Below are positions 1 through 64,000 of a DNA stretch of 64,000 nucleotides, in pieces. A program made the position numbers and the translations under genes. The stretch covers positions 6,696,001 to 6,760,000 of the forward strand of contig JBHGNT010000005.1 in assembly GCA_043228905.1 (NCBI GenBank). The letters run 5' to 3'. The stretch is from Azolla caroliniana (taxonomy: Eukaryota > Plantae > Polypodiophyta). The notes below the pieces were generated by a model. The model did not search any database. It saw only the letters and a list, made by a program, of their open reading frames with translations, and was not told the DNA's origin. Within the stretch, counting starts at the first letter, position 1. The number at the start of each line of letters is the position of its first letter.

Positions 1-2272
1 GTGGTACCACTCCACGCGGACTAAAAAATACAAACTTGTTTTGCATCCCTCAATTGTACCATAGACCCTCTACCTAGGGTAGTCAAAGTGTTGGGTTTTT
101 GAACAAAAGCCTATTCTCTCTTTCTCTTTCGTACTCCCCTTCATTGTTGTTAAAAAGAACACGCCTTGTATTACCTTTATTTTGTTTTTTTGTTTTTTTC
201 CAAAACCACCTTGTATTACCTTTAGTTTGTTTTGTTCCAAACTTGAATCATATACTTAGGAAAAGACTTTGAAATACCTATGCCTTGTTCTTTATTTTCC
301 CCTAACGCCCATAAGTATTTGTTGTTTCCCCTAATGTTGTTAGTCTAACATGAAAAAGCAATTATATGTGCTATTTGAGTAGTTACATGATTAAGTAATC
401 CACTTTTTTTCTCAATTCTATATGTGCTATTTGAGCATTTATAATGTTGATGATCTTATTCACTTTTCATCTCTTTTGACGTTGAACAGGTGCATTTGGT
501 AAAACAAAATAACATTGGGGTATTTAGGAAAATAACAAGTAATATAGAGTTTTGTTATGTATGCATAACATATTTGAGGGTAGGTCATTAATATTTATGA
601 AACATAAGTGAAGGGCATGTTCACTAATGTTAGAAAGGGACTAATATTATTGTATCGAGGGAATGATAGGTGTGTGTAATATCATGATTTTGACAACCAA
701 TGGATGGAAAATCTTTTAGAAAAGCACATCTATTCAAGAGGCATAGGAAGAAGCATAGAATGAAGTTATGAAGCATTTGCATTCGAGAATGATTTCAATC
801 AAACGTGTATGATAAATCATCTCAAAGTTGGATTGGAATTATAAGTTGGACAAAAAAATAAAGATTGGAATTTCAAAAAATCACTATGGTCTATATTATA
901 TATTGATTGAATCAAATGTCAACACAATTGAAAGTTCAAAACTTCGGAATTACTTAACTACTAAATATTAGAAAACACGAACATAAAAATCAAATAATTC
1001 AAAGACATAATTGTATTGATGATGAGCTCATCTTGCAATTATCGATGTTCTCATCTCACAACTAGTGAAGGTATCAATTTCTTCACTTTAGAACTTTACA
1101 AAAAAATGAGTATGAACTATGTATAGAGATTGAATCAAAATATGTCATTATAAAATATAATCAAATGTTCAAAAACTCATAAAACATATATTGGAGAATA
1201 TGAAGAAAACATGACACCAAAGAGAGAGAGAGGGAAAGGTGAGAAAATGAGGATTTGAACCCAAGACATACACGACAAAAGCTCGACAACTTACCACTAG
1301 GGTGAACTAAACCCTAATAATGAAAAGCCAAAAAACAAAAACAAAAAAGGAATATGTATTTCTCTTTTCAAACCTTCGTTTCCAAACGTTTGTATGGTTG
1401 CACGAACACGTTTATTACGTTCTATAAGAATTATAAATACGAGGTCTAGCTGTCCTCGTAAAACACATCATGTTAGAAGGCTGAAGTCTTGAGACACAAT
1501 AGTGCAAGCTAGGATTTCATCATGATGATCGTGTTACCTCTTACAAGGAATTGGTTATCCTAATATCCATCAATATAGGATGTCAATGGTAGGTTGGCCA
1601 TGTCTTGAACATAGCTCAGGCATGGTCGGGAGGATTAGGTTCTTCTATCCAATATATTCACCTTTCTTTTACTTCAATTTGGTCTATTGATTAATAAGAG
1701 ATTCTTAGTAAGTTACCCCTATATTTTATGACATGATTTGTGTTTTGATGTTTCCACAGACTTACAATTTATGAATAGTGCATGCATTCATTTGTATGTT
1801 TCTTGAATGAAAGAATATTGATTATCAAATGGGATTCACTTCTTTTTTACTCAAAGATCATGTCATGCTTATGTTGATAAAATCAACTTACCCCATATCA
1901 TTTCTTGTCTACTCAAATTGAAAGGCATGTGTAAGTTCATAAAGAGGATTGACTTCGTATAAATTATTTTTAACTTGAACTTCACATCATGCTCAAGTTG
2001 ATAATGTGAATTTATTGACTTAAATAATAATATTTAATAATGCTAGAAACCATTGCTCGATTTGATTACCCTAGAAAGATTCTTTAGAAGATCATTTGCT
2101 CAAATTGTTCAAAATTCAAAGTGCAAAAGAATTAATTCAAAGTTTCAAGTTAAAAAAATGCGAGATAAACTTCACTTCGGTAATTAGCAAAGATGCATAA
2201 TTATTCACTACATAAAGTGAGACAAAAGTATGAAGTTTGCATCATACACTTATAAGTTCATTGATCTACTAG

Positions 2273-2718
2273 TTAAGTATAGAATGCAATGTTGTAGTTA
2301 GTGGATCCATAGTGACAAGCATTGGTATGATAGGGCCCACTAGGAAAAAACCCTTGGCATGTAGAGGGGGATTGGACAAGACAAGATTGTGAGGCACAAC
2401 CAAAGTTGGAAGGCGTAACCTTCATACCAAGGTTGAACCCTACAAGCATTGATAAATCATAGTAGTCATTTCCCCAACCACCACCAATGGTGATCTCAAT
2501 TTGCGTGACCCTTGTGGGCGGTCCAATGTTGCATGGGCCACATCCATCTTTGATTGCACAAAGTGTTGTTGCATGCCAACTAGGTGTGGCAAACACATGC
2601 CATCCTTGGCCATGTGACAATACTTTGCAACCTCCACCCACTTCACTAGGTACCCAATACCTTGCACATATTGTCTTTGTTGCATAGTTCACGAAGTGTA
2701 GGTTTGTGCATCTCACTC
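2273..2718 (-). CDS. Small thaumatin-like (PR-5) protein, main exon; possibly a pseudogene
   Basis: The ORF contains TQIEITIGGGWGNDYYDLSMLVGFNLGMKVTP, matching the thaumatin motif (TLAEF...DFYDVSLVDGFNLPM), and a C-terminal TNYNIAF. An acceptor ttgttag|GA at 2719/2718 suggests the real exon starts at 2718 in phase 1. Confidence 0.8.
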
Positions 2719-3301
2719 CTAACAATACAAAACATTGCACCATTAATCAAAGCAAAAGTAATCAATATGTATTAATTTTGAAGGAGATTTTCAAACAAAG
2801 GAGCGAATTTAGGGTATAGTTTATGGGGAAATGTAATGCCTCAAATTTGCTACAATTTTGACATGCTAAATCCAACCATTCGGAAACAAATCCTCATTTG
2901 CAACTACTCATACTAAAAAGGAAATTATGCATGAATTTCTATCATTTGAGTGTAGTTAGTAGTTTTTGTAAGTTTGGGGTAAATAAAGGTGGCACACTCA
3001 CGAACTTGGGAAACAAATTAGTGGTTAGTTGTTCTAATAATGAGAAAAGTAGCCCCAATATAGCAATAATGAGTGAACCAACCTCAAAACCTTAGCATTC
3101 ATAGATTTATAATAATGAAAGTGCATCCTACATTGATCTCCTTAACATTAGTTAATATTTATGACAAGTTAGTAGCTAAGCTTATTCCAACACAATAACA
3201 AGCTAGTTTTCATAATTTTGAGATAAGATGGCTATGGTTTTAATTCACAAAAACTAGGGCCATGTGTGTGTGTGTTAGAGAGAGAGAGAGAGAGAGATTC
3301 C

Positions 3302-3355
3302 CATGCAGTATCACTATTAACGAAGTAGTGAAGATAGCAAGGGTTGTATTATCAT
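3302..3355 (-). pseudogene. Degenerate signal-peptide exon 1 of the thaumatin-like gene
   Basis: Encodes hydrophobic NTTLAIFTTSLIVILH-G and ends in phase 1, matching exon 2 (G|GA-VRC). The donor reads GGAATC rather than GTAATC, and the nearby ATGs are out of frame. Confidence 0.5.
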
Positions 3356-3397
3356 CTTGTTTTAATAACTAACATTGATTTTGAGAGAGAGGGAAAC

Positions 3398-4568
3398 AGA
3401 GAGCACTCAATTGGTAAGGTTGCTCAATGGAGACCAAGAAGTCACGGGTTCAACCCCTACATTCCACAATGGTATCTAGTGAATTAAGAGATATGTTTGA
3501 CGTAATAGAGAAGGAAAAAATCGGGTTTGAACCCAAGACATGGTGCTCATAGTGCAACAACTTACCATTAAACAATTAATATAGAGAGTGCTCAATTGGT
3601 AAGGTTGCCTAATGGAGACCAAGAGGTCACGAGTTCAACCCCTACATTCCACAATGGTATCTAGTAAATTAAGAGATATGTTTGAAGGAAAAAATCGGGT
3701 TTGAACCCAAGACATGGTGCTCGGTGCACAGGTAAGCTAATTACAATTAATATAGAGAGCGCTCAATTGGTAAGGTTGCCCAATGGAAACCAAGAGGTCA
3801 TGGGTTCAACTCCTACATTCCACAAGATGGTATCTAGTGAATTAAGTAAGAGATATGTTTGAACTTTGAAGTAATAAAGAAGGAAAAAATTGGGTCTTTT
3901 GAATCCAAGACATGGTGCTCGTTAACAATTGGCAACAGTTTGGTTCGGTTTGAGAGGGTTCAAACCAAACTGTTTAAAATTAAACTTGAACCAAACCGAA
4001 CCGAACCACGAAACCATTAAACCGAACCGTTAAACATTTTTCAAACCATTAAATCGTAAAAACCGCGGTTTCATGGTTCGGTTTCGGTTTTCAACATAGG
4101 TCAAATTTTTAATTTAAATTTTTTTATAATATTTCCTTATTTAAAATTTTTAAGATGTTCCTAAAATGTGAGAATAAGGTCTAAAGATGAAAAGATTGTT
4201 TAAAAAAAAATTTAAATTTTTTTTTAGAATTTAAAAAAAAAAAACCGTTAAACCGAACCGAATCGTTCAAAATTTTAATTTTTTAAAATTGATAATATTT
4301 CCTTTTTTAAAATTTTTAAAATTTTTAAAATTTTGAAGATGTTCCAAAAATGTGAGAATAAGGTCTAAAAATGAAAAGATTGTTTAAAAACAATTTTAAA
4401 ATTTTTAAAATTTTTTACAATTGTTTTTTAAAAAAATAAAAAATAAAAAACCGTTAAGCCGTTAAACCACGGTTTCGCATTTCGGTTCGGTTCAAACTGA
4501 ACCGTTGCTGATTGTTAGTGCTCGTAGTGCAACAACTTACCGCTAAGGTAAGCTAATTACAATTAATA
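3398..4568. repeat. Tandem ~170-185 bp units, each with two convergent tRNA-like halves (SINE-like); unit 3 is split by a hAT MITE
   Basis: Units start at ~3398, ~3583 and ~3754. The + half reads GCTCAATTGGTAAGG...GGTTCAACCCC; the - half reads GGTAAG...GGGTTCAAACCCGATTTTTT. Related copies lie at 1225-1310 and 5815-6040. Confidence 0.65.
3923..4517. mobile_element. hAT-type MITE family 1, copy 1
   Basis: TIR TAACAATTGGCAAC / GTTGCTGATTGTTA; perfect 8-bp TSD GTGCTCGT (3915-3922, 4518-4525); AACCG subterminal motifs. Confidence 0.9.
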
Positions 4569-4666
4569 AAGAGATAAACATCTTTTTAGATGAATAACTA
4601 ATCACAAAATGAAGAAAGACAAAAGTGATGAAGAAAAAGCCATTATTGTTTTGGCTCAAAATTGAG

Positions 4667-5175
4667 TAACAATCGACAATGGCAATGGTTCGGTTTGAAC
4701 CGAACCGAACTGCGGTTTAATGGCTTAACGATTTCAACAGTTTCGTTTGGTTTAGGTTTAGGTTTTTTAAAACGGTTCGGGTTCGGTTTGGTTTCAACAG
4801 TAAAAAACTACGGTTTAAATGGTTTAACGGTTTCTATTTTTTAATTTTTTAAATTAAATTATTTTTTAAAATTATAAAAATAATAATTATTTTTTAACAA
4901 TCTTTTCATTTTTACACCTTATTCTCACATTTTAGGAACATCTTGAAAATTTTAAAAATTCTAAATAATGAAATATTATAAATATTATAAAATTAAAAAT
5001 TAGACCTATGTTGAAAACTGAAACCGAACCACGAAACCACGGTTTTTACGGCTTAATGGCTTAACGGTTTGAAAAGGTTTAACGGTTTCAAGGTTTGGTT
5101 TAGGTTTCAAAAAATTTAAACAATTCGGTTTGGACCCTCTCAAACCGAACCGAACCGAACCATTGCCGATTGTTA
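4667..5175. mobile_element. hAT-type MITE family 1, copy 2 (inverted relative to copy 1)
   Basis: TIR TAACAATCG..CAAT / ATTGCCGATTGTTA; TSD AAATTGAG/AAATTCAG. An empty paralogous site with a single AAATTGAG lies at ~5537-5544. Confidence 0.9.
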
Positions 5176-5814
5176 AAATTCAGCACTCATTTGAATGCCT
5201 TATGGACTTATGTGGTGTTTAAAAGCATTGATGAAAAGAAGTGGCACAATGACAAATTATGTAAGGAAAGGTTGCAATGGTCCTCTTTCTTTTCTTTTCT
5301 TAACAAGTGAACTCTACTCAATTCTCACTCACTCACACTCACAAATTTTAAGGGTACAAGGAAACACAAACGATGAGTGAATATTTCACTAGTACCACCA
5401 TTAGTGTTTAGGAAATTTTAAACCTATGTTACTCCTATAAATGGGGCTATTATGTACGATTGTAAAGAGAGGTGAACAATAAAATAATGAAGAAATACGA
5501 TAGTGATGAAGAAAAAGCCATTATTGTTTTGCCTCAAAATTGAGCACTCATTTGAATGACTTCTAAACTTATGTAGTGTTTAAAAAGCATCGATGAAAAG
5601 AAGTGGCACAATGACGGATTGCGTAAGGAAAGGTTGTGATGCTCCTCTTTCTTTTCTTTTCTTAACAAGCGAACTCTGCTCAATTCTCACACTCACAGAT
5701 TTGTGTTAATTGCTTTATCTTAATATGCATATTCCTCTTGTTAATAAAAGCTTTCATATCCAAGTACTTATTAAGTTATTAGCTTATTCCTCTTAAAAGA
5801 GGTTAATCTCTCTC

Positions 5815-6006
5815 TCACTCTCTCTCTCATATTGTAATTAACTTACCTTAATGGTAAGTCTAAACTTGGTCTCCCTTGGGCAACCTTACCAACTAAGCTA
5901 CATCCATTTGGGCTCTCTCTCTCTCATATTGTAATTAGCTTACCTTAATGGTAAGTCTAAACTTGGTCTCCATTGCGCAACCTTACCAACTGAGCTACAT
6001 CCATTT

Positions 6007-6037
<31 letters not shown>

Positions 6038-6040
6038 AGT
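5815..6040 (-). repeat. Two shortened copies of the double-tRNA-like element between (CT)n tracts
   Basis: The reverse complement reads GATGTAGCTCAGTTGGTAAGG...CTTACCATTAAGGTAAGCTAATTACAAT, twice, separated by CT repeats. Confidence 0.6.
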
Positions 6041-7446
6041 GAAAACACACAATAAACAAACAAACCCACGTAGTCATAAAAGATTATGCACTAGAACCTA
6101 AAGGTTGTGGGATTCAAGTCTGAAGTAATAGGATTTCATTACAATAATCTATTATATTTTAGTTTAAGATTGTGAATGATCATAGTTCAGTCCTAAAAAG
6201 AGGACGCCACAAATCAGTAAATAGGATCTTATTATAATAAGCCTATACATCCATTTCTCTAGATATATGGCTTTTTTTTCCCCAAAAAACTCCTAGAAAT
6301 ATGGCTTTATAATCTGCCCAAATCTACAACATGACCAATGTTAAAGGGAATGCACCTCTTTATTTGGTTCCCCTGAAAATACAGCAGAACATGACCAATA
6401 CTAAGAGAATTACACACTTTATTTGGTTTCTTTAGAAATATATCATATGACATGTTTTGTTGGCACCAATTCCATGCAAAATAATGATAGCTATCATTTA
6501 CAAGTAAACATCTACTCAGAGGATTTCAAACCTCATATTGTTAATGTTATCACATTCATATTCTTCATTGTCAATAGTGCTAACATTCGGAGAGCATTCA
6601 AAACTCAACTCATGACTATTTGTAAGGTATGAAGCATCATTGTCACTAGTGATTGAAAAGGATCTACAACATATGGACATCTATTAACTATTAACCATCA
6701 AGTTCCTAAAAATGAACTCATAAATTCACTTTCCACAACACAAAGGTTATAACTTATAAACAATAGTGTTTCAATATTGACATCAAGTCTAACATGTTAC
6801 ATTCCTCAGGATCCAAAATGGTTAGTTTAGACTTGAATCACCCACAAATTAACGACTTAATTCATAAACAATTCAATTTGGCTTGGGGATTCAAGGGTTC
6901 AATTAGAGCCTTCATAAATTGATGGTTTGCATTTTACCCATATTCAAACGGTGACTTTAACAATTTGGAATAATTTAAAAAATGATATCAAATGTAACAT
7001 GTATTATAAGTTTTAACTTTGAATGTGTGCAACAATGAAATATATTCTATGTCAAGTTTTTGATGCACCATTACAATGATCAGAATTGACAAAAAAGAGC
7101 AATTGACATTATGAAAATGATCAAAATTACCTCTAGGCTTCAAGAGTCTTACTAGCACCCAACCTATGTATTAACCATACATTAATGTGCTATCATTTCA
7201 TACGAAGGGTAAATAATATAGGAACAACATGATTTACTATCAATCAATCATGTTGTGTTGCACTCACATATTGTTGCTTGTGATAACTTGCACAAAAATA
7301 AGCCCCGACACTAACAACAAACTAAGGTTACTTTCAAGATACAACACATACCACATACAAGGCCAAACATTTTAACAATAAGACAAAAAAAACAAAAAAC
7401 AAATCATTCATTGGAAATAGATTATATATGTTCACAAAAAATAGGA

Positions 7447-7707
7447 TTAATCCTCCTCCAAATTGATCGAATCTTTAAACTTCCCATATAGGATTGTCTT
7501 CAATTTAGACATTTGTCCCAATATGGCATCTTTCTCTTCCTCTAGTCGATCCATCTCCTTCTTATTTTCTTCCTTCAACGTTTCAAGCCTTTCTTCCACT
7601 TCTTCACTAGGCATATGACAAAATACCTCACCAAGTTGATACCTCACTACATCTTCATCAACTAAAATCAATTCATTTGTCGCATCTTCAAGATTTTCCA
7701 TCAATTC
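7447..7707 (-). CDS. PFD4: Prefoldin subunit 4, exon 3
   Basis: [12 protein letters not shown]...[11 protein letters not shown]...[14 protein letters not shown] is the prefoldin-4 C-terminal part; acceptor CAG at 7710-7708, phase 0. Confidence 0.95.
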
Positions 7708-8299
7708 CTGCATTACAGATGTCGTCATTACTCAAGCAAACAGTATGCATATGTTAACCAGGATCTAGTCAAATTGGTAAGTGCTACTTCTGTAAGTTTT
7801 TCACAGGGATAAGTATCGGTCTATGATTGGAAGCTTCTTGAGAAACAATGAAACACTTGTAAGCTTTGCATTTGCATGTTGATATAGTAGTATAAAGATT
7901 GAAATGCAACCGATTTCCCACCTTTGTGTAGACAATTATTTTCATGCCCACAATCTCAATGTCTCGAGCAAGAATAGTTATCAAGACATTTGGTGCTTCA
8001 TAGCGTTTAAGTGACTGAGAGGTGAATTCAATATATGATGACATACAAGATGAAGCCATCAAAGAGATATTACTTGATCGCAAAATACTCAAAGTTACCT
8101 TGGTTGCTCCATTGTGCTTGATAGGGACATCAAGTCTTAGATACATTGTTGTAAGTTATTGGAGAGATAGACAAATTCATTATTTTCTTTGTAAGTCAAA
8201 TAATATGAACCTATGAGACCAAAAATATAGCATTTTCACATAGTACATGTCAAAAGTGAGTAGCAACTATCGATGTTCAAGAACTTTACTAATGAATGT

Positions 8300-9110
8300 C
8301 ACAATCAAGAGTACGGATTGTGACTATGAGAGAAATTCATACAAGGATTGGGTTTGGTTGAAGATATGTGGAAAGTATAGTCTAATGTGATAAAAGGCAT
8401 AACATTGTATGAAAGTTTGATAATTAGACTCCTGAAATTGTTTAGGGCACACTATGGCAAAGTGTACATAGTTGACTACTCTCATCACTTGTGCCCCAAC
8501 ACCCCGTCTCACATCATGAGTGTGAGCTAAGTTGCATGGAAACAATAGTTTGGAGGGCAGACAACGGGATCGGCTCTAACATGTATCGATATGTACGGTT
8601 TCCCCATTCGGTGAAGAATATGGTTTTGTTGTTAAGTGCTACATGTGTAGTATGATGGGTGAAACATGAGCCTCCACATTTTTCCCATGTCATAATACAT
8701 TGGTGTTACAAAAAGGCCTCATTCCTAGAGGAATCTATTGATGCATCATGAAGAAAGTGTATTGCATCCCATTTTTAGAAAACAAAATTTTGCTTGTTTC
8801 TAATTTGATTCTAGTGAGTCAACACGAGGGACTTTATAGAACCTTAAGCATGTATTCAACAACGCTTTCTATAGCAATGATCTCAATGGGTAGTAATACC
8901 ATCTCAAGTAGGAGGGTATATGGCATTTGTTCCTTGACTTGGAAAAACATTCTAAAAAATGCTCTTGAACATTTTCAAACTCTTTCAAAGTGAACTTAGG
9001 GATGTTATGCCCTATACTTCCACCCCATAGAGCATTGGTGTCACTGAAAGTGTCGAAAAGGTATTTCTTGAGGACCCAACACTTAAGTTTTCTGTGAGTG
9101 CATGTGTTCT
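8300..9110 (-). mobile_element. Decayed LINE 3' fragment (post-RT region plus Cys/His tail) in PFD4 intron 2
   Basis: The minus strand reads ..MLYGVEV*..KEFENVQ..MPYTLLLEM..PIEIIA.., homologous to the LINE ORF at 55528-56181. Boundaries are approximate. Confidence 0.55.
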
Positions 9111-10070
9111 CAAATGCATAATATGCTCTCCTTCTGGCCTCTAAGCAACGAATACCTCAAGGCCAAGATATTTAAAGATTTTAGTGGTTTCAATGGCTCA
9201 TTATTGTACGTTATGCATGGTTTATTCTTATATTGGCTCTTCCCAAGCGTAATCTTTTTGAGAGAGAGAAAGAAAAATATATTAACATCTTTTAAGAGGC
9301 CAAAATGGCCTATAAGACCAAATAAGCGATTACATCTTAAGTGTTGTCTCATCTTTGAGAACAAATCAAAAATAAAATAAATATTACACAGTAAATATAA
9401 AAGTAAATAACATGAAAAGAAAAGAAATAAGGGAATCTGGTTTTTGGCACATGTGAGATCCTCAAGTTAGGTATATTGTAGCTTTTGTCTTTGAAAGATC
9501 TCTAGCATAGGTCAATCCAAAATGGAAATGTCTCCGGAGCGAGGGAAGCAACCTACGATGGCGGGAGATAATGGCTTTTATTTGTCGATGACAAGGGTGT
9601 TGAGGTCGTGGTACATGGGGCCGAGGCCTACGTGCACGGCAAATTGCCATTGCCCGATCAATTGTAACCCCTTTGTTATGTCCTGCTCTGAAGCCCATTT
9701 GTGTATCCCGGGGGTGACTTTTAGCATTAGGAGTGATGGGGCTAAAGAAAGTTGTGATTGTTCTTTGTGGATGAGCTTGTGTGGTTGTATTCTTCAACAA
9801 ATTTTCCCGATATCTCTTGCTCTAGCAAGAAAAGTCCTAGGCATCGTTGGTCCTCATATTCCATTACCTTGTGTAGTGGGCCAAAGCCTTGTTTAAAGAG
9901 GCAATGGTATCTCCCTCTGATTTCATAAAAGACACTACAATGACAAACATAGTGTTCTTCAGATTCCACTCCTTGATGACACAATTGGCAAATTCTCTCT
10001 TCTAGAGGTAGTCGTGTATATTTGACTACCTCAATCTGTAGCTGATGTGATGAAGTTCGCAGCTGCCCTA
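9110..10070 (-). mobile_element. LINE 3' fragment (C-terminal CCHC region and 3' UTR)
   Basis: QLRTSSHQLQIEV...RLPLEERICQLCHQGVESEEHYVCHC is a typical non-LTR C-terminal zinc knuckle. Boundaries are approximate. Confidence 0.7.
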
Positions 10071-10239
10071 TCACACTACGCAGCGCAGAGAGAAAGAAAC
10101 AAAACAAAATGTCATATTGAAGTCTGCAAAAAAATGACCGATGTGACTAAATATATGTTGGTACATCCTCAAGCAAAGGTTCATATCGAGGTGGAAAAAT
10201 GACTCCATTGGATAATTATTCCAGTAAGAAACCTTCTGC

Positions 10240-10960
10240 CACAGATTTGAGGAAATTTGGTTGCATATATTATGTGCATGTGCGTACCTCACAAGTGAAG
10301 GACAAAGCTTGATTGTAAGAGCAAGAGCGTAAGGCCTATGGATTCTATGATCCAATTGGAAAGAAGATTGTAGTTTGGTGATAGTCCATATAAGTCAAAT
10401 AATGGAAGATTTGGTCGCATATGTTATGTGCACGTGCCTCACATGTGAAGGACAAAGCTGGATAGTAAGAACAGGAGTCTAAGGCCTGTGGATTCTTTGA
10501 TCCAATTGGAAAGAAGATTGTAGTTTGATGATAGTCCATATAAGTCAAATAATGGACGATTCTAAATAATACTGTAAAAAACCCCAATGTGGAATATGGC
10601 TGGGGCTGGAATAGGTGAATCCTTAACCCAAATTGGCTTTAAAAGTAACATTCCATTCTGAGTGGACAAGTTGGCTCTACAACACTGGATTGAGTTTGTT
10701 GATTTGAGGATCAGGCAGAATGTTGTGGCAGGTCAAGGAAAATAGAAGCACAAGCATTATAAACATCATGTGGATTGAATTGACACCCTTGAAGAGGATG
10801 AGGATCCAAGTTTGATGAAGGTGGCAATGAAAGCATCTAAGTGGAAGAAGGTTACGGAGTCTGAGCTGAAGAGTATTTCAAATAATAGACACCAGGAACT
10901 TGATTGACTGCGAGTTCCTGGTTGGACAATCTCCTTCTTGTAATCTTCTTGCAAGAATAA
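10240..10960 (+). mobile_element. Copia remnant (integrase C-terminal part duplicated in tandem, start of RT)
   Basis: ~160-bp repeated FGC..YVHV..RTKLD..KAY.FYDP..KKIV-like sequence, followed by EDP..AM..KWK..ELKSI. Confidence 0.55.
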
Positions 10961-11699
10961 GAGATTGACCAGGCTATGAGGTTTTCACCTTCTAGTGTGT
11001 GATATTACTTCAAACAAGGAGCCATTAATAAACCAATTCCAACTTGGCCTATGCAATGAAATAAAGAATTTGTTCCTTACTTTTCATGAAGATCCCAAAT
11101 CCATTACAGAGGCTATTAGTAGAGCAATGTGTTGAGAAAATTGACATTTTGAGCAGCATTCTAAAAAACCAACAACAAAATATTATATCCTATATCAGTG
11201 CAAATTTTTGTCTCCGCGACATCAACCTGACCTTCAAAGTCTAATCAAGTGCCCAAACCCACTCATATTGACAGACCTACACCAGTGAATATCATGGCAA
11301 AATGTCATTATGGATCTTTGTCTGAAAAAAAGATGTGATGACATTGAGCAACCCATGTTTGTTTGTATTATGATGGTCCAAGAGATATATCGATGAATTG
11401 ACTACACAGATTGAAACGTGAAATAAGCCAAGCAAGTGCTAATGATAAACTTGATTCCAGATCTCCAGTTAGTTCTAGGGGGCTAGTAGGCCAAGCGAAC
11501 AGCCTGAGTTTGTTGGACTTGAATTTTTGAGCCAACTAGAAGATGTACAATAAATGAGTAAGTTAAACTAAAATTGGAGCCATTTGGTTGGGCAACCAAG
11601 GATATGTAGTGCTTGTTCGTAATATTGGTTTAGTGTTCCCAACACTGGCTGGCATAGTTATTGCAGCACAAGTAGAGCTTAGCACATCTAAGTACATCT

Positions 11700-14120
11700 A
11701 GGTTGTTTGTCTTAGATTCATGAGGCAACTCTAGTTTTATGGATCAAGAATTTGCCTTGATACAAATCCTCTTGAATAAGCTTCCCCATCTAGAATCTAT
11801 AATATTCATAGATAGATACTCTATTAGAAGTGAGGGATATAGTTGAAGAGTTTGAGCTAGTTCCCGTGGTTCTTGGTGATTTGACATGTGTGATTTCTCT
11901 CAATGTGATTCACAAACCTCAGCATTCAATTGTTCTTGGTTTGGTTTGGTTTAAGCTCCATAATCTAGTGATTGATTGGACAAAGGAAATAATCAAGGAC
12001 CCTCAAAGAAATACCACTCCAAAGTTGCTCATTTTGATAAACCAGATTCAAGACCCCATGAAATCTCGACTATTTCTCTAAGAAGGGATACACAAAGAGG
12101 GATTAAAAGAGGAAATATTTATATTTGAGATGTTGGCAACTGAATGCTCCAACCAGCAGAAGTTTGAGGCTAGCCTGCCAACAAAGTATCAGACATTCAC
12201 ATTTGTTCTCCTAACAGTATTTTAGGACACTCCCAATGCATCAGCCTTATGATTGTCCTATTGACATACACCGAGGGAAAAAGCTACCATGGGGGGGATT
12301 TCATAATTTGTCGCCATCAGAGCTAAAGGTTCTTCAAAGATATATTGATGAGAATTTCACAAATAGGTTTATCATAAACTCTAGATCGCATGTTGGTGCA
12401 CCCATCTTCTCTACTAAGAAGAATGACGGTTCTCTTTGTTTGGTCAAAGATTATTGAGGATTGAAGAAGGTCACCATTTGAAACATATATGCTTTTTGGT
12501 CTCCTGAAAGCACAATGATGCCTTTTGGTCTCATGAATGCGCAATTTTCTTTTTCGTCTCATGAATGCACTAGTAGATTTCAAGATATGGCAAATGATAT
12601 CTTTTCAAGACCCATTTAGACATCTTCACCATAGTTTATTTGGTGATATCTTTGCTCTATTAATAAATCCAAGTCGAGCACGATTTCCATGTTAGTCTTA
12701 TAGTGCTCATGGGAATATGGATTCTATGCCAAACTAAAGATAGAACCTCTAGGGTATGTAGTCTCAGCAAAAGGTATCTCTATGGATCCAATGAAGGTCG
12801 AAATAGTTCTAGATAAGCGAACAGCACATTTGGTATGCGATATGTAGTGTTACTTGAGATTTTGCAAATTTCTACGACAAGCTCATTATGAATTGTTTGA
12901 AGATCATGTTTCCTCACACAACCTACAAAACCCTAAACCAATCAATTACTTCAACTTCAAGTGCAACCAAGGCATATGACAACTAAAGTTGGTGTTTACA
13001 TTTGTCCCCATTTTAATCCACATCAACCTAGCTAAGACCTTCATCATGAAAGCTGACACGTCTGATTTTACACTTGGAAGTGTTTTGTCGCCAACCAAGG
13101 GTGATGAGCAATGGGTAAATGCATCCAATTGTTTCTCATTCCAGAATATTCAAAGATATGAAAATCAATTACATGATCCATGATAAAGAGATTTAGATTA
13201 CCATCCATTCTTTTGAGTGGTGGCACCATGTCTTGAAGGGTTCTCCCTAGAAGATAATTGTCTTTACTGATCATAAGAATTCCGCATATCTCCAAAATGC
13301 TCAAGACTTGAATAGAAGACAAGGTCATTGGACCCAATTTTTGATAAGTTTAAGCTTTTTGATCATGTATCGCACTAGGCTACAACAAGCAAAACCAAAT
13401 GGCCTATCTTGCTGCTCCTATTTGGCACCTTGTTGGCCTCCTTTCATTGATGGAACAATTCACAAAGAGGCACATTTCCTACCTTGCACCAAGTCTATCA
13501 ATTGTAAGGAAGATAACATAGCTCATTATGTTTGACATATTCAGCACTATGGTTTATTGAATGAAATTTCAATGATTGTGCACCACAATTCAACTGAAAA
13601 TTTTGGAAGCATTTGAAAGATTTTCGGTTTTCTTGTAAGAACTGTTAACCCAATATCCACAAAGTAACATCCAAACCAAGAGTACAAGTTAGTAGTGCAT
13701 TATCTTAATCATTTCATCAACCACCACCAGGATGATTGGTTTGACTTCTAAAAATATGTGGTGTTTGTTTTCCACTGAACATATTCCATTCTGGCCAAAC
13801 ACATATCATCATCCTTGCGGGACAATGCTTGAGAATCCAGAAGATTCTATATCTAGCAGTTGTGGATTGTCTAAATCAACTCTAGGAGATTTAGGTTTTG
13901 CTTTCTCATCATTTGCACAATGTTAAGGCTGCACACAAGTATATTGCTAATCATCACCCCCTCAATTCCTCATTAGAAAAACATAGGTTTAGAAATGGAG
14001 TTCGTGATTAGTTGTTGCCATGTAATGTGAAGATCATCAATCCAGCTGACAAGCTCGTTTACCAATGGTCCATTTGTGATCCTTGACCAAATCAATGATG
14101 TCACATTTTGTCTAGATTGT
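11700..14120 (+). mobile_element. Heavily decayed Gypsy chromovirus-like (Tcn1/Tf-type) pol remnant
   Basis: HQPYDCPIDI..ELKVLQRYIDEN..GAPIF..KKNDGSLCLV.DY (RT N-terminus), KADTSDFTLGSVL and TDHKN (RNase H); many stops and frameshifts. Confidence 0.75.
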
Positions 14121-14199
14121 TTCTATAAGGCAACCAGCTATGTAGAGCACCAAGTTGTGGTCTAGGAAGACCTGAGTGGAAATCTAAATTCCAATTGGG

Positions 14200-14970
14200 A
14201 GATTGATTCAATAACATGCGATAACCAAGTGTGCTGATATCATGAGAGAACCTCGTGTCCCATGTCAATCATTGAAATCCAATACCCACTTCATACAAGA
14301 GCTCATTCAGATGAGAAGAAGCTGCAGTAATGTCGATCAAGGGACAATTGTGTAGATATCTTTATGAAATAAACAAGTACTTAGGACTTGTGCAGATAAA
14401 GTAGCTATGCCAGAACATCCAAGTGGTGCAATAGCAGAAAGCAGATGAAGAAGATACAAGCGACAAAGGAATTCAAACCGAATAATGAGGCAGATCGTGA
14501 TAGGACTGTTGCCTACAAAGAAGCTATTATGGAGCATCCAATGGAAGAATATCGGCAGACGAAGAAAATGCAAATGATGCAGGAATTGGATCAACCAAAT
14601 AATGTGGGAGCTCATGGAATAAAGATAAAGCTAGAGTTTGGGACACCAAGCAATGCGGATGATGCAAATATAATGCTTAAGTATTTGTTTTAACAACTGC
14701 CAATAGACCATTCTTACAAAGAGGGTAGAAGAGTTAAATGTAGGAACCACGTTAGTCCTTATGATAAGCAACATAATATATTAGAATCTTAGTTTTGAGA
14801 TCTTCAGTTCCAGTCCTTGAGTTGAGTTGTATCTATGTCAATAATCTTCTTAGGAGTACATGAGCTATTCGTTGTATCCCTTTAGTGTAGTGGCACTCTG
14901 GCAGTTATACTTAATATATAGCATCTATTTCCCCTATTGTATTTTGGTGTTGGTCCCCACAACCATTATC
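14200..14970 (+). mobile_element. Copia RNase H / 3' end remnant
   Basis: Degenerate HERT..IEIQY..H..REL..DNCVDIF motif (HARTKHIEI..ADIFTK-like). Confidence 0.4.
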
Positions 14971-15814
14971 TGATATGATGCCAATGTCAGATTAAAGGCT
15001 AAAGCAAATAAAGGAGTAAAAATCCTAGACCTCTAGAAAGTTCATTTTTGCGGGAGGGCAAGTGAGTAATGCAATGATTCATGTTTAGAGTGTTTATAAT
15101 CTCACACATGTTTATTTTCCACTATCAGAAAGGGGAAATTTTTTTATCTTGAGCCTTGACTGCATTCCACAGTGCACATCAAAGAAAAAAATTGTTTCTA
15201 GGAACAATGAAACAATTGTTTTCTGGGTAGAAGTCTTGCAGTGAGAATGCGTAATGATTTGATACTCAACAAGTCCAACGCAATTTACTAGAGGGAAAGA
15301 TTGTGGATTATCGGAGGATGGCACACTGCGTGAACTTATTCCAACAGGGATGGATTTCCAGCTAATACTTAGGCCTATATACAGCTATTGTTTCTCCAGT
15401 GGTTCAGTAGTGTTCTTCTGGATTAGTAAGAAGCAGGTGTGCATGTGTAGTGTTCTCTTGGGTTAGTGGTAAGTTATAAGTGTTATTGACACGTGTTAGC
15501 ATACATTGAATCTCATTATATTGCATCTAATGTCTTGTCCCCCACAATCACAAGTTTGAGTGAACGCATTTTTCGATTACAAGAAAATACTATATTTCCT
15601 ACATTTTATAATTACTTGCAATTGCAATTTCTGATATGTGTATAAAAGACAATACTTTCACAGTTGAGAGATTTCGAGCATAATGCATAGTGTCTATAAA
15701 CAATACACAATTAGAGTGTATGTGTTTTAATATGAAGAGAAAATCCAAAATCTCCTAAAGATTCTATTCTACAACTGAAAAGAGAGAAACAAGGAAACAA
15801 GGAAAATAATTAAC

Positions 15815-15925
15815 CTTTTTCAATTTGATGTCATCTTCGAGGTCATGCAATTTATTGTTTAATCGACCAAACGTGTTGATATTCTGCTGATCTTCCCATG
15901 TTACCTCTGTCTCTTTTCCTTCACC
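15815..15925 (-). CDS. PFD4: Prefoldin subunit 4, exon 2
   Basis: [37 protein letters not shown]; CAG acceptor at 15928-15926 and GT donor at 15814; phase 0/0. Confidence 0.95.
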
Positions 15926-16473
15926 CTGAGAAGATAATAAAAACTTAATAGTCAAAATTGAAAGCCTGGATATGGCAAAATCCAGAAAAGAAAATATAGA
16001 TCTTAAAGCAAACAAAACAAAACCCTAGACATGGAAATAACAAAAACAAACACTGGATTAAGACTTTAAAATAGACACAAAACTTATAAAGCAACAAAAA
16101 ACAGCAAATTTTGAGGCCAAAAACGAAAGCCCAGACATGGAAAAAACGCTAGATTTTAATACAAAACAACGAAACCGGCAAATACAAAATAGAAAAGAAA
16201 AAGGTGACTGGAGGAACGAAGAAATCAAAGAGCAAAAAGAAGAAGAATGAATGAAATTTCGATACGGAGAAAGCAAAAATGCAAAGGGAGGAAAGAAATC
16301 CCTATGTATGGAGAAAGCAAGCAAGAGAGAGAGGAAAGAAAAAAGAAAAAAGAAAGAAACAATGGCAAGAAAGGCCAAAGAAGCAAAAAGAAAAAGAAAA
16401 AGAAAATGGAGTCAGAGAAGATGCAGGCAAGGCAAGGGGATGGGGATGGGGATGGGGATGGGGATCCGTTTAC

Positions 16474-16482
16474 CTGCTGCAT
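16474..16482 (-). CDS. PFD4: Prefoldin subunit 4, coding exon 1 (MQQ)
   Basis: ATG CAG CAG|GTAAAC, phase 0. Spliced product is 3+37+86 = 126 aa, typical for PFD4. Confidence 0.8.
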
Positions 16483-16604
16483 TCTTGCGAAATGCAGAAT
16501 TCGCTCCTACTTCTGACTCCTTCTACCTCTCTCAATATTACGCAGTGAGGGGGAGGATGGGGGGGGGGGGGGGCTGCTATATCACACACAAACACTTCTA
16601 GACA

Positions 16605-16640
16605 TACATACATGCATACATATACTGTTATACATATATG

Positions 16641-16672
<32 letters not shown>

Positions 16673-16772
16673 TGTATGTATGTATGTATGTATGTATGTG
16701 TATGTATGTATATGTATGTATATGTATGTATGTATATGTATATGTATGTATATGTATGTATGTATGTACGTA
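16605..16772. repeat. (TATG/TA)n microsatellite just upstream of PFD4
   Basis: Direct reading of the sequence. Confidence 0.95.
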
Positions 16773-17328
16773 CGTGCGACTCGTGTCTACCTGCTACCAA
16801 ATAATAAAGAGGGCTGGCGAGGGAGTCGCGGCCATGGATGGTGCAAGGCACTTACTTGGTTGAGGGCGCCTACGATCTGGATAAAAAAAAATGTCACCAG
16901 ACACCTGACCTATCATGATAGCGAGACAGATCAAAATCTGGAGTTGGGAAGTATGGTGTCCTTGTCTCCGGTATGTCCAATGCAAGGATGAATTAGGGCA
17001 TAACCATATAGAATCATCATAAATCCTTAGATGGTTTTGAGAGAGTCAATGATGTTTTGAGGACTTTGCAACTAGCGAAGCATCAGATTTGGACATCACA
17101 TATGCCATTGGAAGGTGTTGATATTGCTTATTGGGGTGCTTATGATGGAAGGGGATGTTTTCTATATAGGACCCTCAAACATCTTGCCACACCATGCCAC
17201 CCATGCATCATATCTATCCCATGATGTGAACTCTTACCCTGCTTATATACCAAGCTTGCTCAATTATAGTGTCATATGCACAATAAGGATCTAGGATGCC
17301 TGAAAGACGCCCTTTTTGGCATCAACAT

Positions 17329-17745
17329 TAACAATCGACAATGGTTCGGTTTGAACTAAACCGAACCATGAAACCTTGCTTAACGGTTTAAACAATTCGG
17401 TTTGTTTTGGCGGTGAACGGTTCAATTCGGTTTTTACGGTTTGATGGTTTGTAAAATTTAAATTTATTTATTTTAAACAACCTTCTCATTTTGAAGCCTA
17501 ATTCTCACATTTTAGGAAAAATCTTTAGAATTTTGAAAAAAAAGAAATCAAATTTGAAATTTGAAATTTGAACTAAATTGAAAACCGAACTGCGGTTTAA
17601 TGGTTTTAACGATTTGGATTTGTACCTCATGGTTTGGTTTAATGGTTTCGTGGTTCGGTTTAGTTCAGTTTAGGTTTCAAAAAATTTTAACTGTTCGGTT
17701 CGAACCAATTTTGTTTGGACACTCTCAAACCATTGCCGATTGTTA
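17329..17745. mobile_element. hAT-type MITE family 1, copy 3
   Basis: TIR TAACAATCGACAATGG / CCATTGCCGATTGTTA; perfect 8-bp TSD ATCAACAT. Confidence 0.9.
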
Positions 17746-19078
17746 ATCAACATTCATCACCATTAGATGGCGTCCATAGTGATCTCCATTCTTATAGAGC
17801 TCCTGATAGCAACTCAAATAGTATCATCTAGGGGAGAACCAATAGAAACAAAAAACTATTGTGCCATAATTGTACAACATGCTTAATGTATTTATGTAGT
17901 GTCGACATGTAACTTGTTACGTGCTTTTATGGTTCAATGTTTATTTTTCACCTGTGCTTGTTTATGTGAGTTTTATCAACAATTAATTATTGTGAAGGCA
18001 ATGCCAATGTCCAACTGATTTTGTATATCTTCATTGAATTAGAAGAAATAGGGAATGATTCCTGTTGCAAAATGGTGAGCCCCTAAACTTAATGGGAATG
18101 GTTTAAAATTTAGGAGGGTGACCCATAAATTTAGAAGAAATAGGGCATGGGGTATGTTTTCCATATTGAATAGTGGTATCTCTTTACGTTTAACGGAAAA
18201 TATAGTAAATATCAAAATTCCAAGAAATGTATACTTGCACATACAAGATATGGATTGCTATTGAGAATTTTGCGCTCATGAAAAATTTAAATTCGGAACT
18301 AGAGAGTGCTGGAATGAACATAGTTTATGGATTTCAGAGGATTTTGGCATGTCCTCAGTAATATTGTTTCCATTCTTTTTGTGTATGATTAAATGTGACA
18401 ATTGCAATTGTTTCCTATTATGGTTTATAATGTTCGATATTTTTGTTCATATAATGTATCAAAACTCTTCTCTCTTAGCTCGTCATATGGTAACTTGTTC
18501 TTCATTTTAATTTTAGTATACTATGTTGTCTTTCATTTAAATTGTTTATATTTTCAAGCCATTCAACGGAAATATGTTTTAATGGTTTTTTGTACAAACT
18601 TGTGTGTAGAGTGGTATGTATTTGTTTTTTATAGCAAAGTGTTTACATTTACATATTATGTAATTTTTTAGCAAATATTATGTGGTTTTTCGCGAAACTT
18701 TATTTATACCAATTTATAGACAAGTCATAAAATGGATTGTGCATATACGTATGTGATAGAAATTAACGTTCTTATGACTTGTTTGAAACATATATTTATT
18801 AAACAAAGAATATTTCCACGAAACAAGTTATTCTTGGTTATTTTTGTAATGTTTTAGAGAATCTTTGGAAGGAAGTTTGTAACACTATGTTCCCAATTGA
18901 ATTATGTTTGAGGGGCTTATTATGAATATAATCATTAATCAACGAAATTTACAAAGTCTAGATATAATGTATCATTAGTTCCCAAACCGATTTATGCAAA
19001 CCGCTTTGGAACCGGTTTAGGGACCGGCAACAGTCGGCAACGGTTTAGTTTGAACCGATCCAAACTGCGGCTTAACGG

Positions 19079-19884
19079 TGTCGTGGAGGATTCTAGGCTC
19101 AAGGAGAAAACTTGCCGACCGCGTGTGAACGAGGGAGTGCACGGATGCACATGAAAGGGGTCTTATGTATAACCAATTGTAAATATTGAAGTAACAATAA
19201 GTACAAGATAGAGCATTTTAATAGGTACTTTTATAATCCACAAAAGAGGGGAATTATAGTGAGTGATGGGAGTGAATCGTGGGAGAATCAATGACAGAAG
19301 TAGTTGTCATAACAACCTAATGTAATGTTGATCCTCCCTCTCCTTGGAGCTATAAAAAAGGAAGGGAGGGTGTTTGTTGGGGGACAATTGGTTTTAGAGG
19401 GGAAGGTGTTGCCGGATTGGGAAGTGAAGTGTTGTAGGTTTTTTGCTTTGTGCATTCGGCTAGGTAGGGTGAGGCCTCTGCTCGTGTAGGAAGCCCGTGT
19501 GCTCCTGACCAGAGGCTCACTAGTCTGTGTGTGTCTATCGAGCTCGAAGCTCTACTAACCGGACGAAGGCCATGTCTTTGTATTCTCTCTCTGTCTTTAA
19601 TTGGTTTCTGAGTTTTTGTTGTATCCGGGGTGCTTTTTGTTGTTCTGCCCTTTGTGTTAATAATCGAATCCTTGTTTTTTGTAACTGGAAAGCCAACATC
19701 TTTCCCTCCTCTATTTTGCGCTTACTCGTTCGTGCCTGAGAGCCCGTGTGCTCATATTCCGGAATATAGGACAGGGTCGGATCGGCCGCTGCAAGCCTCA
19801 ACTGCTGCTCATTCTTAAGCTCCTTGGTCCGAGACCTTGGTGGTCCCACCCTAGCCAACCCGCAAGCCACGAACTTCCACAACA
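19079..19884. mobile_element. Solo LTR (806 bp)
   Basis: TGTCGTGGAGG...CTTCCACAACA terminal inverted ends; ACGG/ACAG duplication; removing it restores the MITE sequence cttaacgg-tttaaacgg; TATA-like ctataaaaa at ~19350. Confidence 0.75.
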
Positions 19885-20315
19885 ACAGTTTAAACGGTTC
19901 GGTCGAGGTTCAAATTTTTTTAACGTTTTAGTTCAGTTTCAATAGTTAGAAACTATGGTTTAAACGGTTTTATAGGTTTTTTAATTTAAAACATTTTTTA
20001 ATTTAATTTAATTTTTTTTTTTCAAAAGAAAGTATACTTCCATTAGTATTTAGAAAAGTCATAACAACATACAAAAATTTCCCCAAAACATCTTTATAAG
20101 ATGTTGGTTGAAAAAACAAAAGTTTTGACTCCACCATAGAGTAAAAGTAAACAATTAATCTGAAAATTGTTCTATAAAAAGCTTCCACAAAGGTCTACCA
20201 AACGAGGTAAAATGCAATCTATACCCTTTTGTTATGCAATCAAGAACCTTCAATCTCCATAACATGTTGCAGGCTGTAAATAGCCATCTTCTTTCACCCG
20301 TTCCGGGTGATATCA

Positions 20316-20465
20316 AGGGATGTTCCATTCAAGATCCCAATACCCTCTGTTTTTCTCTTTGTTTGATGCCTCGAGAAGATTGTCAAGGCCTCCATACTGA
20401 ATGCAAACTATATGTCCCCCTGGTTTAAATATTGTGGCTTGCATACTTCCATTGTCCAGTGTTAT
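20316..20465 (-). pseudogene. Rhamnogalacturonan lyase (PL4) N-terminal fragment
   Basis: ITLDNGSMQATIFKPGGHIVCIQYGGLDNLLEASNKEKNRGYWDLEWN matches the plant RG-lyase signature VVxDNGxxQVTxSxPxGxVTGIxYxGxDNLLExxNxExNRGYWDxVW. Confidence 0.8.
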
Positions 20466-21302
20466 AAGCGTGTAAAGCCTTTGTCTTTTTTTAACCCACA
20501 GAATTGTTTGATAAGTTGGCACTGTCCATAAACATTCTGTATTAACACAAGTAGTTAATCTAAAGTTTTCCTCACCCACTCTCTATAGTATGCTTCGACG
20601 CCACCACCATCTTCACTCATCCTCATAACAAGAAAAATGCTTCATACAATCCACTTCAGCCATCTTGACGATTAGCATGTTGCAGCATCTTGCCAAAGTC
20701 CACTAAAATCTTGCATAATCAACAGAACTCAGTATAAAAATTTCCTCACCCACTCATGCTATTCAACTTCGACCCCACCACCATCTTCACTCATCCTTAT
20801 GTCATAAAAATTCTTCCTTTAGTCCACATCAGCCAACTCGTCGACTAGCATCTTGCCAATGTCCACGCAAAACCTGTAATAATTTAAATTTTTTTTAAAA
20901 ACAATCTGTTCATTTTCAAGCCTTATTCTCACATTTTAGGAAAATCTTTAAAATTCTGAAAATTTAAAATTCAAAATAATGAAATATTTTAAAATTTAAA
21001 ATTTGAAATTTGACCTAAGTTGAAAACCAAAACCGAACCACGAAACCGCGGTTTTAATGGTTTAACGATTTGAATTTTTTGAATGGTTCGGTTTAACGGT
21101 TTCGTGGTTTGGTTTGGTTCAAGTTTCAAAATGTTTAAATTGTTCGGTTTTGACACTCTTGACCTAACTATTGCCGATTATTAGGGATCGGTTTGGAACC
21201 CCAAATAGGTTTAGGCTTAACCGGTTTGGCTTGGATAAGGCCAAACAGGTTAAGCCTAAACCGAACCATTGCATATTCCTATATATAAGGGCAACACTCT
21301 AC

Positions 21303-22320
21303 ACTTAATACTATAGATGAATTACCATGGTACAAAGTAATTCCTTGGCTTTTTGCACATATTGCGTAACATTCTTTATAAGGTCAATCAACAAATGAGA
21401 TGAATTATTACAATAAGAAAAAATACTTAATAGTATAGATGAATTATCATGATAAGAAGTAATTCCTTGGCTTTTTGCACATATTGTGTAACATATTTTA
21501 TAAGATCAAACAACAAATGGGATGAATTATCATGATAAGAAAAAATACTTAACAATATAGATGAATTATCATGATAAGAAGTAATTCGCCTTGGCTTTTT
21601 GCATCATGTACACCTCCTCGCGCGGACAAAGCACATCAAAGTGCACTATCACTTCATCCGAGAGCGCGTTCTAGCTGGCAATGTCGACCTACAACACATT
21701 AGCACCAATCTTCAAACGACCGACATCTTCACTAAAGCCTTAGGAGCCGACAAGCTATGGCAATTCATGACCGATCTCGGATTGATGATCCCTGACCTAC
21801 CAAGCTTGAGGGGGAGTACTGAAGACATTGTGCAATAACGCATGGATTCCGCAATAACGCGTGGATTCCGCAAACCGCGCACACTACGCAATAACGCGTG
21901 GATTACGCAATCGTGCAACGAAGTTGCGAAGAGCCGATCTACCACGCAAAGCCGTGAAGAAAGACGCAAGCCGAAGCGCAGACTTCGCAACTACGCACAA
22001 CGCAAGCTGGAGCACGGATTCCGCAAGTCCGCATAAATGCGAGTCGACGCGGACTCCGAAACGCGAGTTGAAGCGGATTTCGGATACCGTCTGAAACCGA
22101 CCCGACTTGACCTTATCCTTTACTTTAACAATATAGAAGATTTATCATGATAAGAAGTAATTCCTTGGCTTTTATGCACATATTGTGTAACATTCTTATA
22201 AGGTCAATCAACAAATGGGATGAATTATCACGATAAGAAAAAATACTTAATATTATAGATTAATTATCACAATAAGAAGTAAATCCTTGGCATTTTGCAC
22301 ATATTGTGTAATACTCTTTA
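21303..22320. repeat. ~122-bp tandem repeat interrupted by a Copia fragment
   Basis: The unit acttaata.tatagatgaatta.catg.taagaagtaattccttggctttttgcacatattg.. starts at ~21303, 21425, 21547, 22124 and 22244. Confidence 0.85.
21605..22122 (+). mobile_element. Copia 3' fragment: RNase H end, PPT and partial LTR
   Basis: ARTKHIKVHYHFIRERV..QTTDIFTKALG..SLRGS; PPT GAGGGGGAG at ~21808; then GCAATAACGCGTGGATTCCGC-type repeats. Confidence 0.85.
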
Positions 22321-24659
22321 AAAAGTAACGAAAAAACGACCCAAGGTGGAACTACCAGCCCCCAAGCTCCCACGCTGGTTGTTTCCAACCCTCACCTCCC
22401 ACCTTCCCTCCCTCCATTGAAGGCTAGAGGATCGGGCTCGTGCTAACCAACGATGTTTGCGACTAGTTTATAGCTCTAGGTACCTACTTACATTAAGTAA
22501 AATGTCTCATATTCTTGAACTTGGCGGGGGGTGATTCTCCGATTTATATATAAGCCATCTTGTATAGTCTTCCTATAAAAATCTCTCCCAACTAACTGGA
22601 AAGTAACTCCTTTTTGGAAAAAAAAAGTCAAAATCACCAACATGGTGACTTGTTAAAAAATGTCACCATATAGTTGATATTGTCTAAAAAATATAAGATG
22701 CATTTGTTGTTCTATGCTACCTTTTTTTATGTGTTGGCTATTGAAAACACATCGAATATTTTAGACCATTGAATGGACGAGTCATGCTTAGATCCTTTTG
22801 TGCAAAAAGACGGAAAGATCTTTTACTATCTTCAATCTCTCCATATGCAACAATAATATGAATCTGATTTGAGCATATATGTCAATACAATATGATACCA
22901 TCAATTGGCCAATACATGAAACAAGAAGAAATCCATAAGTAGCACTTATTTTAATATCGTATACACTACACAACTTTATGATATACAAAATGTGCCAAAG
23001 AGTATATTCATATATAGAATGGGCCACTTACAAAACGGTTAATGCATATAATTTTTTTTGCAAAAGAGTATATTCATATACATGATCAAATTATACAAAA
23101 TCTTCCTAACTAATGGGAAAGTAGCTCATTTTGATACAAATGAAGTTGCGAATCTCAATATGAAACTCAACATATCTTTCCTAAATCCCTAAACCAAGAT
23201 AAATACAAATAAACAAAAGAAGAAAGTACATACAAGGTGGAGGTTTAGGTGCGGGTGCGGGTGCAGTTGGTCGAGTGTAGGTGCAAGGTGGAGGTTTCAA
23301 ATATTCAAAAATAGGGGAAAAAGTAAATGTGCAAGGTTTTAGCAATGTTGCAGTTGTGCCCGTGTTAGGTGCTCCACGATCTCGGGTTAGGTTCAAAGGA
23401 CCGAGTAAACTTTATAGAATTACAAGGACCGGGTTAGGCGCAGAAAATTACACTGCCCGGGTTAGGTTACCACACTATGGGTCAGGTAATCAAATGGCAT
23501 CATCATTGCATGAGTTAGATGTGACAGAGTCTCATTAGAGCTTGGTTGGCTTTTAGGCGCACACTTTTTATGGATAGAGATCGAATAGTGCAGATCGCAC
23601 ATGCCATTTGAAATGTGTTGTACACTGTCCATGACCGTGATATCCTCACCAAGTCTAATTATTATTTGGTAGCAAATAGAAACGTGGATGTATGTACATG
23701 CATGTATGTCTAGACATTTGAAACCCCCAACCACACCTCCCCTTCCCAATTGGTTACTTTCTTTCCAACAATGTGCACTTTGCATCTCTCAAAGAAGAAT
23801 TACACCATATCTACCATTCATATGATGATACCATAATGGATGTCACACACTCTTTGGGGACTGTAATGCATGATCTAAGGATCGAACAAACAACTTTGTT
23901 GGATGTGAGCACATGGGCTAAGGAGAAAGTCGTAGTAGAAGAAGTTGGCGGTCAAGTTGATTTGATTGAAGTAACACAACATAACAAACTACTTTCTGCT
24001 GCCCTTTGTGGCGCCCATGGATTCACGATATACAATTGTTCATCCTAATGTCCAAGATTGAATGCTTTCATATATTGGAACTACTCAGGGAGGTTCATGA
24101 TTACTTGATGGGATCCCCATCTTATAAAAGAGTTCATTATCTCCCGTTGTTATATTGGCTTGGCAAGAGATCATGCATATCCATGCCTTGAGGTGAACAG
24201 GGATGCCAAAAGGATGTATATATGCTAAAAACAAGATTGGCCATGTGAAATAACAAGCAAGAACAATATTCCAACACCTTGTGAGGAAGAAGATGGTATG
24301 ATTCCCACAATTTCAAGAGTTTGATATCAGGTCCTCGAGGTTTAAAGGCTAAGCAAAGTCCATCAATCATCATTTGATGCAGCTCGATACACAACCACTT
24401 GAAGTTTCATTCCAAACCATCTAATACACATGCTAAGAAGTTGGCCCAACAACATTCTTTGCTTTTGTGCCATCTTATGCATTGGTCTCAACCATTAGTT
24501 TAGACCTTTGGCCTCAACCTTTGATCTTGAGGGTTGAACTTTAGGATTTGACTTTGTGAGGATTCAAGATAATTCTACTCACTAAACAATTCTTTCAGCA
24601 CTCAACACATATTGAGTATGACATCGATGTTTGAATCAATGATCACATGTCTATGTAGG

Positions 24660-25100
24660 TTTAGTGGATCGAACCTCCATTTTTAGAAGGAGTAGATGTA
24701 GGACTATCTTGTGGGGAAAGGACTTAGGTCGAGTGCAACATATCCTTAAGACAAAGATCACATGGCATAGGGCATATCAACAATTGTATCTCTCTAATGA
24801 CAATTACATCCCACAAATTTTGGAGAGATTCAACATGCATTCGACCAATTTTGCAATGACATTGCTACTAGCCAACCGTAGACTTTCTGGAAAGATTGCC
24901 CTACATCAAGTTACGAAAGTGGGATCATTTGAAGTCGGTACCATATGCACCAATTATTGGCTATTCAACTGTAATCTGACTAAACTTAGCATGTATCTGA
25001 CTAAACTTAGCATGTGTGGTGGGCATAACTATTAATAAGCAGATTTATGCATAGCCCCAACTGACCACAATGGGATGCAACGAATCATAACTTCATAAAT
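24660..25100 (+). mobile_element. Copia RT remnant
   Basis: KDLGRVQHIL..I...LYLS..NYIPQILERFNM resembles KDLG..K.ILG..I.RDR..L.LSQ..YI.K.L.RFNM. Confidence 0.6.
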
Positions 25101-25336
25101 GTATTTGAGAACATGGTATGTATGTGCTTTGCTTGCCTGTCCATCGTTTCTTCCAAGAAGACGAAAGGAAGAACAGAGAGAATGAAGAGTAATCAAAGAA
25201 AGAAGCAGAAGAACAAAGAAAGAAAGATCAACACAAATAAGAAAGAAAGAACAAATGGACTTAGAACCAAAGGATAGAAAGTCAGGTTTTCTCTGAGGAA
25301 GTATGGTGGATTCTGGAACTTAGATATGAGGTTATT

Positions 25337-27577
25337 ATGCCTCCCTCATCATCCATTAAAAACACTTCCTATGCTCTCATCATTTGTAGAAAGACAAGGA
25401 ATCATGTATGTACATTGCATTTGTATACCTATATATCGAGAATTGGTCTCGATTCTCACGGATCTCTACGAAACGACCTTATCTGGATGTTATCTGATGT
25501 TGATAGTAGGTACGAGGCTCATCAACTATTCAATCAATCTGTATACGGGAACACATTTTCGTGGAATACCCTCATTCGTGGTTATTTTAGAGGTAAAAAT
25601 CTGCAGCTTGTCATACATCTGTATCGACAAATGCAAAGAGATTCATCGTGGAATCCTAATAATCATACTTTTGTCGCTTTGTTAAAAGCAAGTGGAAAAC
25701 ATAAGGATTTGCAACTAGGCATGGAAATACATAGTGAGGTTTCTTTGGCAGGTTTACTCGGAAAAGATCACTTTGTTTCTAGCTCCTTGATCGATATGTA
25801 TGTCAAATGTGGTTCAATCACAAAAGCACAAGAGGTATTCAATTCTCTCTCTTGTCGAGATACCACTTTGTGGAATGTGTTAATCACTGGATACATTGAA
25901 CATGGTTGGAATGAAGGTGCTCTTGGACTTTATGATAAGATGAAATATGAGGATATCGTGCCAAACTCAATCACATTCCTCTGCTTCTTGAAAGCTTGTA
26001 AAAGTATAAGAGACATAGAGAAAGGTCAAGAAATACATAGTGAGATTGGAAGAAGAGGAATGATGGACAGCAACCTTTCTCTTGGTAGTGCCATGGTTGA
26101 CATGTACTCTAAATGTGGTCAAATAGGAAAGGCACGTGAAGTATTCGAAAAACTTACCATTCGAAATGCGATTGTATGGACTACGCTTATAGCTGGATAT
26201 GTAGAGCATGAGCACAGCGAGAAAGCTCTAGAGTGTTTCGAACAGATGCAACGTGAACATATTCATCCTGATGCCTTTACATTTGTTTTATGTCTGAAAG
26301 CTTGTGGTAACATAAGAGCAATAGACAAAGGGTGTGAATTGCATGATGATGTTGAAAGAAGGGGCTTGTTAGAAGGCAATGTATTCCTTTATAGTGCATT
26401 GGTTGATATGTATGCTAAATGTGGATGTCTTGCAAAAGCACGAGGAGTGTTTGACAGAATCCAAGCAAAAAACACTGTTTTATGGAATACATTAATCTCC
26501 GGTTACGTTCAAGTTGGAGATAATGAGGAAGCCTTACAATGCTATGAGAAGATGCAACGTGAAGGCTTGTCACCCGATGCAACAACTCTCTTATGTACCT
26601 TACAAGCTTGTGGTAGAATAGGAGCCATGGAAAAAGGTATAGAAATTCATAATGAGATTAATAAGAAAAAGCTTTTAGAAATGGACCATCTTGTTGGCTG
26701 CGCCTTGATTGATATGTATGCAAAATGTGGCTTATTGGAGCAAGCACAAGGATTGTTTGATATGCTTCCCAATCATAGTACAGTGTCATGGAATGCATTA
26801 ATCGTTGGGTATGTCGATCATGGATATGGGAACAAAGCAATAATTTGCTTTGAAAAAATGCAACGTGAAGGTCTCTCAATAGGACTCGCATCATACTCTT
26901 GTGCATTGAAAGCTTGTGGCAGCATAGGAGCTATAGTAAAGGGTCAAGAAGTTCATATGGAGATCGAAAGAAAAGGTTTTATTGAAAGAGATGTTATGGG
27001 TAACTGTCTTGTTGATATGTATGTAAAATGCGGTTGGCTTTCAGAAGCACAAAAAGTGTTTGATAAGCTTTCAGTTCGAGACACTATCTCATGGAATACA
27101 ATGATGACAGGATATGCTCAATTTAGTGAAAGTGGAACCATTTTCCTTGTCTTTGACACAATGTTAGGAGAAGGTATGAAGCCTGACCCTGTTACATTTC
27201 TTCTTGTCCTCAATGCATGTAGTCGAACATGTCTATATAAGAAGAGCCAAACATATCTTGAGGCAATGAGTACAGTTTATGGTATGATTCCAGCACAAGA
27301 GCACCATTCTTGTATGATCAATCTTCTTGGCCGAATAGGTCAATTAGAGAAAGCAATGAAGAAAATTGGAAACCTTTCTCCTCCTAATCTATCAACATGG
27401 CATGCTTTATTGGGAGCTTGTAGAAGTTGGGGAAATACAAACTTTGGACTGAAAGCTTTTCAATATGCAGTAAATTTAGAGCGAAGTGGCACTTTGGCAT
27501 CAAATATATGCCGGGTCTCGTTTTCAAGCAATACTAGGCAAGGGGGCAGAGAAAGACATGTACAAATATTTGTGTGA
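25337..27577 (+). CDS. PLS-class pentatricopeptide repeat protein with E1 and truncated E2, no DYW (probable organellar RNA-editing factor)
   Basis: Uninterrupted 746-aa ORF of repeating P-L-S triplets (WN.LI.GY / TF...LKAC / SAL.DMY.KCG), then EHHSCMINLLGRIG and TWHALLGACRSWG (E1). Confidence 0.95.
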   Translation: MPPSSSIKNTSYALIICRKTRNHVCTLHLYTYISRIGLDSHGSLRNDLIWMLSDVDSRYEAHQLFNQSVYGNTFSWNTLIRGYFRGKNLQLVIHLYRQMQRDSSWNPNNHTFVALLKASGKHKDLQLGMEIHSEVSLAGLLGKDHFVSSSLIDMYVKCGSITKAQEVFNSLSCRDTTLWNVLITGYIEHGWNEGALGLYDKMKYEDIVPNSITFLCFLKACKSIRDIEKGQEIHSEIGRRGMMDSNLSLGSAMVDMYSKCGQIGKAREVFEKLTIRNAIVWTTLIAGYVEHEHSEKALECFEQMQREHIHPDAFTFVLCLKACGNIRAIDKGCELHDDVERRGLLEGNVFLYSALVDMYAKCGCLAKARGVFDRIQAKNTVLWNTLISGYVQVGDNEEALQCYEKMQREGLSPDATTLLCTLQACGRIGAMEKGIEIHNEINKKKLLEMDHLVGCALIDMYAKCGLLEQAQGLFDMLPNHSTVSWNALIVGYVDHGYGNKAIICFEKMQREGLSIGLASYSCALKACGSIGAIVKGQEVHMEIERKGFIERDVMGNCLVDMYVKCGWLSEAQKVFDKLSVRDTISWNTMMTGYAQFSESGTIFLVFDTMLGEGMKPDPVTFLLVLNACSRTCLYKKSQTYLEAMSTVYGMIPAQEHHSCMINLLGRIGQLEKAMKKIGNLSPPNLSTWHALLGACRSWGNTNFGLKAFQYAVNLERSGTLASNICRVSFSSNTRQGGRERHVQIFV

Positions 27578-28449
27578 ATAAGTGTATACATTTTTTGGTT
27601 AAGTGCACCCAAATTTTCTTCTCATCCAAAATTGGGTCACATTAGCTGACCAAGATATACAGGTGATCCCAATCCATGCATTCCATGATTTTATTGGATC
27701 ACACTACGCACACCAAATGATATGTGCATAGAAGCTCTCCATAATTTTTGTTTACAAGCATGCACACTAATTGTTCGCTCCTAAAAGGACTTCATAATAG
27801 TGTCATTGACATGGCGAAAAAATGATTGCCTTGTCATAATGCTGATAAATAAATGACACTACTAGCTAAAAAAAATTTCCATTCCATTTGTATAGATGAT
27901 TTTGAGATGGACATACATTGATTAACTGTTTGTTGACCTTCATAAATTGTGAGTCATGATGTCTTTGCAGTCAACCATGTGAAATGCAATTCACCTCTGA
28001 TATACTTTTGTTAAGAGATGAAGATCTTGCATGGCTTTTGACATACTTGTACTTGTAAGTCCAAACAATAGTGTATTGTTTTTTATCCCACACATTTGAT
28101 GAAATTACCTATCCAAATGTTAAGATAGTTATCTATCAATACAATGGCTTGTTACTCTATATGCTTGTAGAATAGGGAACATGCTATCTTTAAAAGGAAA
28201 ACATGAATGTGCTTGAGAAAAGTACATATTTGTTTGTGTGATAAATATGTCATATCTCATGGGAACATGTTATCAAATAATTATCCTTCCACTTGTTAAG
28301 CCTTTGTAAGTTGTGTTTGTTATCCATTGATAAAGGCCTTGTTAATCTATATGCTTGTGGAATGGGGAACATGTTACAAAAAGTAAATATCTATGAATGA
28401 TGAATGTCATATATTCAAAATTGGACACTTCCACTTATAATTTTCTAAG

Positions 28450-29150
28450 CAACCAACCACTTAGCCTTGTAACTCTTTATTGTACTAAGGTCTTTGCCGC
28501 TTAGTGCTATTAATTATTTTACTCATTTGGACATCATGTTGCTTGAGCATAATTACTAGCGATTCTAGAAGTTCACGCATGATCTTAGTTATGCTTTGTG
28601 AGCAAAAATCTTCCCTTATTCTTCTTATGTGTGGGATCACCTACATCCATCCACCTTTCACTCAATTGATGCCATACATATGTTACATACATGTGTAAGT
28701 GTATAGTTTGCATATAGCAAGACTCTATCTTAGCAACCATACCAACCATATGGCCCCAATAGCAAGTGACTAAATGAATCATGTGTTGTAATAGAATTAA
28801 GTCTATCCATCCATTTTGACATCTTGTCTGCTAAGTCATGGTATTTCATTAGAGACTTCAAATTATCGCGCAAAGATGTCATCTCGTTTATAAGAGAGAG
28901 GACTCCACCACATTTTATCAATTTGGTGTCTTGATATGGAGCTTTATAAGAGTTAAAAGTCATGATGAGAAACTAGACATGATTATTAAAGGGAAATGGA
29001 TAAGACTATAACACATGTTGAGGAAATGATGCAAATATTTTAGAACGTTGAGATATATACAAATCTTATAATGTAAACCATGATTGGCTACTCTCAATCA
29101 CCCAAACTTTAAGTGTGTTCACATCATAGGATAGAGTAGGTCACTATAAT
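28450..29150 (-). pseudogene. Decayed ORF with a Bro-N-like N-terminal domain
   Basis: One frame over ~130 codons: LSYDVNTLKVWVIESSQSWFTL*DL...QDTKLIKCGGVLSLINEMTS...ADKMSKWM. The stops are TAA/TAG, each one C>T change from a Gln codon. Confidence 0.4.
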
Positions 29151-29426
29151 AGAGATAAACAAAGAGAGGACTCCACCACATGTTATCAATTTGGTGTCTT
29201 GATATGGAGCATTATAAGAGTTAAAAGTCATGATGAGAAATTAGACATGATTACTAAGGGGAAATGGATAAGACTATAACACATGTTGAGGAAATGATGC
29301 AAATATTTTAGAACATTGAGATATATGCAAATCTTATAATGTAAACCATGATTGGCTACTCTCAATCACCCAAACTTTAAGTGTGTTCACATCATAGGAT
29401 AGAGTAGGTCACTATAATAGAGATAT
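28895..29426. repeat. 268-bp tandem duplication
   Basis: gagaggactccaccaca at 28896 and 29164; the copies are highly similar. Confidence 0.9.
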
Positions 29427-32400
29427 ACACGGACAAACATATTACAACACTCTTTGTGCAGAGTGTATCAGCCACACAAGGCTCTTGGCATCTAGTATCA
29501 CACAATTGTAGCGCCGCCCATGCTCTCGCAACTTTGTTCCTACTCTTTGTTACTTGCTACTTAGAAGCTCTATCAACCCTTCGTTATGTTCACCTCAAAT
29601 TTTCATAATGTTTGCCCTAAGTGTATTTATACTCATACACATATCAGACTATTTACAAATGTAGCTCTTATTATTATTATATAATGTATATAATAATTAA
29701 TTGGGCCGACCCGACTTGTCGACCTTGTCTTCACTTGGAGCCTCCATCAATGTAGTCGACTATAATAGTAGATTCTCTGTTTCCTCCAAGAACCAGTTGA
29801 CAACCCTGTCAACTCGCTCGTCAATCCGACTGACCATCTAGTGTTCGGCTTGTCTTTGTTCGACTGCCAACTTCTCTCATAGACTTCAATTGTCGACTTC
29901 TCCCATAGAAGGGACAAATTCCTAACAAACTCCCCCTTCACTTCTATGGGCAAAATCAACTAGTTCCGTCTTCTATCGACAGACTCTGAGTCTGTCCATA
30001 GGTAGGTTCTTCGTGAGCACGTCGGATCCATTATCATCAGTATGGATCTTCACAAGGGTAAACTCTTCCTCATCCACCTTCTCTCATAACTAGTGATACC
30101 TTCTCTGTATGTGCTTGGTCCAAGAGTGATCCGCAACGCTCTTCGCTAGATGTATGGCACTCTGATTATCATAGTGGAGTACGAATCTTTCTTGTTTCAT
30201 TCCTAATTCATTGAGGAAATTCTTCATCCATATTAGCTCCTTTCCTGCCTCTATCATAACCATATACTTTGCCTCTGTGGCCGACAACACCATGTAGTCT
30301 TCTGCAGTCTTGAATGCCACGACACTACTCCCCCTGCATAGATCATCACATAACCTGATGTGGATTTGCTTGAGTCTACATCCCCCGACATGTCTGAATT
30401 GGTAAAACCTTCGAGCACAAGTTTTCTAGAACCATACCTTGAGGTGCCTTTCAAGTACATGAGTATCCACATTACTGCTGCCCAGTGTTCTCGACATGGA
30501 TTATTCATATATCAGCTCACTATTCCAACATCAAATGTTATGTTTGGTCTCGTACAGACCATAGCATACATTAAACTGCCAACGTCCGTGGCATATGGTA
30601 CTTTCCTCATCTCGGCCTTGTCCTTTCCCCTTTTGGGCATTTTCTTGGCATTCAACTTGCAGTTTGTTAGCAATGTAGAACCGATTGGCTTCACTTTTGA
30701 CATGTTAAATCTTTCTACGACTTTTGCGGCATACTTCTCTTGTGACAACCATAGCACCTTCTTAGTTATGTCTCGAATTATGTGCATCCCTAGGATTTGT
30801 TTGGCCGAGTCTTTCATGGTAAACGATTTGCCTAATGCTTTCTTCAAGGTCATGATCTTCTTTGTGTCCTGTTCGACTATTAGCATGTCATCTACATATA
30901 ATAGGAGATCAAGAAGTCAGCTTCACCATACCTTTTTACAAACACACAATGATCAACATGTGTTTTATGGAACCCATGTTCCAGCATGAAGGATTCAAAC
31001 TTCTTGTACCATTGGTGTGGAGCTTGTTTCAAACCATACAAGCTTTTCTTTAGTTGACACACCAAGTTCTATTTTCCTTTCTCTACAAAGCCTTTGGGCT
31101 ACAACATATAGATTTCTTCATCTAATTCTCCATGCAAGAATGTTGTCTTGACATCCAACTATTCAATTTCCAGATCCATATTGGCAGCTATGCTTAGAAT
31201 AGTTCGGATGGATGTCATCTTCACGATTGGTGTGAAGATCTCATCAAAATCGACACCCTTTTTCTGTTGAAAACCCTCCACCACAATGTGGGCCTTATAT
31301 CTAGGTGTTTGTTGTCTTCTCCAGTTTTTACCTTGTGGACCCATTTGTTTCTAAGTGCTCTCTTACCTTCCGGTAGCTCAACCAGGTCACAGGTGTAATT
31401 TTCATTCAAGGAATCCATTTCATCTTGCATTGCACTCAACCATTTCTCTTCGTGCTCATCAGCTATGCCTTCATCATAACATTCTAGCTCACCTTCATCA
31501 GTCAAGAGGATGTATTGACTGGAATATTGTGTGGGTGCTCTCCTTTCTCTGAGTGGATATATCTCATGCCTCCCATTGTTGGCTCAGGTTTGGATGTTCT
31601 TGCTGACTCTTCATTCGGCTCAGGTTCATAAGTGTCAATCGGTTGTTGAAGATCAACCAACTACGACTTGTATTCCTCAATCGACTTCAGTAGGTTAGTT
31701 GACTCCGACTAATATGTATTTGTCAGTTGCTCCAAGTTAGCTAATTCTGATTTGGCTTTGCCTATTGGATGTCTCCTCGCAGTTAGCTGTGTCGGGTCGA
31801 CTATTCCTGTGTTCAAGTTAGTGGGAGTCAAATGGGAAACATGTTCTGACTTTTGTTGTTTCTAGTCCTCAATTGCCTTGTCTTCCATGAACACAATATC
31901 CATACTCCTCACCACCTTCTTATCAAGAAGATCCCACAACTTGTACCCGACTTCATCCTCCAAGTACCCCAGGAATATGCATGGTTTCGACTTATTGTCG
32001 AGCTTTGGCCTATGATTCTTAGATACATGCATATATACCATGCATCTGAACACCCTCAGGTGTCGGTAACAGACATCTTTACCTGTCCACACCCTTTGTG
32101 GGACATCACCTTTCGGAGGCACTGAGGTAGACCTGTTGATCAGATAAAGAACCGCGTACATCGTCTTAGCCCAATACCATTTTGGCAGTTTTGCATGCGA
32201 CAACATGCTCCTCACTCTTTCCATGATAGTTCGATTCATCCTCTCTACAAGCCCATTCAGCTTAGGGGTCTTAGGCATTATGTTTTCGAGCCGAATACCT
32301 TGGGACTTGCAATACTCTTTGAACTGTTCTCTGTACTCACCACCATTGTCGGTTCGAACAACCTTCAACTTCTGACCCGACTGTGATAGGACACCCTCGT

Positions 32401-32593
32401 CCTTCCTTCTCATCTCCTTAATTAGGATACTTGTCTTTACCACTTGTAGAGACATGTTTTCTTCTTGACATGAGGTACTAAGAGATACCACTAGGTTCTC
32501 CCAGCTGTCCGACAAGGTACATAGCAGAAGCAAGGCCTGCATTGCATCATCCAATGGAAACTTTGCTGCCTTAAGTTGATTCACCAACCCCAT
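29427..32593 (-). mobile_element. Copia A (Tnt1/Tork-like): partial gag fused to integrase, RT, RNase H, PPT and truncated 3' LTR
   Basis: RTDNGGEY, NGLVERMNRTIMERVRSML, LLYVDDML, TKHIQRRYH; PPT GAAGGGGGAG next to the LTR edge TGTTAGG at 29927. Confidence 0.9.
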
Positions 32594-32644
32594 TGTTGAG
32601 AGAGCAAGCTCAACATGATCTGGATCGGCTAAATATGCCAAGAG

Positions 32645-33072
32645 TGTTACCCGTTACTTTGGGTGAACACCTTCGATAGATCTGCGACTATCGGTATTCA
32701 AGGGCATGGTACGTGAAGGCTCGTAACAGAGACGTCGAGAGAGAGAGACAGGGCTCAGAGAGAAAACACTAGCGGGGTCTTGATAGACGTGGCGGCGTTG
32801 AACTCATCGGTATGGATCAAAGCACAGACTCATGGAGCAAAATGGCACAAATAAGATCTATTAATATGACAGAAAAAGATTACATAACACGGCCTATGGC
32901 CGGTGACCTTACAAGTTTATCTAGTTACGATGACCTAAGCTAGTGCTTCCGCCTATAGTTTAATTCTCCCTCTCTCTAAGGTACTGGTACTCGTTTAAAT
33001 AACTTTTTCCCCTAATACACAGCCGAGCCGTCGGTGGCTTCCTAATTTTACATTTCTGTTCTCTGGACAACA
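32645..33072 (-). repeat. Gypsy 3' LTR
   Basis: Direct repeat of 42695-43150; minus-strand TATTTAAA followed by a GA-rich tract. Confidence 0.95.
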
Positions 33073-33074
33073 CC

Positions 33075-33117
33075 TGGCACGCCCGTGGGACAGGACCTTG
33101 TCCGTCGAACCCACGAC
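33075..33117 (+). promoter_or_regulatory. Inverted tRNA-Arg PBS (TGGCACGCCCGTGGGAC) plus a T-arm-complementary box, at the position of the PPT
   Basis: 2 nt from the LTR end; complementary to the 3' end of plant tRNA-Arg(UCU) as recalled (GUCCCACYGGGCGUGCCA); no purine tract here on the coding strand. Confidence 0.8.
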
Positions 33118-33170
33118 TTACAAAATACTAACAATATTACAAAAATTGCCTTTTAGGCGTGATCCTCGTT

Positions 33171-36100
33171 TCATTCCTCTTTTAAGATGTCGAGGATGCT
33201 TTCGGGGTCCGGGGTGGTGGCAGGGTGGTCTGGTTGGACTGTCGGTGCGGGGGGTTGAGTTTGGTCCGGGGGTGGCATATCTTCTCGGACGTCCGCCTCA
33301 GGTGCGGCCGATTCTTCTGGTGGGGGTGTGGGTTCGTGGGCGCTAACCTCTACTTCGATAGGATCTGGTACCGTGTGGGCGTCCATGGGATGTCTGTTGG
33401 CCGGGACAAGGGTCTCCAGTGCCGTGTCCGTGATCTCTTTGCTGGAAGGTTCTTCCTTCTGCTCTGTGGCCGTTGGAGGGCTGGTGGGGATGGCTGCGAG
33501 TCGTTCTCGTTCGAAGGTTTCTGCTTCTAGGCGAAACAACATCTGACCGTCATTGAAGTCCTCCATTATTTGCTCGATTGCCGCGGTGTGAGATTTTGCC
33601 AAGGACTCGTAATCCTCAGTTAAATCTCCTTCCATCGGTTCTCGGCATTGGCGCGTAAAATATGCAATTCGGCAGCTGGGGCTGCCCATTCGTCTCCTGC
33701 GCGACTTAATGTTTCCTCGACCTTTTTGGTAAGGTGTTGGCGCTATTTCTCGATCAGTATTCTGATGCGTGTCTCATCCATGCCAGGTTGTGCTCGGATG
33801 GCTGCTAATTCCTGTTTTAAGCCGTCGACCTCGGCATGAATCTTCTATGTTCTTAGCTCATAGATGGCCTGAGTGTTCTTTGCATCCGCGGTTACGAGTT
33901 GGAGAGCCTGCTCGTAACGCTTGGTGAGTTCTTCGGTGGCTTGCTCCTGTTCTTTTTGACACGTGGCCCGGATTTGTTCCCGTTCGACGATTCTCTCTTC
34001 TTGTAGGGTGAAGTAGGAATCCGATAATGCGTCTTTTTGCTCCGAAAGTAGCTTGCATTTGATGACAAACTCGTCAGCCATTTTTAAGGGTCGTACGCTG
34101 ACTCTGCAGCTCGGCATTCTCCGCGATCATCCTCTCCTCCCATTGGCGATTTCTTTCCTCCTGCCGCTGGTTCCAGTCTTTTGCATTGTCGAGCGCGGCC
34201 TGTAGGTCTAGAACCTCCTTCTCTTTCTTCACCACTGTGGCTGCGTATTCCTCCAGCTTGCTTTTGAGTTCGGCTTCCTTGCCCGCGGCTTGCACTTGTA
34301 CCCGGCCCAGTGCTTTGTTCTGCTCGTGTATCCTTTGGTCGGCCTGGGCTCTCATCTCGGCCATCTGCTTGGAAGCTTCTTCTTTTAGGCGAGCCATCGC
34401 CTCTTGATGCCGTTGTTCGTGTCTCTCGGTTCGCCGTTCTTCTTCTTTAAGCTCCACACGGTAATCCCGGAGCGGGGGTTCTGTCTGGGTTGCCACCTCC
34501 TTGGGTGCACGAGGTGGTGGTATCTTGGTCTTCTCCATGGGCGTGGGCGCCTCGGTTGTTGTGCAGGCATCGACCATTTGTAACGAGTCTGTTTGTGTAC
34601 TGGCATGTACCGTTAGCATTGAGTCGGTGATGGTGCTTGCATCCATCATTGTTATGCGTGGAGGCGCTGGGAGGGTCTCGGTGATCGTTACCGGAAGGCT
34701 CAAGAGTTGTTGTTCCGGCCGGTTTTGCTCCCAGGCTGCCAGCTTCTGGTTCGCAGCGTGCCATAGTTTTGTAGCCATCTTAGCCTGTTTTTGGGTTATT
34801 TTTATCTTTCGGGCCATGTCTTTGGCTGCCCGCGTAGTGCGATCCAGGTCCCGATATGCCTCGATAAGGGCCGTGTTTAACTCGGGAACCTCCATGAGGA
34901 GAGCGGCCTGTTTTGCCTGCTTCTTCCTCCCGATTTTTTGTAAAGCCCTGTCCTCCTGGGGCTCAATTTCACCTATTAGCGCGCATTGAATCATTTTTGT
35001 TTCGGCGTGCTCTTCCGCCATTCGAGCGGCTGCCACGACTTGGGCTCTGGCGAGGAAGTTGACCAGCTCGAATGACGTACCGAGGCGTAGGAGCGCACTA
35101 AATTCGTAAGCCTCCGCGGGGAGGTCCTTATACCCGAGGACTTCATCCTCCGAGATCTGCATTGTTTGCCCATGCTCGATCGTGCCCTGGTTCAGCGATG
35201 CCTCCTCAGGGGTGATGGCCAGGTTGCTCTATCTGACCACTAAGGCTTGCTCCTGTTGTGGCTCTTTCTGTTCTTCCGAGGACTCACGGTTGAGTCGTCT
35301 TCTCTTGCTTGGCTGTGTTTGGGGTTCCGGGGCCGGTAGTGTCGTTTCCTCCGCCTGCTTCCTTTTCTGGGGTCGTGGTGGTGCCGCCTGCTGTGTGTTG
35401 GGGTGTGGGATAGGTCCTGGGGACGTTACCGAGGGGCGCGACGTTGGGTGTCGAATGGTGACGTCATCGGCTGTGTTGTCTTCCGCAGCTACCTCCTCCC
35501 ATTCTTGGCAGGTCTCAGAAACTGCCCGTTTTTGTTGGGGTTGGGTGGGTGGTGGTGCAGATGCGGGTTTTTGGTCGGCGGCAGGAGATGAAGGCGATGT
35601 GGGCTCCTCCCATGCTTCGTGGCTGATGGAAACGAATTTCTCTCTCTGCCTTCGTGGTGGTGGTGGGGACGTGAGTGTGCGAGGGGAAGGAAGAGAAGAG
35701 GGTGGGTATAGAACCATCAAAAAGTGGGTAAGAACAGACAACATCTTCTTACCGGACTGAAATGAAGCTAAGGTGGCGCAGAGTCCCTCACCTATGATGA
35801 TTCCCCAATCAATTCTGTTTCCTTCATACGCACTGATGATGATGGCTACCTTGTTCTGCGGCATACTCGTTGGGTTCGTATTTACGAACGCATACTCCAT
35901 TAATATACGAGCAATCTCCCCGAAAGCTTTGTTGGGACCGCCATACGTGCGATATGCCTTCCCTGAGGCTGAGTACTCACCGAAATACGCCTTCATCTTT
36001 GATGCCGGGGGTATGTCGACCTCATGGTCCCCTCCCCGTTGTAGGTCCAAAACAGCCCGAAGCACGTTGTTGGTGATGGCTTCGGGACTTATACGTTTAG

Positions 36101-36479
36101 CCATAGTTTGGGCATCTGGGTGCGCGGGGGCATCGATGATCTTCAGGTAACTGCCCATTCCTCGTTCCTGGAGCCAGGCGCGGGTTTCTATTGAGGCGGT
36201 AAGAGGCATGTTGGAGATGGAGACGGGGTTCGACTGTGTGGAAGCGTGAAAAAGAGTGATGAGGCGAGGGCGAGACACAGGAGGAACAACAGGCAGGGGA
36301 AGTCCAGCAGAGGGGTTATGAGAGCGAAAGAGAGGTTGAGAGCAAGAGCGTTTAGCGTGGTGAGGGCGAGACGAGGTTTCTGAGCTTGACAACGATGGAG
36401 ATGGGGAGCGATAATGGTCTGTGCTGCGTTTTGGAAACGGTTTTAGTAACTTACTCCTAGGGTTTTGTGCCTGAAGCAA
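33171..36479 (-). CDS. Gypsy 3' extra ORF (~1000 aa ancestral, now disrupted): globular N-domain, Pro-rich linker, long coiled coil
   Basis: ORFs 35229-36479 and 34074-35162 are in frame across a single TAG; coding continues through frameshifts into 33845-34117 and 33171-33689. Confidence 0.75.
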
Positions 36480-36726
36480 ATCCTGAAGATTCTAAGTCGT
36501 GGGTGCCATAATAAGTGACTAGCACCACGTGTCCTGAAGGTGAGTGGGGTGCTTCTAGTGCTTTGCATGTGCTTAAATAGGTACTAAATGAGTGGTGGTG
36601 AGGGGTGCTCCTAAAATTGTGGGTGCCTAGGTGGGTGGTGTAGGTGTAGCTAATCAGTGGCTAAACTATGGTTAATCCTACCTACTACTACTTTTATTAA
36701 TTTCAAGAAGGTGGGTGAGTTCTTAT

Positions 36727-39700
36727 TCAGGGGGACACGTGGCGTCCTCCGTGGTGGTCTCCCGAAACTCGTTTGTGCCGTGTGGCTTGGTAAACGGGTT
36801 GGGTGGTGTAGTCCCTCGATATGGTCGAAGTCAGAAACCATTGGCCCAGCTTTTGACAGTGTCGCCGGCGAGTGTGCCGAGCTGGAACGTCCCGTTGAAC
36901 TCGTCGATAATCCAGAATGGACCGGTCCACCGAAATCTTAATTTTCCCGGCATTGACCCGAGTCCTGTTTGAAACAGAAGAACTGGTTTGCTGATGGTGA
37001 GCTCCTTCTCTAGCCCGTGTCGATGTCGATCCACGAAAGCCTTGCGTTGCCATTGTCGTTGCCGTTGTTCGAGTGGGCCATACTCTCTATCCTATCTTCG
37101 CTGAGTTCGAGGAGTTGTTCCAGCCAGGATTGCTCGGATTGGGCCTCGGGGAGCCGTGCTTTGACTTGAACTCGGAGGCTCGGGACTTGGAACTCGACGG
37201 GCATTACGTCTTCTAACCCGAACGCCATTCGAAAGGGGGTTGATTGGATGCTTGTTTTGAAAGTCATACGATACGCCCACATCGTGCTCTGGAGTTTGTC
37301 ATCCCAATCGGTCCTGTTTTCATTGACGATCTTCTTCAGTATGGTTTGGAGGATTTTATTGGTCGATTCCGCCAAGCCGTTCGCCTGCGGGTAGTATGGT
37401 GTGCTTTTCTTGTGCACCACCGCGTAGTGGTGTGTAAGCTCACGTATTATATGATTGATGAAGTGCCCACCTTGGTCACTAACGAGCTCGATTGGGCATC
37501 CGTAACGGCACCAGAGGTGCTCGTACACGAATTTAGTCGTGAATGCCGCCGTGTTATCTCGGAGTGCCTTAGCCTCGACCCATTTGGTGCAGTAATCCGT
37601 GGCAACGATAATATACCTATTCCCTGTTCGGGCCGCGGGTGGTTTGAAAGGGCCTACAAAATCCAAACCCCATTTTTGAATGGGTCCAACTGAAGAATCG
37701 GCTGGTGTGGCATCCGTGACTATTCCATTGGTTGCCCCAATCGTTGGCACAAATTGCACTGCCAGCAAAACTCGTGAGCGTCTTTCTTCGTTGTCGGCCA
37801 CCACAATCCACTTTGCCAAACTTTTCTTGCCGTAGAATCCCCGGCGTAGTGCCCCCCAACTACTCCTTGGTGGGCTTCCTGAAGAACGGCGTTCTTCTCG
37901 AATTGCCGAATCGCTTGGCGCCATATGCCGTCCGAGCCTTTCTGGTAGAGAATGTCTGAGACGAGGCAAAAATTCCGGCTACGCATTGCTAGGCGTTTTC
38001 TCGTGTCAAGGGTCATGTGCTCGGGAGGTACACCGGTGGTGAGAAAATGGGTCATCTCCGTGATCCATTCATCTCCGTTATCGTCTGGTATCGTCGTCAG
38101 GTTAAATAGGCTGGCGTCCGGTAGCTCGTCGTACGTTGTTTTCGCCGGTTCTCCTGACTCAAGATGGCTCAAGTAGTCGGCGACGGCATGTTGTACCCCG
38201 GGTCGATGTTGTACCCCGGCAAAAATTCCGGCTACGCACTGCTAGGCGTTTTCTCGTGTCAAGGGTCATGTGCTCGGGAGGTACACCGGTGGTGAGAAAA
38301 TGGGTCATCTCCGTGATCCATTCATCTCCGTTATCGTCTGGTATCGTCGTCAGGTTAAATAGGCTGGCGTCCGGTAGCTCGTCGTACGTTGTTTTCACCG
38401 GTTCTCCTGACTCAAGATGGCTCAAGTAGTCGGCGACGGCATGTTGTACCCCGGGTCGATGTTGTACCCCGGCAAAAATTCCGGCTACGCACTGCTAGGC
38501 GTTTTCTCGTGTCAAGGGTCATGTGCTCGGGAGGTACACCGGTGGTGAGAAAATGGGTCATCTCCGTGATCCATTCATCTCCGTTATCGTCTGGTATCGT
38601 CGTCAGGTTAAATAGGCTGGCGTCCGGTAGCTCGTCGTACGTTGTTTTCGCCGGTTCTCCTGACTCAAGATGGCTCAAGTAGTCGGCGACGGCATGTTGT
38701 ACCCCGGGTCGATGTTGAATCTGGAAATCAAACTCTTGTAGTAGGAGCATCCACCGAGCCAACCGTCCGGTAAGGCCTTGCTTATTGACCAAATAAAGAA
38801 GGGCCGAGTGATCCACGTGAAAGGTAAATTTTCGGCCCAAGAGGTAATGCCGAAATTTATTGATGCTATAAATCATACCGAGGGCCTCCCGCTCGGTGGT
38901 GGAGTAATTCTTTTCCGCGGTCGAGAGCCGTCGGCTAGCGTAGTACACGGGCCTATACCAATTCGGGGGTGTGCATTGCATCAGGGCACTTCCGATGGCG
39001 ATGTCCGAAGCATCTACGAAGACATGAAACAGTTCGGACCAAACCGGAGACTGGACCACCGGGGCATGTGACAACATTCGTTTCAGGGTCTGATAGGCCG
39101 TGTCCTCAATTGACGTCCATTGGAAAGGAAGGCAATGGACTGCCGCGTGTAAGGGTGTCGCGAAATCGGCCAGGTGTCGTATCATTTGGCTCTGCCACCG
39201 GATTTGTCCCAAAAAACAGCTTAGTGCCTTAGCGTTCGAGGGTGCGGTGGCATTCAGGATTGCCTTTACTTTATCCGGGTCCATAGCGATGCCTTCTTGA
39301 CTGACAATGTGGCTGAGAAGGTTGCCGTTGGTGACTAAGAACGCACATTTCGCCGGGTTTAAACTCAATCGAGCTTGGCGACATCGGCCCAGGCAGAGTC
39401 GTAACTGGGTCATGTGTTCTTGTCGATGGCCATACACGGTGAAATCGTCGAGAAAGACTTGCATGAACGTCGGGATGTAGTCATGAAAGATTTCGGTGAT
39501 GATGCGCTGGAACGTAGCCGACGCCGTTTTTAGACCGAACATCATAACTTCTGCTACAAAAACACCCCATTCCGTGACGAAAGCGGTTTTCTCCTGATCC
39601 TCCGGGTGCATTCTTATCTGGTTATAACCGCTGAACCCGTCGAGGAAACTGTAGCATTGGTGGCCGGCTACCGTGTCGAGGACCCTATCCGTGAATGGGA

Positions 39701-41099
39701 GAGGGAAACCGTCGGTGACTGTTGCGGCGTTAAGCTTCCGATAGTCGACGCAGACGCGGATTTTTCCGTTCTTCTTTGGGACCACTACGATCGGGCTCAA
39801 CCATGTAGCCCGTTTAACAGGGCGAATGAAGCCCACTCGGAGTAGTTTGTCAATTTCCTCTTTGACTTTAGCGGCATAGTTGGGGTTCATCCTGTAGCGC
39901 CTCTGCTGAACTGGCCGAGTGTCGAGTAAGATGTGAATTTGATGTCGGTAGTATTCAGGATCCAGCCCCTTCATATCGGTGTAAGACCAAGCGAAAACAT
40001 CCTGGTAGCCGGTGAGTAATTTTACGAGGCATGCTCGTTCTCCGGTTGGTAGATTATTGGCAATTTGTACCGTACGGGGATTCTCGTCCGAACCGAGGTT
40101 TATTGTTTCCAGGGTTGATGCTTTCACTCGTTGTGAAATGGCGAGTTCGCGTTCGAAAGCCTCCCGAGCATGACGTAGCTCGGCAACCGTGGTTGCATCT
40201 GGTTCCTCCTGGGGTGGTGACTCCTCCGTGACTTCCTCGTCTTTAGATGGCTCGATGGTTGGTAAGGCATTGATTTCGAAGAGAGGGATGATCGTGGGAT
40301 GATCATCTAGGAAGTCATCGACCTCCTCATCGGCCAACCCGCCGAGCATATGGACCCCTTCCGCGTATAACGGCGAAGTGTTGAGGGCGACGGGCACTCG
40401 TTCTTCAATGATAATTCGGACTTTTGTCTTTCCTCTTCGGAACGAGATCATGTTGCGTTGCCAATGTTGCTTGATATTCATTGTACGCAACCATGGTCGA
40501 CCTAGTAAAATTGGGTAGGCGCCTTGTGTCTCCAGTCTTAGCACGACGGCCGAGATCGTGAACATGTGGCCTCCGAGTGTGAAGTCGAGATGGCGGATTA
40601 AACCAATGGGGCGAACTGAGTGGGTGTCGGCCATCCGAAGCCAAAAGGGGCATGGTTCCCATTGATTCAGGCCGAGGTTGAGACACGTTGACTCGCTAAT
40701 AACGTTTACGCCGGATCCGTCGTCGATGATGCATCCGTGCAGGTCTTGTCCCTTAATGATGATTCGCACGGCTGGGTTCTGAGAATCCATGAGTGGTGGA
40801 TTGGTTCCTGCTTCGGTGAGGTGTACCGGTGGCGTCACGGCCTTAGTATTGGCCTGGAGTGCCGCCAGGGTGTCCCGAAATCTCGGCATGAGTGGTAGCA
40901 GTTTATGTAGGGGCAGCGAGATGTGGGAGTTGGTAAGAACATCCCATAGCTGGTCGTCCTCCGACGACGTGGATGGTGCCGAGGTTTGTGGTACTTCCCT
41001 GGGCCCATCCCTCATGTCAGTTTGCATGCGTACGGCATTATTTTTATTGGTTGTGTCGACCCATTCCTTTGTTGCCTGACGTACGTCATCCTGGATTTG
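36727..41099 (-). CDS. Gypsy pol (PR, RT, RNase H, integrase), disrupted
   Basis: IIDDGSGVN (PR), CVDYRKLN and FLDD (RT), VDASD and YSTTERE (RH), HHCC, DFVGP..SDQG..AES (INT), WTGPF. Confidence 0.95.
37965..38717. repeat. 253-bp tandem triplication inside pol
   Basis: ggcaaaaattccggct at 37965, 38218 and 38471; only two substitutions noticed among the copies. Confidence 0.95.
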
Positions 41100-42503
41100 T
41101 CACTGAGTAGTCTGCGCTTTACTCCGGGTAGTGACCGTTTGAACATCGGCCATGATACTGTTCACCGCGGGTGCCTTGCCACAATTCGTTGTCGGACATT
41201 GCGTGGCGTAGTGGCTTGGTTGATTACATTTAAAACATGTCACATTGGTTGAGCTGCTGGTGTCCGCTCTGTCTGTGTGTGGAAGCTGTTGTTGTTGATT
41301 CTCGGTCTCGTTTGGTGGTGGGTTGTTCCGAGGTGCGTTGGAGTTGCGTTGATCATTTTGAGGAGCGTCCCGTTGGCGGTTGTCATTAGGTCTTCTATTG
41401 TTGCGTGTGTTGCGGTCGCCGTTTCGCCGATCAATGCGTGAGTTCCTTTGGTCATACCGGTCATCGCGATCGTCATCATATCGAGCATAATCGTCGTGCC
41501 AGTCATCGCAATAATGATCACGGCGGTTATCACGTCGATAGTCGTCGTCTCGGCGCCGTCGATACGGGGATCGCAGTTGCTCGTTATCCTGGTCTCGATA
41601 GATATATCGCTCGTCCTGCCGAGAGTATGTATTTCGTGGCTCGATCTGGCGGACCGGTGCCGCCGTTGTGCGGTTCAGCATATTATATTCGCACTGCTCT
41701 ACCGTGTGAGCTCGAGACTGACAGATCAGACACTGTGGTCGGTGGGGACATTCGAGGGCCAGGTGCCCTAATCCTGAACACGCAGTGCATTGGAGGGCTT
41801 GGCGAAAGCGATTGTCCTCTTGGGGAAGAGCGTTTTGCAAGGATGTCATCGAGAAGGCCGTGTCGTGCTGGTTCCGATCGAGGGTGAGAACGTGCGTTAT
41901 GACTTGTTCGATAGTATGGTTGGCGAAATTTGTAAGTGCCAGAGTCGTTCGTAGAGGCTCTCGTAAACTGGATAGGAAAGTGTCCGGTATATGTTGTGCC
42001 GAGACATCATTGGCCACTTGTCTGTAGAGATCCTGGAACCGGATTGTGAACTGCGCGACCATTTCGTGCGGTTCCTGGCATATAGAGAAGAATTGCCGGA
42101 GCAGTTCCCTTTTAGGCACCTCGCGATGAAAAAGTTCAAGGAACTTTGTGCGCACGATTTGGAAAGTGGTGGCCTCTCCTATTTCGAGGCGAGAGTACCA
42201 TCGTGCGGCCGGTCCATCGAGGGAGAGTGTGAACTCGGCAATCTTCGAGGCATCGATTTCGGCCGGCGTGAGGCGGTGTGTGGAGTGGTTAGCCTGCCAC
42301 GTGGATATGAAGGCACGGACATGTGACTCCACGTCTGGTCCGTCGGTGTATCGTGGGTATGGGTACGACATGATGTCGTATTGTGGGTCTTCTGGTAGCA
42401 CCGGAAAAGGGTTTAGTTCCGGTTGATTGACCTCCGGAGGGCTCGACGGGGGTTCTTGTGGTGAATCAACTCGCGATCGAGTGTCCAGTGGCGAGGATTG
42501 CAC
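41100..42503 (-). CDS. Gypsy gag
   Basis: Retrotransposon-gag core (SLDGPAARWY..QEPHE.VAQF..RF) and three CCHC knuckles; separated from pol by one in-frame TGA. Confidence 0.9.
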   Translation of the reverse strand: MQSSPLDTRSRVDSPQEPPSSPPEVNQPELNPFPVLPEDPQYDIMSYPYPRYTDGPDVESHVRAFISTWQANHSTHRLTPAEIDASKIAEFTLSLDGPAARWYSRLEIGEATTFQIVRTKFLELFHREVPKRELLRQFFSICQEPHEMVAQFTIRFQDLYRQVANDVSAQHIPDTFLSSLREPLRTTLALTNFANHTIEQVITHVLTLDRNQHDTAFSMTSLQNALPQEDNRFRQALQCTACSGLGHLALECPHRPQCLICQSRAHTVEQCEYNMLNRTTAAPVRQIEPRNTYSRQDERYIYRDQDNEQLRSPYRRRRDDDYRRDNRRDHYCDDWHDDYARYDDDRDDRYDQRNSRIDRRNGDRNTRNNRRPNDNRQRDAPQNDQRNSNAPRNNPPPNETENQQQQLPHTDRADTSSSTNVTCFKCNQPSHYATQCPTTNCGKAPAVNSIMADVQTVTTRSKAQTTQ

Positions 42504-42676
42504 TGGACAAGCCTTTGATTGATTAGGAAAGGATTGGTCAGTGACCGCCGAGTCGGAAGTTCCTTCGACTAGCTCAGGGCGTCGGGCGGGTGGCCGAGAC
42601 CTCGTGGTGCGAGAGGGCGCCGTAACGGCGGCTGGTGGTTACCTTCAACGAAGTTCGCTGTGCACTCACAACTGTA

Positions 42677-42689
42677 ACCGGGCGTGCCA
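42677..42689 (-). promoter_or_regulatory. Canonical-position tRNA-Arg PBS (TGGCACGCCCGGT)
   Basis: 5 nt downstream of the 5' LTR on the coding strand. Confidence 0.85.
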
Positions 42690-42694
42690 AATTG

Positions 42695-43150
42695 TGTTAC
42701 CCGTTCCTTTGGGTGAACACCTTCAATAGATCTGCGACTATCGGTATTCAAGGGCGTGGTACGTGAAGGCTCGTAACAGAGACGTCGAGAGAGAGACAGA
42801 GCTCAAAGAGAAAACACTAGCGGGGTCTTGATAGACGTGGCGGCGTTGAACTCATCGGTATGGATCAAAGCACAGACTCATGGAGCAAAATGGCACAAAT
42901 CAGATCTATTAATATGACAGAAAAAGATTACATAACACGGCCTGTGGCTGGTGACCTTACAAGTTTATCTAGTTACAATGGCCTAAGCTAGTGCTTCCGC
43001 CTATAGTTTTCTTCTCCCTCTCTCTGAGGTACTGGTCCTCGTTTAAATAACTTTTTCCCCTAATACACAACCGAGCCGTCGGTGGCCCGTGATACTCGGA
43101 CTCGGCGTTTGCTAATTTCCTAATTTTACATTTCTGTCCTCTGGACAACA
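42695..43150 (-). repeat. Gypsy 5' LTR
   Basis: Direct repeat of 32645-33072. Confidence 0.95.
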
Positions 43151-44826
43151 AAGAGCCGGATCGGTGTTTGGAACGAAGCCAAGTCAGTGTTTGGTAAGGT
43201 GAGCTGGAGCCATGTGCGAACTGGTAGGTCATTGGAGGCCTACACTCCTAGTCTAGTACGTAGTTATGGTTCTAGTAGTTAGTGTCAATAACTCGGTACA
43301 AGCATTGACTTACTTGTCATTACTTCTATCAGTCCTTTTAAGGACTTATATAATAGTGCCCACTGAGCACATTGTATATACAGAGTATTGAGTTTATTTT
43401 GAAATAGAGTTTATGTTCTGCTCTCTCTGTCACTCCCGCGTATTGTGTATTCTCAAGCTTCCATTGAACCTTCATTTTTGTCTTTATGTTGCTATTCGGC
43501 TGAGCCGGTTGTGTCTACACTTCTACACATAACTTTTACATGGTATCAGAGCGCGGGGGTTATAACATCCTCTGATGCCGACAAGACCTTTCAACACATA
43601 CCAAGACCTAACACCCAGTAAGAACAGACAAGAAGAGAAATGGATAGAGGAATGTCTAGCTCGCTTCTGATGGAGAAGCTCGATAGAAGCAACTACGCAT
43701 CTTGGTTGTATAAGATGCACCAATACTTGCTTGGACATGGATATTGGAGTTATGTCGATAGACCGGCTTGGGAACAAGCGACAAGCAAGGTAATGTACTG
43801 CTTTGCGTCCAGTGTTAGTGATTAGCTACTTAGCCACATCCAGGACAAAGATGCCAAAGGAAGCGTGGACAAACTTGAAAAGGGTTTTTGCTACAAGCAC
43901 CACGGCCCAGAAGCTGCAACTTAGACAAGAGTTGAGCAATGTCCGGTAGAAAGACATGTCAGTGGCCGATTATACAACCCAGATCAAGGAGATTTGTGAC
44001 TCCCTTGCCTCCATCAATGTGACCGTCGAGGAGGACGAAATGGTGCAGGTCTGTCTCAGGGGCTTGGCATTGAAGTTTGGAGCATTCTGAACGGCGGTTT
44101 GCACGAGGGAGAATACGCCTTCGTTTTTTGACTTACAGTCAAAGCTCCTTGTAGAGGAGAACCATGCGGGTGTATCGACGAGTACGCACACCGACAACAA
44201 GTTGGTCTGCACAGAGGAAGATAGGTCCCATGGTCGTGGTGGACGAGGTGGGTCGGCACCCAACGGAGGTGGCCGATAGGAGAAAAACCGAAGGCATAAT
44301 CAAAATGTTAACAACAGTTCTAGACCCTCCGGAAATAAGGGAGTCAAGGTGGCGCCGAAAACCGGCAAGCAAAGGCCGAAATGGAATGTCGGTCATGTGG
44401 TCGGAAGGGCCACAGAGAGAGCGAATGCTGGAAGAAGAGCTCTGATTTGAACAAACCCGGATCAAGTAGGGGTGACACTGATAGGCATCAAAGATCGCAC
44501 TACGCCGAAGGCTCGGGAGGAGCCAAAAATGGATCGGGCTCAACCTTTGTGATGAAGCACAAGGCTAATTCGATGAAGACAAGCACCTCAAAACCGAACG
44601 AGGTATGGTATGATGATTCCGGAGAGTCGAACCATATGACGAGCCACGAGGAGTGGTTCTCATATTTGGAGAAACCGGAACAACGGGGGGGTCATCGAAA
44701 CCGGTGACGACACCCCACATACTATCGAACAAGTCGGTGAAGTTCCCTTAAACCACGTCGAACAAAAAGGGAAGTTCATGAACGTCTTGCACATCGCAAC
44801 AATCATGAAGAACCTGGTGTCGGTGG

Positions 44827-45700
44827 CAAGGTTGTTAGGTACGTTAGATACGGTGCGGATACCATATGTGTATAACGTATTAATACGCACATAGCACCTC
44901 CCAATTTAAAAATATGTTAAATACATTTTTAAAATTTTAAAAACTTATAAAATACATATTTTACGTATAACACGTTAACTACTTCTAGAATTTGAAAATT
45001 ATTTACCTTTCTAAAAAATATTTGTAATATTGTAAAAAGCATCTATGTTTTAAAATTTACATTATAGTTCTACATCCTAAAATACCAGTTGTAATAATAT
45101 GGATGTTGACATTTACTTATTCTATAATTTAGTGTAAGTGTGTAGCACGATGTTCTACTTCAAATTGTAATTATTTGTGATTATGCCTTCATATATTGAG
45201 GAATCGTCTACGATTATCACACTTAGGATAGGTTTCTATCTTCTTTTATCTCTTCTTCTTCTTCTTCTCCTTTTATCTTCTGTGATAATCACACTCAGGA
45301 AAGGTTTCTATCTTCTTCTTCTTCTCCTTTTATCTTCTGTGATAATCACACTCAAGAAAGGTTTCTATCTTCTTCTTCTTCTATCTTCTACGATAATCAC
45401 TCTCAGGAAATATTTCTATCTTCTTCTTCTTCTTCTTCTTGTCGTCGTCTCTTCTATTCTTCTTTCTTCCTTCTTTTTTCTTCTTTTTCACTAATTTTTT
45501 TTTCTTTTGCTTTTTGTTACAATTTTACTTACATTTTTTTATAAATACATATTATACCTGTTTTTTCAAATGTATGTTAAATACCGTATTGGATAAATGT
45601 ACATGACAATTGACTGAACCAATTATGTATAGTCGTACTATACCAATTAGGAGGTATTATATGTATTTAAACATTAAATACGCGTACGTAAACAACGTTG
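44827..45700. mobile_element. Non-autonomous TIR element (hAT-like) with an internal ~50-60 bp tandem repeat; no TSD
   Basis: Imperfect TIR CAAGGTTGTTAGGTACG / CGTACGTAAACAACGTTG; AT-rich interior; gataatcacactcaggaaaggtttctatcttc repeated about 4 times at 45205-45440. Confidence 0.55.
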
Positions 45701-46890
45701 CCAAACATACATCTCCCATGCCAACAATTCCACATGCCCGTTCATTTCCCATCTTTAAAGATCCAAGATCTCTGTCTCTATAAGATGAAAAGCATTTCCA
45801 GTCAGGGGTTAGGTGGAATGACGCACCTGAATCGACCACCCATGTCAATCCCTCGCCGACAAGGTTCACTTCGTTTTGCTCTCTAATGAGCAACAACTCC
45901 CCCTCACTTGTCATGATCGTCGAGGTGTTCTTGTTGTCTCGTATCTTCTTCGGCTGAACACCATCGGATCCCCCTTTCTCTTTTCGGAAGTGACGACAAT
46001 TTTTCTAGAAGTACCCCTACTTCCCGCAATAGAAGCATGTGGGCCTCCCCATTGACTTCGACCTTGTCCCTGACTTATCTCGATTTTGGGGACTTCAATT
46101 TTGGCCTCTTCCTCGATTCATGTCACTTTCCGTGACTAAGGCCTTTGGGTCAACAATGGACTCCATATCCTTCCGGCGAGCTTCCTCGTTTAGTAAGGTT
46201 GACTTCACCTGCTCTAGGGATAGATGTTGCCCTTCCCGTTCGGCATTGCCCAATGTGACAATGAGTGTCTCCCAGTTGTTGGAAGAGATCCCAGCAACAA
46301 TAATGTTAATACCTTGTCGGCAAGAGGTACTTCTAGAGAGGTGGTTTGATTCATTGGTCCTTGGAAGGCATTAATATGCTCCGCCATGCTAGTACCATCT
46401 TGATACCAGAGTCTCACGATTTTTTTGAAAACTGAGACTTTGTTCACAACGTTCTTGTTCTCAAACATTACGCCTATTTTCTTCCAAAGGACGTTGTCAC
46501 TCGTCTCATCATCAAAGTTGTTGTATAGACTCATGTCTATAAAATACCTTATGTATGCGACCGCCTTCACATGCATGACTTCCCAAGTTGATGCATCAAT
46601 CTTGTCTGGCTTCGTCTTGCTGTATTGAACCGGCAACCATAAGTCTTTGCAAACAAGCATATCCCGCATCTTCGACTTCCACACTGAATAGTTGAGCCGA
46701 TTAACTTGAACAATCCACCAAAATGTTCGTCCATCTGCTCTGATACCACTTTGTTAGGATCGAAAACTTGCCACAACCAGTTTCTCGTATGTATATTTGG
46801 GTGCAAAGATAGTGCACAAACAAAAAACAAAAAACAAAAACTGAAAGAGACACAAGTATTTTAACATCGAAAACCCAAAAGGGAAAAAAC
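45701..46890 (-). mobile_element. Copia C 5' part: partial LTR, PBS-Met (46737-46748), gag, protease
   Basis: WKSKMRDMLVCKDLW gag, degenerate CFYCGK knuckle, WVVDSGASFH protease; LTR end ...CCTAACA at 46752. Confidence 0.85.
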
Positions 46891-46899
46891 ACACACACA

Positions 46900-47760
46900 C
46901 AAAGTTTCCTTCCGTTGCACGAGATCACCTACACTTGGTATCAGAGCGTGTGGTAGTTGAGTCATGCTTGTCACTTGTGCAACCTTAAAAAGATCACAAC
47001 TTTGGCATGCATTTGTGAAGTCTAAACTTTTGCTTGCTTCCCATTCAATTCTAGGTAATCTAGGAGTTTACTTTATTTATCTTGAATATAGTTGACAACT
47101 TTGTCCAAACGCATTTTTTTATATGACTTGGCCATCTCAAGAAGTAAGAGCACGTATAACATCAATATCTTGACTTGAAATTTTGTGATTTAGTGCTTTT
47201 CAACAATTTCAAACTTTCTAGTGTGACTTGGAACAAGCACGAATAACCTCATCTAATCAATGGAAAGGAAGTGCATTGAATATGGTAAATGGGTTAGTCA
47301 TTGAGTCTAACAAGCTAGTGTATAAGGGAATCCTTAGACAATATTTTAGTGTTAGTCACTTTACTTACTAAGCTACATTACTATATGCTCCCTTTCGCGA
47401 ATATAAGCTATCGTTCTTGTTGTACCAACCTTACTATTATATATATATCTTCTCGGATTCATGGTGTATCTTCTTGTGATTTGTTTTTTTCCACAAGTTA
47501 ACACTAGCTATCCACGAGTTATGGAGTTTGTTGTGGAGGCTGTGACTACCAAAAGAGGTTTGGAGGTTGCTTGGATGGTGGTAGGACAAGGCCACACTTA
47601 CCAATAATGTTGGAAGGGAAGCTTGACAAGATGAACTATACACTATGGAAGTTCAACTCCTATGAGCTCTTGAACATTCTCATATTGGAAGTTGAGCTGA
47701 TGGGAGTAATGGATCCAACCATGAAGGACACAAACACCCCATCTGCGGCAAAATTGTGAC
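46900..47760 (+). mobile_element. Further Copia 5' remnant (LTR end, PBS-Met at 46936, start of gag)
   Basis: CCTACA-CT-TGGTATCAGAGC; KLDKMNYTLWKF. Confidence 0.5.
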
Positions 47761-50299
47761 AATAAAAAAGCTGAAATAAGAACGCTCTTTCACCACAAGA
47801 GTCAAAATCTAAGATGATGGGAGATGAATATCAAGAGTGAGATAGTAGCCAAGCTATGAGATGAGTGTCAAGATTGCGGGAGAGGGCTAGTGAAGAGATG
47901 AGTGTCAACAGTCAAGAATTAAAGGATGAGGATCGAGAGACGAGAGATGAGAGGAACAATGACACCTATGACATGAAAAATATAAAAAACAATGCCATAA
48001 GAGATGCAAGTGGAACCTTGGGTTTGAGTGAGTTTGTGGAAGTAGGGGGGTTTGCGATGGTGGATGGAGCCTTCAATTGGAGTGGCTTACAAAGGTAGAT
48101 GAAACATTAGATCAAAGTGGGCTTCCATGTACCATTTGGACCATGACTTCATCACCCTGGTTACCAAAAATTGGTGCTTTCCTTGGTTCAAAGATCTCTC
48201 TGTCTTGGAGTGGCCCATGTTGGAGAACTTTCAAAAACTTTCGTAAATAGACGATCTATTTAGTGATATTTATTTTGGTTTGTTGTAACCTCTTCTTTGA
48301 TCTTATTGACCATTTTTCCCATTAAAAGACGTTAACATAGCTACCTTGTTGGTGACGACCACCTACTAGCAAACATAGCCAATTGCAGCGACGAATTCAT
48401 TGACGATGGTGACAGTGGCCCCAAGCGAGCTACAAGCCCCTTGACAATGGCAAGCCCCATCACAACCAATGCCCAATGGCAACCACAACGCAATGGCAAC
48501 TACATCATTGATGGTATTAGGATATTGACACATTAGGGTTCGGTAGTGGCATTTTGTACATTGGGCATAATTATTTAGAGGTATGAGATAACTATATAGT
48601 GACATAACTATAAGAGAAAGGAGAAAGATATATCCTTAATATAACATGATCAGTCAAAAAGAGCATATTCTTGATGTAATATTGTAAGATGGGAGGGCAA
48701 AAAATCAACCCACGATCCTACATCTCTCTCTGCGGTCATCAGATGACAATGGTCTCACTACCATCTTCCTCGTTGGTGATGGCTCGTACCCTAACTTGGA
48801 ACATGCATTCCCATATGTAATAGTTCGATTCTTTTCATCTACATTATGTGGTTCATTCCATAGGGGTGGATTCACCGTTGCTCCACCCCCAATAGTGGCT
48901 TAATGAAGAAAAGAACGGAAAGAGAGAGACACAATATGATATAGGTACAAGTGGGGGAGACTCAAAAATTACAAAACAGTAACATTTTATAATCTATTAT
49001 ATATTATTGTTACACCAATCATGATGAGATAAATAATACCAAGAGAGGCGCATTTATTGCAAACTCCTCACCATAAAAAGAGCACATCTAGAGCTTCAAC
49101 TATTCTAAAACTATTTGTCATAGGTTCCACAATACCCTGAAGTCCATCAAGCAACTTGGTCAAAAGGGATAAAACTAGTACCTTGTTTTCTAGCAAGGCT
49201 AATCTAGCAATGTCAAAAACACATTTTCTAGAACATTGTGGAAAGCATTATGGAATGTTGTAAAAATTTCTAGAAAGTTATGGAAGGTTGTAGAACAATA
49301 TAGAAAGGTATGGAAGCTTCAAGCTAAAAGTCTAGTGAGAAATGTGATCATTAATGAACGTTTATAAAACCATAGGAAGAGAATTGTCCTATAGTAGATT
49401 ACCATGAGATAAATTCCCTTTCCATCATATATGATGACAAGAGTATAAAGACAGTTATTAGGGAGCAGATCATCATATTTATTGATCATAAATAATTATA
49501 TTAACATGATGTGAGTATATTTATTCGACATCCAATATGAGATGGTAGGAACAATATATGTTAAAACAAATCAACAAGGAGAGAAGAGAATTTCAAAGCT
49601 CTATAGATAGTAGAATGTACACAACGGTCCAAGTTAGAGAACTCTTCTTACGGAAAAACAATGTTGACAATAAACAAGGCAGAGGTGTGACCAAAGGAAG
49701 CAACCCCCCTAGATCACCAAGTGACAAAGATACCAAAGAAATACAAAATAAATAAGTCCTGATACATGAAACAATGAGTATTAATCATACTCAACCCTTG
49801 TTCCAAATGAAACAAACTTGAGGTGTAACAACAATATCAAAGACCAACTGTTTTAATCGCCTAAGTAAGTGCATAAAAGGTACAAAGGCAGTGAATCAGG
49901 TTGAACATCAAAGGTGGCAGCTCCACTGGCAGAATGCTTTCAAAACCAATTTACTCAAGCAGGACAGAGGTGAGTGGAATCTTGTATTTAGGTATAAAAT
50001 CCAGAGATATACAAAGGTCTCTACCGAGAAGACAGCTTTCTAGGTCTCTACCGAGAATGTGTTTGTAAGCTAATTTTTGCTTCCCCCCACATAGACATTG
50101 ATCAGCCATTTCCCCCCACAGATGGCATGTTCTTGTCAGTTCCTCCCTCCTAAGCAGAACATAAAAGGTTGTGGGTTCAACCCCTATATTCTGCAGTGTT
50201 TAGGAATTTCGGGCAATGATGAGATTTGAGCCTTGATGCATGGATTAATACACATATGTTACTATTACAGATGTACTATCTCTAAAAGAAGAAAAAGAA

Positions 50300-50400
50300 C
50301 TATGAGACTGGACAAGAGATACATTTGAAAATGTCGTATCCTCTATGGAAGATTAAAGAAATGATATGTGTATCACTGAATTCAACTGAAGTGAGCAAAT
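50300..50400 (-). CDS. C2H2 zinc-finger gene, putative exon 6 (terminal)
   Basis: CAG acceptor at 50403-50401, phase 1, open to TAG (DLLTSVEF...CPVS*). Alternatively exon 5 reads through to the stop at 50661. Confidence 0.45.
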
Positions 50401-50731
50401 CTGCTAAATGAAATTGAAAATTATGCCTTCCAAACCTATCAGTGGTCATGTAACCTTGTGTTGTGGATTGTTAAAGAAACAAAGAAATTTTGTCAGCTAT
50501 GTAAATGAAATGATATATAGAATAATATCTACAATTGCTTTTGTAATGGTGATAATATCCAGCATATTGTGCACCAGTCCTAGCAATTCTACAAAAGCAC
50601 ATACATTCGGATGTGTTCTTAGATCATTTGCAGACAGGCTTGAAACATGGATTCACAACTCTACAATGGGTCATCCATGTATGAGCTATTTGAGAAGAGG
50701 AGTTGAGCATGTAAAGCAGAATAAAAAGTAC

Positions 50732-51302
50732 CTGAAGTGAGATTAAGCAATCCGCGAAAACCCATACAAGCATCAATACATCTATGTTGAGTAACACTAT
50801 TCTTCCCTATGTGCATGCATGCTTTCTCGTCTTCAATATAACCTCTTCTTGACCCGAAATGTAGAGCATCTTGTTTGGTGTTGTCACACACTTTTCTATA
50901 TTCCCCTTCACGTCTAGGCTTTTGTATATTCCCAGCATCCTTACGCCGCTTTACATGTCTTTCAACTTTTTCTTGATCCCTTTTCCTCTTTTGTTTACTC
51001 ATGGATTTTTTATTATTATCACATTTGTTTTTCTTGCCAAGAGGTCTCTCTTTGGATTTGGAACACAGGCTTCTGTCTCTTCTTCCACCTTGTATCTCTA
51101 CTTTTTCTTTGACTTTTTTTACTCCATTGGTATTCTGTTTTTGTCCAGAAACACTCGTCTTATTTCTTTTCCATAAATTGTAGGCAAGTTTTCTGTTCTT
51201 CCCATCCTTCAGCTCTTTTTTCATGCCAGCCATGAAATTTCTAAAGACATTCTCATTAATATCATCTTCATGCACAATCTTCTTTTCAGAAACTTTGCTT
51301 TC
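50732..51302 (-). CDS. C2H2 zinc-finger gene, exon 5 (Lys/Arg-rich)
   Basis: ttctag|GAA acceptor in frame with ORF 50661-51275; basic NLS-like KQKRKR/KRRK; donor G|GTACT at 50731. Confidence 0.7.
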
Positions 51303-51388
51303 CTAGAAGGCTCATAAACATTTGGAATGTGTTAGCAGTCTAGTCAATAAAATAAATTAATGAGATTGAAGAACTCATCATTACATAC

Positions 51389-51529
51389 CCTTTCTATATC
51401 ATGTCCCAGTTTACTGCAATGCTTCATGAGATTCCTTGATGCAAAATAAGAAATCCCACATGTCCCACATTTGTAAGGGTAAATTGAAGCTGGCCTCCCT
51501 TTGCTTTTTGACGGTCCTAAAGATAGAAA
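51389..51529 (-). CDS. C2H2 zinc-finger gene, exon 4 (finger 2)
   Basis: YKCGTCGISYFASRNLMKHCSKLGH; cag| and |gtatg boundaries, phase 0/0, 141 nt. Confidence 0.8.
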
Positions 51530-51612
51530 CTGTGTAACATTCAAGAATATACCAATTACAGATTATTGCACATTTATTTATTTCTAAGTTTTTTTTATAC
51601 TAGAAATCCTAC

Positions 51613-51750
51613 CTTTGGATCAGCCGTATGCCCAGACATGGATATATGCCTTCTTAAGGAATACTTATTAGCAAATACCCTTCCACATGTAATGCATAAA
51701 ACTACTTCTTTTTCATTTGATTGATTGAGAGTACTTGCATATTGATTTTC
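51613..51750 (-). CDS. C2H2 zinc-finger gene, exon 3 (finger 1)
   Basis: LCITCGRVFANKYSLRRHISMSGH; cgcag| and |gtagg boundaries, phase 0/0, 138 nt. Confidence 0.8.
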
Positions 51751-51830
51751 CTGCGAAATACATTATCAACTAGAAACTTCATGATGAATACAAATATAAA
51801 CATATTCAAACACCAAGGAAAGTGGCATAC

Positions 51831-51948
51831 TTTGCCACAAGCTGGAGTTTCTAAACCAGCAGTTGGATTTAGATCAACTTGATCCAACTCCTCATGAGAA
51901 CCATTCATGTTGATGAGAGAACCAACATAGGCAGTTTTTGAGAGATTT
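51831..51948 (-). CDS. C2H2 zinc-finger gene, exon 2
   Basis: ctgcag| and |gtatg boundaries; 118 nt, phase 2/0, open (NLSKTAY...ACGK). Confidence 0.7.
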
Positions 51949-53669
51949 CTGCAGTGACAATGAACCTTGACTATCAAATACAAACAAAATAATAGTAGTA
52001 ATAATCTTTTGTTTTTCATAAGCAATCAGTATTACTACAGGTCAATTGGCCAAAATCGACGTGCTTGCAAACATAGCAATGTATGAGAAATATTACAGAG
52101 ATCTTTAAAGAGTCTCTAAGTGATATACATACAAGAAACTGGTGTTGAGGAACTAGGTCAAGCTTGCAACATTCGCATCACGCAGCAATATATATGACGT
52201 ATTTCAAATCATAAACAGTCTTTCAAAGTCAGTACTAGAAGCAACTGTGGAGGCTTACAAATGCTACTTTGTAGCATCTATATAACATTTAAAGTGCACA
52301 GGAGATAATCATCCCTAAAATTAAAGAAAATGACACAGGTGTTCTTGAGCAACACAAGTACCAGTAGACACATCCATAAGTGAGTTCAAGTTCTAAATTC
52401 ACAATGAGGTATCCATGCTTAACTCTTAAATGTTCAAAATGCACTAACATATTTGTACAACACAAGACAAGATTTAGCCTATCTAGGAAAGTTCATACTG
52501 GATCCAGAAAGGAATTGATGAAAGCCAGAGAAATTCTAAGGTACTGGAGGAACCAATCAGATTTTGATCAAGTTTGCCTAACCAAGGTTCTAAGAAGATA
52601 AGATTACATAGATTTTGGAGGATTTGGGGGACAGAAGCTAACCTCCACATTATCTTCCTCTCTAAGAAGCATTGTAGTGTATCAATGTTGTGTAAATCAC
52701 AGTTACATGTGTGTTGGCATGGAACCACCAGGGTTCTTAACCAGTAGAGAATCATAAATTGGAAGCAATTTTCATACGACAATGTTACAAGTAGAATAGT
52801 GCCATTCAAATAGCAATCCTTAATAATATGAGATATAGAATATTACGAGTCAAGGTGGCTCAACCCCTTAATATTCACAATCCTGAGAATTTAAGATAAG
52901 AAGGCCCAGGTTACAATAAGTGAGAGCTTGATTATAAGGAAACCATGAAATTCAAATGAGAAGAACATTATTGAAACTTCTGCATTTTGTAGGCCATTGT
53001 AATTAGGTTGAAAAGGAAGCTTGAACACCTAACAAGAATATTAGATTAATCATACAAGATGATTTGTAGATCCTCAATCCACAATCACTGAAGATTAGTA
53101 GTCTTTTTTTCTGTTGCCAATTTTCCTCCTAAAACTAAGAAGAAGCCATGGGAAACTAGTCTAACCCCTTCTCTAAAAGCTTTTTCATATTGCTCTTTTG
53201 TATGTTGTACATTTGTAATATTAGAATTCATTGCAAGATTTGCATGTACGACGGTTTTTTTGTGCTTTTCTTATGAGAATATCTTTCCACTTTGTCATGA
53301 TCACATCTTCCGTTGCTTCAAGTGTAGATTTCATTCCCAACATTCGCCTTCATTAGCATCACTTTTTCTGCTTCTAGATTCAGCATTTTTCTTCTATTTG
53401 AAGGGAAGACGTAACAAGAATTTTAAAACAACCAATGCATTTACGGACATGAGAGAGTCCTTGAGGCAAAACCGAGTCCTGCATCCTAAAATGGATGTTA
53501 AACTAACACTAAGATCACTTGCACAATTATGTGGGTGTGAACATTCATGCACACACAACTTTGTTTAAGGTCATGCGAGACATGCCAAACATCAAGGATA
53601 ATCTAATGGAATTCCAAAATAGTCATGATAACCAACAAACAAGAAATTATATGGGTCTATAAGCCTTAG

Positions 53670-54420
53670 CTAATGTAAGGCATATTCTGTTCCCAAGGTA
53701 GCATGCTTATTCATGCACTACATGTCATAGTTTATAAGGGGGCTTTCACCCTAGTTGATCTCAAGAAGATCAACATAAGTATTTGGGTAGATTCATAGCT
53801 CTGATCGATACATTTAGTACCTCGTTCTCTAGCTTTTTATCTATTATCCTATTCTTATTTCCGTGTTCGTCTTCCATCTTGTACGTATGTTCCATGACCA
53901 TTTGATCTTCTTCCTTTCTAGCTAGCCACCACCATGTTGAATCATAGCAGTTCTACAACAAGTACAACTCGGGAATGTTGCACCTCATGAGTCCCAAACC
54001 ACATTCAATCACACGTTCTAGGGACTAAATAACTCTTTCGGGAAAATTTGATGGCACAGGCCCACCTGCAAGGGTTCATCAATCAGATGTGTCTGGTCTT
54101 AACAACTTCAAGCGGGTCAAGGTCATCAACTCCCTCCTAACTAGACTAGTGTAAACATGGTTTGCCCGGATGGCATATTCCTTGCTGCCGCTAGAAGATT
54201 TTCATGCCTCCCTCACCGTGTTTAGAGCCACCTTTCATGAGTTCAAAAAACATCAAGACTTGGTGAACAAGCTCTACAACCTAAAACACGTGGCAAGCAC
54301 CTACATGTGTCATGCATTGGAGTTCTCCCAACTAGGATGCCATGTAGATTGGGACAAGAACTCTCTTTGACTAGTTCCAACGAGGGCTTACAACTTTGGA
54401 TAAGATCCGTTGTAACCTAA
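53670..54420 (+). mobile_element. Decayed Gypsy (Tcn1-like) LTR and gag remnant
   Basis: KFDGT..CKGFINQ and YKLKH..TY...LEFSQL...VDWD gag-like fragments. Confidence 0.4.
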
Positions 54421-54529
54421 ACCCTAAACCAAAATGGACCCTATCCATGAAAATCAGGTCAACAGGGTCATAAGTGGAGTTTGGAGTTCAAAATGGTTTT
54501 CACCTCGTATTTTGGACCCTCATTAAGCT

Positions 54530-57292
54530 CAATAGGAGGTGGAGGAACCACATGAAGTATTGAGGTATGTGTCGGTAGGTAAACTCCTTCCGAATTCCTT
54601 CTTGTCAAAGGTATGTTGTGAAGGCATCGGAGTACTCTTTACCTCCACCGACCGAAGGCATCGTAAATGCTGGCTTGTTTCCTTTTTTACTCCACTTTTG
54701 AAATTTTGGAAGTGTGCGAACACTTCACTCTTTTGCCACATTGGGAAGATCCAGGTGTGCCTGGCGCAGTCGTTGATGAACGTGACGTAGTACCAGCATC
54801 CACCGAAGGTTACGATTTGGGCTGGTCCCCATACATCTAAATGTATTACATCCTTCGGGAACGGTTATCGATGTTGTTTGTCGAATTGGCAAACTTCACA
54901 TACGCCTACAATCTCCTTCTTAGTCAAAGGTCGGGGGTCCAATGATGACTCCTTTCGACTGTATGCCCTATAGCTTCTGGAGATTGATGTGGCCGATTCT
55001 TTTGTGCCATAGTTTTGCAAACATCGGCTTTATGGCCCTTTGCGAACATGGCCGATTTTATCTCATTCGACTCGAGGATAAACCTTTGGCCTTCCCTTTG
55101 ACCACGAGCAATGAGTCAGCCTTCCTTCTCAATAAAGCAATTTCGTGGTTGAAACGAACTTGCATGCCTTGTTCCACGATCTTGCCGACCGAGACCAGAT
55201 TTTTTGTTATGGTTGGCACATGCAAAATGTTTTTGATGTTCGCCATCTTTCCCGATTGGAACATTGCCGCCATGTTGAATGGGGTGAATTGTGCCATCCC
55301 TACTTTCCACATTGTCGGGTCGTTCGGGCTTTCGCAACTCTCCGAACCAATCTTCATGCAACGTCATGTGGTTGGACGCACCAAAGTCGACAAACCATAC
55401 ATTTTTTGGACTAGAAGTGTTTGTTGAGCCAAATGTCTACATTGAGTTCACTTTGTGCCTCATTACGAACATTCCACCATAGTCGTCGTAATCTAGGCTC
55501 CAAGCCAGTTGGAAATCGTATTACCTTTTGGAGAACCAATGTAACCAAAGTGATACTTGTGGATGGGAAGTAAAACTAATGTTGTTCAATGCCATGGTAA
55601 CTCAAGTATTGCTTTATGGAGTAGAAGTATGGGGTGGCACCATCTCTCTTCATGCATGGAATGAGATTGAGAAAATTCAAAAGATGTTTTTAAGGAGGCA
55701 ATTAGGAGTTAAATGCACTACCTCTTACCAGGTTATGCTCTTGGAAACAGGTGTTCAACCCATAGAAATATTGGCACTCCAAAGAGTATATAAATACACT
55801 ACAAAAGTCAAGAATATGTCGAATCATCGATTACCACATCTTACTTGGAATGTTGGATGTAAGCTACAAAAGAATCATAAAGGAAAGATTCTCTCATCCG
55901 GTTGGGTTGTTGACATAAGGAAATGGTTTAGAAGATGGGGTGTGGATGATCTTTTAGAGCTTTCGGGCAATGCTATGTATTATGTAGTGATTGAGGAAAG
56001 GTTGGTGGAATCATTAAGGATGAAGTGGGAAGATGCTAAGAGAACAAAGCTAGAATACTACATTGAAAATGTCAACCCTGAATGTTGGTCTCAATATAAA
56101 GCAAGAATGTCTATTGATCGTATCCAACCTTATCTCATTACCAATATGAGTGGTAATGTTCGTAGAGCCCTTCGCACTTGATCTCACAAGTTAAGTATTG
56201 AAGTTGCATCATGGTTTCAAAATGTAACGAATTTGAAGACATGTAAATCATGGTATCAAAATGTAACGAAAATGAAGTTATGTAAATTACTTGACATATA
56301 GTGCAATTTGTTTCAGATATGTTGACATACTAAGAGGGAGTGATAACTTAAGTGCCATACATATTTAAGACACCACCTAGAAGGTTGAGCATGTGTATGC
56401 TTTATTCACACATAGAGACTTTGTGCTTCAATGTATGAATACCCCTTCTTAGGAAGGAGACACATATCAAGAACATATGTATACTCTAGTCCCGTAGGTT
56501 AAAATTGGCCTCTTTATGGACGATAAAAATTCTAATTCTAATTCTTATTCTAAGCAAAGTTTGAGGCATAGTTAGTGAGTTGTCGACTCATAGACGCGGA
56601 CTCACTCATAGCGACCGACTTTCCCATAGTATCCACATTCGATGGAGTTGTTTTGTCAACTTGGTCCAGCATAATGGCTCCCCCTCCTATTGAACATTCC
56701 TCGTGTGTTTCCGACTTCTTGCCGGTAATGGGAGATGTGTTCATGTATCGGACCTCAATCATTTCAGCCTTGGTCGAATCGGCTTCTTCTTACATGACCA
56801 CGCCCTCTTCCTTTGTTTGAATTCAAGTAGAGCATATGACATTCAGATGTATTGCCCCTCGTTCGAACGTGGTTTTCTTCGACTAGAGGGAGGATTCTTC
56901 CTTGCGAGGACAGTCGTCCTTATTGCACCAAAACGGGGTGCTAGGCCTCCAAGACATATTTGCACCATCTCATCATCGCCAATGTTAACATTGATCGAGT
57001 CGAGGGAATCGTAAAGCTCCTGATCTTCAAGGTGTAGGTCGTGATCGACATGTCCTGTTGTTGAATATTATTCAACTCTTGGTGGAGTTGAAGTTTCCAT
57101 GCATTCGTGTTGGCCGCAAAGATCTTCTTGAGGTTCCCCCACACCTCCTTCGACGTTTTGGCCTCTCGGATAGAGCCGAGCATGAGATCATGAACGCACG
57201 ATGCTAGGCAATACAGCACACGGCTTGCTACTTGTTCCCATGCTGGGTAGTCGGCGTGTGCTGGGTTGGGTTGAGATTCTTGTGCTCCTTCA
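54530..57292 (-). mobile_element. Copia D (related to Copia B), gag-PR-INT, interrupted by a LINE
   Basis: AWEQVASRVLYCLAS..KLQLHQELNN gag; WFVDFGASNHMT; LWHKRIGH; HLDVWGP; KSEVF. Confidence 0.85.
55492..56550 (+). mobile_element. 5'-truncated LINE with an (AATTCT)n tail
   Basis: LFNAMVTQVLLYGVEVWG..IEKIQKMFLRRQLGV..MLLETG; tail aattctaattctaattct; removing it rejoins Copia D (..NFA|YDDYGGMF..). Confidence 0.85.
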
Positions 57293-57299
57293 ATTATAG

Positions 57300-60258
57300 T
57301 TCCAATAGTCTTGGCCGACAAAGTTGAGTTTTTTTTCCCCTCATCTGAGCCTCACCTAGCATCTAGGGAGGAGTAGAAAGACCATGAGCATCTACTTAAA
57401 GCTGCTGCAAATTGTCCAGTTGTAGCCCACGAGGAAGATATCCATAGCCTCACATGCCACCATTGTTTCATCAACCACTCCCCAACTCCCCAAAGAGTCC
57501 ATCTTCGATGGGAACAATTACTTGGATCGGGAACTGCGGATAAAGACCTTGCTATAGTACCATCATCTATGGAATGTACTCAATGGTAGTGAGAAAAAAC
57601 CACCGGTAACTTCATCTTCTTCATTCATATTAGTTGTTGGCTTCTCGTGCTCATGCTTTCCTCGTGTTTAATATTAAACCGAGCATCGGAGACAACCAAT
57701 GAACTATGGGCAGCCATCAAAAACAGGTATCATAGAGCTAACCATACTCAAATGATAGCTATTGAGAGCCAACTAGCAAATCTCAAGATTCATGACACTC
57801 CAAACATCAAGGATCAAATCAGTAATTTATTACTCTCCAAAAGGAGCTAGTTTCCTTGGGAAGCAAGTCAACCAAAGTTGAGTTTGTGCATCGTCTAATG
57901 ATCAAGTTGCCTGAATCATTCTCAGCCTTTTGTGACACAATTTCTCTTCTTCCCAACACACCTGATATGATGTCTCTTCCCAAGAGATGGCTCGTACAAT
58001 GCTATCTCAATCTGATCTTCCTCTCTCATTTTGAGGTGAAGTTGTCAACATAGCAGTCGACATCATCAACTACTCCCCAACAAAAGCAATTGTTGCAATG
58101 ACTCCTGCAGAAGCATTTACAAGTGTAAAGACCTCAATTTCTCATTTTAAAGTCTTTGGTTGTGATGCTTATGTTCACATTTCAGATCATAAAAGGACTA
58201 AATTTGAGTCCAAAACCAAGAAATGCAAGTTTCTTGGTTATAGCACACAATCTAACGCCTACAGGTTATGGGATTTAGAATCGAAGTCCCTAGTCATCTC
58301 TAGGGATGTTCATTTTGTGGAGTTTAAGCTGGATGACTCTAGGCTTTCACCTGAGTCTAAGCAGCAATGGAAGTTGAACTTAATTCCATTGAGCAGAATC
58401 ATACATGGGAGCTGGTCCCTCGACTTGAACATAGGCAAGTCATTGGATTGAAATGGATTTTCAAGACCAAGTACCATGTTGATGGTACTTTGGATAAGCA
58501 TAAGACATGTCTAGTTGCAAAAGGTTACTCATAAGTGGAAGGAGTGGACTACGAGGAAACTTTTGCTCCAACAGCAAAGTACACCTCTATTCGATGTGTG
58601 CTTGCACTTGCTGCTCGCAACAAATGGCCCATCTTTCAAATGGATGTCAAGTCAGCCTTCCTTAATTTTGACTTGAAAGAGGAAGTTTATGTAAAACCTC
58701 CAAGTTTCGAGATTTCAAAGCGGAAAAACATGGTCTACTACACAAAGCCTTGAATGGCTTAAAGCAAGCTCTCAAAGCATGGCATGACAAAATTGATACC
58801 TTCTTTCTCTCTCTTGGGTTTCAGCATTGTTATGTTGTCTTTTCCCAAGATAATTTGTTATGCTTGTCATATTATATGTTGATGACCTTCTAATTACAGG
58901 GTCCCTTCTAAAATCGAGCAGCTCCGCACTAACCTCAAAACCACATTCGAAATAATTGATCCAAAACTTCTCCATTACTTCATAGGTATGGAGGTCTATC
59001 AATCACATGGTGATATCTTCCTCAACCAACATAGGTATCTCGGGCAACTCCTTGAGACCTATAGCATGTCAAATTGCAAACCACTCTCTTGTCCAATGGA
59101 TCCAAACTCAAAGCTATCTTGTGAAAACAATTCTCCCATATTTGAAGATATCACGAGATATAGAAGGTTAATTGGGTCTTTTCTTCACTTAACTTACACT
59201 AGGCCTAATTTGTCCTATAGTGTGAGTATTCTCAACCAATTCTTACGTGCTCCAAGACAAAGTCATTGGCAAGTAACTATTCGAGTTCTTAAGTATTTAG
59301 CCAACACACTCCACTATGATCTCTCTTTAGAGGCGGCATTGAGCTTGTTGGTTACTAGGTTGTTGATTGGGCAGGTGATATTGATTCTAGATGGTCCACA
59401 TCTAGCTATTGTTTTATGTTAGGCTTAGGCCTGATTTCTTGGAAATTAAAGAAGCAAAACTCAATTTCGATTTCATCAACAGAAGTTGAATATCGAGCCT
59501 ACTTGGATACTTGTTGTGAGTTGCAATGGTTAATGCAATTGTTTTGTCACATTGGCGTTTTGCAAGACTCTCCTGTTGAAGTTTTCATCGACAACCAAAA
59601 TGCCCATGCATTGGCACATAGCTCAACGTTTCAAGGTAGAGAACAAAACATATTAAAGTGCACTACCATTTTGTTCGTGAATTAGTGAAATCACAAGTCA
59701 TCAACTTGGCATTTTGTCCTACTAAAGAAAATGTGGCTAATTTGTTTACTAAGCCACTTCCAAGGCAAGCCATTGATCAGCTCCTCAATCGTCTCAATGT
59801 TGGACCGTCGTTCTGGAGCTGAGAGAAAGGTGTTGGAGGGTGGCAGCTCCAAACCTGCACTCTCTTTCATCTTTATTATCTCTTTTCTACATTCTCTCTT
59901 CCTAAATTCTTCTCTTTCTAAAATCTACAACTCTTTAAATGCCTTCTCTCTGTAGTATCTACAATGCTTTAAATGTCTTCTCTCTATTCCACTTTTTCCA
60001 AGATATTCCCTCTTATTCCTAGTTTATTGTACATGTTTGGTAGTACAAGAGTCACTTAACTACCAAACAACCATTTCACCCATGTTCCCCAATTTTGTAT
60101 AAATAGGTTATACCAGCCTCTTTTGTAAAGACTTTATTTTTGCTTCTACTTGCAAACAAGCTCTACCCTTTGACTGTGTCTCTATTCTTTGCAGCCAATT
60201 TTGCTACTACTGTCTAACAAACTTCTCATAGCTTGGTTATGTCTATTTTGTTCCAACA
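57300..60258 (+). mobile_element. Copia E remnant with 3' LTR (59831-60258)
   Basis: FGCDAYVHI..RTKFESK (INT), GVDYEETFAP, QMDVKSAFL, YVDDL (RT), SSTEVEY (RH); purine tract GAGAGAAAGG followed by TGTTGGA...TCCAACA. Confidence 0.9.
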
Positions 60259-60329
60259 ATTGTTCCACTATTGCTATTAACAATTTTTCTCACAAATCTA
60301 TTATAGATGTTATTAAACACTGCATTCCA

Positions 60330-61240
60330 AAACAAAACCTTCCACACTGCTAACAATCCGCTCAACCATATTGGTATTAGAAAGGTTTGTGTTCCAAATT
60401 TGTCTTAGGTCAAAATGAGATTTTATTTTTTGTACCCTCACATTGATAACAATCCGCCCAACTATATTGGAAAGGTTTGGGTTCCAATTTTGTCTTAGGT
60501 CACAACAAGAATTCATATTTTGCACCCTCACATTGCTAACGATTCGTTCAACCATATTAAAAATGTTTGTGTTACAAATTTGTCTCAAGTCAAAACGAGA
60601 ATTCATTTTTTGCACCCTCATTAAGGCATCTTAGAATAAGTTATACACTTGTTAACAACTCTACTATTTTCTTTAACCTAAGAAGCATCCTAATATTAAT
60701 GATTATGTGACTATCAAGTTACCAATAGATATAATGAATGACAAATATTTCCACTAGTAAATTTTTTATTAAATTTTTCATTATGGAACTAGAAACTAGC
60801 TAGACCATGGGCTCCATAGACCAATGAAACAAGTGTTTAAAAAAATTGATATGATTCTAGCTTATAGGAATAATAACTTCCTATTATGGAGTTTTCTCCA
60901 AACATATATCAATTGGAAATAGTCCTTTGATATTGATGCCGTATTTTCGCATTATTTTCGCCACAAACCTTGATCAATATTAAAATTCATCTTCATGAGT
61001 TATACATTGTATAAACTATCAAAGAGATATGCATATGTTTGCACTAAACAAGTTACTATTTCTCAATACGGAGCATGATTTTATGCCAACAAGCCTTGGC
61101 AACGTCATGTATTTAACTCTAGACATATAGTATTTCTATTTATATTTCTAAACTCGTTTTGACCTAAGACAAATTTGTAACACAAACCTTTCCAATACAA
61201 TTGAGTGGATCATTAACAATGTGAGGGTGCAAAAAATGAC
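60330..61240. repeat. ~96-bp unit: three direct copies (60330-60620) and one inverted copy (61150-61240)
   Basis: aaaggtttgtgttccaaatttgtcttaggtcaaaa..tttttg.accctca repeated, with its reverse complement ~530 bp downstream. Confidence 0.75.
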
Positions 61241-61923
61241 TATTAAATGTATTATCAAACAGTCAAGTGTAAACACAGTAGGTTTTAGGGTTCCTACCTA
61301 TATGTATTAGAAAGGTAGTTATCTTTTTAACCAGGAAGGCTTGACTTATATTAAGACTATGTCAATGTGGCTATGACTATTGTTAAGCACGTGTGATTCA
61401 CACGAAATCCAAGGTACAACAAACATCAACCCTCAATAGTAAGGGACATTGAGGAGGTCCAATTTCGTCTCACATCATTGCTAAGGGGTGATCGGGTAGT
61501 TTCACACCCCTCTTTCCTTTATTTGGTCTATATTTCTTTATGTTTTGTTGAATTAATTAGTTACACTCTTAATACTTGTACACCACCACCTCTTGCATGT
61601 TGAACCTACAATGGGCTTCATGGACCAAGAGTTTATTTCCCAAAGCAATGCGGATGTATAAATACAATTGTATGCACATGCACCCTATACACATATCATA
61701 AGAATACATACAAACACATACACAAACATGCACACATATACATGTACCTATATATAGAACATTAAAAATAGGGTGTGCACACCCCCTATATGCATGCCAT
61801 ACACTTATACACATTGTATGCATACACATATGGAGGATTTCAAACTTTGTTCATCTGAAAGTTAAACTTACAATATTATTGTTAACGTTGCATAATTCTT
61901 ATATGTGGGTGGGTGTATGTACG

Positions 61924-62393
61924 TAGCAATGGGCACGATTCAATTTCCAGGCAAAGAAACCAAACCAAACCGTTTATGAACTCTCAGTATTTAAACCAAA
62001 CCATTTAAGAAAAAGTTTAAACCAAACCATTTAGGGAAAAGTTAAAACCAAACCAAACCATTTAATAAAAAAATTTAACCTAACCACTTAAGTCAAACTA
62101 ATTAAATATCTAAAGAAACAAAAATACATTAAATTAAATCAGCATTTAAGTTAAATTAATTAAATCAATAAAAAATCATTAATTAAACCATTACGTCAAT
62201 AAACTATTAAGGTAAAAAAAAAGTTAACCAAAGACCTTTAAACCAAACCGGTAAACCTATAAACCCGAGTTTTAGAACCGAACCGTTTATCGAGAATCCA
62301 AACCAAACCATTAAATTTTTTTGGAACTAATAAACCGTTAAGCCATGGCTTAATGGTTCGGTTTGGTTTGAGCTGAAACCGTGCCCATTGCTA
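61924..62393. mobile_element. hAT-type MITE family 2
   Basis: Perfect 14-bp TIR TAGCAATGGGCACG; perfect 8-bp TSD TATGTACG; AAACC subterminal motifs. Confidence 0.93.
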
Positions 62394-62451
62394 TATGTAC
62401 GTAAGCATATAAATATTAAATTATTATATATAAGCTTCGTTTAGAACAAAC

Positions 62452-62973
62452 CTGAGATTTTGTTGAGCAAATGTGATGATGTTAATCTTCTTCTTTGCAA
62501 CAAATTTTGGTGTCTCTGTGTTACTTCTGCAAACCCTACCCATGGTTTTTTGTCTATTAGAATGAAGAAGAGTGGAAAGAGGATTGCTATCATAAGGATT
62601 ATTAATTATGGTGTCATTTCCTTTGTCTAAGTTATGAACCTTTTTGCAAAGATGAAGGATTAAGTCCCGAGGAGAGAAGGTGTGGTTTTGTAGGAAATGC
62701 TTAAGCTCTTCAGAAACAGATGTGGAAGAAGAAGAAGAAACAAAAGAAGGTCGGTAGTGGATACGAGTTGCTGATCTGGCATAAGTTTGTTTATGACTTC
62801 CTGAGCTTTTATTGAATAAAGATTTGTTGATGGAAATGTCTAAAAGAATCTCATCTTGCCATGAATAGAAGAACGGAATGTGTACAGAAGAAAAAGTGGA
62901 TGATAATGGTGATGGAGCCAAAAAAGGAACAATGAATGAAGGTGAAGATGAACCATATGAAGGAACAACAGAA

Positions 62974-63013
<40 letters not shown>

Positions 63014-63203
63014 TTGTTGTTGTTGTCTGATCCTCATACATTAGATACGACAAGCTTCTGAGCTCGTCTTGGATAAATCCTCGCAAGTCCAAAATGTGGA
63101 TTATATCTGCGACCAAAATCTCTTTTTGATTTTTCTCTGTTGGTTCCTCTTTTTCTTCTTCTTCTTCTTTTTCATCTATCCCTGTATTGACCCACGCCTC
63201 CAT
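62452..63203 (-). CDS. C2H2 zinc-finger gene, putative coding exon 1 (poly-E, poly-T/S)
   Basis: 259-aa ORF in AT-rich DNA; AG|GTTTG donor at 62451 in phase 2, matching the phase-2 exon at 51948. Confidence 0.65.
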
Positions 63204-64000
63204 ACCATTAAACTTAAAACGAGTCTGTATAATTTAAGAAACCACATTGATCTGGCGCAGAAGAAGAAGAAGAAGAAGAAGAAAATAACCATGTTAAGAA
63301 ACTGTTTGAACTAAAAACATGCACAGATGAAGAAGATGGAAAGATGGAAAACGAAGTATGAAGGTGAAGAAGAAAACGCCTTGTCTGATGCAGAATATTC
63401 TCAATTATGTTAAGAAAACATCCACATATATATACAGAGGACGAAGAACAAGAAATGCTTGATTAGTCAAAGAAACCGTGGGCATACACAAGAAGAAGAA
63501 GAAGAAGAAGAAGAAGAAGAAGAAAGGCTCCATTATGCTAAGGAAAGCATGGACATACACGGAAGAAGAAAACGCTTTAACATGAATCAATCCACGACTT
63601 CGCACCATTTAACCTTAAAAGGCAACTATTTCCTGGCAAATCTATCTGTATGTAAACGCAGAAGAGAAAGGAGGAGACCGAAGAAGACGCATTATGTGGG
63701 AGGAGCGGCCTTACGCTTCGTACCTCGGCCTGCTGTTCTCCTCCATGCACCTCCTGCATCTGCACCTGCATCAGCACCTCCCATGTTTCTGTGTTCTTCT
63801 TCTTCCGCCTCCTTTCGTTTTTCTTTGTGAAGAAGCGCTGAGGACAAAGAACACTAAGTAGTCCTTTGTGGGGGAAGAACCAATAAAAGCATCAACATAT
63901 GTATGTATGTACATACATATATATACATATGTTACTATGTACATATGCATTAAGATGTTGCATAATTCAATCAATCAATCAATCAATCAATCATCCACAT

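Follow-up and report, generated by a model that had tools for sequence, protein, structure and literature searches.

The window analysed here, a stretch of 64,000 nucleotides from the 523-Mb genome of Azolla caroliniana, contains a 10.5-kb Ty3/gypsy LTR retrotransposon that lies on the minus strand at 32645-43150, within a copia remnant, and is flanked by AAGAG target-site duplications (32640-32644 and 43151-43155). Along its coding strand the element is comprised of a 456-bp 5' LTR (42695-43150), an ordinary primer-binding site (PBS) of 13 nt complementary to positions 64-76 of tRNA-Arg(UCU) (42677-42689), gag with Pfam matches to Retrotrans_gag and a zinc knuckle (41100-42638), pol with the protease region, reverse transcriptase (RT), RNase H and integrase (37010-41099), an extra sense ORF that is in three pieces in this copy (33171-36491), and a 3' LTR of 428 bp with TG...CA ends (32645-33072). 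The two LTRs are identical at 410 of 426 aligned bases (96.2%), ~30 bp of the 5' LTR being absent from the 3' LTR. The pol gene is interrupted at 37965-38723 by a triplication, three tandem 253-bp copies that are 98-99% alike. In the related element L174 the extra 3' ORF is intact, with a single reading frame of 1194 aa (L174:7515-11099; 3.6 kb). Its product (~1200 aa) gave no match in Pfam and has just five unnamed homologues; coiled-coil-like and proline-rich parts can be discerned in it. A PBS of a neighbouring copia-like element, which from its motif we take to be of the methionine-tRNA type, is located at 43542-43553, 400 bp beyond the 5' LTR of the Ty3/gypsy element.

The domain order, gag followed by RT, RNase H and integrase, is that of Ty3/gypsy elements, as found by Pfam in the window ORFs and in three related polyproteins, and the direct TG...CA LTRs, the AAGAG duplication and the tRNA PBS after the 5' LTR are further features of this group. 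Among solved structures the RT-RNase H region is best matched by the Ty3 RT (E 4e-67). No chromodomain, the criterion for chromoviruses, was detected after the integrase at E <= 0.05 in three full polyproteins, and the additional archaeal-type RNase H of the Tat elements (Ogre, Retand, TatI-III) is absent, RT_RNaseH alone being matched in three polyproteins. In contrast to Phygy and Selgy, which are short and filled by the polyprotein (with NCGN targets in Phygy), the elements described here are ~10 kb long, with a 3.6-kb extra ORF and varied 5-bp duplications. The lack of a chromodomain and of an extra RNase H and the presence of an extra 3' ORF are shared with Athila (OTA), and by these features the clade is Athila-like, the references in our tree carrying no Athila label. 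Judging from part of the survey PMC6317226, plant non-chromovirus elements (Athila/OTA, Phygy, Selgy) have in common with it the missing chromodomain, a tRNA-Arg primer, an extra 3' ORF, a length of ~10 kb and a 5-bp duplication. In an RT-RNase H tree of 39 rows (midpoint root; one row left out as too short) the clade groups with liverwort and metagenome elements and is sister to unlabelled angiosperm elements; RT identity is 41-43% to the angiosperm relatives and 49-50% to elements of the liverwort Riccia, the closest named relatives.

Between the extra ORF and the 3' LTR lies a tRNA-like site. The order on the minus strand is tRNA-Arg(UCU) positions 49-58 (33105-33114), a 13-nt insert with a 4-bp stem and a 3-nt loop (33092-33104), positions 59-76 including CCA without one C of 65/66 (33075-33091), a 2-nt GG spacer (33073-33074) and the LTR. 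The coding strand of the site carries the tRNA's own sequence, and the plus strand reads as an inverted PBS. The insertion point is precisely the 58/59 boundary of the tRNA, next to A58, the m1A at which RT usually stops. The preliminary description had recognized a bipartite tRNA match split by a 13-nt hairpin with one base missing, and had predicted the T-arm and acceptor strand of the host tRNA-Arg(UCU). Both points are borne out by the genome: the minus strand reads as described, and ARAGORN called five host genes with the predicted T-arm and acceptor strand among 12 pattern matches. The split pattern has 701 exact genome matches versus none for a reversed control, so the match is not due to chance.

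The site stands 2 nt before the 3' LTR, where the polypurine tract (PPT) belongs. Its relatives were compared through 23 subfamily representatives, derived from 81 distinct sites in the examined loci that fell into 26 clusters, with three truncated singletons left out; eight of the 23 had been selected by a pattern requiring the tRNA match. The spacing between CCA and LTR is 2 nt in all 23, partly by search design. The 3' LTR has no adjoining PPT, either in the window or in the representatives: the 15 nt preceding the LTR are 47-60% purine in all 23, with no purine run abutting it. Purine runs of 11-17 nt do occur at least 377 nt upstream of the LTR; they lie too far away to define the LTR end in the usual way, and may have a helper role.

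The preliminary description had staked its docking site on conservation of the TTCGA motif of the T-loop, which fails within the window's own family. TTCGA is present in 16 of the 23 representatives (8/15 among those not selected by a pattern demanding it). In the window's family 177 copies, chosen regardless of this position, were listed, and by hand count of the first 100 the block reads TCCGA in 73, TCCAA in 8, TCTGA in 7, TTCGA in 6 (the window included), TCCGG in 3 and otherwise in 3; among 30 BLAST-picked copies four have TTCGA. The difference is at 33108 (tRNA position 55), which is T on the window's coding strand and C in most copies of its family. TTCGA is about as frequent there as the other deamination-type variants TCTGA and TCCAA, and since the family mostly reads TCCGA, the perfect loop of the window probably reflects a copy-level C-to-T change. 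With the common variant TCCGA, the antisense strand can still form a pair of the G-U type with tRNA position 55. In four public runs (three organism labels and one leaf metagenome), contigs cover 33070-33105 in numbers far greater than the flanks, and each of these runs commonly shows the C variant at 33108, contigs recording presence only.

Among 21 metagenome contigs of at least 4.5 kb (79 fetched) the site was found in six; most of the others stop short of the 3' end of the element, and three are distant relatives. It was not found in four distant metagenome relatives (RT 53-54%), whose contigs may not reach the 3' LTR, and the split pattern has no match in the viral contigs scanned. Tracing of 30 sites upstream yielded 12 complete elements with a PBS, ten of which have perfect 5-bp duplications and LTR pairs that are 98.8-100% alike. 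A 2.5-kb element without detectable gag-pol (G000:C2:12742700-12745500; L309, L310) retains a PBS for tRNA-Arg(UCG) together with the UCU 3' site, which indicates that non-autonomous members conserve it. The site is conserved and probably functional.

The 3' site is independent of the tRNA used at the 5' end. A PBS for tRNA-Arg(UCU) was found in 11 of 20 upstream stretches, namely the 11 where the end of the 5' LTR could be located. In contrast, 11 of the 12 complete elements have a PBS for tRNA-Arg(UCG), yet keep the UCU 3' site. The 17 rows with the site are united in one clade of the RT-RNase H tree (100/100), with the UCG-PBS group nested inside the UCU group (100/97): the 5' primer has switched and the 3' site is unchanged. 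Retention of the UCU site in the UCG-PBS families shows that it is neither a built-in primer for their own PBS nor a by-product. The second conclusion agrees with the preliminary description, which had rejected a simple strong-stop origin; besides its persistence next to another minus-strand tRNA, a normal 3' site is found in none of the 35 perfect tRNA copies discussed below.

The first conclusion bears on a reading that the preliminary description had left standing beside docking, in which the genomic RNA would contain a tRNA mimic or built-in minus-strand primer, acting through a T-arm fold or by pairing with its own 5' PBS. The site is indeed complementary to its own PBS over 10-11 nt in the window's family, and GTGGG and CCCAC can pair in the centroid fold of the 48-mer. 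Pairing with the own PBS is ruled out by the 11 of 12 complete elements whose UCG-type PBS is unable to pair with the site. As to the fold, the would-be T-stem shows no double change, 19 of its 115 cells being unpaired; the T-loop position U55 is C in 73 of the 100 window-family copies; and the 48-mer alone, when checked by folding, is no better than its own shuffles (z = 0.07). This reading is largely refuted and we regard it as scarcely credible.

Of the two pairings for which the preliminary description had suggested a covariation check, the T-stem has thus none, whereas the insert stem does covary over the 23 subfamilies, as GGAC/GTCC, GTAC/GTAC and GTGC/GCAC. Two stem pairs are responsible (UA 14/GC 7 and GC 12/AU 9), with 16 double-change cells and a score of 0.214 versus 0.094 for shuffled and at most 0.097 for slid alignments, a signal that amounts to two pairs and a few events. 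Substitutions in the tRNA-matching blocks have a polarity as well. Over tRNA positions 51-76, 24 transitions (G>A, T>C) retain a wobble pair between the tRNA and the antisense strand and two (C>T) break one, alongside 12 transversions, three of them at A58. This tally is biased: the site-finding rule left G67-69 freer than the C positions, eight representatives came from the pattern that requires the match, singletons include post-insertion decay, and the subfamilies share ancestry; in block 51-58, which the rule did not constrain, the ratio is 9 to 0. Decay within one family (30 copies) is symmetric, 6 to 6 at tRNA-matching positions with four changes at position 55 set aside. The predicted duplex with the tRNA has -52.5 kcal/mol on the antisense strand versus -24.7 on the sense strand, with RNA parameters as a proxy. 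Substitution polarity and stem covariation together speak for tRNA docking to the antisense strand rather than for a mimic fold.

These features also bear on a self-encoded primer, in which the element's own RNA would survive RNase H digestion as a PPT does, its hybrid resembling a tRNA/PBS hybrid cut after CCA, and no second tRNA would be involved. Such a primer would account for the position and 2-nt spacing of the site, both as in a PPT, and would sidestep the problem of a tRNA surviving on DNA; moreover, RNase H already has to cut a tRNA-DNA junction, according to the part of PMC5371799 consulted. A hybrid of the element with itself is perfect by construction, so this model does not explain why 25 nt of tRNA identity have been kept, why the loop-out at 58/59 covaries or why substitutions show wobble polarity. 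We consider it unlikely, also on account of the junction copies described next, which bear the sequence of the tRNA and not that of the element.

The 3' end of the tRNA, CCA included, has 35 perfect copies in the genome, all of which were examined. In 24 the copy is found at a U5 end in PBS orientation (three on partial matches only): ten are normal 5' PBSs regenerated from the tRNA to about position 59, three are chimeras with a 3' site, and others read through to tRNA positions 38, 33, 29, 23 or 21. Six further copies, from three independent events, have the tRNA in sense at the U3 end of a forward LTR, joined through the family's own spacer. The remaining copies are one chimeric U3 junction (L273), one junction of another kind (L311) and three unassigned copies. 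No perfect copy is a normal 3' site restored from the tRNA, and a further check of seven matches found none either.

In the established replication pathway, the 5' end of plus-strand strong-stop DNA becomes the U3 end of the 5' LTR, so that tRNA sequence at this end is the expected trace of a plus-strand primer that was not removed. The event in family B has 57 nt of tRNA in three amplified copies (C2, 12.00-12.02 Mb), one of which leads on to a PBS for tRNA-Arg(UCG), gag-pol and the 3' site of that element. In family G, an element with AATAG duplications has three 5' LTRs in a row (C16, 17.527 Mb), with 18 nt of tRNA at two of the U5-to-U3 junctions; its own site departs from the tRNA at three places. 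In family J, 49 nt of tRNA are present in a 2.5-kb element with a UCG PBS, and the spacer is the same as that of its own site. The own 3' site differs from the fused tRNA piece in all three families, and the PBS in B and J is for the other tRNA. A search for U5-to-U3 junctions with gaps up to 32 nt gave 17 matches, of which two are same-family tandems; both are of the tRNA type and none is of the element type, a comparison of small numbers that again counts against the self-encoded primer. Six more loci were weighed as U3 junctions and left uncounted, L285 because it is of the U5 type and L293, L304, L274, L283 and L291 because no family end could be assigned. The latter five hold perfect or near-perfect 18-nt tRNA pieces beside the G-rich repeat end of a small element, and two of them follow a U5 end.

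In L311 (G000:C21:4842471) a U5 end is joined through tRNA positions 59-76, in sense, to an internal gag-pol position, with the PBS and gag lost; tRNA pieces are therefore not confined to U3, and template switching or end-joining could be behind some of the junctions. This copy fits a model in which the minus-strand site would bind the tRNA only to position RT and RNase H or to guard the end; priming would be left to another RNA fragment, and the junctions would be template switches onto the bound tRNA. Non-priming 3' tRNA contacts are known in Ty3 and Drosophila gypsy (parts of PMC5371799 and PMC1635307); they are on genomic RNA and complementary to the tRNA, whereas the Azolla site has the opposite polarity and places CCA exactly at the priming position. 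The fused tRNA of B, G and J stands ahead of a 5' LTR, and the elements concerned retain both a PBS and their own 3' site, an arrangement that a one-step switch at the 3' site would not yield. We find such a helper role quite unlikely.

The same counts argue against ambisense replication, in which an antisense transcript would also be packaged and the site would serve as its PBS, the tRNA priming on RNA and not on DNA. The polarity of the site suits any antisense strand, and both LTR-internal junctions resemble outward-facing PBSs. Regeneration from the tRNA is nevertheless seen in ten normal 5' PBSs and in no normal 3' site, against at least 701 unregenerated sites, and the long ORFs are all on one strand. 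Ambisense replication is highly improbable.

The reading that we favour, with a probability of roughly 0.8, is that host tRNA-Arg(UCU), as an intact molecule or as a 3' half, would prime plus-strand synthesis at an inverted second tRNA-binding site in the position of the PPT. As envisaged, tRNA-Arg(UCU), or tRNA-Arg(UCG) in the derived subclade, would prime the minus strand at the 5' PBS by the established pathway; tRNA use there is shown by the PBS copies regenerated to position 59. After the first strand transfer RT would copy U3 and the site, and RNase H would clear the RNA, again as established for other elements. The exposed DNA could then pair with tRNA positions 59-76, with one tRNA C bulged, and 49-58, the 13-nt DNA hairpin being looped out, which gives 17 plus up to 10 nt annealed around the hairpin; conservation, covariation and wobble polarity point to this pairing, in line with the selected antisense docking site of ~27 nt put forward in the preliminary description, which made no mention of the PPT position or of plus-strand priming. 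Extension of the CCA end by RT across the 2-nt spacer into U3-R-U5 is suggested by the tRNA-U3 junction copies. RNase H would remove the tRNA and integrase would trim 2 nt, giving the TG...CA ends and 5-bp duplications that are observed. Where removal failed, RT would copy the tRNA up to a modified base and generate junctions like those found. The hairpin and bulge might position RT, protect the hybrid, or stop genomic RNA from trapping PBS-bearing strands. As a counterpoint, RNase H, with its usual acidic residues (present in the window element as read by eye), might cut the tRNA-DNA hybrid before extension, and clean junction events behind the tRNA-primed reading number only three.

It is likely that the whole of this plant Ty3/gypsy clade uses a host tRNA as primer twice, on RNA and again on DNA, with two different tRNA-Arg isoacceptors in some families, that the PPT has been abandoned, and that the looped-out DNA hairpin and fixed one-base bulge constitute a dedicated structure for initiation by a tRNA on DNA.

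Priming of the plus strand by a PPT is given as the rule in PMC5371799. Canonical PPT elements (Ty3 and retroviruses in PMC5371799; the Tf1 group in 10.1101/2022.12.06.519325, both in part) share with the Azolla elements an RNA primer that ends, or here would end, just before U3, as well as TG...CA LTRs and 5-bp duplications; they differ in that the Azolla elements have no purine tract and carry a tRNA-sense sequence ending in CCA, and that the primer would be host-encoded. In the portions consulted of PMC5371799 and PMC1635307, Ty1 and Ty3 tRNA contacts run from the acceptor stem into the T-arm, the Ty1 segments being split by an internal loop (PMC5371799), a second tRNA site is located near the 3' end in Ty3 (PMC5371799) and Drosophila gypsy (PMC1635307), making two PBSs on gypsy RNA (PMC1635307), and both Ty3 and Ty1 keep a PPT (PMC5371799). 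The predicted duplex of the Azolla site resembles the bipartite PBS of Ty1 and Ty3 in the loop-split pairing of acceptor stem and T-arm, except that it forms on the antisense strand. The Ty1, Ty3 and gypsy sites, as characterized in those portions, are tRNA-complementary, on genomic RNA, and serve the minus strand; in contrast, the Azolla site has the opposite polarity, replaces the PPT and can name a tRNA other than that of the PBS. Within the sections consulted, PMC6317226 distinguishes three types of primer, each of them for the minus strand, describes the PPT as general and mentions no inverted tRNA site, three bryophyte names had no match in its examined supplement files (17,418 characters), and PMC7466625 does not mention primer sites. 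Open-access literature yielded no published description of a tRNA site replacing the PPT, Repbase and subscription journals being outside the search. Cer7 of C. elegans has its own tRNA-like primer. Like the self-priming Tf1 and Tcn1, it demonstrates that elements can carry primer-like sequence themselves, there for the minus strand; unlike in these elements, the 3' site of the Azolla clade does not follow the PBS. The arrangement is probably a new variation on LTR-retrotransposon replication, in which a looped bipartite PBS would be placed on the opposite strand, for the other DNA strand.

As a general rule, the plus strand of retroviruses and of LTR elements that use an integrase is taken to be primed at a PPT. 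If the favoured reading is true, RT and RNase H have another way of defining the U3 end, and the clade that would use a host tRNA on a DNA template is a successful and recently amplifying one. Its dependence on host tRNA would be doubled, and likewise its exposure to tRNA fragments. The site provides a short, testable substrate for primer selection and removal by RNase H. Annotation tools that require a PPT can mis-orient or miss such elements.

Long tRNA copies were also noted in aberrant elements, at U5 ends in L264, L279, L281, L284 and L287 and in L155 and L159. They stop at positions 59, 38, 33, 29, 23, 21 or 20 and are a natural record of RT stops at likely modified bases (m1A58, t6A37, D-loop). 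At G000:C3:8086201-8099200 (L134, L135, L272, L273) the LTRs of one family are inverted around the interior of another, with tRNA/element template-switch sequence at both ends; this chimera lies in a tRNA-Phe gene and has a 12-nt duplication. In L271, L272 and L282, 3' sites that contain the missing C are joined in reverse to the LTR U5 end of another family, and these chimeras suggest that a tRNA-sense site is able to trap PBS-bearing strands.
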